From Sedimentisphaerales bacterium (lineage in GTDB: Bacteria; Planctomycetota; Phycisphaerae; Sedimentisphaerales; SM23-30), in NCBI GenBank assembly GCA_963666285.1, contig OY762711.1: a stretch of 64,000 bases of DNA; one strand, 5' to 3'. Below the pieces are notes generated by a model. The model was not told the origin of the DNA. It did not search any database and saw only the letters and a list, made by a program, of their open reading frames with translations. Shown here one piece after another: positions 1-64,000 of the stretch. Position numbers and translations under genes: made by a program. How positions within the stretch are numbered: the first letter of the stretch is position 1; every line of letters begins with the position of its first letter.

Positions 1-13
1 ATTTGGATTGGCA

Positions 14-229
14 TTACATATTCTTTCGAATTCTGGATTTGGCTTCATCCCAGTCAGAAAACTGAGATTTGCCTTCTTTAATCCTTTGCTCTCTGGCAGA
101 AAGCACATCTGCATGCCAGGACGGAGACGGAATATTTTCAGAATCAAGTAAAAGACTTTCCCAAATATCTTCGATTACACGCAATTTGTCGATAGTTGTC
201 ATCTTATTTAGTGGTATTGATATATCCAT
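14..229 (-). CDS. Putative addiction-module antitoxin (TIGR02574-like)
   Basis: 71 aa from the ATG at 229. 'KLRVIEDIWESL...PSPSWHADVLSARE...FSDWDEAKSRI' is the typical pattern of this family. Confidence 0.8.
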   Translation of the reverse strand: MDISIPLNKMTTIDKLRVIEDIWESLLLDSENIPSPSWHADVLSAREQRIKEGKSQFSDWDEAKSRIRKNM

Positions 230-477
230 TTGGTTGACTCCAAATACAAGAGTGCTATAGCGTCGACAGAAAAACATTCAAACTTGTATATTTTGGGACT
301 TACAAATTATTGTTTGCTACTACCAAAGTTACATTGTATCAGGATTTAAATAGTTGACAAGCCAAAAATGTAACATTAACATCATGTAGTTTATGTGTAT
401 TAATAGTAAAATCGTTGCCCGTGGCGACCGGATTTGAGGCTTTGCATGAAGCTAATGTTTATGAAAGAATTTGAATT

Positions 478-1485
478 ATGATAAAAGTTGCGATAATAGG
501 TGCGAGCGGATATACCGCTTCTGAAAGTTTGAAGATTCTGGCCCGTCATAGAGATGTCGAGGTGACCTACCTGGCAGCTACCCAGGATAGGGGAAAGATT
601 TCAGATAATTTTCCACAATTGAAAGGTTTATTCGACCTTGAAGTTAAAGAGTATGATCCCCGGGCTGCGGCAGAACTGGCTGATGTTGTATTGTGCTGCC
701 TGCCGCATAAAGTAGCGATGGATTCGGTTGCCGGTTTGATGAAAGCCGGTATAAAGGTGGTTGACTTTAGTGCCGACTATCGTTTGCATGATGTCAATCT
801 GTATGAAGAGGTTTATGCAGTTGAGCATACCGACCCGGCCAATATAGCCAATGCAGCGTTTGGGTTGCCGGAATTATTCAGAGATCAGATAGTTGGCAAA
901 CAACTGGTAGCGAATCCTGGCTGCTATCCTACCGCGGCATCGCTGGGACTGGCACCGCTGCTGAAGGAGAAATTGATAGATCCGTCTGATATTGTTGTTA
1001 ACGCTGTGTCGGGTGCTTCCGGTGCCGGAAGAAAACCCAAGCAGATGTTCCACTTTCCAGAGATGACAGAGAATATATTTGCCTATGGAGTACAGGGTCA
1101 TCGTCATAACCCTGAGATAGACCAGATATTGTCAGAGTTTTCGGGCGATAGTGTATCTACACTTTTTATGCCGCATGTTGGCTGCTATGAAAGAGGGATA
1201 ATCGAAACGATATACTGTAAGCCCCTGAAGGATGTCACTCAGCAGCAGCTGGAAGAGTTGTACCAGGAGTATTATGGCAAGGAGCAGTTTGTAAGATTGC
1301 GTAAAGAGCCGCCGGCTGTGCGCGATGTTGCCAATAGCAACTTCTGTGATATCTGCCCTGTAATTACTCGCGGCAGGGTGATCGTTTTTAGTGCGATTGA
1401 TAATCTTATAAAAGGTGCTGCCGGTCAGGCGATACAGAATATGAATATTATCTGCGGGCTGGAAGAATCCGCGGGTTTGTTATAA
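478..1485 (+). CDS. argC: N-acetyl-gamma-glutamyl-phosphate reductase
   Basis: GASGYT Rossmann motif, ANPGCYPT catalytic motif, SGASGAGR, DNLIKGAAGQAIQNMN. Confidence 0.97.
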   Translation: MIKVAIIGASGYTASESLKILARHRDVEVTYLAATQDRGKISDNFPQLKGLFDLEVKEYDPRAAAELADVVLCCLPHKVAMDSVAGLMKAGIKVVDFSADYRLHDVNLYEEVYAVEHTDPANIANAAFGLPELFRDQIVGKQLVANPGCYPTAASLGLAPLLKEKLIDPSDIVVNAVSGASGAGRKPKQMFHFPEMTENIFAYGVQGHRHNPEIDQILSEFSGDSVSTLFMPHVGCYERGIIETIYCKPLKDVTQQQLEELYQEYYGKEQFVRLRKEPPAVRDVANSNFCDICPVITRGRVIVFSAIDNLIKGAAGQAIQNMNIICGLEESAGLL

Positions 1486-2291
1486 AAAACGCGGCATATA
1501 TCTTGTAAATAAAAATATCCGATCGTTTGTGATGCTATTTGATATTAGATCAGTTAGATCACTTTTGATCGGGCATTATTATTAGAAGATGTTTTATGCC
1601 GCGTACCTAAAAAACAATCTGCCAGTCCCAATGTTTGTTTCTGTGCGCATAATAATACCGAATGCCTGAATATCTAAAATTTAGTTCAAGCTCTTCGGAT
1701 TATTATTTTATTGCACAGGTTTGACTAGCACATTGCCGCATAACTAGCAATAGTAAGTATAATTATGCGACTTTTGCGAGCCATAAATGACTCAAACAGT
1801 GTGTAAGCTCTAATAGCCATAGTTTTGACTCCCCAAAGTCTGTTTATTCAATTGTGGTGATCCTCCTCCGCTGGAGATCAATACATATATTATAAGCAAT
1901 AAATAATCCTGCTCAAAATCTGAAGTCGGTTTTGAGCGTTTTTTTTATAACCGTTTGTCAGGCTAGGGTTTATGTGCTATTGATTAAATTGGTGTATAGT
2001 CTTTCGTTATGCCGGTTATGAGGGATGTTGTTTTATATCAACATTGCTTTAAGCGTCATTGATTTTAAATATAAATATAGTAGTAATTTAGGAATGTATC
2101 AGCGAGTGTTGATATTGGACAGCATAGGCTTTTTGTTGGTAATCATTTGTTTGCCATGCTAGAATATTTTATTAGCGAGTTTAAACAATTATATTAGTTG
2201 AAACAATCAGGTAAAATAGCGAAGTTACTTTTGGGGAGTTTCCTGATTAACCTTATGCTATTTTTCGTGTAAAGTACTTTGGAATTAAATA

Positions 2292-5009
2292 GTGAGTAAA
2301 AAGACATTATATATTATCGACGGTCACGCCCATATTTATGCCGCATATTTTGCCCCGATGGGCGGTGCGATGAATACCCCAAGCGGTGAGCCCACAAAAG
2401 CAGTTTATATTTTTACAAATATTCTAATTAAACTGATGCGCGAGCATAATCCTGATATGGTAGTAGTAGCGATGGATTCTCCGGGCAAGTCATTTCGCCA
2501 TGAAATGTATGAGGATTATAAAGCTAACCGTCCGCCAATGCCGGACGATATGCCCGGCCAGATTGCCCGGATAGACTCTATTATAGAGGCAATGAATATC
2601 CCTGTGGTTCGCCATGAAGGTTATGAAGCTGACGATATAATCGGTACTCTTACCAAACGCGGCAGAGAAAGCGGTTTTGATGTTGTGATATGTTCGAAGG
2701 ATAAAGACCTTGAACAGCTCATAGGTGATGGTGTTTGTATGATGGATATACAAAAGGGCAAGAAAACAGACGTCGAATCGCTGTATGAAGATAAAGGTTT
2801 GAAACCAGATCAGATAATAGATTTGCTGTCATTGACTGGAGATACATCGGATAATGTGCCGGGCGTGCCGAAGGTAGGTCCAAAGACCGCGGTTAAATGG
2901 CTACAGCAGTACGATAGTCTGGACGGTATTATCGAACATCAGGATGAAATTAAAGGCAAGGTTGGTGAAAATTTAAGGGATAGCCTTGATACCCTCGAAC
3001 TGTCACGAAAACTTGTCACTATAGACTGTGAGATGGACCTTGATTTTGATTTTACTGATGCAGAAGTGACAGGGTTTGATAATGATTCGCTGGCAAAGAT
3101 TTTTAACGAACTTGCTTTTAAGAAATTATTGAAGCAGCTGGAGCTTGACGGTGTTGAGGTAGAACCTGACCCGGCAGAGGCGAACTATTATACACCACCG
3201 AAAATTGATAAGCCGAATTATCAGCTTATTGATGACATGGACAAGTTTGACGAGTTTCTTAAAGAACTGAAAAAGCAGAAGGTCTTTGCGATTGATACCG
3301 AAACAACAGGTTTGAATCCGGTAGCAAATGAGCTGGTTGGCATTAGTATATCATGGCAGGAAGGTACGGGCTATTATTTGCCGGTTAAGGGTCCGTTTAT
3401 GATCCCGCCTTTGGATTGGGAAGAAGTTCGGCCGCTGCTGGCACCGATCCTGGAAGATGAAAAAGTCGGCAAGGTTGGTCAGAATATAAAATATGATACA
3501 GTTGTATTCAGGAAAGCAGGGGTTAGACTTCGCGGTGTTATATTTGATACAATGCTTGCAAGTTATGTGAAGTATAATAACAGGTCATATCATAACATGG
3601 ACAGCATGGCGAAAGATTATCTTGACCATGATACCATCAAAATTTCAGAACTTATTGGTAAAGGTAAAAACCAGATTACTTTTGATATGGTTGACCTGGA
3701 TATGGCCTGTGACTATGCGGCTGAGGACGCTGATATAACATGGCGTTTATACAGATATCTTGACAGCAGGTTAGATGAGAAGGAATTGCGAGAATTATTT
3801 GAAAGTGTCGAGATGCCGCTTGTTGATGTTCTGGCTGAAATGGAATTTAACGGGATGGCGTTGGATGTTCCCTGTCTGAAACGTCTTTCAAATGAGATAG
3901 CCGAACGTATGGACGAGCTGTCAAAAGAGATTACCTCTGCTGCAGGCTGCTCATTTAATATTGATTCGCCAAAGCAGCTGGGTGATATACTATTTGAAAA
4001 GTTGGGCTTACCTTCACAGAAAAAGACCAAAAGCGGCTATTCAACGGACCAGGATGTCCTGGAGAAGCTGAGCGAGATGCATCCTGTACCGAAGATGGTT
4101 TTGGAATATCGTCATCTGGGCAAGCTTCGCAGTACTTATGTTGATAAGCTTCCTATAATGATATGCAGTTCGACAGGTCGTGTGCACGGCAGTTTTAACC
4201 AGACCGGTACCGCGACCGGCAGGCTTAGCAGCAGCGATCCCAACCTGCAGAATATCCCTATTCGCAGTGAGTTAGGTCGCCAGATAAGAAAAGCCTTTGT
4301 TCCGCAAAGCAAGGGCTGGGTATTGCTGGCAGCTGATTATTCCCAGGTCGAATTGCGTATGCTGGCTCATTTAAGCGACGACCCCGGTCTAAAAGAGGCT
4401 TTTGCCAGTGGTCAGGATATACATAGTTTTGTTGCCGGCCAGGTTTTTGATGTCGATCCGGAGCATGTTACTTCCGATCAGAGATCCCGTGCCAAGGCGG
4501 TAAATTTTGGTATTGTTTATGGCCAGAGCGCATATGGTCTGAGTCAGGCAATAGATATTCCGGTAGCAGAAGCCGCCAGATTTATAGATGATTATTTTAA
4601 GAGATATCCAAAGATAGGATCTTATATGGATTCAATTAAAAGAGATGCATTGGAAAGCGGCTATGTTTCGACGATACTTGGCCGCCGCCGTGCGATAATG
4701 GATATTTCGGGCGGTAACCCTAACCAGCGTAAAGCAGCGGAGCGCATGGCGGTTAATACTGTAGTGCAGGGTTCGGCAGCAGATCTAATGAAGCTGGCAA
4801 TGATCGACCTGCATAATACCATTAAAAAAGAGAGTTTAGAGATGAAGATGATTCTCCAGGTTCATGATGAACTTGTTTTTGAAATGCCTGCAGAAAAAGC
4901 TGAGGAATATGGTGCGCTTATTTCAGAGAAAATGACCGGCGCAATGAAGCTATCGGTGCCTCTTGTCGCGGAAGCAAACTATGGAACCAGCTGGTATGAA
5001 TGCAAATAG
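2292..5009 (+). CDS. polA: DNA polymerase I
   Basis: 5'-3' exonuclease (YKANR, EADDIIGT), 3'-5' exonuclease (DTETTGL, YAAEDAD), polymerase motifs (DYSQVELR, KAVNFGIVYG, QVHDEL). GTG start. Confidence 0.98.
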   Translation: MSKKTLYIIDGHAHIYAAYFAPMGGAMNTPSGEPTKAVYIFTNILIKLMREHNPDMVVVAMDSPGKSFRHEMYEDYKANRPPMPDDMPGQIARIDSIIEAMNIPVVRHEGYEADDIIGTLTKRGRESGFDVVICSKDKDLEQLIGDGVCMMDIQKGKKTDVESLYEDKGLKPDQIIDLLSLTGDTSDNVPGVPKVGPKTAVKWLQQYDSLDGIIEHQDEIKGKVGENLRDSLDTLELSRKLVTIDCEMDLDFDFTDAEVTGFDNDSLAKIFNELAFKKLLKQLELDGVEVEPDPAEANYYTPPKIDKPNYQLIDDMDKFDEFLKELKKQKVFAIDTETTGLNPVANELVGISISWQEGTGYYLPVKGPFMIPPLDWEEVRPLLAPILEDEKVGKVGQNIKYDTVVFRKAGVRLRGVIFDTMLASYVKYNNRSYHNMDSMAKDYLDHDTIKISELIGKGKNQITFDMVDLDMACDYAAEDADITWRLYRYLDSRLDEKELRELFESVEMPLVDVLAEMEFNGMALDVPCLKRLSNEIAERMDELSKEITSAAGCSFNIDSPKQLGDILFEKLGLPSQKKTKSGYSTDQDVLEKLSEMHPVPKMVLEYRHLGKLRSTYVDKLPIMICSSTGRVHGSFNQTGTATGRLSSSDPNLQNIPIRSELGRQIRKAFVPQSKGWVLLAADYSQVELRMLAHLSDDPGLKEAFASGQDIHSFVAGQVFDVDPEHVTSDQRSRAKAVNFGIVYGQSAYGLSQAIDIPVAEAARFIDDYFKRYPKIGSYMDSIKRDALESGYVSTILGRRRAIMDISGGNPNQRKAAERMAVNTVVQGSAADLMKLAMIDLHNTIKKESLEMKMILQVHDELVFEMPAEKAEEYGALISEKMTGAMKLSVPLVAEANYGTSWYECK

Positions 5010-5033
5010 CTTTTTAGGTGTTTGTTATGAATT

Positions 5034-6446
5034 TCAGGCGATAAAAACGCGATTTTTACCGGCTTCCTTGGCATCAAAGAGTGCGGAGTCTATTGTTTCA
5101 ACAAATTCTTCAACAGTCTGGTCCGGTCGGCATTGACCGATGCCTATCGAAACCGTTGTAGGTATAATTTCATCTTTAAAATAGACTATATCGTTTTCAA
5201 CCATTTCAAGTAAACGTCCGGCAAGTTTTTCTGCGTCTTCCAATGCTGTTTCAGTTAGAATAACGGCGAACTCATCACCGCCGTATCGAGCCGCAATATC
5301 GGTTTTACGTACGCAGTTTTTGATCTTTTCAGCAACATGACATATTACGGTATCACCTCCCAGGTGGCCGAATTTGTCATTTATCGTTTTCAGTCCGTCC
5401 AGATCAATCATAACCAGTGACAGGTCGTGTTTATAACGATTGAATCTCTCCACTTCCCGATTCAGTGAATTATAGAATGTAATATGGTTAACCAGTCCTG
5501 TCATGCCATCGGTTTGTGCCTGACGGTTTATCTTTCTGTAAAGTTCCAGGTTCTGCAGAGCTGCTCCTGCAATTTCGCATAGTAATTCAAGAGCAGGCAT
5601 ATCAGTTTGTTTCTCAAAATTTGATAGATCACTTTTATCTGCCAGGTTAATAACTCCCAGAACAGAATCGCCGCTCATTAATGGGGCTATGACGCAACTG
5701 CTTGTTTTATAATTAGTTGTGTTATTCGACTCGCTATTGTCAGGATTTTTATGATTATTATTTAGGTTATCCAGTATCATCATCTTTTTATTTATTACGG
5801 CCTGGCACATTGGTCGAGTAGAATTTTTTGCAACGTCAATCAGGCTGGAAATTTTATGTGGATGATTGTGTCTGAGTAGATGCAGGCAGTTGCTGTTTTT
5901 GTCGTATGTGTATATAGAAGAGTAGTTTGCGCGAAAAATTTCTGGGATATCCTCAACGCAAGCCCTGGCAATTCTATCTATATCCAGGCAGTTTATCTTA
6001 CGAGATATGCTGCTGATTTTTTTGAATCGTTCAATAATTATGTTTTCATTGTTGTCAATGACAGGGGTATTGGCTTCCATTCCAGTAATGAGCTGATTGA
6101 TTTCCTGCGGTATCAGTTCTGATTTTCTGGCTTTGAGGTGGTTCAAATAAAGCGTGATTTTATTATCAACAAGTTCAACCGGGCAGTTTTGACATACAAT
6201 ATCCATAGGGGTTGAGCCGGGTAAAGTTGTGGGGACATTACTGGTTTGAACGATAACCAGGAAATGCGGCGATTTATCAAGACAGCAGTCATTGTCAGAG
6301 AATACAATGTAGTTAACATTATTTTTATAAGTAACTTGTGAGATATTTTCTGTAGAAATCAGTGAAATATTTTTATTTTTGCAAACTTTTTTCAATGTCT
6401 CCAGAAATGTTTGGCAGCGTCCTATGTAAATTATATTAATGTCCAT
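5034..6446 (-). CDS. GAF-sensor diguanylate cyclase
   Basis: GAF-like region (CVIAPLMSGDSVLGVINL), then DGMTGL...DLDGLKTINDKFGHLGGD, an RKTD I-site and RYGGDEF. Confidence 0.92.
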   Translation of the reverse strand: MDINIIYIGRCQTFLETLKKVCKNKNISLISTENISQVTYKNNVNYIVFSDNDCCLDKSPHFLVIVQTSNVPTTLPGSTPMDIVCQNCPVELVDNKITLYLNHLKARKSELIPQEINQLITGMEANTPVIDNNENIIIERFKKISSISRKINCLDIDRIARACVEDIPEIFRANYSSIYTYDKNSNCLHLLRHNHPHKISSLIDVAKNSTRPMCQAVINKKMMILDNLNNNHKNPDNSESNNTTNYKTSSCVIAPLMSGDSVLGVINLADKSDLSNFEKQTDMPALELLCEIAGAALQNLELYRKINRQAQTDGMTGLVNHITFYNSLNREVERFNRYKHDLSLVMIDLDGLKTINDKFGHLGGDTVICHVAEKIKNCVRKTDIAARYGGDEFAVILTETALEDAEKLAGRLLEMVENDIVYFKDEIIPTTVSIGIGQCRPDQTVEEFVETIDSALFDAKEAGKNRVFIA

Positions 6447-6525
6447 ATATTGTAGTTTTCTAATAGGGGGATTTCATTATATTGTGTTTTAAGTAACTTT
6501 CTTTATCTCTGTTTTAATATAACTA

Positions 6526-6552
6526 TAATCGACATAATCGGTTACGATTTTA
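6526..6552 (-). promoter_or_regulatory. Putative sigma28 (FliA) promoter of the diguanylate cyclase
   Basis: Minus strand TAAA-N15-GTCGATTA versus consensus TAAA-N15-GCCGATAA, 80 nt upstream of the ATG. Confidence 0.5.
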
Positions 6553-6865
6553 ATTTTTTTATAATTATTATTAATTTTATTTGAGTCCAATAACAAAATA
6601 ATATATTTTATATTTTATAAAACGTAAAATATATTATGTAACTGTCTGATTTAGTATCGATTTTGATTCTCAAAGTTTGTGTATTTTCAGGTTTTCCTTG
6701 TGGAAGACAAATCAGGCACTTTTCCCTACAGAGATCGTATCTCTGGAGACAGGGGGCTATTTTTGTCAGTAAAACCTGGTGGTTTAAGCGGAAGCGGTAT
6801 ATATATTACTGCGAGCTGTCAGGGGTGAGTTTATATGTATTATTTGTGGAGATAATATTTTGGTG

Positions 6866-7141
6866 ATGAAAAGTGTTGCTGAACGGTTGAGGAATAACCC
6901 TCCGGTCAAACAATATAAGATTGGTGAAGTAGCTCGCTACAGCGGTTTGTCTCGTCAGACCGTCCATAACTATACGATTATGGGACTGATCGAAGAGTCC
7001 GGCTGGACGGAGGGCGGCCATAGGCTATATCCGGAAGAGGTGTTTATTAAGCTGGCTAAGATTGACGAACTTAAGCAAAGCAGGACCCTGAGAGAAATAC
7101 GTAAGATAATGGAAGGTGATAATGCTCTAGTTTCGGCATAA
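6866..7141 (+). CDS. MerR-family HTH regulator (stand-alone DNA-binding domain)
   Basis: YKIGEVARYSGLSRQTVHNY...GLI...TEGGHRLY. Start could also be 6860 or 6863. Confidence 0.88.
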   Translation: MKSVAERLRNNPPVKQYKIGEVARYSGLSRQTVHNYTIMGLIEESGWTEGGHRLYPEEVFIKLAKIDELKQSRTLREIRKIMEGDNALVSA

Positions 7142-7209
7142 GAGACAGGTGTGTGTATAAAATCTATACGGCTTTATGGAGTATGTATTAGTCGTTAAAT
7201 GGTGTCAGG

Positions 7210-9654
7210 ATGACAGAAAATCAGGAACAACTAAGTTTTCGACAGGCGATTTCCGGTAAATGGCAGGTGCCTTTATTTATCGTGTCAATGCTTCTATTTG
7301 TGGTAACACTGCTGGTGATTCGCCCAAAGACAGTTGAGCCTACATTTGACGAAAAGCTGGAAGATGTAGTTGCTTTAGCTGAAAGCAATCATTATGACGA
7401 TTTTTATGCTCAGCTTAATCTGTTAAAAGATGAGACAAAAGATCGGGGTGAACTGGCAAAGATTTACAGTACGGCAGCTGAGACAAGAGTAGGAGAGTTA
7501 AAAGAAAATTATGAGTTAGGGATAGGTCCTTCAATCCATAGAAGTGCCAGGCAGAACTATGAGAATATAATAGGCGACTATCAGCAGGCTTTTAAGTACG
7601 GGTGGATGGAAGCGGATGATCCTCGTATGAAAAGTGTGTACACAAATGTAGCCTTTGCGTATTGGGGACTTGGTCAGACGGACGAAGCCATTGAAATGTC
7701 GCGTCGGGCTATCGATGTAGCAGGTCAGTATGAATCCAGTTTGTATCGTCGTTTAGCAACGATGTATCTGACAGCAATGCCTGAGGGTTATCAGGATTTG
7801 GTTATGTCGCTTCTGGATACTATGCTGGCAGATACAGATAAAGAAAACGATACGGAAAATTACGCTTGGGCTTTTGTTAAAAAAGTAGAAGTGTTAATAT
7901 CGCAGGGCAATGAAAGCCAGGCTCAAAGTCTTCTTAATTCAGTTGAAGAAGTAGTTCTCAAGAGTAGTTTTGGGGAGATGGTAGAGTTTCTTCGTGCAGT
8001 TGCAGTTCGAAAATCGGGCGATATTGATACCGCAGAAAAAATGTTGAGAGAGCTTCTATCTCGCCTGAAAGATCGCGGTGATATTTATGCCCAGTTATGT
8101 CTTGAACTTGGTGAGATCAACTATAATCAGTATCGATATCAGGAGTCACAAAATTTCTATAATATGGTTATTGATACTCAACTGGGTAAAGACTGGTATC
8201 TGGCAGCAATGCTTGGTACTGCAGAATGCATAAGGATGCAGTATCGATATCCTGAAGCTATTGCCAGGTATCGAGATACGCTGGACTTGTATCATAAATC
8301 GCCGCTAAATCGTTGTGTTAAGGCCGAGCGTATTCAGTCTTCTCTGGCAAAGTTCAGTGATACCTTGACAGAGATAAAGGATTACAATGAAGCTTTGACC
8401 GTGTTGGAGATGGAGCAGGAAATAGCAGCTGAAAATGATGTGGATGCGGCTTATCGTTACGCGATATCTCACCATCGTCTTGCCGATGAACTTATAGCAG
8501 AATATGAAAGGGTTCAACGTGATACGGCAGATGTTGAAGAGACAGAGCAGGATCAATTGTGGAATCAACAGCAGGCAGATTTGATCGAAAAGCATTTTAC
8601 AATGGCAGCCGAACAGTATTTGAGAGTTGCCAGGATTGGCATCAAGGATAATCAACTGTATGGGCGTTGCGTCCGTGAGGCAGCCATATGTTATGACTCG
8701 GCGGGTAACCCGGAAGCAGCGATAGAAGTATGGAAGAGATTTGTCGAAGAGTGGGAAGGAACATCAGAAAGAGCCGATGCCCTGTTCCGGTTAGCGCAAA
8801 CATATCAGTCGCTAGGGCAATTCGATGAGGCGATAAGATACTTCAAGATACTTCGCGAGGAGAACCCTCGTTCTCCGGCAGGTTTTAAGGCTATAGTTCC
8901 AATGTCACAATGTTACATTTCCATGGAGCCGCCGGACTATAAAGGGGCTGAAGCGATTTTGCAATCAGTGTTGGATAATGAGGCGATAAACCCTGATTCC
9001 CCATTCTTTCGTGAGGCTATGTTAGAGCTTGGACAATTGTACTATCATGTCGGAGATTATCCATCTGCGATCAGTTGCCTGACGAATGCAATTTCACGGT
9101 ATCCAGATGACCCATCAATTGGTAAGGCAATGTTTCTGGCGGGAGATTCTTATCGCAAGCGATGTGAAGTTGTGAATGATAGACTTAAAGAAATCGAAAA
9201 TGATCCAACAGCAAGGATTAATCGTGATAAGCTGCTGGACTTACGAAGAGAGATGTTAATGAGCGCCCGTGATTATTTTGCCGGTGCAATTAAATCTTAT
9301 AATAAGATACCAGAGGATCAGCGTGATCGCCGTGACCGCATTTATCTCAAGCATAGTTGGCTTTATCAAGCAGATAGTTTGTTTGATCTGGGTGAATATC
9401 GCCAGGCGGTAGATTTGTACGAGCAGGCAGCTTTGAGATATCAAATGACACCGACAGCATTGATGGCCCTGGTACAGGTGGTAAATTGTCATATCAAACT
9501 TGGCAACCCGCGAGCTGCCAGTTCTGCCAATAGCAGGGCGGTATCTCAGCTTGCCAGGATGGGTGATAAGGAGCTTATGGATAGTGAGATCGCTCTTCGC
9601 AGAGAAGACTGGGAGCAGTGGTTTGACTGGGCTGATAATTTAGGGCTATGGTAA
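7210..9654 (+). CDS. Membrane-anchored tetratricopeptide-repeat protein
   Basis: N-terminal hydrophobic helix and many TPR units (e.g. ALFRLAQTYQSLGQFDEAIRYF, AMLELGQLYYHVGDYPSAISCL). Confidence 0.85.
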   Translation: MTENQEQLSFRQAISGKWQVPLFIVSMLLFVVTLLVIRPKTVEPTFDEKLEDVVALAESNHYDDFYAQLNLLKDETKDRGELAKIYSTAAETRVGELKENYELGIGPSIHRSARQNYENIIGDYQQAFKYGWMEADDPRMKSVYTNVAFAYWGLGQTDEAIEMSRRAIDVAGQYESSLYRRLATMYLTAMPEGYQDLVMSLLDTMLADTDKENDTENYAWAFVKKVEVLISQGNESQAQSLLNSVEEVVLKSSFGEMVEFLRAVAVRKSGDIDTAEKMLRELLSRLKDRGDIYAQLCLELGEINYNQYRYQESQNFYNMVIDTQLGKDWYLAAMLGTAECIRMQYRYPEAIARYRDTLDLYHKSPLNRCVKAERIQSSLAKFSDTLTEIKDYNEALTVLEMEQEIAAENDVDAAYRYAISHHRLADELIAEYERVQRDTADVEETEQDQLWNQQQADLIEKHFTMAAEQYLRVARIGIKDNQLYGRCVREAAICYDSAGNPEAAIEVWKRFVEEWEGTSERADALFRLAQTYQSLGQFDEAIRYFKILREENPRSPAGFKAIVPMSQCYISMEPPDYKGAEAILQSVLDNEAINPDSPFFREAMLELGQLYYHVGDYPSAISCLTNAISRYPDDPSIGKAMFLAGDSYRKRCEVVNDRLKEIENDPTARINRDKLLDLRREMLMSARDYFAGAIKSYNKIPEDQRDRRDRIYLKHSWLYQADSLFDLGEYRQAVDLYEQAALRYQMTPTALMALVQVVNCHIKLGNPRAASSANSRAVSQLARMGDKELMDSEIALRREDWEQWFDWADNLGLW

Positions 9655-9706
9655 AGACAGTAATACGCATTAGAAAGTGCTAACAAAATATAAGAAAGGT
9701 TGACCG

Positions 9707-10174
9707 ATGGCTTCAACAGAACAACAACAGGCAGCAGCTGAAAAAGTGGTTAGTTTATTAACCCGCCAAAGAGATTTATATCTCAGGTTGAAAGATCTGG
9801 CATACAGCCAGAGAAAACTGGTTGATAAAAGTGACCCTGAGATGTTATTGAAAGTGCTGGCGAACAGGCAGAGGATAATAGATCAGCTTTCTCTTATCGA
9901 CAGGCAGCTGCGTCCGCTTCGTGAAGATTGGCAGAAGATATCTGGGTGTTTTAGTGATGCTCAGAGAAATAATGTTAATTTGCTAATTGACCAGGTGAAA
10001 AATACTATTGAAGATATTTTGAATCGAGACAAAAAAGACACAGAGACACTTACGTATAAAAAAAATGAAATTGCTATTGAGCTCAAAAAGGCCAGGACAG
10101 GTCGGCAGATGGGCAAGGCCTATCAGTCCACAGTAAATGTCAGCGAGTCAAAATATTGTGATATCGGAGGGTGA
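9707..10174 (+). CDS. flgN: FlgN-like flagellar export chaperone
   Basis: All-helical 155 aa with 'LL..Q..LY..L..L...Q..LV...D...L...L...Q' and a C-terminal KAY, in flagellar context. Confidence 0.65.
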   Translation: MASTEQQQAAAEKVVSLLTRQRDLYLRLKDLAYSQRKLVDKSDPEMLLKVLANRQRIIDQLSLIDRQLRPLREDWQKISGCFSDAQRNNVNLLIDQVKNTIEDILNRDKKDTETLTYKKNEIAIELKKARTGRQMGKAYQSTVNVSESKYCDIGG

Positions 10175-10245
10175 TGTTTCTGGAAATAGGCAGGTATTGT
10201 CTGTTATAAGTTTTGTGGTTTTTAAATAACTGATAAGGAAATTTT

Positions 10246-11097
10246 GTGGAATTAAGTCTTAAAGATAGAATAAAGCATATGGAAGACCCCAAACAGGCCA
10301 TGGATGAATTGGCTTCCATATTCGAAGCTTACAATGAAGTAACCGAGCGGATGAGTGTCTCTCATCAGCAGTTAAAAGATGAAGTCGCCAGGCTGCGAGC
10401 CGAGTTACGTGAAAAAAATGAGCTTCTGGAACGAAAAAGCCGCCTGGCGGCACTTGGCGAAATGGCGGCCGGTATGGCGCATGAGATCAGGAATCCTTTA
10501 GGGGGTGTACAGTTGTATGCTTCGCTTTTGGCAAAAGATGTCGAAGACAGGCCGGAATGTCTAAACTGGGTCAGGAAGATCAGTAATGCTGTTATTGGTA
10601 TGAACCAGATAGTGACTGATATGCTTACATTTACCCAGAATCAGAATTGCGAAAAAACCGAACTTAATTTGACCGGTATGGTAGTCGAGGTAGTCGATCT
10701 GGCAGCGCCTCAGGCAAATCAAAAAAGTGTTCGTATTGTAATAGACTGTGATAGAGATATAGTAGTAAATGCAGATTTGAACATGCTGCACAGGATTTTA
10801 TTGAACTTAATATTAAATGCCGTTGGTGCAGTAGAAGATAATGGCGTTGTTATTATAAAAGGCAGAAGAGTAAGTACGGATAAATACACTGTTCGGATAG
10901 ATGTCATAGATAATGGAAGTGGAATTCCTGTTGAAGTTATTAATAAAATATTTAATCCATTTTTTACGACGCGAGATACCGGTACCGGTTTAGGGCTTGC
11001 GATTGTTCACAGGCTGGTTGAATGTCACGACGGTATAATTACCGCGTCAAATAATAATGATCAGGATGGTGCGATATTCACAGTTTTGCTTCCATAA
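10246..11097 (+). CDS. Cytoplasmic histidine kinase, FleS/FlrB-like
   Basis: Coiled coil, then LAALGEMAAGMAHEIRNPL (H-box), NLILNA, DNGSGI, FNPFFTT, GTGLGL. Confidence 0.9.
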   Translation: MELSLKDRIKHMEDPKQAMDELASIFEAYNEVTERMSVSHQQLKDEVARLRAELREKNELLERKSRLAALGEMAAGMAHEIRNPLGGVQLYASLLAKDVEDRPECLNWVRKISNAVIGMNQIVTDMLTFTQNQNCEKTELNLTGMVVEVVDLAAPQANQKSVRIVIDCDRDIVVNADLNMLHRILLNLILNAVGAVEDNGVVIIKGRRVSTDKYTVRIDVIDNGSGIPVEVINKIFNPFFTTRDTGTGLGLAIVHRLVECHDGIITASNNNDQDGAIFTVLLP

Positions 11098-11249
11098 AGA
11101 AAAGAAGGCAAGATATCAGCTGAATTTTTATAATTATTTATTTAGTTGGTACTTATGGGCTTGCATAAATATAAGGTATTGTATATTATAAGACGAATAA
11201 ACTAGAACATGTTCCGTTGGAGACGGTAAAAGCTAACAAGGAAGGTTTT

Positions 11250-12632
11250 ATGGCTGACATTCTGGTTGTAGATGACATGGAAATGATGCGTGATTCGCTT
11301 GAAGCGATCCTGGTGCGGGCTGGGCATAGAGTAGCCACCTGTGAGGATGCTGTAATTGCGCTTGACAGACTCAAAAGCACTTCTTTCGATTTGGTTGTCA
11401 CCGACCTTAAAATGCCAAAGATGGATGGCATTGCTTTTATGGATAGAATAAGATCCATGAATTCTGATGTGCCGGTGATAATGATGACAGCCCATGCGAC
11501 GATATCGACTGCAGTTGAAGCTATGCGCAAAGGTGCACTGGATTATATTCAAAAACCTTTTGATGCCGATGAAATTACGCTGCTGATTGACAGATCCCTG
11601 GAACATCGTCGTATTATGCGGGAAAATGAAGCATATAAAACCAGTGCCAGGGACTGGCAAAAAGGCAGACAACTGATCAGCGGCGGTTCTGCCATGCAGT
11701 CGGTCATGAAAAAAGTCAGCCAGGTAGCCCCGGTAAGTGCAACAGTACTTATTCGCGGTGAGTGTGGTACCGGTAAAGAAATGATTGCCAGGGCTATTCA
11801 CGCTCAAAGTCCTCGTGCAAATAAACCAATGCTTTGTGTAAACTGTGCGGCATTAAGCAGTTCTTTGCTTGAAAGTGAACTTTTCGGGCATGAAAAAGGA
11901 GCTTTTACCGGTGCTGATTCTGTACGCAAAGGTCGTTTTGAGTTAGCTGATGGCGGAACTCTTCTGCTTGATGAGATCAGTGAAATGGATCTTCAGTTAC
12001 AGTCTAAACTTTTAAGAGTATTGCAGGAACGTGAGTTTGAACGTGTTGGTTCCAGTATAACTCGCCAGGTAGATGTAAGGATACTTGCTACTACCAATAG
12101 AAATCTTGAAGATTGGGTTTCCGAAGGTAAATTCCGTGAGGATCTGTTCTATCGTCTCAATGTTGTCCCAATTAATTTGCCGCCGCTTAGAGAGCGTGGA
12201 AGAGACGATATTGAGCAGCTTTGCCATTATTTTCTCTCAAGAATTTCTGAACGTGAGGGTTGTTCTCCATTAGAAGTTGAATCCGGTGCAATTGAATTAC
12301 TTGCGACCTACAGTTGGCCCGGTAATGTCAGGGAATTGGAAAACCTCATGGAACGTGTATCAATTCTGAGTGATCAGAATGTAATAACTCCGGAGCTGGT
12401 AAGAAACTGGCTGGATACCGGTAGTGATTCAATGAGTTCCTCGAGTAAGTCCTTTGTCGAAATTCACGAAGTCAAACCGCTTGCTGAATTGGAAAGGGAA
12501 GTGATCGAGCATACCTTGGATCAGTTTGACGGCCATCGTCAGAAAACAGCTAAAGCACTTGGCATAGGTGTCAGGACTCTTGGTCTGAAACTGAAAAAGT
12601 GGTCGGATGAAGGAGTGCCGGTTGGGCAATAA
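11250..12632 (+). CDS. Sigma54-dependent response regulator, FleR/FlrC-like
   Basis: REC domain (VVDD, DLKMP), AAA+ with GECGTGKE and GAFTGA, C-terminal Fis HTH. Confidence 0.93.
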   Translation: MADILVVDDMEMMRDSLEAILVRAGHRVATCEDAVIALDRLKSTSFDLVVTDLKMPKMDGIAFMDRIRSMNSDVPVIMMTAHATISTAVEAMRKGALDYIQKPFDADEITLLIDRSLEHRRIMRENEAYKTSARDWQKGRQLISGGSAMQSVMKKVSQVAPVSATVLIRGECGTGKEMIARAIHAQSPRANKPMLCVNCAALSSSLLESELFGHEKGAFTGADSVRKGRFELADGGTLLLDEISEMDLQLQSKLLRVLQEREFERVGSSITRQVDVRILATTNRNLEDWVSEGKFREDLFYRLNVVPINLPPLRERGRDDIEQLCHYFLSRISEREGCSPLEVESGAIELLATYSWPGNVRELENLMERVSILSDQNVITPELVRNWLDTGSDSMSSSSKSFVEIHEVKPLAELEREVIEHTLDQFDGHRQKTAKALGIGVRTLGLKLKKWSDEGVPVGQ

Positions 12633-12658
12633 TTGCCGGTATAGCGCAAAAATTGCCG
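12625..12658. promoter_or_regulatory. Putative enhancer (UAS) pair for the sigma54 activator
   Basis: Palindrome GGCAATAATTGCC (12625-37) and related CGCAAAAATTGCCG (12645-58), 20 bp apart and about 105-135 bp upstream of the -24 element. Confidence 0.55.
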
Positions 12659-12761
12659 AATATGCGGTAGTTGAATCTTGAGTTTGTAAGAAATAACAAA
12701 AAATAATTCCGTAATTTAGAGAAAATTACAAAAATAATTGATCTGTGTTAAAACAGTTAAT

Positions 12762-12777
12762 TGGCATAATTTTTGCA
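12762..12777 (+). promoter_or_regulatory. Sigma54 -24/-12 promoter upstream of flgB
   Basis: TGGCATAATTTTTGCA: GG-N10-GC with TGGCA and TTGC. Confidence 0.85.
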
Positions 12778-12832
12778 TGTAAATATTTGGATAAAAAGTT
12801 TTTAGAAAAAATAACGACAGGAATAAACAATA

Positions 12833-13270
12833 ATGTTGTTTGAAAACATAGTAAATCGAGGAAATATGCCGGTGTTGCAGCAGGTAATGGCGTTCAGTGA
12901 AGAACGTCATAAAGTGCTTGCTGATAATATCAGTAATATTGATACGATTGACTATCAAATGAAGGATCTGGATACAGAAGCCTTCATTTCCAGTCTCTCC
13001 GATGCAATTGAACATCGTGCCAGTCGAGGTGCCGGTGCTCCGCTGGAAATCAAGTCCAGTCGTTATATTGAATGGGATAGGAACGGGCGGATAAATACAA
13101 CCGCAGTTAATTCCGAACCGGAAAATATACTTTTTCACGATAAGAATAACCGTTCTGTCGAAAAACAGATGTCAGAATTAGCCAAGAATGGCTTGATGTA
13201 TAATACTGCTGCTGAATTGTTAAAGGGTCAGTATGACAAGCTGACTATGGCTATTCGGGGCACAATGTAA
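12833..13270 (+). CDS. flgB: Flagellar basal-body rod protein FlgB
   Basis: RHKVLADNISNIDT...DKNNRSVEKQMSELAKN; first gene of the flgBC-fliE block. Confidence 0.92.
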   Translation: MLFENIVNRGNMPVLQQVMAFSEERHKVLADNISNIDTIDYQMKDLDTEAFISSLSDAIEHRASRGAGAPLEIKSSRYIEWDRNGRINTTAVNSEPENILFHDKNNRSVEKQMSELAKNGLMYNTAAELLKGQYDKLTMAIRGTM

Positions 13271-13314
13271 AAAGTGAACAGTTAGTATAAATCATTATAT
13301 AAGAATAAGATAAA

Positions 13315-13710
13315 ATGTTTAGTAGTTTAGATATTTCAACTTCAGGTCTTGTTGCTCAGCGTATCAGGATGAATACCTGTGCAAACAACCTGGCAAATAT
13401 GGACTCAGTTACCAGCCCAGAAGGTGGGCCGTATAAACGAAGGAGCGTAGTATTTGAAGCTGGTATGGGTCCTCGCAGCGACGGACCAGGTGTTCATGTG
13501 GCGGAAATTGAAAAACAGAATACTTTCCGCTATGAATATGATCCAGCCAATCCTTACGCAGATGCGCAAGGGTATGTTAAATTGCCAGGTATTTCTCCTA
13601 TGGTTGAAACAATAAATATGATGGAAGCTCAAAGAGCCTATGAGGCAAATATTACTGCTGTGGAGGTCAGCAAATCAATGCTTAACAGTGCTTTAAGGCT
13701 TCTGGCGTAG
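13315..13710 (+). CDS. flgC: Flagellar basal-body rod protein FlgC
   Basis: SGLVAQRIRMN...NNLAN...GPYKRR...YDPANPYAD..GYV...MMEAQRAYEAN. Confidence 0.96.
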   Translation: MFSSLDISTSGLVAQRIRMNTCANNLANMDSVTSPEGGPYKRRSVVFEAGMGPRSDGPGVHVAEIEKQNTFRYEYDPANPYADAQGYVKLPGISPMVETINMMEAQRAYEANITAVEVSKSMLNSALRLLA

Positions 13711-13727
13711 AATAAGGAATAAAGGCT

Positions 13728-14045
13728 ATGGTTGATAGACTTTACAATGGACTTCAGGCCGGACAGTTGATCGGTATTAACCAGCAGAAAAAAGCTGCCG
13801 GTAATAACCAGGCTGAAGGGACTGGCGATAGTTTCAAAAACCTGTTGATGAATAGTATTAACGAAGTTAACAGGATGCAGAGCGAAGCCGAGCAGGCGAC
13901 TAATGATCTGTTTACCGGTAAAACCGATAACCAGGCAGAGGTTTTTAATGCAGTAAAGAAGGCTGATGTGGCTTTTAAAGCTTTGATGCAGATTCGTAAT
14001 GAGCTGATGGATGCTTATGACGAAGTTAAACAAATGAGAGTGTAA
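13728..14045 (+). CDS. fliE: Flagellar hook-basal body protein FliE
   Basis: SFKNLL..SINEVN..Q...QIRNELMDAYDEVKQMRV. Confidence 0.93.
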   Translation: MVDRLYNGLQAGQLIGINQQKKAAGNNQAEGTGDSFKNLLMNSINEVNRMQSEAEQATNDLFTGKTDNQAEVFNAVKKADVAFKALMQIRNELMDAYDEVKQMRV

Positions 14046-14229
14046 AAAAGTAAAATAATTTGGAAAAAAGATATTCGTACTGTTCTATGGCAGTGATAAG
14101 ATTTATTGTCACTAGTTGTGTGGGCAATTCGGTTTTAAATACACGGAGTGTATTTGATAATATATTTTTTCGCTTATTTATTCTGTAGTATGGAATAATG
14201 AAAAAAACTCCAAGACAGGAAGTTGACAA

Positions 14230-15951
14230 ATGAGTTTTTTCAACAGAGTAATTGCAATAATTAAACAGCGGTTAGAGGCACTTAACCTGACAGAACGCCT
14301 TTTAATCATGATGTGCATAGCATTTGTGATTATAAGTTCTATCTGGCTGGGAAGTTATACATCCAATAAGGAAATGGTTCCGCTGCTTGATCAGTCTATC
14401 TCAGAAGACCAGGTTCGACTGATAGTTAACAAGCTTAATTTCTGGAATATGGAAGATGAATATGAGTTGAACGGTAACCAGATTATGGTGCCCAAGACTC
14501 AGCGATGGAAAATCTTCTATAAGTTGTCAGAAGCAGAAGCGATTCCATTAGACATTTCTGTCGGCTTTGAAAAGCTTCTGGAAGATGACAATGTTTTCAC
14601 CTCTGATGCTTCGCGCAAAGATAAAATCCTGGTAATTAAACAAATGGAAATGGCCAGAGTTATTGAGCAGTGGCAGGGGATTGATAAGGCCACCGTTATA
14701 ATTAATCCGGGTAATGAACGCCGGCTGATCAATATAACACCGGCTTCCAGTGCAGCAGTTGCAATTGAGACAGACGGAAGATTGGAAAGCCCTAAAAAGA
14801 CTGCCAAGGCTATTGCTCACTTTGTAGCCGGAGCTGTTAACCGCCTGCAAAAAGATCAGGTTAGTGTCATAATTGACGGGATGAATATTTCAGTAGCTCC
14901 GGGAGTCGGGCAGTTTGATTCGGATGTTTTTGAGGCACAGGCAAAGCTTGAAAAGCATTACTATACAAAGGTTTATGATGTTGTAAAACGTATTTCCCCT
15001 CAAGCTATTGTCCAGGTAGATCTAAAGCTGGATCGTTCTCGAAAGACTGAAGAGACCAGTAAAGTTTTAGATGAAGGTGAAGGTACATACATCTATAACA
15101 AAAATAAAAAGACCGTTGAAGATAATTCGACAGAGTCAGAACAGAACAAAGAGCCAGGTCTTGTGGCAAATGCTTCTACCGCCGGAAGTGCTGCCGGTAA
15201 TTCCAGCAAAACCAGTTCTGAGTTAAGTGATGTTGAACAGGAAGCTATTCCCGGCCATCAGAAAACAACAGTTGAGACACCGGGTGGCGATATTCCACTG
15301 GAAAGTCGTACAGCATTAGTTATGCTGCCTCGCAGCTATTTTGAAAGCGTTGCTAAAGCAAGTCTTGGTCTTGAAACAGTAACAGTACAGCAGGTAAATG
15401 ATTTCGCTACTAATGAGATTGATCGTGTTAAGCAGATGATTTTGCCGGCTCTAGGGCTGACAGATCCGGTAAAATATGCAAATAATGTTACAGTTGATTA
15501 TTTTTGGGGTGAGGAAGTAACTTCAGCCCTTGCCTCTGGCGGCGGTGATGCAGCGGCAGCTGCCGGAGTATTAGGTGGAGATCAGCAGGCGGCAGCTTTT
15601 ACTGTTGCCGGAATACTTAACCAGTATGGTAAGCATATAGCAGTGTCAGTATTTGCATTTTTTGCGATTATTATGGCGCTAATGATGGTTCGCAAGGCTG
15701 TTGGTCCGCCTGAAATAGTGATTGAAGAGGAAGAACCGGAAGAAATGGTTGGTAGAGATCCTCTTGATGCATTCGGTCTAGAAGATGCCAATCTTGATGA
15801 TGAAGATGGTAAAGGCCTGCTTAATGGTATGGAACTTGGTGAAGAAGCCGTTCGCAGTCAACAGATTCTTGAGCAGCTTAGAGGTATGGTTAAGGAAGAG
15901 CCTGACCAGGTTGCCAATCTGCTGGGTAAATGGATCCGATCAGGCATATAA
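14230..15951 (+). CDS. fliF: Flagellar M-ring protein FliF
   Basis: Two TM segments, a ring-building region, C-terminal 'EEPDQVANLLGKWI'; lies between fliE and fliG. Confidence 0.88.
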   Translation: MSFFNRVIAIIKQRLEALNLTERLLIMMCIAFVIISSIWLGSYTSNKEMVPLLDQSISEDQVRLIVNKLNFWNMEDEYELNGNQIMVPKTQRWKIFYKLSEAEAIPLDISVGFEKLLEDDNVFTSDASRKDKILVIKQMEMARVIEQWQGIDKATVIINPGNERRLINITPASSAAVAIETDGRLESPKKTAKAIAHFVAGAVNRLQKDQVSVIIDGMNISVAPGVGQFDSDVFEAQAKLEKHYYTKVYDVVKRISPQAIVQVDLKLDRSRKTEETSKVLDEGEGTYIYNKNKKTVEDNSTESEQNKEPGLVANASTAGSAAGNSSKTSSELSDVEQEAIPGHQKTTVETPGGDIPLESRTALVMLPRSYFESVAKASLGLETVTVQQVNDFATNEIDRVKQMILPALGLTDPVKYANNVTVDYFWGEEVTSALASGGGDAAAAAGVLGGDQQAAAFTVAGILNQYGKHIAVSVFAFFAIIMALMMVRKAVGPPEIVIEEEEPEEMVGRDPLDAFGLEDANLDDEDGKGLLNGMELGEEAVRSQQILEQLRGMVKEEPDQVANLLGKWIRSGI

Positions 15952-15987
15952 TTTAATTAAAACAGAAACAATATTGATATAAAACAA

Positions 15988-17016
15988 ATGGCTAAAGAAA
16001 CTATAGACAACGTATCAAGCATGTCAGGTATTAAAAAGGCTGCAATCCTTCTTTTATCAATGGGAAAGGATGTGGCTTCTGAGGTACTTGGCCGTTTAGG
16101 TATGAACGAGATCGAAGAAGTGTCTCGTGAATTAGCCGAGCTTGACGGTATTAAGTCTGAAGAACAGACTATTGTACTTGAAGAGTTCTATAATCTGGCA
16201 ATGGCACAGTCATATATTGAGCAGGGCGGTTTGGCTTATGCCCAGGCATTGCTAGAACAGTCACTTCCCCCTGATATGGCTCATGATATTGTCAAGCAGG
16301 TAACTCAGACAATTCAGCAGACTCCGTTCCAGTTTCTTGCCAAAACAGAAGCAGAAAATATTCTTACTTTTATTCAGGATGAACATCCGCAGACAATCGC
16401 CTTGATTTTGTCACACCTGGCACCGCAGAAATCTGCCGAGATTATGGCCGGGCTTGCCCAGCAGAAACAGGCGGAAGTGGTAAAGAGAATATCGGCAATG
16501 GATCAGACCAACCCGGAAGTTATCCGGGAAGTTGAAGCCGGTCTGGAAAAACGTCTTGCTTCTGTTGTATCTCAGACATTTGAAAAGGCAGGTGGTGTAG
16601 AAGCTGCCGCATCAATTCTTAACCTGGCTGACCGATCAACCGAAAAAGGCATACTTGAAACGCTTGAAACAGAAGATCCTGATCTGGTAGAGCAGATTCG
16701 AAGGCTAATGTTTGTTTTCGAGGATGTTTTACTGGTCAACGACAAGGGTATCCAGGCAGTTCTCAAGGAAGTGGAAAACGACGATCTGGCACTTGCTCTC
16801 AAGACAGCCAGCGAAGAGTTACAGAACAAGATTCTTGGAAATATGTCAGAACGAGCTGCAAATCTGGTTCGCGAGGATATGGAGTTTATGGGGCCGGTGC
16901 GGCTTAGCGATGTAGAAGCTGCCCAGCAGAAGATAGTAGATATCGTAAGGCGGCTTGAAGATGCAGGAGAGCTCTTTGTTCAGGGTCGTGGTGGTGAATC
17001 TGAAATAGTTGGTTAA
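15988..17016 (+). CDS. fliG: Flagellar motor switch protein FliG
   Basis: KAAILLLSMG, EHPQTIALIL, MFVFED, GPVRLSDVEAAQ. Confidence 0.98.
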   Translation: MAKETIDNVSSMSGIKKAAILLLSMGKDVASEVLGRLGMNEIEEVSRELAELDGIKSEEQTIVLEEFYNLAMAQSYIEQGGLAYAQALLEQSLPPDMAHDIVKQVTQTIQQTPFQFLAKTEAENILTFIQDEHPQTIALILSHLAPQKSAEIMAGLAQQKQAEVVKRISAMDQTNPEVIREVEAGLEKRLASVVSQTFEKAGGVEAAASILNLADRSTEKGILETLETEDPDLVEQIRRLMFVFEDVLLVNDKGIQAVLKEVENDDLALALKTASEELQNKILGNMSERAANLVREDMEFMGPVRLSDVEAAQQKIVDIVRRLEDAGELFVQGRGGESEIVG

Positions 17017-17040
17017 CTTATTTATTAGTGGAAGCTTATT

Positions 17041-18147
17041 ATGGCGTTAGTTAAGGCCAGAGACATAAAAGAAGATAGCGGCAGTATTGTCTTTAATTTT
17101 AAAGATGTGGCTGCCGAAGCGCAGGCAATGCTTGACGCAGCACGAGCTGAAGCTAAAAGGATTGTTGACAAAGCAAGGGCGGAAACCATTGAGCGGCGTG
17201 AAGAAGTTTATGCTGATGCCGAAAGAAAGGGTTTTGAACAAGGGAAAAAGAAAGGTTATGCCGATGCTTTTGAACCTGCACGAAAGGAAGGCTATGATAA
17301 AGGCTATGCGGAAGCTTTTGACAATGTGAAAAAACGATTTGAAAATCATATGCATGAACCGCTCAATGATATTAAAAGAGTATTAGATTATTTTGACAAA
17401 AATAAAAAACAGTTATTGTGGGAAGCCGAACAGTCTTTTGTGATACTGGCAGTCAAACTTGCTGAAAAAGTAATACAAAGAAATATAGAAATAAATCCTG
17501 AAATGGTAAAGGATACTGTAGCGTCTGCTCTCGAAACTGTTAATCAGACAACAAATGTTGTTATAAGGGTTAGTCCTGAAGATATATCAATTATTGAAGA
17601 ACTAAAAGGGGAATTGGAGTATGTTCTGGGGAGATTCGACACTGTCAAATTTCATCCGGATATAAATATAAGAAGGGGAGGCTGTATTGTTCTTACAGAG
17701 CGAGGAAAGGTTGACGCCCGTATTGAAGTTCAAATTGAAAGGATTGCCCGTGACATTTTAGAGTCCGATTCTGATCTGGATTGTGGCGATGAAGATATCC
17801 AGCAAAGGATTGAACAGGTTGTATTATCTGAGAATATTACCAATGATTCAAGCCAGGAAGGCCCAGATATCTCTGATATTGATAATGTAATTGGTAATAA
17901 TAATGGTACACAGCAATCGGAAAGTATTGCGGATGTAGAGCATGTTGTTACAGAAGAAGATGTATTAGAAAATGAAGACCAGGAGGTTCCTCATCTGGAA
18001 GAATCGCAAAACTCTCAGGTTGAAGAAATAGATAATGCAGCTGATTCTGTAGAAAGCGATGAGCCTCAACCTCAGTCCGGGAAAGATCAGGCGACCGAGT
18101 TGAGAAAGCAAATGGAAAATAACACTGATAGTGATAAACAGGAATAG
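17041..18147 (+). CDS. fliH: FliH with acidic C-terminal extension
   Basis: GxxxG repeats (GFEQGKKKGY, GYDKGY), RVSPED, RGGCIVLT; lies between fliG and fliI. Confidence 0.88.
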   Translation: MALVKARDIKEDSGSIVFNFKDVAAEAQAMLDAARAEAKRIVDKARAETIERREEVYADAERKGFEQGKKKGYADAFEPARKEGYDKGYAEAFDNVKKRFENHMHEPLNDIKRVLDYFDKNKKQLLWEAEQSFVILAVKLAEKVIQRNIEINPEMVKDTVASALETVNQTTNVVIRVSPEDISIIEELKGELEYVLGRFDTVKFHPDINIRRGGCIVLTERGKVDARIEVQIERIARDILESDSDLDCGDEDIQQRIEQVVLSENITNDSSQEGPDISDIDNVIGNNNGTQQSESIADVEHVVTEEDVLENEDQEVPHLEESQNSQVEEIDNAADSVESDEPQPQSGKDQATELRKQMENNTDSDKQE

Positions 18148-18160
18148 TAACAAAATTAGT

Positions 18161-19522
18161 ATGGTAACTTCAATTAGAGACAATTGGAAATTCAGGCTTG
18201 ATACTGCTGAAAAGATTATGCCATTTGAAATAACCGGCGTAGTTACAGGTATGACAGGTCTGACGATTGAGGTAAATGATTTTGCAGCACCTATTGGGGC
18301 TGCATGCCTTATCCATACTAAAACCGCTGGAGACCTCGAGGCAGAAGTTATAGGTTTTCGCGGCGAAGTCGCGGTTTTAATGCCGCTTGGTGAAATGGCC
18401 GGCATCGCAGGTGGTGATAAAGTTACTTGTATTTCTGCCAGAAGAACAATACCTCTGGGTGATAATTTGCTTGGCAGAGTTATTGATGCTTCGGGCCGCC
18501 CACTTGATGGTAAAGGTCCACTATTATGCCAGGTTAATGCCAGTGTCGAAGCAGATCCTATCAGGCCGTTGGAAAGAAAACGCATAGACCGTCCTTTAGG
18601 TACGGGTGTTCGTGCGGTTGACGGTATTCTTACATGCGGAACCGGTCAGCGTATGGGTATTTTTAGTGGTCCCGGTGTTGGTAAGAGTGTATTACTAGGC
18701 ATGATTGCCCGATATACTTCGGCCGATGTCAATGTGATAGCCTTGATCGGTGAACGTGGCCGTGAAGTCAGGGAATTTCTCGAACGTGATCTTGGCGAAG
18801 CCGGTCTGGCACGTTCGGTTGTTATTGTTAGTACTTCAGATGAACCTGCCCCGGTTAGAGTTCGCAGTGGTTTTGCCGCTTGTACGGTTGCCGAGTATTT
18901 CCGTGACCAGGGCAAAGATGTCCTTATGCTTATGGATTCTTCAACTCGAATAGCTATGGCGCAGCGTCAGATCGGACTGGCAATGGCAGAGCCTCCGGCA
19001 ACCAAAGGATACACTCCAAGTGTTTTTTCGCTATTGCCAAGGTTGTTGGAACGTTGTGGAAAAGGTTCAGTTGGAAGTATCACAGGATTCTTTACTGTTT
19101 TAGTTGAAGGTGATGACCTGAGTGACCCGGTTGCTGATGCTATGAGAAGTATTCTTGATGGCCATTTATGGCTTAGTCGTGACCTGGCAAACAGGGGGCA
19201 TTATCCTGCTATAGATATCCTTGAAAGTGTAAGTCGTGTTATGACTGATATAGTCGATGCCGACCATATTGGTTCAGCGCGTTTTGTTACCAGGCTGGTT
19301 GCGATATATCGCGATATAGAGGATTTAGTAAATATTGGAGCGTATTCATCTGGTACAAATGCAGAATTTGATATGGCTGTGCAAATGAAAAAAGAGATAG
19401 ACTCTTTTCTGCAGCAAAATATAAACGCCAGGATCAGTTTTGATCAAGCGGTAGCTGATTTAACTCAATTGATAGCAAAAGTGCAGATTGCCGGCAAGGA
19501 ACAACAGAATATATCTGCATGA
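18161..19522 (+). CDS. fliI: Flagellar export ATPase FliI
   Basis: GQRMGIFSGPGVGKS, ALIGERGRE, GEPP-like AEPPATKGY, LDGH, YPAID. GTG at 18131 is an alternative start. Confidence 0.97.
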   Translation: MVTSIRDNWKFRLDTAEKIMPFEITGVVTGMTGLTIEVNDFAAPIGAACLIHTKTAGDLEAEVIGFRGEVAVLMPLGEMAGIAGGDKVTCISARRTIPLGDNLLGRVIDASGRPLDGKGPLLCQVNASVEADPIRPLERKRIDRPLGTGVRAVDGILTCGTGQRMGIFSGPGVGKSVLLGMIARYTSADVNVIALIGERGREVREFLERDLGEAGLARSVVIVSTSDEPAPVRVRSGFAACTVAEYFRDQGKDVLMLMDSSTRIAMAQRQIGLAMAEPPATKGYTPSVFSLLPRLLERCGKGSVGSITGFFTVLVEGDDLSDPVADAMRSILDGHLWLSRDLANRGHYPAIDILESVSRVMTDIVDADHIGSARFVTRLVAIYRDIEDLVNIGAYSSGTNAEFDMAVQMKKEIDSFLQQNINARISFDQAVADLTQLIAKVQIAGKEQQNISA

Positions 19523-19538
19523 TAGGTAGGTTTGGGTT

Positions 19539-20009
19539 ATGAAGAAATTTAAATTCAGACTTGAACCTGTATTGAGGATGAAAAAGCAGGCTGAAGACGA
19601 AAAAAAACGTATTGTTGGTGAGCTTCAGTCAAAAATTAATGCCCAGCAGCAGCAGGCTTTAGAGATTAATCGAACTATCCTGCAGCAGGGAGCGGAACTT
19701 AAGAAGATGTTTCAGCAGGGTAAGATTGATACCGGCTGGATTACGTATTATCAGGGTTTTGTAACTGATATGCGTCAGGAAATAGCAAGAAAAATCCAAA
19801 GTGTTGCTGAAACACAGAAAGAATTGCATCTGGCCAGAAACGCACTGGCTATGGCAGCTAAAGAAACAAAAACACTGGAAAAATTAAAAGACAAACAGTA
19901 TCAGAAATATAAAGAGCATTTGGAAAAATTAGAAAAAAAAGAACAGGATGAAATTGCCAATCAGGTTTTTTTACATAGGTATATGAGAGAACCGAAAGAA
20001 TTGGCATAA
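19539..20009 (+). CDS. fliJ: Flagellar export protein FliJ
   Basis: FKFRLEPVL...KTLEKLK...EQDE; follows fliI. Confidence 0.92.
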   Translation: MKKFKFRLEPVLRMKKQAEDEKKRIVGELQSKINAQQQQALEINRTILQQGAELKKMFQQGKIDTGWITYYQGFVTDMRQEIARKIQSVAETQKELHLARNALAMAAKETKTLEKLKDKQYQKYKEHLEKLEKKEQDEIANQVFLHRYMREPKELA

Positions 20010-20017
20010 TATTTGCT
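20002..20017 (+). promoter_or_regulatory. Second putative sigma54 promoter, overlapping the fliJ stop
   Basis: TGGCATAATATTTGCT, 14/16 identical to the flgB promoter, GG-N10-GC. Confidence 0.6.
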
Positions 20018-20029
20018 AAGCTTTGAACT

Positions 20030-20656
20030 ATGAAAAACATTCTTACAGCATTAGGTGTCGTAATGATCATCCACCTTATCGGTTTGATAGGGCTGGGTGT
20101 TTACGGCCTTGCTTCAGGACGTTTTTCACCCGAAAAACGTCAGCAGTATCTGGCAACCTGGAAAGGCGAAAAGCTGGTTCCATATGTTGAAGAGGTTGTT
20201 GAAGAAGAAGTTGAGGAGTCTCCTAGAGATGCCTCTGCCAGGATTATCGAGCAGCAATTAAACCAGGAAATAGTCAGTCGTGAATTGCAGCTTCAGCTTG
20301 ATTTGCTGAAAAATATGAAAGAGACTCTTGATGAGGCACAGAGCAAACTGCAAAAAGATAAGAATCAGTTTGTTGATAAAAAAGATGAATTTGAAGACAA
20401 GGTTAAAGAATCACAGGATAAAGCCAGAGAGGAAGGATTCAAAAAGGCTTTAGAGACTTTTTCAACCTTAAATCCTAAATATGTAAAAGATGATTTTATG
20501 GTTATGGACGAAAAGGATGTCGTCCGTTTTCTTACGGCCATGAAGCCCGGAGTTCGTACGGAGGTATTGAGTAAATTCCGGGAGCCTGATGAGCAGCTAA
20601 AGCGAGTAAAACTCATTGAATTGCTCAAGGAAAATGGCGTTGTAGATGTCGAATAG
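20030..20656 (+). CDS. MotE/FlbB-like protein (TM, coiled coil, MgtE_N-like helices)
   Basis: Position between fliJ and fliK; C-terminal 'FSTLNPK...FLTAMKP...EVLSKF'. Confidence 0.65.
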   Translation: MKNILTALGVVMIIHLIGLIGLGVYGLASGRFSPEKRQQYLATWKGEKLVPYVEEVVEEEVEESPRDASARIIEQQLNQEIVSRELQLQLDLLKNMKETLDEAQSKLQKDKNQFVDKKDEFEDKVKESQDKAREEGFKKALETFSTLNPKYVKDDFMVMDEKDVVRFLTAMKPGVRTEVLSKFREPDEQLKRVKLIELLKENGVVDVE

Positions 20657-20751
20657 CGGAGTTCTATAAGTTCTCCATGAGAATTGTAATGATCTGGTTT
20701 GATATGTATGTAATTGATCAGGTAATTCTCATTTCGAGGTAAATAAGTTAA

Positions 20752-22416
20752 ATGCCAACTACAAACCCAACAATCAGCAGCTCCACCAGCCAGATTTATA
20801 ATGTTAAATCTGGTGGTTCTCAGAAGACTACTAATGTTACAGATGTCTTTTTTGCAGATACTTTAAACTCTGAATATCAGAGAACGCAGTCGGCAAAAGA
20901 CAGCAATTATGACAGTTTGGTTAAAGAGAAGCCTGTTTCGATAAAAGAAAAATCTACACCGGAACCTGACAAGACCGAAAAGCAAGAACCTGTACGTCCT
21001 GAAAAACAGGATGAGAATCAGTCGGCTGATGAAGTAGAACAAACTGAAGAGCAGCCAAAAGCAGAAGAAAATTCTGCTGACAAAACTGATCAGGATGAGG
21101 GAAAGGTCGATGAAAAAGTGAAATCAGAGGATTCTGATAAAGAAGAAGAAACTCCTCTGGATGCTCTGGCCGGACAGCCGGAAGCTATGACAAATCGCCA
21201 GCAGGCAATGGAGGCAATATCCGTTTTGCAGGTTGATGTTGCAGCAGATAATGATATTGACGATATGGATATTGATATCGAACAGGAAATAGATGCCGCT
21301 CTTGGATCAAAAAGGCAAGATAAAACAATTCAGACACAGGAAGAATCAAATATTGGCAAGTCTGATAGTGGTATCCAGATTCAGGATGCCGGCAAGACTG
21401 ATAAGGAAAACGAACTTACTAATAAAGTAGATGGCAGCAATACCAAAGAAGTTAAAACTGATAATTTGGTTGATACTGAAGTAGAAGTTCAAAATGACAC
21501 AACTGAAGAGTCTGATTTCCAGAATGAACTTGTTAACCTGAAAAAGGATCAGGCGAATACTCAGCAGGTAAAAGCAGAAGTTCAGGTTGCTGAAGTAAAC
21601 GATGAAACAGTTATTGAAACTGAAACTGATGAATCTGAAGTAGATAATAACACGAAAAGCAAAAAAATCGACTTCAAAGATTTTAAGCATGATTATTCTG
21701 CCGGACAGGAACAGATGAGCCAAAATAATTCTGGTTCTGCCGGGACGGAAGATAAAAATGCAAGCCGTGACCATGGTTTTGATCGTGGTGACAATCTTTC
21801 AAAGATAGCATTTGCGTCAAGTACCACCGAAGACAGCAAATCTGTTCAGCAGACGTTAGGGCTGGACAAATCATCTGAAAAGATGGACATAGATTCAACC
21901 AAAAACGTTGATAATATAGTCAAAACAGTTAAGACAATGGTCTCAAACAATTCTTCCAGCATGGTAATCAGACTTGATCCGCCTGAGTTGGGAGAAATGA
22001 GAATCAGTATAAAATCTGGTGCAGACGGCATGTCTATCGAAATTCAGGCAGCAAACGCCAAAAGTCAGCAAATGCTTCAGCAAAGCAGCGGGCAGCTGCG
22101 TTCAGCTCTTGAGAATTCCGGCGTTAATGTTAATAATGTGGATGTTCAGTTCAAGCCGGATATGAAAAATGATGCTAATGCAGGTTCTGATTTCCAGGAT
22201 GACCAGTCAAACTTGTTTGATCAGAATTCGAATCAGAATATGGCTGACAGTGGACGCAATCCTGACGACAGTTTTCAACAGAACTTTAGCTCATGGGCTG
22301 AGGGCGGTGAATTTGAAGATGCTGATTTTGCATCAGCGGAAGCATCTGGAACAACTCAGGATAATAGTGAACAATGGCAGGAAATATCATTCGATGCCGT
22401 TAACGTCTTAATTTAA
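20752..22416 (+). CDS. fliK: Flagellar hook-length control protein FliK
   Basis: Long acidic low-complexity N-terminus, then the IRLDPPELGEMRI T3S4 domain. Confidence 0.92.
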   Translation: MPTTNPTISSSTSQIYNVKSGGSQKTTNVTDVFFADTLNSEYQRTQSAKDSNYDSLVKEKPVSIKEKSTPEPDKTEKQEPVRPEKQDENQSADEVEQTEEQPKAEENSADKTDQDEGKVDEKVKSEDSDKEEETPLDALAGQPEAMTNRQQAMEAISVLQVDVAADNDIDDMDIDIEQEIDAALGSKRQDKTIQTQEESNIGKSDSGIQIQDAGKTDKENELTNKVDGSNTKEVKTDNLVDTEVEVQNDTTEESDFQNELVNLKKDQANTQQVKAEVQVAEVNDETVIETETDESEVDNNTKSKKIDFKDFKHDYSAGQEQMSQNNSGSAGTEDKNASRDHGFDRGDNLSKIAFASSTTEDSKSVQQTLGLDKSSEKMDIDSTKNVDNIVKTVKTMVSNNSSSMVIRLDPPELGEMRISIKSGADGMSIEIQAANAKSQQMLQQSSGQLRSALENSGVNVNNVDVQFKPDMKNDANAGSDFQDDQSNLFDQNSNQNMADSGRNPDDSFQQNFSSWAEGGEFEDADFASAEASGTTQDNSEQWQEISFDAVNVLI

Positions 22417-22427
22417 GGAATTAGAAA

Positions 22428-23228
22428 ATGTCTGATGTGTCAAGTGTATCTTCCTCTACATCTACAAGTACGACTAGTTCTTCTAGTTCTACTAGCGATC
22501 AGTCAATCAGTACGCTCGAATTTATGGAGATTATGATTACCGAGCTTACCAGTCAGGATCCATTTGAGCCTATGAGTAATGCAGACCTGGTCAATCAGAT
22601 GTCAATCATTCAGCAGATGCAGTCTAATCAGGAAATGACTGATTCTTTTGAAGAGCTTATGACTAATTTTGATGATTTGCTGTTTAGAGATTCTCTAAAT
22701 ACAGCTTCTGATATGGTAGGTGAAATTGTATCTGGTTCAACTGATAGCGGTGGGTGGACTACCGGTCGAGTTGTAGCTGTTAGCACGGAAGATGATAATA
22801 TCTACCTTGAGCTCGATACCGGTCTTTCAATTGAATGGACAAATGTTGAGAGGCTTGGCGGAAATAGTTCAGAAGATCTGGTTGGTCAAATAGCTGTTGG
22901 TACTAACGAAGATGGGGTAACTGTTGCCGGAGTAGTCTCTGCAGTTGAACTGGATGAAGATGAGGTTACTCTGCACGTTAATAATTACAGTGATGGAACG
23001 ACTTCTAGTGTGCCATTATCTAGTGCAAGTTTAATCAATGCTGATACTGCCGATCTGTTAATTGGCAGGACTGTTGAAGGTACAGATATTGATTCTAGTG
23101 AAAGTATCACAGGTGTTGTCGAATCTGTTGTCTGGGAAGGGGATAACCAGGTGCGGCTATCTATTGTGGATAGTAGTGGAGAATCTCTTGGTAGTGTTTA
23201 TATGAATACTGTCGAGTCGATATATTAA
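22428..23228 (+). CDS. flgD: Hook-capping protein FlgD with triplicated C-terminal domain
   Basis: FMEIMITELTSQDPFEPMSNADLVNQM. Confidence 0.9.
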   Translation: MSDVSSVSSSTSTSTTSSSSSTSDQSISTLEFMEIMITELTSQDPFEPMSNADLVNQMSIIQQMQSNQEMTDSFEELMTNFDDLLFRDSLNTASDMVGEIVSGSTDSGGWTTGRVVAVSTEDDNIYLELDTGLSIEWTNVERLGGNSSEDLVGQIAVGTNEDGVTVAGVVSAVELDEDEVTLHVNNYSDGTTSSVPLSSASLINADTADLLIGRTVEGTDIDSSESITGVVESVVWEGDNQVRLSIVDSSGESLGSVYMNTVESIY

Positions 23229-23299
23229 TAAGTAAATAATAAATATTGTTCTTATGCCAATAAAAATGCAAATAGAACTGAATTAAATCGGAGAAAAAC

Positions 23300-25096
23300 A
23301 TGGGCTTAACCTCATCATTATTCGTCGGTCTTTCCGGCATGCAGACAAATGAAAGTAGAATGGACGTTGTAGGTAACAATATCTCTAATGTTAATACCTA
23401 TGCATTTAAATCACAACGAGTAAACTTTCAGACTCAGTTTTATAATATGTTGAGCTTTGGTTCAGCCCCCAGTGGAACCTATGGTGGAACTAACCCAATG
23501 GAAGTTGGTACAGGAGCTACTATTGGTGCCATTACCAAGGATTTTTCTGCTGGTGCACCTGAAACTACCGGAATTAAAACTGACCTTGCTATTCAAGGTG
23601 ATGGTATGTTCATTGTACAGGATACTGAAGGTGCCAACCATTACACACGAGACGGAAGTTTTCAGTTCAATTCAGAAAATTATCTGCTCAGTTCTGATGG
23701 ATATTACCTTCAGGGATATGGAGTTGATTCAAACTTTAATATTGTTGAAGGTACACTTTCGAGGCTTAGGATTCCGCTTGGAGAAATTACTACTGCAGAA
23801 AGTACCACTAAGACGTATTTCAGTGGAGACTTAAATGCTAATGGTGATCCTGCAATTACCAGCACTGGTATAGTTGCTAACCTTAGAGGTGTTCTTGGTT
23901 CTCAGATTCTTAATGATGGCGCTGGCGGGGATATTACAGATGCCACTTTATTAACTGATATGGAAAATGATACGGGAGCATTTTTATTAGAAGGCAATAT
24001 TATTCAGCTTGATAATGCCGTAAAAGGTGGTAAGACACTTCCTGTCGAACAGTTTTTGGTTGAATCAACAAGTACTGTTGGCGATCTTATGACATGGATG
24101 CAGGATGTTCTTGGAATAAATACTGATTCTGTTCTTTCTGATCTTGATGGTGACGGTCTTGCTGATACTGACGTTAATGGTGAAACAGTGCCATTGCCGG
24201 GTGTTAGGATTGCAACTGATACAACAGCTGCCGGTGCCCAGTCATATATTGAAGTTGTTTCCAATATGGGAACTGATAGTGAGCTGGAACTTGGTAATGA
24301 AGCATTTAAAATTCTTCAGGGAACTGCAGCTACAGCTCCGGCTCAAACATTACCGCTGTCTTTTGCAGCAGAAGATGGTTTTGTCTTGGCTGAAGTTGAA
24401 AGTGTTATGACTTCCTTTAGGGCTTATGATTCGCTCGGCATTCCAATGGATGTTGACCTGACTCTAACTATGGTGGAGAAGAGTAATAACGGTATTACCT
24501 GGCGATATTTTGCTGAATGTTCTGATGATACAGATACCAGCCGTGTAGTTGGTTCTGGTACTTTAACTTTTGATTCGAACGGTAATTTTCTGGAAGCATC
24601 AGATAGTGTTATTACTATCGATCGTGCCAATACTGGAGCAGCTACTCCTCAAACTATTGAGCTTGATTTCAGTAATATGGATGGTTATGCGATATCAACA
24701 AGTGCAATTTCTCTTTTAAGCCAGGATGGTTTCCAGTCTGGTACACTGGAAGATTTTTCAATTGGAACAGATGGTGTTATAACTGGTTCATTTACAAATG
24801 GTTTGACACGTCAGCTTGGTCAGGTTGTCCTTGCTACATTTAGAAATTATGAAGGTTTATTGAGTGATTCAAACAACTTATACTCGACCGGTCCAAACTC
24901 TGGTCAGCCTATTATTAAAAAGCCTAGCGAGTTGGGTGCCGGTACGGTAACCTCGACCGCACTTGAATTAAGTAATGTTGATCTTAGTAAGGAATTTATT
25001 AATCTGATTGTTAGCAGTACTGGTTTTTCAGCATCTTCGAAGGTTATCCAGACAAGTAATGATTTGCTGACGCAGCTGATCAATTTAACAAGGTAA
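23300..25096 (+). CDS. flgE: Flagellar hook protein FlgE
   Basis: GLSGM..MDVVGNNISNVNT, DLAIQGDG, YTRDGSF, LELSNVDLSKEF. Confidence 0.96.
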   Translation: MGLTSSLFVGLSGMQTNESRMDVVGNNISNVNTYAFKSQRVNFQTQFYNMLSFGSAPSGTYGGTNPMEVGTGATIGAITKDFSAGAPETTGIKTDLAIQGDGMFIVQDTEGANHYTRDGSFQFNSENYLLSSDGYYLQGYGVDSNFNIVEGTLSRLRIPLGEITTAESTTKTYFSGDLNANGDPAITSTGIVANLRGVLGSQILNDGAGGDITDATLLTDMENDTGAFLLEGNIIQLDNAVKGGKTLPVEQFLVESTSTVGDLMTWMQDVLGINTDSVLSDLDGDGLADTDVNGETVPLPGVRIATDTTAAGAQSYIEVVSNMGTDSELELGNEAFKILQGTAATAPAQTLPLSFAAEDGFVLAEVESVMTSFRAYDSLGIPMDVDLTLTMVEKSNNGITWRYFAECSDDTDTSRVVGSGTLTFDSNGNFLEASDSVITIDRANTGAATPQTIELDFSNMDGYAISTSAISLLSQDGFQSGTLEDFSIGTDGVITGSFTNGLTRQLGQVVLATFRNYEGLLSDSNNLYSTGPNSGQPIIKKPSELGAGTVTSTALELSNVDLSKEFINLIVSSTGFSASSKVIQTSNDLLTQLINLTR

Positions 25097-25106
25097 AAAA
25101 TTAAAG

Positions 25107-25160
25107 TAGGTTTCACTTTAGGTTTCACCTTTAGATTTCACTTTAGGTTTTACTTTAGGT
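25107..25160. repeat. 12-bp tandem repeat (TAGGTTTCACTT), about 4.4 copies
   Basis: taggtttcactt taggtttcacctt tagatttcactt taggttttactt taggt, just after the flgE stop. Confidence 0.9.
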
Positions 25161-25198
25161 GATGCCGTAATTTATATTTATATTATTTGCTTACCCCG

Positions 25199-25238
25199 GG
25201 CCTCGTGACAGGGGTGTTTATTCTGCTGTCGCGAGGCC
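25199..25238 (+). other. Stem-loop between flgE and flbD (attenuator or mRNA stabiliser)
   Basis: ggcctcgtgacag ... ctgtcgcgaggcc, no U-tract. Confidence 0.55.
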
Positions 25239-25288
25239 ATCTTAAAAACAAATGTCGGCCGATTTTAGAGGTTCGATACGAATAAATA

Positions 25289-25483
25289 ATGATTTCTGTT
25301 ACCAGAATAAATGGAAAACGCTTTGTAATTAATGCTGAGCTTATCAGGTTTATCGAGAGTACTCCCGATACTATGATTACTATGATTTCCGGTGATAAGG
25401 TAATGGTGAAAGAGACAATCGAAGAAGTAGTAGAAAAAGCAGTGGATTATGCCCGTCAGGTGCGGGTTTTTGCTGTTAAATAA
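25289..25483 (+). CDS. flbD: FlbD/SwrD family flagellar protein
   Basis: MISVTRING..FVINAELI..IESTPDT..T...G.K..VKE. Confidence 0.93.
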   Translation: MISVTRINGKRFVINAELIRFIESTPDTMITMISGDKVMVKETIEEVVEKAVDYARQVRVFAVK

Positions 25484-25521
25484 CGAGATTATTTAATAAG
25501 AATTACAGGATATTTTTATAT

Positions 25522-26301
25522 ATGGATCTTGCAACACTAATTGGTTTGCTTATAGCCTGGGGTTTGGTACTCTTCTCCATTTTCTCCAGTGCCAAGCAAT
25601 ATGCTCCTGTTTTTATTGACATGCCGTCTATGATGATTGTTGCCGGTGGTGCTTTTGGGGCAGTTATGATAACAGTCCCGCTAACCAGATTTCTAAAGAT
25701 GGGTAAGTTCTTTAGTAAAGCACTGATGCATAAAGATCAGTCAGCGAATAAACTTATAGAAGATTTGGTAGGTTTTGCGGAAATTGCCAGGCGAGATGGT
25801 ATTTTATCGCTTGAAAATGCAGTAAAAGATGCAGATGACCCGTTTATTGTAAAAGGCATCCAGATGGCAGTTGACGGCACAGACCCGGAGCTGATCGAAG
25901 CAATTATGGAAGCTGAGCTTGACGCACTTATGGACCGGCATGACAATGGAAAAGCAGTTTTTGACAATTTTGGCAAGTATGCACCGGCCATGGGTATGAT
26001 TGGTACCTTGATTGGTCTGGTGGTGATGCTTATGAACATGGATGATCCAAGTGCTATTGGTCCTGCTATGGCGGTTGCTCTTATTACAACTTTATATGGT
26101 TCTATGATAGCGAATATGTTCGCGTTGCCGATTGCCGATAAGCTGGCTACCAGGAATGATGAAGAGGTTATGCTCAAAACCATTATTATTAAAGGTGTTA
26201 TGAGTATTCAATCAGGAGATAACCCTCGAATTGTAGAGCAGAAGCTGAAAACTTATCTACCGCCAAATGAGCGAGGAAGTGAAGAAGAGCCGGCTGAGTA
26301 A
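25522..26301 (+). CDS. motA: Flagellar stator A subunit (PomA/MotP-like)
   Basis: ARRDGILSLE, APAMGMIGTLIGLV, GPAMAVALITTLYG. Confidence 0.95.
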   Translation: MDLATLIGLLIAWGLVLFSIFSSAKQYAPVFIDMPSMMIVAGGAFGAVMITVPLTRFLKMGKFFSKALMHKDQSANKLIEDLVGFAEIARRDGILSLENAVKDADDPFIVKGIQMAVDGTDPELIEAIMEAELDALMDRHDNGKAVFDNFGKYAPAMGMIGTLIGLVVMLMNMDDPSAIGPAMAVALITTLYGSMIANMFALPIADKLATRNDEEVMLKTIIIKGVMSIQSGDNPRIVEQKLKTYLPPNERGSEEEPAE

Positions 26302-26341
26302 TACAGGTATTTTATAGCAGTTTCAGCTGATAGATAATTAT

Positions 26342-27091
26342 ATGGGTAAGAAGAAAGAAAAAAAAGCTCCTGAAGGCGCACCTGACTGGATGGTTACATA
26401 TGGTGATATGATGACTCTCCTGTTCTGTTTTTTCGTAATTATCGTGTCTATGTCGGAGATAAAAAAGGATATCGAGTTTGAAAAAGTTCTCGAATCCATA
26501 AGAGAGGCGTTTGGTTATAAAGGCGGTGTTGGCAAGCTGCCATCGCCGACAACACCTAAAAACAGTACAATTACACCGATGACGCAGCTGATTTTAAGGA
26601 AATTCCAGCTGCAGATAGGTAAAAGCTCGGATGAAGGTATCGAAGGAGAAAATCCCAGTGTAACAAAAATCCGGGAGGGATATGAATTTACCTCTGGTGG
26701 AATAGTAATGTTTGCCCCTGGCAAGGCTCGGCTGCTCGAGCCGGCTAAGGCCGCGCTGGACGAATATATTCCTATTATTATTGGTATGAATACAAAAATA
26801 CGTATAAAAGGGCATGCCAATAAGAAAAGTCCTGAGATGTACGCACCATTTAAGGATCTTGATGATTTGTCTTTTTCCCGGGCAAAAGCGGTAAAAGAAT
26901 ACCTGGTAAGTAAGGGAATCAGGGCCAACCGAATAACCCTGGAGGCCTGTGGAGCTAATGAACCACTCAGGTCTCAGCCTTATGACGAGAAAAACAAGGC
27001 AAAAAATCGCCGGGTTTCTATAATTGCCACTGAGGAAATTACCGATGATTATAGTGGACAAGGAATGGAAGTAGATGAAAAACAGCTGTAG
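26342..27091 (+). CDS. motB: Flagellar stator B subunit
   Basis: WMVTYGDMMTLLFCFF TM helix and an OmpA-like C-terminus (LS..RA..V, NRRV). Confidence 0.95.
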   Translation: MGKKKEKKAPEGAPDWMVTYGDMMTLLFCFFVIIVSMSEIKKDIEFEKVLESIREAFGYKGGVGKLPSPTTPKNSTITPMTQLILRKFQLQIGKSSDEGIEGENPSVTKIREGYEFTSGGIVMFAPGKARLLEPAKAALDEYIPIIIGMNTKIRIKGHANKKSPEMYAPFKDLDDLSFSRAKAVKEYLVSKGIRANRITLEACGANEPLRSQPYDEKNKAKNRRVSIIATEEITDDYSGQGMEVDEKQL

Positions 27092-27169
27092 TTTTGGCTG
27101 ATTTTGTAAGTTGATATTTTACAAGAGTTAATGAATTAATAATTCTATCTTGTTCCATGGAAGTAAATA

Positions 27170-27706
27170 ATGGCAAAAGAAGAAAAAGCACAAAAAAATA
27201 CCGAAGGTAACGAAGATTTACAAACACCTAAGAAAAAATTACCAATTAAGGTGATAATAATTGTTCTTGCAGTGGTTCTGATGGAAGTTGGGACGATACT
27301 TTTCTTCAAGATGTCAAATAAACCAGAAGAAGTTGAAGGTGATACCGCTCCGATAGACCCGACAGCAAAGATAGTTGAAGCCGCTGAAAGTGAACTTATG
27401 GTGGTTGAGGACCTCAGTGTTGACAACTGGACAACTGGTAAGACCAAATATATAGTAAATTTCAGTGTTGCTATCAAGGTTGAGAATGCGGTAAAGGAGA
27501 AAATGACCGAAAAATTGACCCAGCATCAGAGCGAGATTAAGCAGATCCTGGGCCAGATAGTGGGCAAGGCTGAGCCGTCAATGCTGAAAGATCCAGAAAG
27601 GATCATAATTGCCCGTCAGATGAAGGCCGAACTGGACGCAATAATAGGTGAAGATGTCATAGTGGAACTATTGATACCGACCTGGAGTGCGATGCCAGTA
27701 GAGTAA
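27170..27706 (+). CDS. fliL: Flagellar basal-body-associated FliL
   Basis: KKK followed by a single TM helix and a periplasmic domain; follows motB. Confidence 0.75.
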   Translation: MAKEEKAQKNTEGNEDLQTPKKKLPIKVIIIVLAVVLMEVGTILFFKMSNKPEEVEGDTAPIDPTAKIVEAAESELMVVEDLSVDNWTTGKTKYIVNFSVAIKVENAVKEKMTEKLTQHQSEIKQILGQIVGKAEPSMLKDPERIIIARQMKAELDAIIGEDVIVELLIPTWSAMPVE

Positions 27707-28018
27707 AAAGCATATATAGTTTTGTTAGATTGATGGCATTTTTAAGCTATTTTTCGAAAGTATATTAAATTCAAAGTGTTGCAGGAAGGCCCTTTTAGGC
27801 GATTTACCAGAGGCACTTCGTTATTGCACCTTAAAAACTACGAAAGTAAGCAGCTGTTATATTATCGATATTTACCCCAATTATAGCTTTATATTAGCGA
27901 AAAAGGTATATCCGGTTAATATAGTTCCGATAACATGCGTTTTTTGTTGCATTAGAATATATCTGTTATACAATATATTACGAATTAAGTATTAGTTATT
28001 GTTACATTAGAAGTAATT

Positions 28019-28504
28019 ATGGCAGAAGAAGTTGACATAGACAAAGAATTCCCGATGCCCGAAGAAGAGTCAAGCGGCGGAGGCGCAATTAGTGATGAGG
28101 ACGCAGAGGCCCTGGCCCTTCAGGCAATGGCCGAAGCGGGACTTGCAGATAAGCCTGAAGTACCGTCATTGCCGGACTTTTCCGGGATGCTTTCAGAAGC
28201 CGCTGAAAGCAGTATCGATATTCTGAATGACGTTGAGCTGGATGTAAAAGTCGAGTTGGGTCGTTCGGATATGGAAGTCGATCAGGTTCTTAAGCTAACT
28301 GCCGGTTCGGTAGTAGAGCTTGACAAGCTTGCCGGTGACCCGGTTGATATTCTTGTCAATGATCAGCTAATTGCCAGAGGCGAAGTTTTGGTCATAAATG
28401 ATAACTTCTGTGTTCGTGTCAATGAGATAGTTCCGGGTATCAGCGAGCTTCAGCCGTTCATGGATGATGCCAAGGGTAGAAAACGGGCCGGCCAAGAGCA
28501 ATAA
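28019..28504 (+). CDS. fliN: Flagellar motor switch protein FliN
   Basis: DVELDVKVELGR...GSVVELDKLAGDPVDILVN..IARGEVLVI. Confidence 0.95.
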   Translation: MAEEVDIDKEFPMPEEESSGGGAISDEDAEALALQAMAEAGLADKPEVPSLPDFSGMLSEAAESSIDILNDVELDVKVELGRSDMEVDQVLKLTAGSVVELDKLAGDPVDILVNDQLIARGEVLVINDNFCVRVNEIVPGISELQPFMDDAKGRKRAGQEQ

Positions 28505-28601
28505 CTAATTTTCTATCGTTTATATTGTATATTACTTTTGGCTGAAATCAGCCCGGTGACGTGGATGTGTTGCCGATGTATGCGTTATTGGCGGAGCCGA
28601 T

Positions 28602-29486
28602 ATGATACGGATATATTCAGACAAGCCTATAAAATCCATATTTATATATGTGATTATCCTATTCCTTTTCTGCCCAGTATTTGCGCAGTCTCTTTCCTCT
28701 AAGCCAGAATTAAAAACCGATCAGAAGGTAACTGACCAGGAAATGCAGTTAATGCAGCAGTTTGCATCTGATAGCAGTTCTGAATCGGGCTTAAAATCAG
28801 CTGACAGACAGGAACGCAAGCAATATACCCCGCCAAGTGGTACTGACAAGCTCGATAATATTGCTCAGAAAGAAAGTCAGACGATCAGTAAAAAATCTGA
28901 CACCACATCGATAGGTTCTTCAGATTCTATTTCCGGAGCAGATAATTCTAAAGGTTCTAATAGTGACGGTAATAAAACGACGTCCAGAAAAACGCCTGGT
29001 ATATGGCAGCCATTATTTTCTCTTTTGGGAGTAATTACAGTTATTGTTGTCATGGCGTGGCTGATAAAGAGGTTCTTTCCAAGCCAGGTGAATTCGGGTG
29101 TTGGTGATGTTATCCAGGTAATCGGCAGAGTTAGTATTGATAATAGGAATACTTTATGCCTGGCGAAGTTCGGTAATGAAATAGTTCTACTGGGTGTTGG
29201 TATTAATGGAGTAAATCTAATCGATAAAGTTTCTGACCCTGATAAGATTGCTTCGCTACTCGGCAAGATCGAAGCGGCGCGGGTGAGCTCGATCTCTAAA
29301 TCATTTTCCAATGTTTTCAAAAATGCACGTGGAGATTACCTGGACGATAACCTTGAAGATGAGGAGATAATCGAAGAGTATGATGACGAAGGTTCGGTTG
29401 AAAGCCGTAAGGATGATGAGTTAGCCGGCCTTTTGAATAAGGTAAAGGGATTGAGCAAGCTAAAACAAAATAAACGTGATCATTAA
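28602..29486 (+). CDS. fliO: FliO/FliZ family protein
   Basis: Signal-like N-terminus, TM helix, then 'IQVIGRVSIDNRNTLCLAKFGNEIVLLGV'; lies between fliN and fliP. Confidence 0.85.
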   Translation: MIRIYSDKPIKSIFIYVIILFLFCPVFAQSLSSKPELKTDQKVTDQEMQLMQQFASDSSSESGLKSADRQERKQYTPPSGTDKLDNIAQKESQTISKKSDTTSIGSSDSISGADNSKGSNSDGNKTTSRKTPGIWQPLFSLLGVITVIVVMAWLIKRFFPSQVNSGVGDVIQVIGRVSIDNRNTLCLAKFGNEIVLLGVGINGVNLIDKVSDPDKIASLLGKIEAARVSSISKSFSNVFKNARGDYLDDNLEDEEIIEEYDDEGSVESRKDDELAGLLNKVKGLSKLKQNKRDH

Positions 29487-30361
29487 TGACGAGAATAGTA
29501 ATAACAATAATTTTATGTCTGGGTTCGGTTCAGATGGCATTTGGCCAGGTTGAATCAGTTACGGGTGAGACAGTTGTATCACCTGATACTGTGGTAGACT
29601 CTAATACAACGATAAATATAAGCGATCCCGGACAGATGATTCAAGATGCAGTCAAGCCTGAGCGGCTGTCTGTAACGCTGGAAATCGTTATCTTGATGAC
29701 GGCAATTGCTTTGGTGCCGTCGATCCTGGTGATGATGACGAGTTTTACCCGGATAATTGTGGTATTGGGATTACTTCGTCAGGCGATGGGTACTCAGCAG
29801 CTGCCGCCGGCACAGGTGATAACGGCACTGGCGTTGTTTATGACGTTTTTTATAATGGGTCCGACCTGGAAAGATATTAACCGGGACGCGATTCAGCCAT
29901 ATGTTAACCCGCCGGAAGGGCAGGCACCAATCGGCCAGGAAGAGCTATGGTCGAGGACAATTGCCCATTTCAGATCGTTTATGATCAGGCAGATAGAAGC
30001 GACCGGTAATACAGATGATGTATATATGTTTGTTTCTTTTGATGAGACCTCGCCAGAGCTGGGCGAGAAGCTTCGTAATGGTACGCTGCAATGGCAGGAT
30101 GTGTCGACGGCTGCGTTGATCCCATCGTTTATGACCAGTGAGCTGAAGCAGGCTTTTCTTATGGGTTTCTATATCTATCTGCCGTTCCTGGTAATTGATA
30201 TGGTGATAGCTTCGATCCTTATGTCGATGGGAATGATGATGCTGCCGCCGGTGATGATTTCTATGCCGTTTAAGCTTCTGCTGTTTGTGATGGTTGACGG
30301 CTGGCATACGGTTGTTGGAACGCTGATCCACAGTTTTACGAGTAACCCGCCGCCAATTTAA
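29486..30361 (+). CDS. fliP: Export gate protein FliP
   Basis: MMTSFTRIIVV, GTQQLPP, PSFMTSELK, MGMMMLPPVMISMPFKLLLFV. Confidence 0.98.
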   Translation: MTRIVITIILCLGSVQMAFGQVESVTGETVVSPDTVVDSNTTINISDPGQMIQDAVKPERLSVTLEIVILMTAIALVPSILVMMTSFTRIIVVLGLLRQAMGTQQLPPAQVITALALFMTFFIMGPTWKDINRDAIQPYVNPPEGQAPIGQEELWSRTIAHFRSFMIRQIEATGNTDDVYMFVSFDETSPELGEKLRNGTLQWQDVSTAALIPSFMTSELKQAFLMGFYIYLPFLVIDMVIASILMSMGMMMLPPVMISMPFKLLLFVMVDGWHTVVGTLIHSFTSNPPPI

Positions 30362-30508
30362 GTGAATAAATAAAAGTGAAAAGCTGCGGTGTTCGTCCGC
30401 ATTATGCGGTCTCACGCATAGTTTAAAGTTACGCTTGATTGGTAGGTAAGTCGCGGAGCGGCAGGCGAGTTTAGAAATAATTCATTGCGAAAGGAATGGA
30501 AATATATC

Positions 30509-30772
30509 ATGGATGAAGGTGCTGTATTAGATCTTGGCAGGCGAGTTTTGATACTTACACTGACGATCTCGTTTCCGATGCTGATAGTCGGGCTGGTTGT
30601 TGGTGTTACGATCTCGATCATCCAGGCGGTAACGCAGATCCAGGAAATGACGCTGACGTTTATTCCGAAGATATTCGCGATGTCGTTGGCATTGATATTT
30701 TTTATGCCCTGGATACTTAACCAGCTGACTAATTTTGCCTTGGAGATGTTTGGCCCGATGGCAGTGCCGTAG
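30509..30772 (+). CDS. fliQ: Export gate protein FliQ
   Basis: QAVTQIQEMTLTFIPK; ATG at 30509. Confidence 0.97.
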   Translation: MDEGAVLDLGRRVLILTLTISFPMLIVGLVVGVTISIIQAVTQIQEMTLTFIPKIFAMSLALIFFMPWILNQLTNFALEMFGPMAVP

Positions 30773-32200
30773 CCTTGCACCAGACCGCTGCGGAGGCAAC
30801 CAGACATAGTCTGGCTAGACCTTGCTTCGCTTGGTGACGAATTGAGATTGGAATGTTTAATGGGCGACTCATTCTGAGTCGCATAAGTTCAAAATACTTC
30901 GATATTCAGTTTTTCAAAGAGCAAAATTTATTTATTATTAAGACGTAATTTTCGTCGTTGTTAAGTTTTAGAGAGAGCTGATTTTTATTGGTTCTCTTTT
31001 TTTGTTAGCTCTCTACTATTGGATGGTATGTCGAAAGTGCGCTGATTTTTTGGGCGGGATGGTTGGTTTGGAAGTTTGTAAGGTGTTGGGAGTAAGCGGG
31101 ATAATAATTTTAAAGATTTTAGATTTTCGCGATTTGGTGGTTGTAAAAACGCGGTGATTTTTTCGAGAAAATCAGGGGCCAGGGATCTGGTTTCAGGTGT
31201 CAGGGAAGTGCTCGCTACCGCTCGCGGCTGATTGATGGGTGACGGGAGGTGTGCGGAAAGGTAACGGGTCAGCGCGGCGGGTGGACGGCGTTGAAAAGGG
31301 TAACGGATTTGAACGGAGGGGAATTGCGGGCCGCGGGCAGTATACGGAGGAACATCAAACAGGTACGGAAGCCCAAACACGGTGATGGAGCGGAGAAGCG
31401 GAAAACGCTTCTGAAGTATAAAGTATAAAAAATCAAGAGCTACCAGATAACAGCAGCGAGCGAGCAGCCAAGCTGCTAGAGATTAGAGCAGCTAAACAGC
31501 GGCGAGCAGCCAGCGGCCAGTGAAGAGGAAATACGTGCTTCGCACTCTGGCACATCATTGGATGAGTCCAATGATGTGAAGGTGTCGCTATGCGACCTGT
31601 TTTAAACGGGTTCGGCGAGGCTAATTGATTTATAAGTGAGAATGACGGGGTGAAAGAGGGGTAAAAAAACGGAATGAAATTGAAGAGTGCGGGGATGTTA
31701 TAACGGGTGCGGGAAGGATAACGGCGGGTTGGGGATTTTGCGGAAATTGGCGTAAGTTGTTATTTTTGGTTTGTGGGCAGACCAGATGCCGCGAAGCGGC
31801 ATCAAAGTGTAAAGGGTAAAATAAAAAGTGTAAAGGAGGTGTTCGCATTCGCGGACGGTTTGTTTTAAACGGCTAACGCCTAGCGACGGAGGTCGCTGGA
31901 TAGTTGATAGGTGAACAGCTAAATAGCAGTGAGCAATCAGCAATCAGCTGCGAGCTGTCAGGAAATACGTGCTGCGCGAACGGCCGAAGGTCGTTAGAGA
32001 TTAGAACAGATGACAGTGGAACAGTAGGAAGATAAAAACGTGCTGCGCACTAATGCAATGTTTGGTTGGCAAATGATATTGTTTGGGAGTAATATTTGGT
32101 TGCTCGCAGAGATCGCAAGGTTCGCAAAGTTAAAGATGTAAAAAATGTCAAGGATGTGTCCTGATTGACATCGGGACCATATTTAAAAGCTGACGTGGAA
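30773..32200. repeat. Non-coding cluster of short palindromes and reiterated motifs (REP/BIME-like)
   Basis: (GGA)AA(T/A)ACGTGCT(T/G)CGC at 31527, 31961 and 32034; TAGAGATTAGA(G/A)CAG at 31477 and 31995; TGTTTTAAACGG at 31598 and 31861; hairpins at 30864-82, 31551-78, 31584-96, 31785-803 and 31882-97. Confidence 0.7.
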
Positions 32201-32488
32201 GCGAGTTTATAGTGAAAAGTGGAGTTTGAGGGTGGGGAGGATTTGGGTATAATTTTTTTAAATTGAGTGTGAGGAAGTCTGGTGTTAGATGGCTGGCGTA
32301 AGTGGCGGAAGTATCGAAAGGTGTCGGAGGTTTTATTCTAAAAGTAGATTTTAGTCATGTTGTGCGGGAGTTTACCGGTATATTTTTGTTTCGTTATGCG
32401 TTCTGAATTTAGTAGAATAAAAGATGAGGTATTGGAGCAATTATACCAAGTGCCGGTTCCGGCATAAAATATTTGAAAGGTTCCTGCT

Positions 32489-34315
32489 ATGTTAATCTCC
32501 TGGGTAAAGAAATACTGGTGTGTGTTGTTTATTGTGTTGGTGCTGGTATTTGTTTCCGGTTTTGTCAATGCAGATTATGTGCCGGGTCATGTCCAGATAA
32601 CCTATTATGAAGGGCCGCGTACCTGTATAAAGTGCCATGAGAGCGAAGCGATGGAGATGTTGGATAGTGCACATTATCAGTGGTCGGGTGATACGCCGCA
32701 TGTGACGAATATATCCGGTAAGGCTGGTAAAGGAGATGTTGGTTTTAATACATATTGCGGTTCGGTGATAACCTCTCGGCGGCTAGCGTGCTGGTCGTGT
32801 CATGCCGGTTATGGTAAGACGCCGACGAATGAAATGACGCTGGGGCAGGTTAATAATATAGATTGCCTGGTATGTCATAGTGAGTCATATAAACGAAAAG
32901 CGGTGCCGCCGCATATGGAAGCAGATCTTAACCGGGACAGATATGTTGATATGACAGATTTCAGTCTAATGTCGATGGAGTGGCAGAACACCGGTTGCGA
33001 TGTGTTTACAGGGTGCAGTTATGCCGATCTGGCGGGTGACAGCAGAATAGATATAGTTGATCTGGGTTTGTTTGCGGCGGACTGGCTGGGCTGTACGGAT
33101 GTATCGGCAGGTTGTGATTATGAGTGGACGGAGAGTGTGACCTATACTGATTACCTGGGCGTAACGCGCAGTTGGGTGCTGCCGATCGAAAAAGAGAATG
33201 GCGATTTTGAATATGGCCCGGATGAAGATACGATGTCGGTTGGGATAGTTGAAGCGGCCCAGGGTGTGCATATGCCGACCCGCAGTACCTGTCTGAGCTG
33301 TCATGCATATGCAGCGGGCAGCGATTGCGGCAAGAGAGGCGACCTGGGGACGGGTTCGATTTCGCCGCCGTATAATGTTGATGTTCATATGTCGCCGGCG
33401 GGTGAGGATTTTGCATGCCAGAGATGCCATGAGACAGTAGGGCATAAGATGCTGGGCAGAGGCCTGGATCTGCGGCCGAGCGAACGTTCTGAGAAGATGA
33501 CCTGTTTGAGCGGCGGCTGTCATACATCTCGACCGCACGAAACTAATCAGCTGAATTATCATACTAGCAGAGTGGCATGTCAGACATGTCATATACCAAA
33601 ATTTGCTAAACTTAACAGTACGGAGATGGCACGCGATTGGGGTAACCCATATTGGGCACAGGGTATGTTCGGCGGCCAGGGCGGCTATAAGCCGGAAGAG
33701 ATTCGGGAGTCAAATGTTATGCCAACGTATAAGTGGTATGACGGCAGCAGTAAGGTTTATGCCTTGGGTCAGGTGCCGGCGCAGAATGCAGCCGGTCAGT
33801 ATGAGTTTGGTGTGCCGAACGGTGATGTGAGTTCTACCGGAGCCAGGATTTATCCGATGAAGGAGCATCTGTCAGAATCGGCAATGCATCTGGCGACGGG
33901 TGAGATAATTCCGCATTCGACGAGCGAATATTTCTTTACCGGCGATTTCGGTCGAGCGGTAGAAAAGGGCATGGAGCTGATGGGAATGGAAGGCGATTGG
34001 GAGCTGGTTTCGGTGCATACGTATCAAACGATTAATCATGGAGTTGAGCCGGATGATAATGCGTTGGCTTGCGGTCAGTGTCATAGCTCGTTGTCAGGCG
34101 GTCCGGTTCGGATGGACCTGGAGGGATTGGGGTATGTATTGAAGGACAGCCGGTCAACGGTGTGTTATCAATGTCATGGCAGCCAGGAGGCCAAACCGTT
34201 TAAGACCATACATGACATACATGTAAAGGATAAGAAATACGATTGTTCGTGGTGTCATGGCTTTAGCCGGCCGGAACGGAATTTGCTGGTGAGCCAGACT
34301 TCGCTAGAGCCATGA
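32489..34315 (+). CDS. Exported multiheme cytochrome c, octaheme tetrathionate reductase (Otr)-like, with dockerin insertion and two extra hemes
   Basis: Signal peptide; 9 CxxCH plus one CX4CH (CLSGGCH); Otr-like motifs CHAGYG, NIDCLVCH, DVHM and VACQTCHIP. Confidence 0.88.
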   Translation: MLISWVKKYWCVLFIVLVLVFVSGFVNADYVPGHVQITYYEGPRTCIKCHESEAMEMLDSAHYQWSGDTPHVTNISGKAGKGDVGFNTYCGSVITSRRLACWSCHAGYGKTPTNEMTLGQVNNIDCLVCHSESYKRKAVPPHMEADLNRDRYVDMTDFSLMSMEWQNTGCDVFTGCSYADLAGDSRIDIVDLGLFAADWLGCTDVSAGCDYEWTESVTYTDYLGVTRSWVLPIEKENGDFEYGPDEDTMSVGIVEAAQGVHMPTRSTCLSCHAYAAGSDCGKRGDLGTGSISPPYNVDVHMSPAGEDFACQRCHETVGHKMLGRGLDLRPSERSEKMTCLSGGCHTSRPHETNQLNYHTSRVACQTCHIPKFAKLNSTEMARDWGNPYWAQGMFGGQGGYKPEEIRESNVMPTYKWYDGSSKVYALGQVPAQNAAGQYEFGVPNGDVSSTGARIYPMKEHLSESAMHLATGEIIPHSTSEYFFTGDFGRAVEKGMELMGMEGDWELVSVHTYQTINHGVEPDDNALACGQCHSSLSGGPVRMDLEGLGYVLKDSRSTVCYQCHGSQEAKPFKTIHDIHVKDKKYDCSWCHGFSRPERNLLVSQTSLEP

Positions 34316-34401
34316 GATTAAAAAGTTTGGTAATGAGTGGTGTATTTTGAAATAAGAATAGCCTGGATACCGGCGTTATAAGTGGTAGTTTGGGATGTTA
34401 T

Positions 34402-34437
34402 AAAAAAAACCGCAGCTCGTAAAGAACTGCGGTTTTT
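34402..34437. terminator. Bidirectional intrinsic terminator (cytochrome/ppdK)
   Basis: aaaaaaaaccgcag-ctcgtaaagaa-ctgcggttttt. Confidence 0.85.
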
Positions 34438-34465
34438 GAATTTTAGATATCAGAAGCTAGTTTAA

Positions 34466-37168
34466 TTAGCCTTTGATAGCTGCCTGAGCAGCAGCCAGAC
34501 GTGCGATAGGCACGCGGAAAGGAGAACATGAAACGTAGTTCATGCCAGCCTTAGCACAGAACTCAACAGAAGCAGGATCGCCACCGTGTTCGCCACAGAT
34601 ACCGATCTTTAGTTTTGGAGAGGTCTTGCGGCCAAGATCGATACCGATCTTGACAAGTTTACCGATACCATCCTGGTCCAGAGACTGGAATGGATCAGCT
34701 TCGTATATGCCGAGCTTGGTGTATTCGCCGAGGAATTTACCAGCATCGTCACGGCTGAAGCCCATACCCATCTGGGTAAGGTCGTTAGTACCAAAGCTGA
34801 AGAATTCCGCTTCAGTAGCCACTTCGTCAGCAGTAAGAGCAGCACGAGGAACTTCGATCATAGTACCAACCATATAGTTCAGCTTGGTCTTCTTTTCTTT
34901 GAAGACAGCCTTGATTTCGTCGATCACGTGTTCTTTAACGAACTGCAATTCCTTAACAGTACCGATAAGAGGAATCATGATTTCAGGAACTACTTTCTTC
35001 TTGCCTTTGCTAGCAGCAATAGCAGCTTCCATGATAGCACGAGCCTGCATACGAGCGATTTCAGGATAAGTAACGCTCAGACGGCAGCCGCGATGACCTA
35101 GCATAGGGTTGAATTCGTGAAGTTCTTCAACCATAGCCTTAACCTGAGCAGGTTTAACCTTCAGGCGTTTAGCCATTTCAGCCTGGCTCTTAGCATCCTG
35201 AGGCAGGAATTCGTGTAGAGGCGGATCCAGCAGACGGATAGTAACCGGCAGACCAACCATAGCCTTGAACAGGCCTTCGAAATCTTTACGCTGGTAAGGA
35301 AGAAGTTTAGCAAGAGCGCCTTCGAACTTAGCCTTAGGATCTTTGAAAGCCGCCTGAAGTTTCTTCAGTTCAGCAGCATCTTCACAAACCGCGATTTCTT
35401 CTTTAAGAGCTTTGTAGTCTTCAGCAGCGAGGATCATCTGACGAACAGGCCAGATACGGTCGCCTTCGAAGAACATGTGCTCGGTACGGCAAAGGCCGAT
35501 ACCTTCAGCACCGAACTCGATAGCTTTCTTAGCATCCTGAGGAGTATCAGCATTTGTACGAACGTTGATCTTACGGAAGCCGTCAGCCCACTGCATGATA
35601 GTTTTGAAGTCACCGACAAGTTTAGGCTCAACAGTTTCGATCTGAGCAGCCATAACTTCACCGGTAGAACCGTCAAGAGAGATCCAGTCGCCTTCCTTGA
35701 TGGTTTTGCTGCCGATTTTCATGCTCTTGCCTTTGATAGCGATATCAGAAGCACCAGCTACACAGCAGCGACCCATACCACGAGCAACAACAGCTGCGTG
35801 AGAAGTCATACCGCCGCGCTGGGTCAGGATACCCTTGGCAGCATCCATACCGCCGATATCTTCCGGAGAAGTTTCGACACGGCACAGGATAACAACTTTG
35901 CCTTTTTTCTTCCAAGCTTCAGCATCTTCAGCAGTAAATACAGCCTGACCTACAGCAGCACCAGGAGAAGCAGGAAGGCCTTTACATACAACGTTTTTCT
36001 TGGCACCTGGCTTGAAAGATGGGTGAAGAAGCTGATCAAGCTGAGCAGGCTCAACGCGAGTAACAGCGACCTGCTTGTTGATCATTTTTTCTTTAACCAT
36101 GTCAACCGCAATCTTCAGAGCAGCAGCGGCAGTTCTCTTACCGTTACGAGTCTGAAGGATGTACATTTTACCCTGCTGGATAGTAAATTCGATATCCTGC
36201 ATGTCTTTGTAGTGTTTTTCCAGACGAGTCATAGTGTCTGTCAATTCTTTGTACATCTTAGCGTTTTTGCGTTTGAGCTGAGCCAGAGGCATAGGAGTAC
36301 GGATACCTGCAACCACGTCTTCGCCCTGAGCATTCATCAGGAATTCACCGTAGAATTCTTTCTTACCGGTGGAAGGGTTACGGGTAAAGCATACGCCAGT
36401 ACCACAGTCATCACCCATGTTACCGAATACCATAGACTGTACGTTAACAGCGGTACCGGCCAGGCCGCGAATATCGTTCATTTCACGATATTTAACAGCA
36501 CGTGGGATATTCCAGCTCTTGAATACCGCGTTGATAGCAGCTTCGAGCTGTTGTTTAGGATCACTTGGGAAAGGTTTGCCGATAACTTTTTTGTAAACAG
36601 CTTTGTAGCGGCTAACAAGTTCTGCCAGATCGTCAGCAGAGAGGTCGGTATCCTGAGCAGCTTTTTTCTGTTTCTTGAGTTTTTCGAGCTCAGCTTCGAA
36701 ATGCTCATGATGGCAACCCATAACTACATCACCGAACATGTCGATGAAGCGACGGTAGCTGTCCCAAGCGAAACGAGCATTGCCGGTTTTTTCGATGATA
36801 CCCTTAACCACAGTGTCGTTAAGACCCAGGTTAAGAACGGTATCCATCATACCAGGCATAGAAACAGCCGCACCAGATCTAACAGAAACCAGCAGCGGCT
36901 TTTCAGGATTACCAAATTCAAGGCCCATAGCCTTTTCCAGTTTGGCCAGGTTTTCGTCAACCTGTTTTTTGAGGCCGGTCGGCCATTTTTTTCCGGCTTT
37001 GTAGAAGGCGTCACAAGTTTCAGTTGTGATTGTGAAACCACCAGGAACAGAAACGCCGATATTGGTCATTTCCGCGAGGTTGGCGCCTTTACCGCCGAGT
37101 AACATTTTCATGTCGGCTTTACCTTCAGCTTTTTTGTTGCCGAAGAAATATACCATTTTTTTGCTCAT
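34466..37168 (-). CDS. ppdK: Pyruvate, phosphate dikinase
   Basis: LGGKGANLAEM, SVRSGA..SMPGMMDT, GGMTSHAAVVARG, GLCRTEHMF, GICGEHGG. Confidence 0.99.
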   Translation of the reverse strand: MSKKMVYFFGNKKAEGKADMKMLLGGKGANLAEMTNIGVSVPGGFTITTETCDAFYKAGKKWPTGLKKQVDENLAKLEKAMGLEFGNPEKPLLVSVRSGAAVSMPGMMDTVLNLGLNDTVVKGIIEKTGNARFAWDSYRRFIDMFGDVVMGCHHEHFEAELEKLKKQKKAAQDTDLSADDLAELVSRYKAVYKKVIGKPFPSDPKQQLEAAINAVFKSWNIPRAVKYREMNDIRGLAGTAVNVQSMVFGNMGDDCGTGVCFTRNPSTGKKEFYGEFLMNAQGEDVVAGIRTPMPLAQLKRKNAKMYKELTDTMTRLEKHYKDMQDIEFTIQQGKMYILQTRNGKRTAAAALKIAVDMVKEKMINKQVAVTRVEPAQLDQLLHPSFKPGAKKNVVCKGLPASPGAAVGQAVFTAEDAEAWKKKGKVVILCRVETSPEDIGGMDAAKGILTQRGGMTSHAAVVARGMGRCCVAGASDIAIKGKSMKIGSKTIKEGDWISLDGSTGEVMAAQIETVEPKLVGDFKTIMQWADGFRKINVRTNADTPQDAKKAIEFGAEGIGLCRTEHMFFEGDRIWPVRQMILAAEDYKALKEEIAVCEDAAELKKLQAAFKDPKAKFEGALAKLLPYQRKDFEGLFKAMVGLPVTIRLLDPPLHEFLPQDAKSQAEMAKRLKVKPAQVKAMVEELHEFNPMLGHRGCRLSVTYPEIARMQARAIMEAAIAASKGKKKVVPEIMIPLIGTVKELQFVKEHVIDEIKAVFKEKKTKLNYMVGTMIEVPRAALTADEVATEAEFFSFGTNDLTQMGMGFSRDDAGKFLGEYTKLGIYEADPFQSLDQDGIGKLVKIGIDLGRKTSPKLKIGICGEHGGDPASVEFCAKAGMNYVSCSPFRVPIARLAAAQAAIKG

Positions 37169-37515
37169 AATAAGCTCTCCTTGAAATTATAGCCTTTTGT
37201 TCTATTCTGCACACATGTGCCGCCTCAACTGTTGTAGTTATTAAAGAGGCAACTTTATATTACGACACTTGCTTATCGGCTAGCATAAGCAAGCAGCTTA
37301 GTTCAATTATTCCGCATGATTAATTTTATTTGGCAGGCAAGCCCCGATAACCCAGTGGCTGGATGTTCTCTTCAAGGCCGTTGGCCCGAATCTCGTTTTG
37401 CGGATCTCTTTTTGTCTCTCTCTTTTCACCGGACTTGCCGGAAAAAACTCTATTCAATCTTGCGATTGCCGAGTTTAAAGCTTCAGTGTCGGACTACACT
37501 AGAAGCTGGAATGAA

Positions 37516-37544
37516 ATGATAAGGAGATTGCAGGTGGGTGTCAA
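37516..37544 (-). promoter_or_regulatory. Sigma70-type promoter about 340 nt upstream of ppdK
   Basis: Minus strand TTGACA-N17-TATCAT. Confidence 0.7.
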
Positions 37545-38274
37545 CCATAATCATGGCTTTTTTAGCTAAAAAAATGCAGTTTTCGTCGGTTTAGGGTATT
37601 TTTATCAAGTGCATTTTGATAGTAATTTATTTTAGCTGAATTCGACAGGTGGAGATAGCGGTTCAGAGAAAAAATAATTGTGCCGGGTTTGAATTAAGGC
37701 TGTAGAAAATTTGAAAGGAATCGCTGATGTTTTGGTTTCTGAGAATTAATTGACTGACAATCTGAAAATTTAACGGCAGGTTCAGGTTCTGATAATGTGC
37801 AATGAAAATAATTTCAGAAAAAAACAGATATGTAGAAAAAAGTCGTTATCCGGACTGCTGAAAAAGCCGGTATGTGAGTAAAAAGCCGAGAAAGTAATAT
37901 TAAGGCAAACTCTGAAAATTCATTTTGAGTGACTAGTTTTTCTTTTACCTGCTGACATGCGTCATTTAAAACAGTGAATATAGCCTAATATGCACGATTT
38001 ATATTCTTGTCAGCAACCAAAATCTTAAACTATCGCATCAAAAGCAATTCCAATAGGCCACCTTAAGTTATATTTTGTGTTATCATGGTTATGCCTGATT
38101 ATTTAGTCTGATAATGGCATTAATGTGTGTTGTTTTCTTTATTTGCGTTGGCAGCCTGGCTTTTTTTGGGAAGGTTGGTGGATGCTGGAGAAGAATTAGC
38201 GATGCCTGAGGGTATTGGGGTAGATTATGGCCAGTAATTATGATGAAATGTTAGGTTTAAGGATAAAGGGCAGG

Positions 38275-38327
38275 AAAAAAATATCAAAGCCGTTCCCCAA
38301 TCAGCCCCTGAGACCGGCTTTGATATT
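38275..38327 (-). terminator. Intrinsic terminator
   Basis: aatatcaaagccg...cggctttgatatt with an A-run on the + strand (U-tract on -). Confidence 0.7.
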
Positions 38328-38340
38328 AATCCGTTGTTTC

Positions 38341-38928
38341 TTAGTAGTCGAACCACTGGTTGTTATTTACCAGTTCCTGTGCAATTTTGTTGTTTCTTGG
38401 CATATAGAAAATTAGAATTTCTGTGCCGGAATCGAAATGGAATGAGTGATTAAGGTTGCTGGCATAATACAGGCATTGTTTTGGTTTGACCTCGTGTTCT
38501 TCATTTTCTATAGTGACAACTGTGCGTCCCTTGGTAACGAAGAGGATTTCATAGCAAGGGTAATGAAATAATCCTTGTTTATTGAGTTTAATGGTAGTTT
38601 CTTCCTCGTAGTTTTTTCGAATAAATATCAAATCGTTCAATTCAATCATGTGTCCGATGTCTTCGGGAGTAACTTTTAGCCTGACAGGCTCACTTTTGAT
38701 GATCTTTGGCTGAGTTTTTTGAGCTATATCAAATAGGTCGGTAGGTGAAACCCCGAAACTGTCTGCCAGGGCAAGCAATGATGATACAGATGGGACAGCT
38801 TTGTTAAGTTCAATGTCTGAAATTGTTCTTACAGAGAGCCCGGTTTTATTTGAGAGTGCGTCTAAAGTCAGCCCCCGGGCATTTCTTAGTGTTTTTACGA
38901 TAGTAAAGTTATAATCACTTTTTGCCAT
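38341..38928 (-). CDS. XRE-family HTH plus cupin regulator (paralog 1)
   Basis: LRNARGLTLDALSNKTGLSVRTISDIELNKAVPS and a C-terminal cupin. ATG at 38928 preferred. Confidence 0.88.
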   Translation of the reverse strand: MAKSDYNFTIVKTLRNARGLTLDALSNKTGLSVRTISDIELNKAVPSVSSLLALADSFGVSPTDLFDIAQKTQPKIIKSEPVRLKVTPEDIGHMIELNDLIFIRKNYEEETTIKLNKQGLFHYPCYEILFVTKGRTVVTIENEEHEVKPKQCLYYASNLNHSFHFDSGTEILIFYMPRNNKIAQELVNNNQWFDY

Positions 38929-39356
38929 GTCATGATTTCCTGTTGCTATTACTTCTGATCGAATGTGCGTTTTAGTATTTGGCAAATACTAAAACTGTTA
39001 AATAGTGTATTTTAATAATTTTAACTGAATGATTATAGACATAAAAATCTGTCAAAACCTAAGAAAAAATAAAAATATTAAAGATAAGTTCGATGTTTTT
39101 AACATTTAGTTGCAATTTTAATATTGGCCCAGATAAGGACATTCGACGACATGTATTTATGTAAGTCATTTTATTTTTAGCAATTAGATTGGCAAAGGCA
39201 AGCTAAAGCTGTTGGCCCAATACCTGCTAATAATTGTAGGTATTAGTTAAAAAGATTAGCAATAGTCTGCCTGTTAAAACATACCATTTAATTTTTTCGG
39301 TAAATCGGTACTGGTCTCTTTAATAATAAGCATAAGTTGTTTTTTGTATAAAATAA

Positions 39357-39389
39357 TAAAAAAAGCCCGCCGGAGAACCAGGCGGGCTT
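39357..39389 (-). terminator. Intrinsic terminator
   Basis: aaaaaaagcccgcc-ggagaacca-ggcgggctt. Confidence 0.8.
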
Positions 39390-39421
39390 GGAATTTTACA
39401 AATTTTTAGGAGTAAAGATTT

Positions 39422-40018
39422 TTACTGTTTAGCGAAAAAGAAATCAATTTCTCTAGATGCCAGCTCGCTGGCAATATTATTTTCTCTGGGAAGGTACAGG
39501 ATAACGATTTCGCTTTCTTCCATAGATCTATAGGAGTGCTTTAAATTGCTGTCAAAAAGAATTCCTTCTTTGTCACTTATGACATATTCTTTATCGTCAA
39601 TGTTTAAAGCCAGCTTTCCGCGTAGGATATAACAGAACTCACGGCATGGGTAATGTCGATCGCTTTTGTTGGTATAGGGTTCTATAACCTTTCCTTCTTC
39701 GAGTTTTGAAGTTAATATCTTCAATTCTCCGATAGATGCAACGTCAAAATTGTCGTTAGGAGCGGCGCTTATACCTGTTTGTTCGCTATTGATAAGCACA
39801 GGTGAATTTTTCTGAGCATAATCAAAAAGTTCAGTAGAAGAAACTTTAAGTGCTTGTGCCAGGGTGGATATTGTAGGAAGAGATGGGATTGTCTTATTCA
39901 GCTCAATGTCTGATATTGTTCTAATGGAAATTCCTGCCCTCTGTGACAGCATTTCCAGAGTTAATCCTCTGCGTTTTCTAAGTGTTTTTATGATAGAGAA
40001 GTCAAACATATTTTTCAT
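39422..40018 (-). CDS. XRE-family HTH plus cupin regulator (paralog 2)
   Basis: LRKRRGLTLEMLSQRAGISIRTISDIELNKTIPS...EFCYILRGKL..FDSNLKHSY. Confidence 0.9.
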   Translation of the reverse strand: MKNMFDFSIIKTLRKRRGLTLEMLSQRAGISIRTISDIELNKTIPSLPTISTLAQALKVSSTELFDYAQKNSPVLINSEQTGISAAPNDNFDVASIGELKILTSKLEEGKVIEPYTNKSDRHYPCREFCYILRGKLALNIDDKEYVISDKEGILFDSNLKHSYRSMEESEIVILYLPRENNIASELASREIDFFFAKQ

Positions 40019-40608
40019 CCTCGAAAGCCTCCGCTGTACTTAATTTTCGGTTACCAGTTGCATATACACAGTTTGCCAGTTCTTCATGATGATTATGCAT
40101 CATTTATCTGATAATATGAATATTCAGATAAGGCTATATCAGGAGCAGGTGGAAAACAATTTCAAAAGATGTGAAATTGCACATGTCATGCAAATAACAT
40201 TTTTACCTTCGCTTCATTTTTAGTGTTTTGCAAAAGTATAACAAACATGAACTAAAGTGTCAAGAGTGCAAAAGTAATTATCGATAGTTTTTTTTATGAT
40301 ATTACGATTGGCGAATAGTATGTGTTTCGCAAAGCAGGCCTATGCGCTAATTGGTTATTTGTTTGGTTTTATTTTGTTAATATCTCTGATGACATCTTTT
40401 ATGCAAATTATAAAAAATTGTCAATGAGGTTTGCGGTTATATTGAGATAGTAAATAAAGTGGTTGTGGATTGCAATTGGTCTGAGACAGCAGGAAGTGTT
40501 TATATTATTTTTAACTTGTGAATAGTTATAGTTTAGTAACAATTTAATTGTTGCAGGTAATAATTTGAACTTTAGTTCAAATTAAAATGCAAGATAGTAT
40601 GCAATATT

Positions 40609-41358
40609 TTACTTCTTTTGTTCTTTCCACTTGAGTTCGGCTTCTGGTTTTCTCATATAGATAGGTGTAAAGTCAGAAGGATTTTCAATGAGTCCTGCAC
40701 TTTTTCGTTTTTTGCCACATTCAAAGGCATTTTCTGCTGAAGGCGCATAATATTTTTTATTTAATATAATTACATCATCTTTTACAAATTCATTTATGTG
40801 GTAATTTATCCCTTCACCGAGAATGTGTAAAGGTTTAGGTGTTTTACTTAGAAAATAATCAGGAGTTTCCATAGTCGGAGGGAGTTCTATATTTAAAAAT
40901 GGTGTTAGACTAGTATCAGAAATATTTTCGTTCCAGACCTTTGTGTTAAATGAATAACATGCACAAAAGATGTTGCCTCTGCCGGCTTCCAGGACTACGC
41001 CGATATTTGACAGTTCAATTCCATCTTCTACAGCCTTTACAGCGTTTAGTGCTATAACGTCCAGACTTGGTACCGCAACGATTTCTGCGTCCAGCGCATA
41101 TGCAAGAGTTTTGGCCATAGTTACCGCAATTCTTATGCCTGTAAAACTGCCAGGTCCGGCAGAGACATAAATAGTTTTTAGCTGTTCGGGTAGAAAATTA
41201 TGATCATTGAACAGTTTATTTATCAGCGGCAGAGTTTCAGTGCTGTGTTTTAGGGGGGCGCTCATGACTTTGGAATCTATCAGCTGATCACCAACTCCTA
41301 TAGCAACACTTCCGGTTAGGCCTGAGGTTTCTATGGTAAGTGATAATTCATCGTTCAT
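40609..41358 (-). CDS. tsaB: tRNA t6A biosynthesis protein TsaB
   Basis: LTIETS, GPGSFTGIRIA, PIYMRKPEAE. ATG at 41358. Confidence 0.93.
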   Translation of the reverse strand: MNDELSLTIETSGLTGSVAIGVGDQLIDSKVMSAPLKHSTETLPLINKLFNDHNFLPEQLKTIYVSAGPGSFTGIRIAVTMAKTLAYALDAEIVAVPSLDVIALNAVKAVEDGIELSNIGVVLEAGRGNIFCACYSFNTKVWNENISDTSLTPFLNIELPPTMETPDYFLSKTPKPLHILGEGINYHINEFVKDDVIILNKKYYAPSAENAFECGKKRKSAGLIENPSDFTPIYMRKPEAELKWKEQKK

Positions 41359-41421
41359 GATTAAGTTCCTGCGGGCGGATAGGTTGTTAAGTAGAATTGT
41401 ATGTTCTTGGGTATGGGCGCA

Positions 41422-41457
41422 AAAAAGCAAGGCACATGTTAGCCCTGTGCCTTGCCT
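41422..41457 (-). terminator. Terminator after rpmB
   Basis: aaaaagcaaggcaca...tgtgccttgc. Confidence 0.7.
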
Positions 41458-41505
41458 GGTATTCATGTTTTCCGCCTATTGTATGCAACGGAAAGAAAAA
41501 TTCAA

Positions 41506-41766
41506 TTATTCAGCAGTTTCCGGCTTCCAGTTTCTCTTTGGAGGCTTAACTACCAAGCCGTCGCTAATAGCTTTAGCAGAAGCCTTGACGCGTACGATTT
41601 TACCATCAACAAGTGCACGTACTTTCTGAATATTTGGCTTAAATTTACGTTTAGTAATACCGGTAGTCTTGCGACCAACACCACCGAGGTACTTGGCTTT
41701 ACCTTTGCGAGCGATCTTGCGACCGGCAACTGTTCTTTTTCCTGTAAAATAACAAACGCGTGACAT
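41506..41766 (-). CDS. rpmB: 50S ribosomal protein L28
   Basis: MSRVCYFTGK...GGVGRKTTGITKRKFKPNIQ. Confidence 0.96.
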   Translation of the reverse strand: MSRVCYFTGKRTVAGRKIARKGKAKYLGGVGRKTTGITKRKFKPNIQKVRALVDGKIVRVKASAKAISDGLVVKPPKRNWKPETAE

Positions 41767-42133
41767 AACTTTAACTCCAATATTTTACTTTTTCGTTACT
41801 GTCAAAGATTCACCATTATATAGTAAGAATATGATATTTCAAGTATTTTTTGACAAAATAAGCCGATTAAGAGCCGGTCGAGCTGTTGTTTTGCATAAGG
41901 TTTTGTTATTAAATATGTTACATATGTTGGCGTTAGGGTTAGATTGCTTGTACACTTGGATTAGAATCAAAGTATTTGCAGAATCAACAGTCAGTTTGGA
42001 ATAATAGCAGATCTTGTTCGTTAATCATTAGTACTATGAATATGATTGATAGAAAGTATCCCTTTTAACCGATTAAGGGTATAATAAAATAAGTTAGATA
42101 ATGTCAGATTGACCAAAATAAAAGGCCATATGC

Positions 42134-42694
42134 ATGCCTGATCAGGAAATAGCTCGATTGATAGACGGTTGCCGCAGAGGTGATCGAGACAGTTTTAGCC
42201 GGATAGTAGATTTATACAGCTCCCGTCTGTATGGATTCTATATCCACATGGGCTATAAACCCGATCAGGCTGAGGATCTGGTACAGGAATTATTTGTCAG
42301 GCTGGTCGAAAAGCTTAAGAAGTACAGCCATACAGGTAAATTTGAAGCGTGGCTATTCCGGGTAGCGGCAAACATGGCAAGGGATTTTGCCCGTAAACGA
42401 TCAATAAAAACAGTCAGTCTGAATATAGGCGAGGATGACGAACGCAACTCTCACCTGGAGTTTGCCGATAATAAACAGCCGTCACCGGACAGCAGACTGC
42501 AGCAGCTAGAGGCAAATGTTGATCTTCAGAGTGCTCTTTTTCAATTATCGGACCAGGAACGAGAGCTGGTATTATTGCGTCATTACTCTGATATGAGTTT
42601 TAAGGATATTGCATCAGATTGCGGACTGCCGGTTGGAACAGTGCTATCCAAAGTGCATAGAGCGTTGAAAAAGCTAAAAGATATAATGTCTTAA
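42134..42694 (+). CDS. ECF sigma factor
   Basis: AEDLVQELF, FEAWLFRVAAN, SFKDIA...GTVLSKVHRA. Confidence 0.95.
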   Translation: MPDQEIARLIDGCRRGDRDSFSRIVDLYSSRLYGFYIHMGYKPDQAEDLVQELFVRLVEKLKKYSHTGKFEAWLFRVAANMARDFARKRSIKTVSLNIGEDDERNSHLEFADNKQPSPDSRLQQLEANVDLQSALFQLSDQERELVLLRHYSDMSFKDIASDCGLPVGTVLSKVHRALKKLKDIMS

Positions 42695-42866
42695 GTGCTT
42701 GTTTTATTGGCGTTTACAGTGTAGCTCGTAAAATAATATTTTCAAAATGAAATATCTTTGCTGCAATAGTCGTTTTTCTTAGTGAGAACAAAAGAAAGCA
42801 AAGTTGGCCGTAAGGTCAGTAAATAATAAAGTAATTATCATGTAAAGGTCAGATGAGGTACCTGAA

Positions 42867-43394
42867 ATGAAAAACGAAAATAATAATCCAGAAAATGAAC
42901 TAATTGATTCCGGATTGGAAAAAGAACAGGTTCAGCAATTTTTCGATAATATGAAATATGTCGGCCAGGCCTTGGATGAACATCAGCCTGAGCCTTCATC
43001 AGGTTTCAATGATCGGATAAAAGCTGCAGTATATGCTGAGCTTGATTCGAATACCCGTTACTATTTTATTTCCCGTCACCATATCAGGACTATACTCGCA
43101 ACGGCTGCGATGCTGCTGGTAGTATTTAGTCTGGTGTTCTATCATATGGATCCTAAAGACAGCAAACCAGATGGTGGTACAGAAACAGGTGTAGTAGCGA
43201 GTGCCAATACTTCCGACAATCCATTTCTAGAACCGGATTTGATAATGGAAGTATTAATGGATCAGCAGGGCGCCAACAGTATTGACGGTATGACCCTGGA
43301 AGCAGTCTCCGCGATGTGGGGACAAGATAATCAGAACGATCAGGATAATTCATCCTCCTTTTGGAAAGGAAAGAACAATGAAAGCGTTGTATAA
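42867..43394 (+). CDS. Putative single-pass anti-sigma factor
   Basis: Follows the ECF gene; 'PSSGFNDRI', then an 'ATAAMLLVVF' TM helix. Confidence 0.7.
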   Translation: MKNENNNPENELIDSGLEKEQVQQFFDNMKYVGQALDEHQPEPSSGFNDRIKAAVYAELDSNTRYYFISRHHIRTILATAAMLLVVFSLVFYHMDPKDSKPDGGTETGVVASANTSDNPFLEPDLIMEVLMDQQGANSIDGMTLEAVSAMWGQDNQNDQDNSSSFWKGKNNESVV

Positions 43395-44583
43395 CATAAT
43401 TGCTATGGTTGCTTTAACAGCATTAACAGGAACAGTATTAGCCCAGGAATGTCCATATTCTGGAGGACAGCAGCAGGGCGGTCCACAGCAGGGTGTTTGC
43501 CCAAGTGAAGATTTAGCACCAGCTCCTGAATCAGAATTGCCGGGCGATCAAGGTTTTGGCCCGCGTCGCGGACAGGGAATGGGTAGAGGTAATGGTTTTG
43601 GCCAGGGACTTGGCAGAGGTAACGGTTTGGGCGAAGGTATGGGAATGGGTAGAGGTCAGGGTCGCGGTCAGGGCTTTGGCGGTCAGCAGATGGGCTTCGG
43701 TCCTCGCGGCGGCGAAGGCTTTGGTCCTGGAGAAGCTATGAAAGAAAGAGCTGAATGCAATGAATGCGAACAGGAAGCGGTTGCATCAGAACGCGGACAG
43801 GGCTTTAGACAAGGAATGGCACGCGGTTTTGCCAGAGGTCAGGGATCCGGTCGCGGCATGGGTATGATGCAGGGTCGTGGCCAGGGCAGAATGCAGGGTT
43901 ATGCTATGAGAGGCCGCGGACAGGGCTTTGGCGGTCAGCAGATGGGCTTTGGTCCTCGCGGCGGCGAAGGCTTTGGTCCTGGAGAAGCTATGAAAGAAAG
44001 AGCTGAATGCAATGAATGCGGACAGGAAGCGGTTGCACCAGAACGCGGACAGGGCTTTAGACAAGGAATGGCACGCGGTTTTGCCAGAGGTCAGAGATCC
44101 GGTCGCGGCATGGGTATGATGCAGGGTTGTGGCCAGGGCAGAATGCAGGGTTTTGCTATGAGAGGTCGCGGTCAGGGCTTTGGTGGTCAGCAGATGGGCT
44201 TTGGTCCTCGCGGCGGCGAAGGCTTTGGTCCTGGACAAGCTATGAAAGAAAGAGCTGAATGCAATGAATGCGGACAGGGCTTTAGACAAGGAATGGCACG
44301 CGGTTTTGCCAGAGGTCAGAGATCCGGTCGCGGTATGGGTATGATGCAGGGTTGCGGCCAAGGCAGAATGCAGGGGTTTGCTATGAGAGGCCGCGGACAG
44401 GGCTTTGGCGGTCAGCAGATGGGCTTCGGTCCTCGCGGCGGCGAAGGTTTTGGTCCGTCTCCTCTTGCAGATTGTCCGGAATTTGAAGGATGCCAGGATT
44501 TTGGCCTTCGCAGGAAAATGATGAATCGTGGTTGGGGCCAGGGAAATGGCTATAATCGCGGTTTTGGAAGAGCGATGAGATAG
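43378..44583 (+). CDS. Secreted Gly/Arg/Met-rich tandem-repeat protein with ECNEC motifs
   Basis: Sec signal ending VLA; 84-aa repeats; overlaps the upstream gene and has an RBS. Confidence 0.8.
   Translation: MKALYNIIAMVALTALTGTVLAQECPYSGGQQQGGPQQGVCPSEDLAPAPESELPGDQGFGPRRGQGMGRGNGFGQGLGRGNGLGEGMGMGRGQGRGQGFGGQQMGFGPRGGEGFGPGEAMKERAECNECEQEAVASERGQGFRQGMARGFARGQGSGRGMGMMQGRGQGRMQGYAMRGRGQGFGGQQMGFGPRGGEGFGPGEAMKERAECNECGQEAVAPERGQGFRQGMARGFARGQRSGRGMGMMQGCGQGRMQGFAMRGRGQGFGGQQMGFGPRGGEGFGPGQAMKERAECNECGQGFRQGMARGFARGQRSGRGMGMMQGCGQGRMQGFAMRGRGQGFGGQQMGFGPRGGEGFGPSPLADCPEFEGCQDFGLRRKMMNRGWGQGNGYNRGFGRAMR
43652..44455 (+). repeat. Intragenic near-identical tandem repeat, 252/252/225 bp
   Basis: cagggctttgg(c/t)ggtcagcag recurs at 43669, 43921, 44173 and 44398. 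Confidence 0.92.
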
Positions 44584-44686
44584 ATTTGCCAATCAGTTGT
44601 ATATGTTTCTATAAAATATGATTCTCAGACCGGTTTTGGCCGGTCTGAGATATTATAGATTGTTGGCTTTGAGAAAGGTAATTGAT

Positions 44687-45568
44687 ATGAGATCAAAATA
44701 TTCGATAATGTATATTGTTTTTGCGTTGGCGTTAATGTCTGTGGGTGTCCGAGCTCAAAGCCGGGAAAATACGGGATTTCAGGATGAATGTTGCAAAGAC
44801 AATGTTAAATACTATCAGCGTTACGAAGATAACGGTCCAGTGCCTAAAGAGTTTGACCAGGATAATAATCCGGATGAACAACGAGGTCGACGTGGCGGCA
44901 TGGGTGGTCCTGGCCGTGAAGGTCGAAGAGGTTTTGGCAGGGGTATGTTTGGTCCTCCTATGACCACGGAAGAGCTAATGACCTTTTTAGGCAAGTATGA
45001 TCCAGAGAAAGCCCAGCAGTTTGGCGAGATGTATAAAAAACAGCCTGAGGATTTTGAGAAATATATTGGAATGGTTTGTGAATTATATACACCTGCTTCC
45101 CGAATGATGGATTTTAATGAAGATATCGGGAAATTTATGGTCAAGAATATATCCTTATCTCTTGATATTAAAAAAGTAGTTTCTGATTATAAGAAAGCAG
45201 AAGATGAGCCATCTAAAGCTCGGTTCAGACAGCAGCTTAAGGTTAAGCTGGAAGAGCAGTTTGATGTTATTATTCAACTTCAGGAAAATGAGATCAAAGG
45301 CTGGCAGGATAGAATTTCGCAATTTCGTGAGCGAATGGAGAATGGTGAACTTGAGGATGACAATCAGGAAGCCGGCAGGGGTCGAGGTTTCGGTCGAGGC
45401 GGATCAGACATGCAGGACAGGTTTCAGCATATGCATAAGCGTATGGCCCAGGAAGTTGAGAGGCGAAAAGGAGATATTGTAAAGTGGAAAGAGCAAAAGC
45501 AGCAGATAGTAGAACGTCAGATATCTGATCTGGTCGAAGACGTAAGACCATTTCCGTGGAACAGGTAG
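44687..45568 (+). CDS. Secreted helical protein, loosely Spy/CpxP-like
   Basis: Signal peptide ending VRA, RGG patches and coiled coils; last gene of the ECF operon. Confidence 0.6.
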   Translation: MRSKYSIMYIVFALALMSVGVRAQSRENTGFQDECCKDNVKYYQRYEDNGPVPKEFDQDNNPDEQRGRRGGMGGPGREGRRGFGRGMFGPPMTTEELMTFLGKYDPEKAQQFGEMYKKQPEDFEKYIGMVCELYTPASRMMDFNEDIGKFMVKNISLSLDIKKVVSDYKKAEDEPSKARFRQQLKVKLEEQFDVIIQLQENEIKGWQDRISQFRERMENGELEDDNQEAGRGRGFGRGGSDMQDRFQHMHKRMAQEVERRKGDIVKWKEQKQQIVERQISDLVEDVRPFPWNR

Positions 45569-45651
45569 TGTTCGGAGTAAAAGGCAAATGTTGAATAGTT
45601 GAGCTATCGCTGTTGGCCCGACAATATTGCTGTGATTCTATTTTGTCATGT

Positions 45652-46824
45652 CTATATTTTTAAGAATATCTTCTTTTTGTACAGGAGATATAGAAAGAGC
45701 CATTCTAATACAATCAAGCTAATAAATAATCCCAATTGTTGATACTGGCCGGGGATGAAATTTATAATACCTCCGAATATGAAATTGTTTGTATATTCAA
45801 AGTTGATAATTTTGATCCCCAGGTATATTGTTATCGAGTTCATTCCGATAACTTTAAATATAAAGGCCCATTTTTTAATTCCAACGCAATCAATAATATA
45901 GAAGAATGCAGAAAGAATAGTCATGCTCCATCCGGCAGCCAAAAGGATAAATGAACCTGTCCATAATTTCTTGATAATAGGGTAGAAGTTTCCCCATCCC
46001 AGGCCAATACAAATCAGGAGTATGCCAGCGACAAAGAGTCCGGCAGAATTTTTCCATTTGCAGCGGTTCTGGCAGGTTAACCAATAACTCGAAATAGCCC
46101 CGAGCAATGCCATACTGATACTAGATATAGCCTGCATGATACCTTCAGGGTCGTAGTTGCCACCATGCAATCTGCCGGGTAGAAAAGATTGATCAATAAA
46201 TGAGGCAAGAGACTCTTGTGCAGTCAAGAGTCCACATCCGTATTCAGGTACAGGGTACCACATTAATAAAGCCCAATATCCAAGTATAATCGCAGCACAC
46301 GCAATAATCTGAACTTTTATTTTGAAATGCATAACAATTAGAAATGCAAAATAATATCCTATACCAATCAATCCAAGAACGCTGGCAAAACGAGTGTTTT
46401 CAATGCCGTTAAAAGCCAATCCACCATTATAAACAATACCAAGCGATACTAACAATACCATACGAATAGTGGCCCGGCAAATAATACGCATATTCGAGTG
46501 TCCTTTTTTTTGCTGGGCTCTAATAGAGAGAGGTATAGCGACACCAGCAATGAAAAGGAATAAAGGGAATATAAGGTCGTAAGCATGAAATCCTTCCCAT
46601 TCAACATGTTCCAATTGCTCTGATAAGGCATTTAGCCATGAGAAATTGAAACATTCGGCAGCACAGCGTATCAGTTTGGCCCCGCCAATAATCCAGAGCA
46701 TATCAAACCCTCTAAGTGCGTCTAAAGATTCCAATCTTGCAGTGGTTTCTTTTGCCCGGTTACCAAGGTTTTGGTGGTCACTTTCGATATTACCTACATT
46801 ACTTTTAGTATTTGTGATATCCAT
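45652..46824 (-). CDS. HGSNAT/NagX-like membrane acyltransferase (DUF5009)
   Basis: RLESLDALRGFDM, DLIFPLFLFIAG, DPEG, PIIKKLWT, GMNSITIY. Confidence 0.9.
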   Translation of the reverse strand: MDITNTKSNVGNIESDHQNLGNRAKETTARLESLDALRGFDMLWIIGGAKLIRCAAECFNFSWLNALSEQLEHVEWEGFHAYDLIFPLFLFIAGVAIPLSIRAQQKKGHSNMRIICRATIRMVLLVSLGIVYNGGLAFNGIENTRFASVLGLIGIGYYFAFLIVMHFKIKVQIIACAAIILGYWALLMWYPVPEYGCGLLTAQESLASFIDQSFLPGRLHGGNYDPEGIMQAISSISMALLGAISSYWLTCQNRCKWKNSAGLFVAGILLICIGLGWGNFYPIIKKLWTGSFILLAAGWSMTILSAFFYIIDCVGIKKWAFIFKVIGMNSITIYLGIKIINFEYTNNFIFGGIINFIPGQYQQLGLFISLIVLEWLFLYLLYKKKIFLKI

Positions 46825-47034
46825 ATTTATCCTTAAGTATTGTTTATGCCAGGCATTTAATACAAGAGATACTTTTGACTGTTCGATTTTATCCGTAAAG
46901 GCCGACCTGTTAAGAGAAAAATTGAGATGTTCGACTTTGTCTTACGAAAACAGGCGGTGTAATTATTTGCCTGTCAGAAGTTTACCACAGATGGTTTGCA
47001 AAAAGCAACTGAAAAAGTTGAAGGTTGTGACAAT

Positions 47035-47067
47035 AAAAAAACAGCAGGCCATTTCTGACCTGCTGTA
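47035..47067 (-). terminator. Terminator of the porin gene
   Basis: aaaaaaacagcagg-ccatttctga-cctgctgt. Confidence 0.8.
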
Positions 47068-47203
47068 ATAGTGTTTGTGCATTATAATCGCAGTTGTGTT
47101 AGACAAACAAAATAATTTATACATGCCTTAGTTCTATAAGGAAAGAAACTATTTTTGCGATTATATATTTTGGAATAATATCCCTTTCCTTTGTTTAATT
47201 ATA

Positions 47204-48580
47204 TTAGAACTGGAACTGAAGCTGGCTGCGAACCATCATAAGAGCTTCGCCAGCAACACCCTGGTAGTTTCCACCGCTTGAAACGCTACCAGCAGGCATT
47301 TCGTCAACGTAAGTCAAGTCCATAGAAAGTTTCAGGTTCTGACCGTTGATGTAGTAGTTGAAGCCACCGGTATATTCATACAGGTCACCAGAATTGTCGA
47401 TGTCTAAACCACCGATGCGTCCAAACAATTCGAATTTTTCAGGAACGATAAACTGACCAACCTGGCCGTACCATCCCATGTTGTCAATGCTTTCACCGGC
47501 AATACTATTTGCAGCGATATAAGCATCAGTAGGATCCGCACTCTGAATGAAACCTTCCAGAGTAGCAGAGAACCCTTTGCATTTGTATGACACATCAGCG
47601 CCGAACATAGTCATTTCGCCCTGGTAGCCGCCAAAACTGGAATAGCCACCGCCAACAGCAGGAGCGTAAATTACATAGTTGTTATCGATACCGCCATTGT
47701 AACTTTCTTCGTCCATTTCCTTAGCATAAACAACACTACCGCCAAGCATCATAACCGGAGCATCATGATAAGCCAGGTCAGATTCGTTAGCGAAGTCTTT
47801 AACTGTAGCGCCCATAAGAGGAAGTGCAACCCTGGCAACAACAATTGGAGTATTGTCACTATTGCCGGCAGTTACTTCATTGTTGTCTCTTAAACCTTCA
47901 AATAAACCAACACGGTAGTTAACCATGCCAAGGTCACCATAACCTTCGATACCAGTCATACGGCCCATATCAAAGGCATAGGCTACCAGACCGCGGTCAA
48001 TAGCCATGAATTTACCGCTACTGTTTGGACGCTGTTTGCCAAATAAGCAATCGTTTGTTCCGCCTCTGATACCAAATTCCTTAGAGAATTTGTATGCCAG
48101 CCATCCGCTATACAGGTAAGCGTTGTGGCTGTTGTCATCGTCCATATCCAGCTGGAAGAAGTATTCCAGATTTTTCATGGCATGACCGGAGAAGATCAAA
48201 CGCATACGTTCGAGTTCCAGACGGCTGCTATCGGTTGTGGTGTTGTCACCATTACCAAAGTCACCATGTGAAACAGTTGCGAATGTATGACGAAGCTGGA
48301 AACGAGATTTGATATCCAGACGGAATTCATCGTCTGCACTCTTGATGTAGAAGTTTTTGTCATATCCAGCAGTCAAACCACTATCGGCAGACTGGCTGAG
48401 GTTTTTCTGCTCTACAAGTTCGCTCATTAATTCAGCGTTACGGTCTTCCATCTGTGATTTTAAAGCAGAAAGTTCTTTCTCCAGAGAGTCTACTTTTGCT
48501 TCCAAATCTCCAGTACCTGCCGCACCGGCTACAGCGGCTGTGTAGAGCACCGCTGCCAACATAATAATAATCTTTTTCAT
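47204..48580 (-). CDS. Outer-membrane porin, OprO/OprP-like
   Basis: Signal peptide, coiled coil, AGYDKNFYIKS, RMRLIFSG, beta strands, C-terminal QFQF. Confidence 0.8.
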   Translation of the reverse strand: MKKIIIMLAAVLYTAAVAGAAGTGDLEAKVDSLEKELSALKSQMEDRNAELMSELVEQKNLSQSADSGLTAGYDKNFYIKSADDEFRLDIKSRFQLRHTFATVSHGDFGNGDNTTTDSSRLELERMRLIFSGHAMKNLEYFFQLDMDDDNSHNAYLYSGWLAYKFSKEFGIRGGTNDCLFGKQRPNSSGKFMAIDRGLVAYAFDMGRMTGIEGYGDLGMVNYRVGLFEGLRDNNEVTAGNSDNTPIVVARVALPLMGATVKDFANESDLAYHDAPVMMLGGSVVYAKEMDEESYNGGIDNNYVIYAPAVGGGYSSFGGYQGEMTMFGADVSYKCKGFSATLEGFIQSADPTDAYIAANSIAGESIDNMGWYGQVGQFIVPEKFELFGRIGGLDIDNSGDLYEYTGGFNYYINGQNLKLSMDLTYVDEMPAGSVSSGGNYQGVAGEALMMVRSQLQFQF

Positions 48581-49318
48581 AAGACTTACCCTTTCTGTGC
48601 TAATCGCACAAACACATTAAGTTGTTTCGTTACTAATGCACTCGCATCAGCGTTATTTTTAAAATTACAAACATATTGTCATCGATCATTATGCTTAAAA
48701 ACGTAAAGAAACTATCGGTTATGTTCCCTTTTTTCCCTTAATAAAAATAACATATTTTATGTGTAATGTATTCTTTAAGCTTTTCAATATTGATATCAGT
48801 TATTATTGTCACTAATGGCTTGCTCATTAACTACTTATATGAAGTAAAACCTCTATTTTTGGTGGTACCATTTGTAGTGTAAGGCGTTGGTGTGGCAGGC
48901 CCAATAATTTGTTTAAAACGAGTAATTTTCAGAATGAACCTGATCCAGGTGCCTGAGTATATTTTCTATATTTCATTCATTGTCGAGAGGGATTGTGTAC
49001 TGCTTTTTTATTCCTCAGCGAGTGAAACTGGACTTGTCTGACTCAAATATTAAATATCCAGTTATTTCAATAGTTTGTCATAATTATCTAATACTTATAA
49101 TCGGGATAATTTCCCTAGAATTAATTGTCTATTTTATCCTATCCGTATAACACTCAGAAAAAAACAAAAAAATTATTTTTTTATAATTATTTCAATAAAA
49201 GAGGCTTATGAAGGTTGGCGTTTTTTTTACCATCGCAAAGTTAGACTTATCTAACTTTTTGTGCTATATTCAATTGAAGTGATAAATATGACAAAAATAT
49301 TAAACAAGGAGAATCATA

Positions 49319-49795
49319 ATGAAGTCTTCAAAAATTAAAATAGTAGCTTTATTGATATGTTGCGGCCTGCTTGTGGCAGCAGGTTATAATAAAGCACAAA
49401 GTTCTAAAAATGAATCAATCGGATCTTCGTCAGTTCGTCCTGTTTCAGATGTAAGTGACTGTGGTTCCGGCGGTTGCGGCGGTAAAAAGGAAAAGACATC
49501 TGATTGCAGCAGCGGTTCGTGCAGCAGTGCCAAATGCGAAGATTGCAGCGGCTCGTGCAGTAGTGGAACCAAATGCGAAAAGGACTGTGGTTCAGGCGGC
49601 TGTGGAGGCAAGAAAAATGAAGACGTGAATATCAGTAATTCAAATGCCGAGAAAGCGTTGATGGCATGCGGCTGTGGCGGCAAGAAGGGTAAAGGTGATA
49701 AGGAAGAACTGTATCAGTCTTCTGATAAGTCTCTTGTAGCCTGTGGCGGCGGCTCATGCGGCGGCAAAGGTAAGAAAGAAAAAGAAAGTGTGTAA
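49319..49795 (+). CDS. Secreted Cys/Gly/Lys-rich low-complexity protein
   Basis: AGGAG RBS, signal peptide, 14 Cys in the mature part in repeated CxxxxC-GGKK motifs. Confidence 0.8.
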   Translation: MKSSKIKIVALLICCGLLVAAGYNKAQSSKNESIGSSSVRPVSDVSDCGSGGCGGKKEKTSDCSSGSCSSAKCEDCSGSCSSGTKCEKDCGSGGCGGKKNEDVNISNSNAEKALMACGCGGKKGKGDKEELYQSSDKSLVACGGGSCGGKGKKEKESV

Positions 49796-50138
49796 CTTTA
49801 TGTTTAGCACACGTTTAGCGAAATTCTTTAATTAGAAACGATATTGTGTTTTGGCTGTAACTTAAAATTTTATTATTGTAAAGGAACCATATTATGTGTT
49901 AAGTACAGAAAACATGATGACAAGTTAATAAAAACACCAAAGAACTCCCCGCGAACCTGAAAAGCACATAGTGTATGAATTTGCCCGATCGCCTGGAGGG
50001 TAAATGAAAAAATCATTTATCAAACGCTCGAACGAGCATCTTCAATATAGTTATGAGTAAGGAGCCATCCAATAGGGGGCAATGAGAAAGATAATCCTGT
50101 CCCTTAACCCCCGAATGGGACTCCGAATCAGGTTTTTC

Positions 50139-50180
50139 AAGGCACCAAGCAGTTGATATCTGCAGGGTGCCTTTTTTTTA
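50139..50180 (+). terminator. Intrinsic terminator
   Basis: aaggcacc...ggtgcctttttttt. Confidence 0.8.
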
Positions 50181-50351
50181 TTTAAATATTACAGCAATTT
50201 AATTTTTATGCTTCGCATCACTTTGTGGCGTGTTCGCTTTTTCCTGTTGCTTCTTTGTCAGCCTTATCCTGGCTGCGGCAAAAACCTGAACAGAAAATAT
50301 TGAAGACCCTGAGTTTGCTATGTATATAATAATACTATGTAAGGTGTTGAT

Positions 50352-50388
50352 AAAAAAAGAGGAAAGCAGCTTATGCCGCAATCCTCTT
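50352..50388 (-). terminator. Intrinsic terminator of the selenoprotein candidate
   Basis: Minus strand agagga-ttgcggc-ataa-gctgc-tt-tcctct-tttttt. Confidence 0.7.
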
Positions 50389-50431
50389 ATTTTGATCTGA
50401 ACTAACAGTAAATATTACCATCAGTCTAATT

Positions 50432-51964
50432 TCAGCTTTTAGCAGTAATTGTAATCTCTTTCTTCTCTTCGATCTTACCGGCCAGAGGCCCGGCATCAAG
50501 GGAAATTGTCACAGTGTATTTACCGGCTTTTGGTTCTCGCCACGAGAACCCGCAAAGGCCGCCTCAACCATACTCCAGATCTTCAGAGGCAATTTGATTA
50601 TTGTCCTGATCAGCTATAGTAATATGAACCGGGATACCTTCTCTCCTGGTGCGGTTTTCTTCCTTGACGAGTTTATAAAAATCCCGGTAGGATTCTTTGG
50701 CGTTTCCAATGAAATCAACATCCAGATAAACGTGGGTTCCTTCGGCAAATTCAGATTTATACTCTTTATCCCCGTTGTAGCGTTTATTATACTCTACAGC
50801 GGTGATTTCCGTTTTTACATCTCCAAGTTCGACTTCGGTAGTTTTGTCAGCTTCAACGGAAAAAGAAGATTCACCTTCAAAAGAGGTACTGAATTCGTCA
50901 GTACTGTCTTTACCGAACTTTATCTGTCCATAAGAAAATCTGTAATCGCCAACCGGCAGTTCATTGATACCTTTATTGAACCTGAAGTTGATAGATCTGT
51001 CAGTTGCACCGTAAACAATGGCATAGGTCAAATCAGCTTTAAGCTCTTCTTTTCCTTTGAGCTTGATGGCAACCTTTCCGCGTTCACCTTTGTCTTCGGC
51101 TACAGTAGCGGAAAGAGTATCGTCGCTGGTGTCAGCATCATCGAATTTGATACGATAGAATTTGTCATTGAAGTAATTGATCGAACTTAGCGTATTGCTG
51201 TTGACATATCTATTGGTTTCGCTGCCTTTGACAATGCCTATGCTGCTGTTGCCGAATTTTGTATAGCTGCCGGCATGAAACGAAGTGAAAAGGTACACTT
51301 TGTATTCTTCGCCTTCGACTTTAGCTGTGCCTTCGAACATGCCCATCGGAGTCCAATAGGCACTCAGGTTGCCATTGTCGTTCAGCCTGGTACAAGCCAT
51401 TATCCTGAATGGAATTTCATTATTGTTACGTGTTTTATTTTGGAAATCAGGAGTTACAAAACATTTTCCATCGCCAAAAGGATTATTACCATTTTCTATG
51501 GGGCTGATTTTTTCATTTTCATCCAGCTTACCATCGCCGTTGAGGTCGAAGTATAGAGTGATAACAGAGTTGTCTTTCAGCTCAAACACCCCCGGACTGC
51601 CGCCTGGGAAATTTGATGTGTTGCATGCAATAAGCTTGTTTTTGGTTTGTTCCTGGACAGCTTTGAAAAATGTAGAATCGCTGCTGGTGGAGGTACCAAA
51701 CCCATACCAGCCGCAGGACGGATCAATATCGTCCTGTGTGCCGCTGCATCCACGATACTTCATTTCGAAAGTAACAGGCTCGCCGAGCTTTAACTGGCTC
51801 CAGTCGGGCGACTGCTCTTTCTTCTCCGGTTTTGTGCTAACCTGTTCTTTAACAGGTTCGGGCTGAACAGGAGTTTCAGTATCGGTTTCTTTTTTACATC
51901 CCGGACATACCATAATCCCGCAGATCAACAGGATCAGAGGCAGTCCCCGCCAAAGTTTCTTCAT
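50432..51964 (-). CDS. Lipoprotein, putative selenoprotein (UGA at 50566-50564 read as Sec; 510 aa)
   Basis: Lipoprotein-like signal (..IMVCPG/C). In-frame TGA followed by a SECIS-like hairpin and 43 sense codons (GGLCGFSWREPK...). The CDS itself is near certain; the Sec readthrough is inferred. Confidence 0.8.
50524..50563 (-). promoter_or_regulatory. Putative bacterial SECIS element
   Basis: UGA-GGCGGCCUUUGCG-GGUUCUCG-UGG-CGAGAACC-AAAAGCCG: 8-bp apical stem with G in the loop, plus a lower stem. Confidence 0.75.
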
Positions 51965-52147
51965 GACAATTGTCCCTTCTAAATTACAGGCCGAATTTAA
52001 CGATGCTACCTTAAGCAACTGATAAACATAACCTTACAATAAATTGTGCAAAATACAATTCATTCACTACTGCCAGATAGATTTTAACGTTAACTATTTT
52101 AGAACACAAGGATTTATTATTGGAGTTGAAAAAGTCAGGCTAAGATA

Positions 52148-52924
52148 CTATTGCCAGGATTCTCTGATTGTTTGTCGAAACAGATCGTTTAGGGTATCCA
52201 TATTTATATCGCCGATCGGAGCAGTTTCGCAATAATTCTGTGCCCAGCTGAGTTTGTTTTGAATAAACTCTTCGAGTACCGGTATTTTGGGGCCGAGCCC
52301 GATCTCAGATGTATGTTTTTTATCTTCCAGTAATATATTTGTAGCCTCAATCATTTCTTCGGGCAGTTCCAGTGCCGCCATAGTATCTTCAAATTTCATG
52401 GGCGGAATACTATTTTTCTGATAGAGCCAAATAATATTCAGCAGCGGGCGCAGCACGTAGAAATACTTTTTGAGTTTAACCTGCTCTTTCGGTTGGACGT
52501 ATCGGCGGTAATTATTATCAGCCATATTCAGATAATGATAGGAGCAGGCTCGTTTTGAGAAACACTCCTCGGCAACCCGGAGCAGATTGTCACGGAAACT
52601 GCCGTAGCTGGTATATATGAAAGGTGATACCAGCCATTCCATTATTGTCGGATTTGATTTGGTAAACAGCCGCAGCGATTTACGCAGGTCCCAGCCGGAA
52701 ATGTCCAGTATTTCATTCACGGGCAGCTCGATAACGTCCCTGGCTTCCAGAATAGTGAGGTACCAGTCTGGTTTATTGACATAGATAAATCTGACATCAT
52801 AGTCGCTATCAGGTGACTCGAACCCCCAGCTTCTGCTGCCGGATTCGATGGCCCAGAGGATACGAACATCGTGATCGATTTCTATCTGTTTGAGTTTTTG
52901 CTTTATCTCTTCTATTATTGACAT
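52148..52924 (-). CDS. Predicted nucleotidyltransferase (YcgL-like, Pol-beta superfamily)
   Basis: AIESGSRSWGFESPDSDYDVRFIY, GWDLRK, KKYFYVLRP. Confidence 0.92.
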   Translation of the reverse strand: MSIIEEIKQKLKQIEIDHDVRILWAIESGSRSWGFESPDSDYDVRFIYVNKPDWYLTILEARDVIELPVNEILDISGWDLRKSLRLFTKSNPTIMEWLVSPFIYTSYGSFRDNLLRVAEECFSKRACSYHYLNMADNNYRRYVQPKEQVKLKKYFYVLRPLLNIIWLYQKNSIPPMKFEDTMAALELPEEMIEATNILLEDKKHTSEIGLGPKIPVLEEFIQNKLSWAQNYCETAPIGDINMDTLNDLFRQTIRESWQ

Positions 52925-52975
52925 CTGAGTGTGTTCTCTTTTTTGAAATATGAATACTTTTTTTATAAGTATGTT

Positions 52976-53437
52976 TTAGTTGTCTTCGTTTTTTCGGCAA
53001 AAAGTATATGTTATAAATATAATCCCGGAAATAATGACTAATGACAGGATTATCATTTTAGGGTTAAGGAAATGTATCGAACGATATTTTGTGAAAGTTT
53101 TCAGTTTAGCTTTTGAAACTAATTTTGTTTCATCATTTTCGATTGATATTCCATTTGGATCTGACTTGTTACTATTGTCAGTCTGTCCTAGTGTAATATG
53201 TATAGGATAAACGGTATTTTCGTGATATGTATCGATCAGTATTTGTTTTTGTTTTACTGTTGATGTTTCAATTTTTTCTAAGTCTTCGGCGAGTTGGTAT
53301 ACTTCGTCAATATCTTTTATTACCTTGAATGAGTTTTTAGGTGTAGTTAAACTTTCTGAATCCTGGGATTTAATAGCATTAGTCGTGAAGCATTGAGTAA
53401 CGAGTAAAAACAATGCAATTTGTATGAGTTTTCCCAT
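52976..53437 (-). CDS. Hypothetical membrane protein
   Basis: Signal-like N-terminus, C-terminal TM helix, AAGGA RBS. Confidence 0.55.
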   Translation of the reverse strand: MGKLIQIALFLLVTQCFTTNAIKSQDSESLTTPKNSFKVIKDIDEVYQLAEDLEKIETSTVKQKQILIDTYHENTVYPIHITLGQTDNSNKSDPNGISIENDETKLVSKAKLKTFTKYRSIHFLNPKMIILSLVIISGIIFITYTFCRKNEDN

Positions 53438-53530
53438 ATTTTCCTTTCCAAATAAAATAATTTGCCTTTTATTATCTTAATTAATGTTTATTTGTCAAAT
53501 TGCTTGTATCTGTTACTAATCATAATAATG

Positions 53531-53560
53531 AAAAAAGCCCGCGGATGATCCGAGGGCTTT
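53531..53560 (-). terminator. Intrinsic terminator
   Basis: aaaaaagccc(g)cgga-tga-tccg(a)gggcttt. Confidence 0.75.
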
Positions 53561-53595
53561 GGTGTTGGTAAATGTATTTTGCAGTGGTTACGCTG

Positions 53596-54837
53596 TTATG
53601 CGAGGTCGAAAGTTTTTACACCGTCAACTACTTTGCAAACGTGAACCGCGTATTTGTCAGCGAAGTCCGGCCTGCTGCGTGGGTATGCCGTATCAACCGC
53701 ATCACGGATAGCGTCAACCGCGTCAGCCTTTGCCAGGCATCCGGCAGCACCTTTGTCGCCACCGCCCAGCATACGTTCTCCGTAAACGCCCGGCACACTG
53801 CGAACGATATCACACATAGTTTCCAGTTCAGGACCGGAAATGACATAGGTGTCACGCAATCCGATACCATCTTCGCGGAATATCTTGCCGACAGTTGCCA
53901 CGTCGCCGGCTTTCCATGCGTCCATCATTTCGTAGAAACGTTTCTGAGCACCGTAGATGTAGTCAAGTCTCTTGACCAGTTCCGGATAAGAACCGCTATA
54001 ATGAGAGCGTACCTTGTTGTATGTTGCTTCGTCTTTGACATCTGCGAGGCAGTTTAGCCCTTCGAAGTCTTTCTGCAGCATTTCAGCCAGCTGGTTACAT
54101 TCGTCGTGACGAATCTTGTATGTGCTTTTTTCCAGACCAGGTCTAACAGTTCCGGTGTCCATAACGACGATTCGGAAATCTTCTGCCCCTTCGCCCAAAG
54201 GCACATAAGAAATTTGTTTTGTTTTTGGATCAAAGTGTGTGCCCATTCCTTCTTTGGCAAACATGATCATGGTCTGGTCGAGAATGCCACAAGGTGAACC
54301 GATATAGTCGTTTTCAACAGCCTGAGCAAGTTCAACCACGCGGAAATCGCTTTCAGGAGTGAGGTTAGATACTTCCATCATGGTCAGGATTAGGTTGATG
54401 CCGAGTGATGCACTTCTGCTCATGCCGCCGCCCGGGATATTGCCATATAGTACCGCGTCGAACCCTTCTGTAAGTTTGATGCCTTCGCGGCGCAGGATGA
54501 ATTCTGTGCCGTAAGGGAATCTGGCCCAGCTGTCAGCAACAGAAGGGTCTTTCGGGTCCGGCACATTGCCGATTTCGAATTCTACGATACCGTCGTCCGG
54601 GAAGTTTTCGCTGTGGAACCGCATTTTTTTAGTGCCGTTTGGTTTGTATGCCAGCCAGATAAAACGGTCAGTTCCGACGCCGAACAGTTCTGTACCGTTA
54701 TAATCACCGTGTTCTACGCCCAGGCAAAACCTTGACGAAGTTCTGCGGACCTTGCCGCCGGCGATATCGAGTCCTTTTTCTGATGCGGCCTTTTGCAGCC
54801 GCTGTGTCATTTCCTGATCAAGCTGTGTCATAGACAT
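53596..54837 (-). CDS. GHMP-family sugar kinase, galactokinase-like
   Basis: EHGDYNG, NIPGGGMSRSA, ENDYIGSPCGILDQ, SGPELE, GERMLGGG. Confidence 0.82.
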   Translation of the reverse strand: MSMTQLDQEMTQRLQKAASEKGLDIAGGKVRRTSSRFCLGVEHGDYNGTELFGVGTDRFIWLAYKPNGTKKMRFHSENFPDDGIVEFEIGNVPDPKDPSVADSWARFPYGTEFILRREGIKLTEGFDAVLYGNIPGGGMSRSASLGINLILTMMEVSNLTPESDFRVVELAQAVENDYIGSPCGILDQTMIMFAKEGMGTHFDPKTKQISYVPLGEGAEDFRIVVMDTGTVRPGLEKSTYKIRHDECNQLAEMLQKDFEGLNCLADVKDEATYNKVRSHYSGSYPELVKRLDYIYGAQKRFYEMMDAWKAGDVATVGKIFREDGIGLRDTYVISGPELETMCDIVRSVPGVYGERMLGGGDKGAAGCLAKADAVDAIRDAVDTAYPRSRPDFADKYAVHVCKVVDGVKTFDLA

Positions 54838-55121
54838 TCGTATAACCTCATATGTAGTAAGTATTAATAGTGTCTCTTTGCTTTTTTGATATAAATTTAA
54901 ACTCTGTAAATTCTAATCGCTTTGGTGGTATTATGCAATAAGTTTCGCATAATCAGTCAAATAAGTATATTTGGTTAAAAGGATTAAAATATTTGAATTT
55001 AGCTTAGTTCTTATCTTATAATTAATTAGATGCGTTTCTATATCTCAAACTGAGATTGTGGCCGGTTTGAGGATAAATGTGACAGTGACCACAAGTCTTT
55101 GGATATAAAGGAGTTGGTGTC

Positions 55122-55589
55122 ATGGAAATCAAAAACATACTATTCCCGACAGATTTTTCAGAGCATTCGATGGCGGCATATAGCTGTGTAGTTGATTTGG
55201 CCGAGAAATATAATGCCAAGGTTCACTGTCTGCATGTTGCCGATGACAGTTGTCATTACTGGATGTCAGGTGATGATTCGCTGGCTCCGGTTGTAATCTC
55301 TGAGAAAGAATTGGGCGAAAATGCTAAAGGGCTGCTGGAGCAGTTTGTCGATGAGAAGCTTGCTGCGATCAAAGACCGGCTTGAGGCTACCGTTATTGTC
55401 GGCAGGCCGTTTGCCGAGATTATTCGTTATGCACGTGAGAACGATATCGATCTCATCGTTATGAGTTCACACGGACATGGAGCGTTAGCAGCAATGCTGC
55501 TTGGCAGCGTAACGGAGAAGGTTGTTCGTAAGGCTCCTTGTGCGGTGTTGACTGTCCGAGATAAGCATCAGACCTTTGAGATGCCGTAA
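55122..55589 (+). CDS. Universal stress protein
   Basis: ILFPTDFS, DLIVMSSHG..LLGSVTEKVVRKAPCAVL. Confidence 0.95.
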   Translation: MEIKNILFPTDFSEHSMAAYSCVVDLAEKYNAKVHCLHVADDSCHYWMSGDDSLAPVVISEKELGENAKGLLEQFVDEKLAAIKDRLEATVIVGRPFAEIIRYARENDIDLIVMSSHGHGALAAMLLGSVTEKVVRKAPCAVLTVRDKHQTFEMP

Positions 55590-55626
55590 TATGGCAATGC
55601 CTTGACCAGTATTTTATCATGTTGTT

Positions 55627-57147
55627 TTAGTTAGTCATAACGTAGGTAATTATATTCATTCCCAGCTGTCGGGCAGAGGTTTGAGCGTAACCTTTGATCA
55701 TTGGATAGTAAGCGTCGAGCCAGCCGGCTTCGAGGTCCTGTGGGCTGTATATAACTTTGAGTTCACCGCCGATATTTATGCCCTGCAGTTTTGGCTTGCT
55801 GCCGGTTGCGGCGGCTTCAAGGATCGGTGAATATTCGACCTTGTCAATATTGAACAGGGAAGAATAAACAGGATGGTCGGCAGGAATATCTCTGAATGAA
55901 GTATTGGGCAGTACTTTAGCCATCTCTTGTTTAACCGCGGAGTCGAATGTAGTTAATCCCATACCGTTATTTATTAACAGGAATCCGCCGGTAGTAAGAT
56001 AGTTTCTTAATATAGCAACTTGTTTGTCTGAAAGGTCGAAACTGTCGAGCCCGGTGAGATAAAGAAACGGATATTGATCGAGATTGTCCTTACCAAGATC
56101 GATAGTGCGTCTTTGCAGGTTGACGCGGATCGCGGTATGTTTCCGCAGTTTCAGCATAAGAGCAGTAGCGGCACCAGGGTGGACATTCCAGGCACCGTTA
56201 TGCCTGATCTGTGCGAAGATAAATTCATCTGTTGGTATCTGTTGATCGGCAAGCGAGAACATTTCCGGTCTGCCCTCAACTATGCCGGGCTGGGCATATC
56301 CGACGATATATGCTGCCAGATTGATGCCGATTTCTGTTGCCGAACGTGCATCATAGAAGCTGGCTGCGGACAGCTGCAAGAGCGGGCCGGTATTCTGGTT
56401 CCAGCCGCAGCCGAGTCCGTATTTGCTGATAAGAAAACCAATTCGTGAACCGATGTATATCCCTTCAAGTTCCGGCAGGGCCACGTCGGGATTTCTGGGG
56501 TTATTGACATTTGTAATATTGACAAAAATGTGGTATATCGGATGGTCAAGCGGGATAGCTCTGACAGAGCTTTCGGGAAACATCTGCTCGGCCAGTTCGC
56601 GGGTTGAGTTATAGAAATAAGGGGAGCCCGCAATTGAGTCGCAGATTACCATACCACCTGATGTTATATACTGCCGGAGTGATTTCTGCTGAAGTTCGCC
56701 AAGCTTAAGCGATCGAGTGCCGGAAAAGAATAATGCCGGGAGCTGCTGAGGGTTATAATGGAAACTGTTAAGGTTGACATTCTGCCAGTGATAGTTAAGG
56801 TTAAGTTTACGTGAGTTTTGCATAAACTTTTCAATGTCTGTCGGGCAGAGGTTCCAGTCAGCGATTTCGAGTGTGTTGCCGGAAGAGTCCTGAAAGCTGG
56901 CAGATTGGCCCCATATGACTTTTCCGATAAGATAGTCCGGCTGCGGCGGTTTTTTACGTTCCGTCCGCCGAAGCGGGGTAGCCGGCAGCGGCAGCGGCGG
57001 CATAGCTTCTGCTGCTGAAATATTTTTTCGAGGTGCCTGGTAAGGCTTTTTGTCACCGAGATAGATAAACCAGTCATCTTCAGCAGCAAATACGGCAGGG
57101 CTTAGAGCCAGGCAAAGGGTCAGGATGTAAATAAGTTTTTGTCTCAT
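55627..57147 (-). CDS. Secreted tandem DUF4159-domain protein
   Basis: Two copies of 'LR.Y...GG......G...F', 'IP.DHP.Y' and 'GINL/GMNI..Y'. Confidence 0.8.
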   Translation of the reverse strand: MRQKLIYILTLCLALSPAVFAAEDDWFIYLGDKKPYQAPRKNISAAEAMPPLPLPATPLRRTERKKPPQPDYLIGKVIWGQSASFQDSSGNTLEIADWNLCPTDIEKFMQNSRKLNLNYHWQNVNLNSFHYNPQQLPALFFSGTRSLKLGELQQKSLRQYITSGGMVICDSIAGSPYFYNSTRELAEQMFPESSVRAIPLDHPIYHIFVNITNVNNPRNPDVALPELEGIYIGSRIGFLISKYGLGCGWNQNTGPLLQLSAASFYDARSATEIGINLAAYIVGYAQPGIVEGRPEMFSLADQQIPTDEFIFAQIRHNGAWNVHPGAATALMLKLRKHTAIRVNLQRRTIDLGKDNLDQYPFLYLTGLDSFDLSDKQVAILRNYLTTGGFLLINNGMGLTTFDSAVKQEMAKVLPNTSFRDIPADHPVYSSLFNIDKVEYSPILEAAATGSKPKLQGINIGGELKVIYSPQDLEAGWLDAYYPMIKGYAQTSARQLGMNIITYVMTN

Positions 57148-57986
57148 ACATTCTTTTTAGCAACTATGGCAAATTCATCTGAAGTTGGCAGAAATTGAGA
57201 ACCCGCAACATTTGAATAGAGATTGGTTATTTCAAATCCGACAGCGGTGAATTCGGCCTGAAGTGTTTCAGGGGTGAAATGCTGCAGCCAATTATATACA
57301 GTTCGAGTGCGGGCTGCTTCAACGATAGTGTATTTATCGAGAGTAACTTTTTCGTCGGGATATTTGAAGGTGTTTACAAATGCATAGTATTTGTCAGCAG
57401 ACCAGAAACTGTCAAGCTGGTTGAGCTCGTAGGTTGCTGATTCCTCACGGTTATCGAAAGCGTTTAGTGAATAGACATCAAGCAGTACAGCACCGCCCGG
57501 TTTTAGAATAGAGTAAAACTTATTTACCATAAGTTTTCTCTGTTCAAAGCTGAGAGCACAGAAGTCGCACATGATCATCAGTACCAGGTCGAATTTTTTA
57601 TCAGTTTGGAACTCGAGGTAATTCTGATTCAAGTAGTCAATTTTAAGACCTAGTTCGTCAGCCGTTTTTTTGGCATATTGAATAGAGTTACTTGAAAAGT
57701 CGATACCGGTTACATTTGCACCTTTTTTGGCAAGGCGTGTGGTGTAAAGCCCCGGACCGCATCCGAAATCGATAATGTTTGTGTCTTTGGTGATGCCAAA
57801 CTGAGAATTTATCCATTCGACTGAATGCTCGATGAACTTTATCTGTCGAGAAGAAACGTCGATTTCATCATTGAGATGATAGTTGAGCATCTGTTGTGAT
57901 GTGTACTCGTCGTTCCATAAATCTTCGGCAGAGTAGAACTCAAACGGTTTTGGTCGTTCGTTTATTTGTTCAAGTAAATAAAACAT
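57144..57986 (-). CDS. Class I SAM-dependent methyltransferase
   Basis: IIDFGCGPGLY, GIDFS, LKPGG. ATG at 57986. Confidence 0.92.
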   Translation of the reverse strand: MFYLLEQINERPKPFEFYSAEDLWNDEYTSQQMLNYHLNDEIDVSSRQIKFIEHSVEWINSQFGITKDTNIIDFGCGPGLYTTRLAKKGANVTGIDFSSNSIQYAKKTADELGLKIDYLNQNYLEFQTDKKFDLVLMIMCDFCALSFEQRKLMVNKFYSILKPGGAVLLDVYSLNAFDNREESATYELNQLDSFWSADKYYAFVNTFKYPDEKVTLDKYTIVEAARTRTVYNWLQHFTPETLQAEFTAVGFEITNLYSNVAGSQFLPTSDEFAIVAKKNV

Positions 57987-58025
57987 AGTATATGTTATAA
58001 ACTCTGTATGACATTTAGTCAAAGG

Positions 58026-59606
58026 TTATTCCGGCCATATAAAAGTGGCAATTGACTGGCCGGGGATGTTATATACAAAATATTTTCTACTGCATTCAAC
58101 CAGGAAACCATGTGGTTTCGGATTGCTGTTATATACTACCAGTGAGATTTTGCCATCAGCCGTTTTGAAAGCGATAGTGTCAAGTTTTTCAGGGTTAGGA
58201 TCAGTGCTTTTTGCCTGTGTCTGGATACGAACGCAACCAGGCTGGGCTGCACGTGATAATTGGGCCATGGCATAGTATTCCCGTTCAAATTTAACTTCTT
58301 TGTATGTGTCTGTATTGATCGTGATAATACCCATAGCGGCAGAGTCGTCTCGGAGAGTCGGGCCGAATTTGTGATCGAGTGCCAGGTTCCATTGGAGAGA
58401 AACAGAGGCGAAGTTTTGCGGGCCGCCCATCCAGTTGTGCTGCATAGTCCAATTGATATCGCCAAACCATTGGCCGCGGTTTCTGCCCCATCCGCTGATT
58501 TCAGTGCAGAATATTAATTTGTCGGGAAATTCTTTGTGCATTGTTTTATAGGCTTGCTTCATTGCATCTGTTCCGCCTGAGTAGCAATGCCAGGCGGTCC
58601 CGGCTGCATATTGGCCGGCCTGCGGATCGTTAAGAATAGTGTGGCAGAGGTCAACAGGGTCGGCCTTGGTATCTCCACAGATTACAGGTCTGTCGTCAGG
58701 ATGGAGCTGCCAGTTATGGTCATGGATAAATATTTTTGTGTTTAAGTTTTTCTGTTTAAGCTTTGGCCCTAAAAAGCTAATAAGTTTAATTTGGTCATTT
58801 GCGTCCATTCTCATGCAGGGATACCTGGCTGCGTCAAACTGAGGTTCGTTTTGCAGGGTAACTGCATAAATATCGATTCCTTCATTTTTGTATGCCTCTA
58901 TTATTTTAACAAAGTATTCAGCGTAGGTTTCGAAGTATTCAGGTTTGAGTTTACATATTTTTCCGGCTTCTTTTTCATCTTTGGTTATGCCGATAAGGTT
59001 TTCGTTAGTTTTCATCCATGCCGGGGGCGACCATGGTGATCCCATAATTTTTATTGATGGGTTATAGCGGAGTGTTTCTTTCAGGGCTGGTATAATATAT
59101 TTTTTGTCGTGATCGATACTAAAGAGAGCCAGGTCTGGTGATTTCTGGTCGCAATAAGTGTAGTAGTTTTGAGTGGCGGTGTAGTCTGATGAACCGAGCG
59201 GTTTACGTAAAAAGCTAAATCCGGCACCATCGGTTGTGTCAAACAGTTTCTTCATGGTATAGTCATAAAGGGCAGGGTTTTTCTCTTTGAGCTGCATAAG
59301 TACATAAGCCGACGCGTCTGTCATTGATGCGCCATAGCCTTGCATTTGTTGGAAAGTACGGTTTGGCTTAATGATTATTCTGTATTTTTGCTTAGGTCTG
59401 GAAGGCTGAAGTGATATGGATTGTTTTTTAAAGAGTGTATAATTGCTGTCCTGGTTGATGTTGTACAGGGCAGTATCTGACCAGTTACCCATATCAGCTC
59501 TTTTAGTATCTCCGTCAGATATTTTAGTTTGCCATGAATTTATAGTTTGTGATTGGCATAAAGTTGAAATGAGCAAAATCGAGAGAATGGTAATTCTAAA
59601 TCGCAT
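58026..59606 (-). CDS. Glycoside hydrolase family 30, secreted
   Basis: FQQMQGYGASMTD, SPWSPPAWMK, QNEP (acid/base), FCTE (nucleophile), WNLALD. Confidence 0.92.
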   Translation of the reverse strand: MRFRITILSILLISTLCQSQTINSWQTKISDGDTKRADMGNWSDTALYNINQDSNYTLFKKQSISLQPSRPKQKYRIIIKPNRTFQQMQGYGASMTDASAYVLMQLKEKNPALYDYTMKKLFDTTDGAGFSFLRKPLGSSDYTATQNYYTYCDQKSPDLALFSIDHDKKYIIPALKETLRYNPSIKIMGSPWSPPAWMKTNENLIGITKDEKEAGKICKLKPEYFETYAEYFVKIIEAYKNEGIDIYAVTLQNEPQFDAARYPCMRMDANDQIKLISFLGPKLKQKNLNTKIFIHDHNWQLHPDDRPVICGDTKADPVDLCHTILNDPQAGQYAAGTAWHCYSGGTDAMKQAYKTMHKEFPDKLIFCTEISGWGRNRGQWFGDINWTMQHNWMGGPQNFASVSLQWNLALDHKFGPTLRDDSAAMGIITINTDTYKEVKFEREYYAMAQLSRAAQPGCVRIQTQAKSTDPNPEKLDTIAFKTADGKISLVVYNSNPKPHGFLVECSRKYFVYNIPGQSIATFIWPE

Positions 59607-60069
59607 GAATGTTCCTTTCAAAGAGCTGAGTTATTATTATCTGCGAAAAACCTTATAATCAGCCATTTTAGCGTATACATAAGTTTACAGTTTTTATATA
59701 TGTATATTCCGATAACTGTTAAATTTTGGACTCTTAAAATAAAATAATATAGAAATCTTAAGCAGAGATTTCATGATATCCCATTTCATTTGCGAATATA
59801 TTATCTGTATATCTGGTTAAATTACGAATAACTAAAATTGCGATCGTCCTATAAAATACACTTTCTGTTACCTGCAATTGGGAGTGTTACTTAGTTTTTT
59901 GTATATTAAACAATTACAACATTTATATCAATTTATATGTTTTTGTATATTGTTCCGGTTGTGGTTATAAATCCTGATATTCTAATTATGCAGTTTGTAT
60001 CACTTTTTGTCGATGGGATGGTCAACGTTATTATTTGTATAGTATTGTTAATTTTTTGAGGAAGATGCA

Positions 60070-62178
60070 ATGTTTAGAAGAAGAAGGTTATTGTTAGTGG
60101 TATTGATTTCTCTGGTTCCTTCGGTATTATATGGTCAGGAAGCCGACTCTGATGATTTTATGGATATTTCCCTGGAAGAGCTGGTAGAGATAGATGTTTC
60201 ATCAGCTGGTTTCTTCACAACTACGACTAATAAAGCTCCGGGTACAATTATGGTTTATGACATGGAGGACATTGAACATGCTCCAATCAGAACATTATCA
60301 GATATGTTTGATCAGTATATACCGGGAGCGATATCAGGTGCTCATGAACGTCAGGGGCGTCTGATAGGTACTCGCGGGCTGATGATAGATAATAATGCCA
60401 AGACGCTGGTAATGTGGGACGGTCAGCAGATTAATTGTCGTTCTCATTTTGGCTATATGATTGGCATGTTGTCACCTATGATGGGTGATATTTCAAAGAT
60501 CGAAGTAATTCACGGACCTGGAGCTATTATGCATGGCTCAGGTGCAATTAACGGCTTTGTAAATATGGTTCCTAAAACCGGCCTGACTCACCAGGGAGGA
60601 TTTCTGAGCTATGAATACGGCATAAAAGAGAAGTCGAATCTATTAGAAGGTGGTTATGGCTATAAGTATGGTGATAACAGAGGTTTATATGTTTATGGCG
60701 GTAAGCTGAGAGCGGTAGGTTTTTCCCCGGATGAAACCTGGGGTGAGAGCAAAGAATATATCGGCGATGTAAGTGCCTGGGGTTTTCAGGAGTCAAACTA
60801 TCGCGTATCTACTACCTGGAATCATGACAACTTCAGTATGAATTTCTTTACCTATGAACTTAATCCGCAGAAAAACAGTCTGCATGAATTTGGCTATTTT
60901 AAGAATGAAACCATGGCAGTGCGTCCCAAATATATTGTTGAACTGAACGATACCGACAAGGTCGAGCTATCAGCATCGTTCTTATGGATGGATTTTGGCG
61001 ATATTGGAGCTAATGGCCAGACAGCGAATGTAATTGGTGGGTCAGAAAGGCATTGGGATACCAAGGCGGTGTATAAGACTACCAGGTTTGACAATCACCA
61101 GCTGGCTGTTGGTGGATTATTTGGAAAGAAAGAATTTCGCGGCTCGCAATTTTATTTTGCGGCTGATCCTCCGGAAGGATTTGAATCACTTGATACCAGA
61201 TGGGAAGAATCAAGTATGTTTGCTGAAGATGTAATATCAATAACAGATCAATTGACTTTGAGTTTTGGAATTAGATACGATCAGTATCATCTGGATCCGA
61301 TTCAGAATATGTCATATGTCGGAGATATCCCTGATCCGGAGCCGGGGAAAATACCTGGACACACCTCGCCTAGAATAGCTTTAGCGTATGAATTTGATGA
61401 ACAGACTGTCGTAAAGGCGTCATATCAGCATGGTTTCCGGATGCCGGATGCAGCATATTATAACTGGAATCAGGTTAATAATGCCGCGGCATCGGCCTTA
61501 GGCTTTTCCAATTCACCTGCGTTGAAGCCCGAAGAGCTGGATTCGTATGAGATAAACCTTTATAAAGTATTGACTAACAAGCTTTCTATGAATGTAAATG
61601 CATATTATAATGTATTCAAAGACCAGTTAGCCTGGGGTGACTTGAGTGCATACTGGACTGATGCCGAGATAGCAGCGATGAATGACTGGACACCGGCCTC
61701 CAGCTGGGGCTGGGAAGGCGGTATGTTCCAGAATAACGAAGGTGATTTTGCTGTTTATGGTGCAGAGTTAATGGTTGATTATGACCTGACCGATAACGCA
61801 GCACTGGAAGTAAGTTATGGTTATGCCAAGGCTGAGAATGATTGTATCGAGCAGCATTATCCACCGCATTTGATCAAGACCAGGCTTGATACCAGATGGA
61901 TGGAAGATAAATTGGTAGTCAGTATGAATTATGTCTATAATTCAAAATATACAACAGATATAAATCCAATTATGAACAGTCTTTATGAAGATACTCGAGA
62001 TATATTCAATATAGCAGCATCATACCAGGTAAATCCCAATTTCAGGATAAAGGGCGAAATTCATAATATGTTTGGTGATGCAACTCCGCCGGCATCATTC
62101 CGGTCTAATGTGCCATATTGGGGTAACGTTGGTTATGCCGAGCCGAGGTATTATTTGTCAGCCGAGCTGACATTCTAG
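60070..62178 (+). CDS. TonB-dependent receptor
   Basis: DISLEELVEIDV N-terminus, plug 'IEVIHGPGA..HGSGAINGFVN', RYD, LKPE, terminal F. Confidence 0.92.
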   Translation: MFRRRRLLLVVLISLVPSVLYGQEADSDDFMDISLEELVEIDVSSAGFFTTTTNKAPGTIMVYDMEDIEHAPIRTLSDMFDQYIPGAISGAHERQGRLIGTRGLMIDNNAKTLVMWDGQQINCRSHFGYMIGMLSPMMGDISKIEVIHGPGAIMHGSGAINGFVNMVPKTGLTHQGGFLSYEYGIKEKSNLLEGGYGYKYGDNRGLYVYGGKLRAVGFSPDETWGESKEYIGDVSAWGFQESNYRVSTTWNHDNFSMNFFTYELNPQKNSLHEFGYFKNETMAVRPKYIVELNDTDKVELSASFLWMDFGDIGANGQTANVIGGSERHWDTKAVYKTTRFDNHQLAVGGLFGKKEFRGSQFYFAADPPEGFESLDTRWEESSMFAEDVISITDQLTLSFGIRYDQYHLDPIQNMSYVGDIPDPEPGKIPGHTSPRIALAYEFDEQTVVKASYQHGFRMPDAAYYNWNQVNNAAASALGFSNSPALKPEELDSYEINLYKVLTNKLSMNVNAYYNVFKDQLAWGDLSAYWTDAEIAAMNDWTPASSWGWEGGMFQNNEGDFAVYGAELMVDYDLTDNAALEVSYGYAKAENDCIEQHYPPHLIKTRLDTRWMEDKLVVSMNYVYNSKYTTDINPIMNSLYEDTRDIFNIAASYQVNPNFRIKGEIHNMFGDATPPASFRSNVPYWGNVGYAEPRYYLSAELTF

Positions 62179-62298
62179 AGATACAGCTGGGTTTTAGCTG
62201 GCAGATAGTTAAAACTATATCTGCATTTAAGTTAAGTAAATAAAGCGTGTTATGAGTAGTTGTGTAGTATGGGGCTGCTTGTAATACGCTTTTTTCTA

Positions 62299-62844
62299 TT
62301 AGGTGTAGTTGTTATATGAAGTGATTTCTTCTATTGGTTTTCGGTTTTTGGCGGATGGCTGTGCTGCTGGTGGATGGCCCAAAGTTATGATAAGCTCAAC
62401 TCTTTTATTGGCTGGTACTTGCAGCATTTTTTTAATTGGTTTTTCTTTGAACCAGCCGATCAAGCATGTGCCGAGGTTAAGTTCGGCGGCCTGCAGGCAG
62501 AAGTGTTCAGCTGCGATAGCTATGTCCATTTGTGAGAAGGCTTTGCGTTTGATTATGCCGCCGAGTTTAGCGGTTAATTTCTGCCGTTGTGATACTACGG
62601 CGACTAGTACCGGTGCAAGATGTGCAAATCCGTTCATAGCTAATGCTTTGTCAGATATGCAGTTAGCTAGTTTTTCTTTTAGCTCCGGCCGGTCAATTAT
62701 AATGAATTTCCAGGGTTGTGAGTTACATGCCGAGGGTGCAAGCCGGGCGGCTTCGATGCACTTGACGATATCTTCTTTATTGACAGGGGTTTCCTTATAG
62801 TATCGGCAGCTGAATCGTTTGTTGGCAAGTTCGAGAAAGTCCAT
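62299..62844 (-). CDS. Nitroreductase family protein
   Basis: RFSCRYY, ARLAPSACNSQPW, LGTCLIG. Confidence 0.95.
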   Translation of the reverse strand: MDFLELANKRFSCRYYKETPVNKEDIVKCIEAARLAPSACNSQPWKFIIIDRPELKEKLANCISDKALAMNGFAHLAPVLVAVVSQRQKLTAKLGGIIKRKAFSQMDIAIAAEHFCLQAAELNLGTCLIGWFKEKPIKKMLQVPANKRVELIITLGHPPAAQPSAKNRKPIEEITSYNNYT

Positions 62845-62992
62845 GGTGGTATTATAATGCGGTTGGCGGGGTGAGTCTATAGGTGATTTAACCTTTTTCG
62901 GTTATTGAATTTAGAGAATGATTGGAATATAATTTCTATCTCTGTAGCAGTTACCAGATATATATAGCAGGCTTGACAGAAAGAAATCTAAA

Positions 62993-64000
62993 ATGGACCG
63001 CAACCTATTTGCAGATATAGCTTTATCGTATGTTCCACATGCACTTACATTGATCGACAGGAACCCTTACAGCCCGACTTACGGCTGCTGTGACCGTGAA
63101 TACTGGCATTATCGAACGCTGGATTTTCCGTGCGGGATGGCGCAGGAGCATGTGCTGACGCTGGCGATGCTGTATGTTACCGATGTGCCGGGCAATAAGT
63201 GGTATAAGTGTAATCGGATAAAGGAGTTGTCGATAGCAGCAATGCGGTTCGCGATAACCGGCTCGCATAAGGACGGTACCTGTGATGACTACTATCCGTA
63301 CGAGCGGGCAATGGGAGCGTTGGCGTTCTCAACTTATGCAATAGCAGAGAGTTATCAGCTTTTGGAAGTTGAAGATGATGAGATTGTCGGACTGCTGCGT
63401 AAGCGTGCTGATCATTTGCTGGGCCATAATGAGACAGGGCAATTGAGTAACCACCAGGCGCTGGCGGCGCTGGTACTACAGACAGTATATGAAGTTACAG
63501 GCGATGAGCGGTATCGTGCCGGGGCGAAGGAGCGGGTAGAGCTGACGCTGAGCTGGCAGAATAAAGACGAGGGCTGGTTCCAGGAGTATGAAGGGGCTGA
63601 CAGCGGCTATCTTACTTGTACAATTGACTTTATGTCGAAATATTATCAGAAGAGCGGAGACGAAAGTGTGGTTGAACCGCTGAAGAAGGCGGTTGATTTC
63701 TGTCGGAATTTCATGCATCCGGACGGCAGCTATGGTGGTGAGTATAATAGCCGGAATACGTATCATTATTATCCGCATGGTTTTGAGATAATTGCGAAGG
63801 TTTGTCCGGCAGCGGCATGGATGAATGATCGGTGGCTGGAGGGAGCGGCTAATGGAAAACGGTATTATAACGACGATAGCCGGATGATCGGACACCTGAT
63901 ACATAACATGCTGGCGGCGTATCGCGACTGGTATGAAGTGAGGCCGGGGGCCGGTGATTGCGAGCTAACGGATGGTGTGCGGTGGTATCGCGGCGCTGAG
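62993..64000 (+). CDS. Conserved hypothetical protein, truncated by the window end and absent from the ORF track
   Basis: ATG at 62993: MDRNLFADIALSYVPHALTLIDRNPYSPTYGCCDREYWHYRTLDFP...SNHQA...EGWFQEYEGADSGY...HPDGSYGGEYNSRNT; appears open to the end. Confidence 0.85.
   Translation, partial: MDRNLFADIALSYVPHALTLIDRNPYSPTYGCCDREYWHYRTLDFPCGMAQEHVLTLAMLYVTDVPGNKWYKCNRIKELSIAAMRFAITGSHKDGTCDDYYPYERAMGALAFSTYAIAESYQLLEVEDDEIVGLLRKRADHLLGHNETGQLSNHQALAALVLQTVYEVTGDERYRAGAKERVELTLSWQNKDEGWFQEYEGADSGYLTCTIDFMSKYYQKSGDESVVEPLKKAVDFCRNFMHPDGSYGGEYNSRNTYHYYPHGFEIIAKVCPAAAWMNDRWLEGAANGKRYYNDDSRMIGHLIHNMLAAYRDWYEVRPGAGDCELTDGVRWYRGAE

Follow-up and report, generated by a model that had tools for sequence, protein, structure and literature searches.

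Why should an apparently exported multihaem cytochrome of a Sedimentisphaerales bacterium carry a dockerin-like module in the middle of its redox core, and to what might it be docked? The window, a stretch of 64,000 nucleotides (G000:C1:448001-512000 in a 6.35-Mb genome), contains on its plus strand an open reading frame (32489-34315) for P0001, a 608-aa ten-haem cytochrome c resembling the octahaem tetrathionate/nitrite reductase (OTR). The protein starts with a predicted Sec-type signal peptide (aa 1-28; 32489-32572), as judged from the sequence and from an N-terminal helix in the structural model (aa 2-25), while neither a twin-arginine motif nor a lipobox was seen by eye in the N-terminus. 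Labels of homologues (Sedimentisphaeraceae, Sedimentisphaerales, and Sedimentisphaera) would place the genome in this order. The gene is solitary, with the end of a flagellar operon approximately 1.7 kb in front of it and a 900-aa open reading frame that converges on it from downstream, the names flagellar, for the operon, and pyruvate phosphate dikinase-like, for the neighbour, being presumptive ones read by eye from the sequences. The original prediction had noted that no quinol-oxidase partner is adjacent, which was borne out, and neither an outer-membrane conduit nor an electron donor linked to the gene was found at the locus. A search of the genome for MtrB/PioB porins gave no match, the control likewise being unmatched everywhere. 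The approximately 1.7 kb upstream of the gene (30772-32489) is without a convincing open reading frame; no tRNA was detected in it by a tRNA scan, and a promoter/terminator scan around the gene yielded nothing further. Elsewhere in the window, an exported 401-aa repeat protein rich in Gly, Gln, Met, and Arg is encoded at 43378-44583 (plus strand), downstream of a pair that by eye was named ECF sigma/anti-sigma-like.

The ten haem-binding motifs of P0001 consist of nine CxxCH sequences (aa 46, 101, 126, 268, 310, 364, 528, 559, and 586) and one CX4CH sequence, CLSGGCH, at aa 339 (haem 6), in agreement with the original prediction of a decahaem cytochrome. On the plus strand, motifs 1 to 3 lie at 32624-32878, together with K81 (32729-32731), C90 (32756-32758), and C101-H105; motifs 4 to 7, with D279 and K282, at 33290-33592; and motif 8, the final one common to OTR, at 34070-34084. 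Motifs 9 and 10 form a C-terminal two-haem extension (34139-34276), which also contains the conserved H575 and H578. The sole match of P0001 to a solved structure was the Shewanella OTR (1SP3, E=1e-55), in two alignment pieces that flank the insert. An AlphaFold2 model of P0001, built with 68 sequences (mean pLDDT 86.4), superimposed on 1SP3 with a Z of 27.8 and an rmsd of 3.5 Å over 397 aligned residues. The predicted OTR-like core was thus recovered by both approaches: The eight OTR haem motifs are in register in the alignment and in the model, and two more haems have been added. As both P0001 (268.5 bits) and all 24 relatives scanned, insert-free ones included (213-266 bits), score under the curated cut-off of 375 for TIGR04315, the group is, by profile score, a sister subfamily of OTR and not OTR proper.

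Haem II is the catalytic haem of OTR, and Cys64, Asp150, and Lys153 line the active site of that enzyme; no open paper listing the OTR distal residues was located. By alignment, the P0001 equivalents of OTR residues are K81 (Lys56), C90 (Cys64), C101-H105 (C74-H78), D279 (Asp150), K282 (Lys153), and R283 (His154). Among 124 close sequences (P0001-P0124), C90, K282, and R283 are present in all 124, position 279 is D or N in all 124, and K81 is found in 120. According to the part of the published description that was available, haem II of OTR is bound by C74-H78 and Lys56 (PMC3769277); K81 is the counterpart of this lysine and is predicted to act as a haem ligand. Nitrite, hydroxylamine, and tetrathionate are given as OTR substrates in the accessible portion of a second paper (PMC4484225). 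The substrate of P0001 may differ from these, since His154 of OTR is replaced by Arg in 124/124 sequences and the TIGR04315 score is below the cut-off. A second cysteine, C280 (33326-33328), is present beside the predicted active site, in the one loop that was modelled with low confidence; the position is Cys in 59 and Gly in 62 of the 124 relatives, and the residue could pair with C90 or be involved in the handling of a sulfur substrate. The same genome also encodes an NrfH-like and NrfA-like pair (PF03264 and PF02335; G000:C1:5548848-5550840, L134:5849-7838); most genes for the reduction of N-oxides are described as missing from the order.

Two features that had been singled out in the original prediction are present but turned out not to be peculiar to this protein. 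The haem 6 motif is CX4CH in 44 of the 124 relatives, CX2CH in 72, and CX3CH in 3 (5 were unparsed), so that the CX4CH sequence was rejected as a feature special to P0001 and is considered a family polymorphism. The two extra C-terminal CxxCH motifs (aa 559 and 586) are carried by insert-free relatives as well. Judged from these alignments, neither feature is tied to the insert.

As originally proposed, the linker that holds the insert runs from haem 3 (aa 126-130) to haem 4 (aa 268-272). This linker is 137 aa long in P0001 and 123-138 aa across the insert-bearing group, as opposed to 64-65 aa in insert-free relatives, which delimits an insert of 72 aa (aa 142-213; 32912-33127, plus strand). 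The two dockerin-type repeats expected at about 32921-33094 start at 32921 and 33023; each consists of a calcium loop and a helix, D146-W165 (32924-32983) and D180-W199 (33026-33085), both on the plus strand. They had been described as flanked by Cys; the residues concerned, C170, C176, C202, and C209, are located between the two repeats or behind them, with no Cys in front. The Pfam dockerin family PF00404 scored the insert at 21.2 bits in one scan and 24.6 bits in another, on either side of its gathering cut-off of 22.9. A profile made from the repeats of the same genome, with the query left out, matched aa 143-203 of P0001 with E=2e-16, and reversed open reading frames gave 0 matches. In the P0001 model, the insert forms a domain of its own with high confidence (pLDDT 92-96 for the blocks spanning the repeats), the best structural match of which is the dockerin 2Y3N_B (Z 8.8, rmsd 2.2 Å, 60 aligned residues); a dockerin fold is thus predicted for the insert by this model. 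All four Asp residues at positions 1 and 12 of the two loops (D146, D157, D180, and D191) are invariant in 32/32 insert-bearing sequences, which have an overall identity of 49-85 %, and W165 and W199 are near-invariant. The lack of decoy matches and the conservation in the family led us to reject a chance occurrence of the repeats. A frameshift or an assembly chimera as the origin of the insert was also ruled out, as there is one open frame and the insert recurs in 32 other database proteins. Taken together, the dockerin-bearing cytochrome is, at the level of the genes compared, real and conserved.

The closest matches of the insert are other modules of the same genome, with up to 44 % identity. 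An iterated profile of the genome's own repeats, from which the query was excluded, detected the module in 222 of 10,192 six-frame open reading frames and in none of the reversed ones. In these 222 carriers, the module is present only at the C-terminus in 143 cases and only internally in 58. A crude test for a hydrophobic N-terminal stretch was positive for 213/222 carriers, as compared to 1,044/2,259 of the other open reading frames of at least 300 aa. In a random sample of 39 of the 204 C1 carriers of up to 1,800 aa, 25 had Pfam matches (E<=1e-8): LamG domains in 10, followed by PASTA, GLUG, beta-helix, GH53, alpha-amylase, peptidase, and CBM families. No redox family was among the Pfam matches of these 25 proteins. 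None of the other six multihaem open reading frames of the genome carries the module, and a search for further proteins combining a dockerin with CxxCH motifs, as had been suggested, produced only one other carrier with even one CxxCH. On this sequence evidence, the module is a general handle of the host, ordinary for the lineage and used mostly on exported proteins of the lectin, glycan-acting, and protease types.

Two other carriers of a client-type dockerin deserve mention. L175 (G000:C1:28784-29494, minus strand) combines a signal peptide with a type VI secretion Hcp domain (PF05638, E=4e-26) and the module, such an exported and tagged form of Hcp being unusual. An exported, beta-rich 236-aa protein (G000:C1:2756947-2757657, minus strand), possibly a second adaptor of the kind described below, adjoins an open frame of 11,185 aa with dockerin matches.

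Among the 124 close relatives, 73 carry the module. Its site is the haem 3-4 loop in 33 of them, the C-terminus in 31, the haem 7-8 loop in 7, and the N-terminus in 1; in one more, a doubled protein of 1206 aa, the module was left unplaced. It is absent from the remaining 51. Irrespective of the tree, four positions in the aligned sequences imply at least four insertion or relocation events; because of these different positions, the module behaves, as far as the family alignment goes, as a mobile, position-independent handle of the host. A FastTree phylogeny of 126 core sequences had a weak backbone, in which the position classes were interleaved. In topology tests with 48 sequences, a single clade for all dockerin-bearing rows was rejected (AU 0.004), and one for the haem 3-4 class was rejected more weakly (AU 0.015, SH 0.051); in these tests a constrained tree beat the free tree, the search being poor, and no events were counted. 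Doubled or extended multihaem cores that carry a dockerin-like module are found in P0122 (1206 aa) and P0062 (880 aa).

A search of 301 genomes of the order gave 12 matches, 11 of which belong to the P0001 subfamily, the twelfth being of an eight-haem type. The insert is present in 11/11 subfamily copies, one of which is cut by a contig end within repeat 2 and one of which is frameshifted beside N bases. Neighbours with dockerin-like tails were observed at 6 of the 11 loci, four of which may be close kin. A class-wide sample revealed the subfamily in 2/250 other genomes, once with the insert and once without a dockerin; this latter Phycisphaerae copy (G191/L082) speaks against docking, as does a lack of repeat matches in the eight-haem OTR-like proteins of Phycisphaerae loci (0/10 among those listed). 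Insert-free relatives can bear other appendages, namely a choice-of-anchor U domain (P0028, over cut-off), a PKD domain (P0047), FG-GAP-like repeats, or a 125-aa tail, and N-terminal Ig/PKD stalks occur on more distant relatives from Proteobacteria. Each appendage might be the tag proper to its host, the taxa of which were mostly unlabelled. Many insert-free relatives have no appendage whatever, which also counts against the docking reading. A short (Y/F)LP-hydrophobic motif, presumably a Chloroflexota surface-protein motif, is located right behind the signal peptide of the insert-free proteins P0071, P0078, P0079, P0092, P0095, P0107, and P0112.

If the module is a ligand, a receptor should be encoded in the genome. 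The Pfam cohesin family PF00963 had no match there, its control being matched in 3/14 genomes, and seven Pfam-type cohesins of relatives, combined into a profile, gave none either (best E=0.36). Pfam cohesins were found in 5/121 genomes of the order, in two cases in proteins consisting of a signal peptide, a cohesin, and a PEP-CTERM sequence. The search for cohesins that had been proposed was thus negative at the level of Pfam, but a candidate with a cohesin fold was obtained by modelling. The genome has 97 PEP-CTERM-like open reading frames in 6.35 Mb and two exosortase-family genes, and a tandem duplicated pair at G000:C1:76127-79274 (L101:628-3775) consists of a gene for an exported 235-aa protein followed by one for a PEP-CTERM protein (P0267/P0268). 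In the exported proteins P0280/P0279 (G000:C1:76127-78604), a beta-sandwich is followed by a C-terminal dockerin; this dockerin belongs to another class and was missed by the client profile. When the P0280 model (pLDDT 92.7) was searched against 48,161 chains, ranks 1-15 were all cohesin-containing (Z 8.9-7.5), with the first non-cohesin at 7.5; over 114-133 residues, the rmsd to single-domain cohesins was 3.0-4.5, and the margin over other beta-sandwiches is moderate. The best Foldseek match was 2JH2 (E=7.6e-5). No Pfam family matched P0280 at E<=0.05, PF00963 included. A cohesin fold is therefore predicted for the P0280 model, albeit with a middling Z.

An order-specific profile of this adaptor domain matched two open reading frames in the genome, each with a single domain; no multi-cohesin scaffoldin was matched by PF00963 or by this profile, although other divergent cohesins are possible. 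The domain was detected in 105/121 genomes of the order (86/94 of the good-quality ones) and in 0/131 genomes from other orders of the class; homologues labelled Sedimentisphaera salicampi and S. cyanobacteriorum were among those found. Of the 22 adaptor loci examined, each 2-4 kb long, 18 contain a PEP-CTERM open reading frame, as compared to 97 such frames in the 6.35 Mb of this genome. In some relatives, the domains have been swapped: L106:412-1359, L121:1423-2010, and L126:925-1737 show an anchor-type domain joined to a dockerin or an adaptor-type domain joined to a PEP-CTERM sequence, and in L121:1423-2010 it is the cohesin-like domain itself that ends in PEP-CTERM. A language-model look-up of the PEP-CTERM protein domain returned only scores <0.9, two clusters having a minority cohesin label, and the signal peptide region was the only match between the family profiles of the adaptor and the PEP-CTERM protein. 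In its layout, the gene pair looks like an adaptor with its anchor, and the insert might bind to the P0280 domain. Complex prediction for the cohesin-like domain and the insert gave 0.12, 0.41, and 0.18 in three runs (median 0.18, mark 0.32), which weighs neither way. As the adaptor is near-universal in the order (105/121) and the cytochrome occurs in 11/301 genomes, their co-occurrence is uninformative.

We consider it probable, if not by a wide measure, that P0001 is an exported OTR-like reductase held at the cell envelope by calcium-dependent binding of its dockerin to a general, cohesin-type receptor. After Sec export, the haems would be attached in the periplasm; a CcsA-like WWD protein is encoded in the genome. 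The insert would then bind a cohesin of the P0280 type, a receptor shared with the other clients, while the dockerin of the adaptor itself would bind the PEP-CTERM protein, which in turn would be anchored by an exosortase. The docked enzyme would face either the periplasm or the outside. The Lys-ligated haem 2 may reduce a small nitrogen or sulfur oxyanion (tetrathionate, nitrite, or hydroxylamine, as in OTR), serving as an auxiliary electron sink for a fermenter, and haems 9 and 10 would lengthen the electron wire. An argument against docking is that two single-cohesin adaptors for more than 200 clients would need very high expression. A bolder extension, which we regard as doubtful for now, would have the entire order wear a two-tier coat, with a PEP-CTERM anchor, a cohesin-dockerin adaptor, and more than 200 clients, to which some lineages have added a catalytic ten-haem cytochrome, through the module in its loop, as an extracellular electron sink beside the glycan-degrading enzymes.

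The most serious rival, in our view nonetheless unlikely, sees in the module not a cohesin ligand but a tag by which a secretion machinery, such as a type II system, exports or sorts its cargo, so that the cytochrome would be released or surface-exposed. The exported appearance of the carriers, the predominance of C-terminal modules, and the lack of a Pfam cohesin would fit such a tag, and several GspD-type secretins were found over the cut-off in the genome. Terminal cleavable signals, however, are not found at two internal loops of a folded domain and at either end, as this module is, and a cohesin-fold protein does exist throughout the order.

That the module is a calcium-binding passenger or stabilizer spread by domain shuffling, and the cytochrome an ordinary soluble periplasmic OTR-like enzyme, seems quite improbable to us. 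Sequences at 49-85 % overall identity would not be expected to keep four Asp residues invariant and both Trp residues nearly so in a passenger, nor all copies of the order to retain it; the occurrence of four positions within one family fits selection for the presence of the module. In its favour are the very high copy number of the module, the 51/124 relatives that do without it, and the Shewanella enzyme, which is regarded as periplasmic in the portion of the account available (PMC4484225).

P0001 might also be docked without being a reductase of nitrogen or sulfur oxyanions, its haems serving as a non-catalytic wire in extracellular electron transfer, with metals, humics, or partner cells as the acceptors. 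The two added haems with their conserved His residues, the Ig/PKD stalks and anchors on relatives, and the NrfA/NrfH-like pair already at hand for nitrite would all agree with this, which we nevertheless judge to be distinctly improbable: Nearly all of the 124 relatives retain the counterparts of Lys56, Cys64, Asp150, and Lys153, as for a catalytic site, and the gene has no outer-membrane conduit linked to it. The strong form of the original prediction, a dedicated multi-protein electron-transfer scaffold built by the dockerin, is highly improbable, for although docking as such has gained from the predicted dockerin fold and the candidate cohesin-fold partner, and Limihaloglobus is reported to have dockerins joined to FAD/NAD-binding and HdrA-like domains (PMC11557425), the insert belongs to the common client class of more than 200 non-redox proteins, 0/6 other multihaem proteins and only one other CxxCH-bearing protein carry the module, and only single-domain cohesin-like proteins were found.

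The preferred reading, a reductase docked on a general receptor, would mean that cellulosome-style docking extends to a multihaem redox enzyme and that, after gene transfer, the docking handle of the host has repeatedly been added to the protein, even within a folded domain. What makes the case noteworthy is this repeated insertion into a catalytic multihaem family, together with a hidden, order-wide receptor candidate, which could serve hundreds of apparently orphan dockerins in the Sedimentisphaerales, an order with cultured members. The reading also suggests an additional route, respiratory or detoxifying, for bacteria that are described, in the part of the source available, as strictly fermentative (PMC11266412). 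In the open literature searched, supplements aside, neither a description of a dockerin-bearing OTR-like cytochrome nor a paper treating PEP-CTERM, cohesin, and dockerin together was found; annotation tables in supplements could mention such fusions.

Among known systems, the OTR of Shewanella oneidensis (SO4144; 1SP3, TIGR04315) resembles P0001 in its fold, in the order of its eight haem motifs, and in the positions of Lys56, Cys64, Asp150, and Lys153. P0001 differs from it by two extra C-terminal haems, a longer haem 3-4 linker with the insert, CX4CH at haem 6, Arg in place of His154, a structural identity of only 24-30 %, and a score under the family cut-off. With cellulosomal dockerins (PF00404), such as the type II dockerin 2Y3N_B of Bacteroides cellulosolvens, the insert shares the two calcium-loop/helix repeats; in contrast to these, it has the Trp-ended helices and Cys-containing linker typical of the 222 carriers and resides inside a redox domain, in a genome in which no multi-cohesin scaffoldin was found. 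Dockerin/cohesin proteins of ANME archaea (PMC9012536) are similar in that the dockerin is a general tag on exported non-cellulase proteins, e.g., ABC substrate-binding proteins; they are archaeal, include multi-cohesin proteins and, in the portion of the paper available, are not mentioned as fusions of a dockerin with a multihaem protein. Closest by lineage are the "planctosome", a non-cellulosomal cohesin-dockerin system proposed for freshwater Phycisphaerae of the Planctomycetota (PMC6461901), and the proteins of Limihaloglobus sulfuriphilus, in which dockerins are fused to FAD/NAD-binding and HdrA-like domains (PMC11557425); dockerins on redox-type domains in this order are thus already in print. 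The accessible parts of these two accounts make no mention of a multihaem client. As far as those parts go, both systems, from the same phylum or order, likewise have dockerins on non-cellulase domains, redox-type ones included, and rest on cohesins detectable by Pfam/InterPro, whereas the candidate adaptor described here is invisible to Pfam, nearly order-wide, and encoded beside a PEP-CTERM gene.
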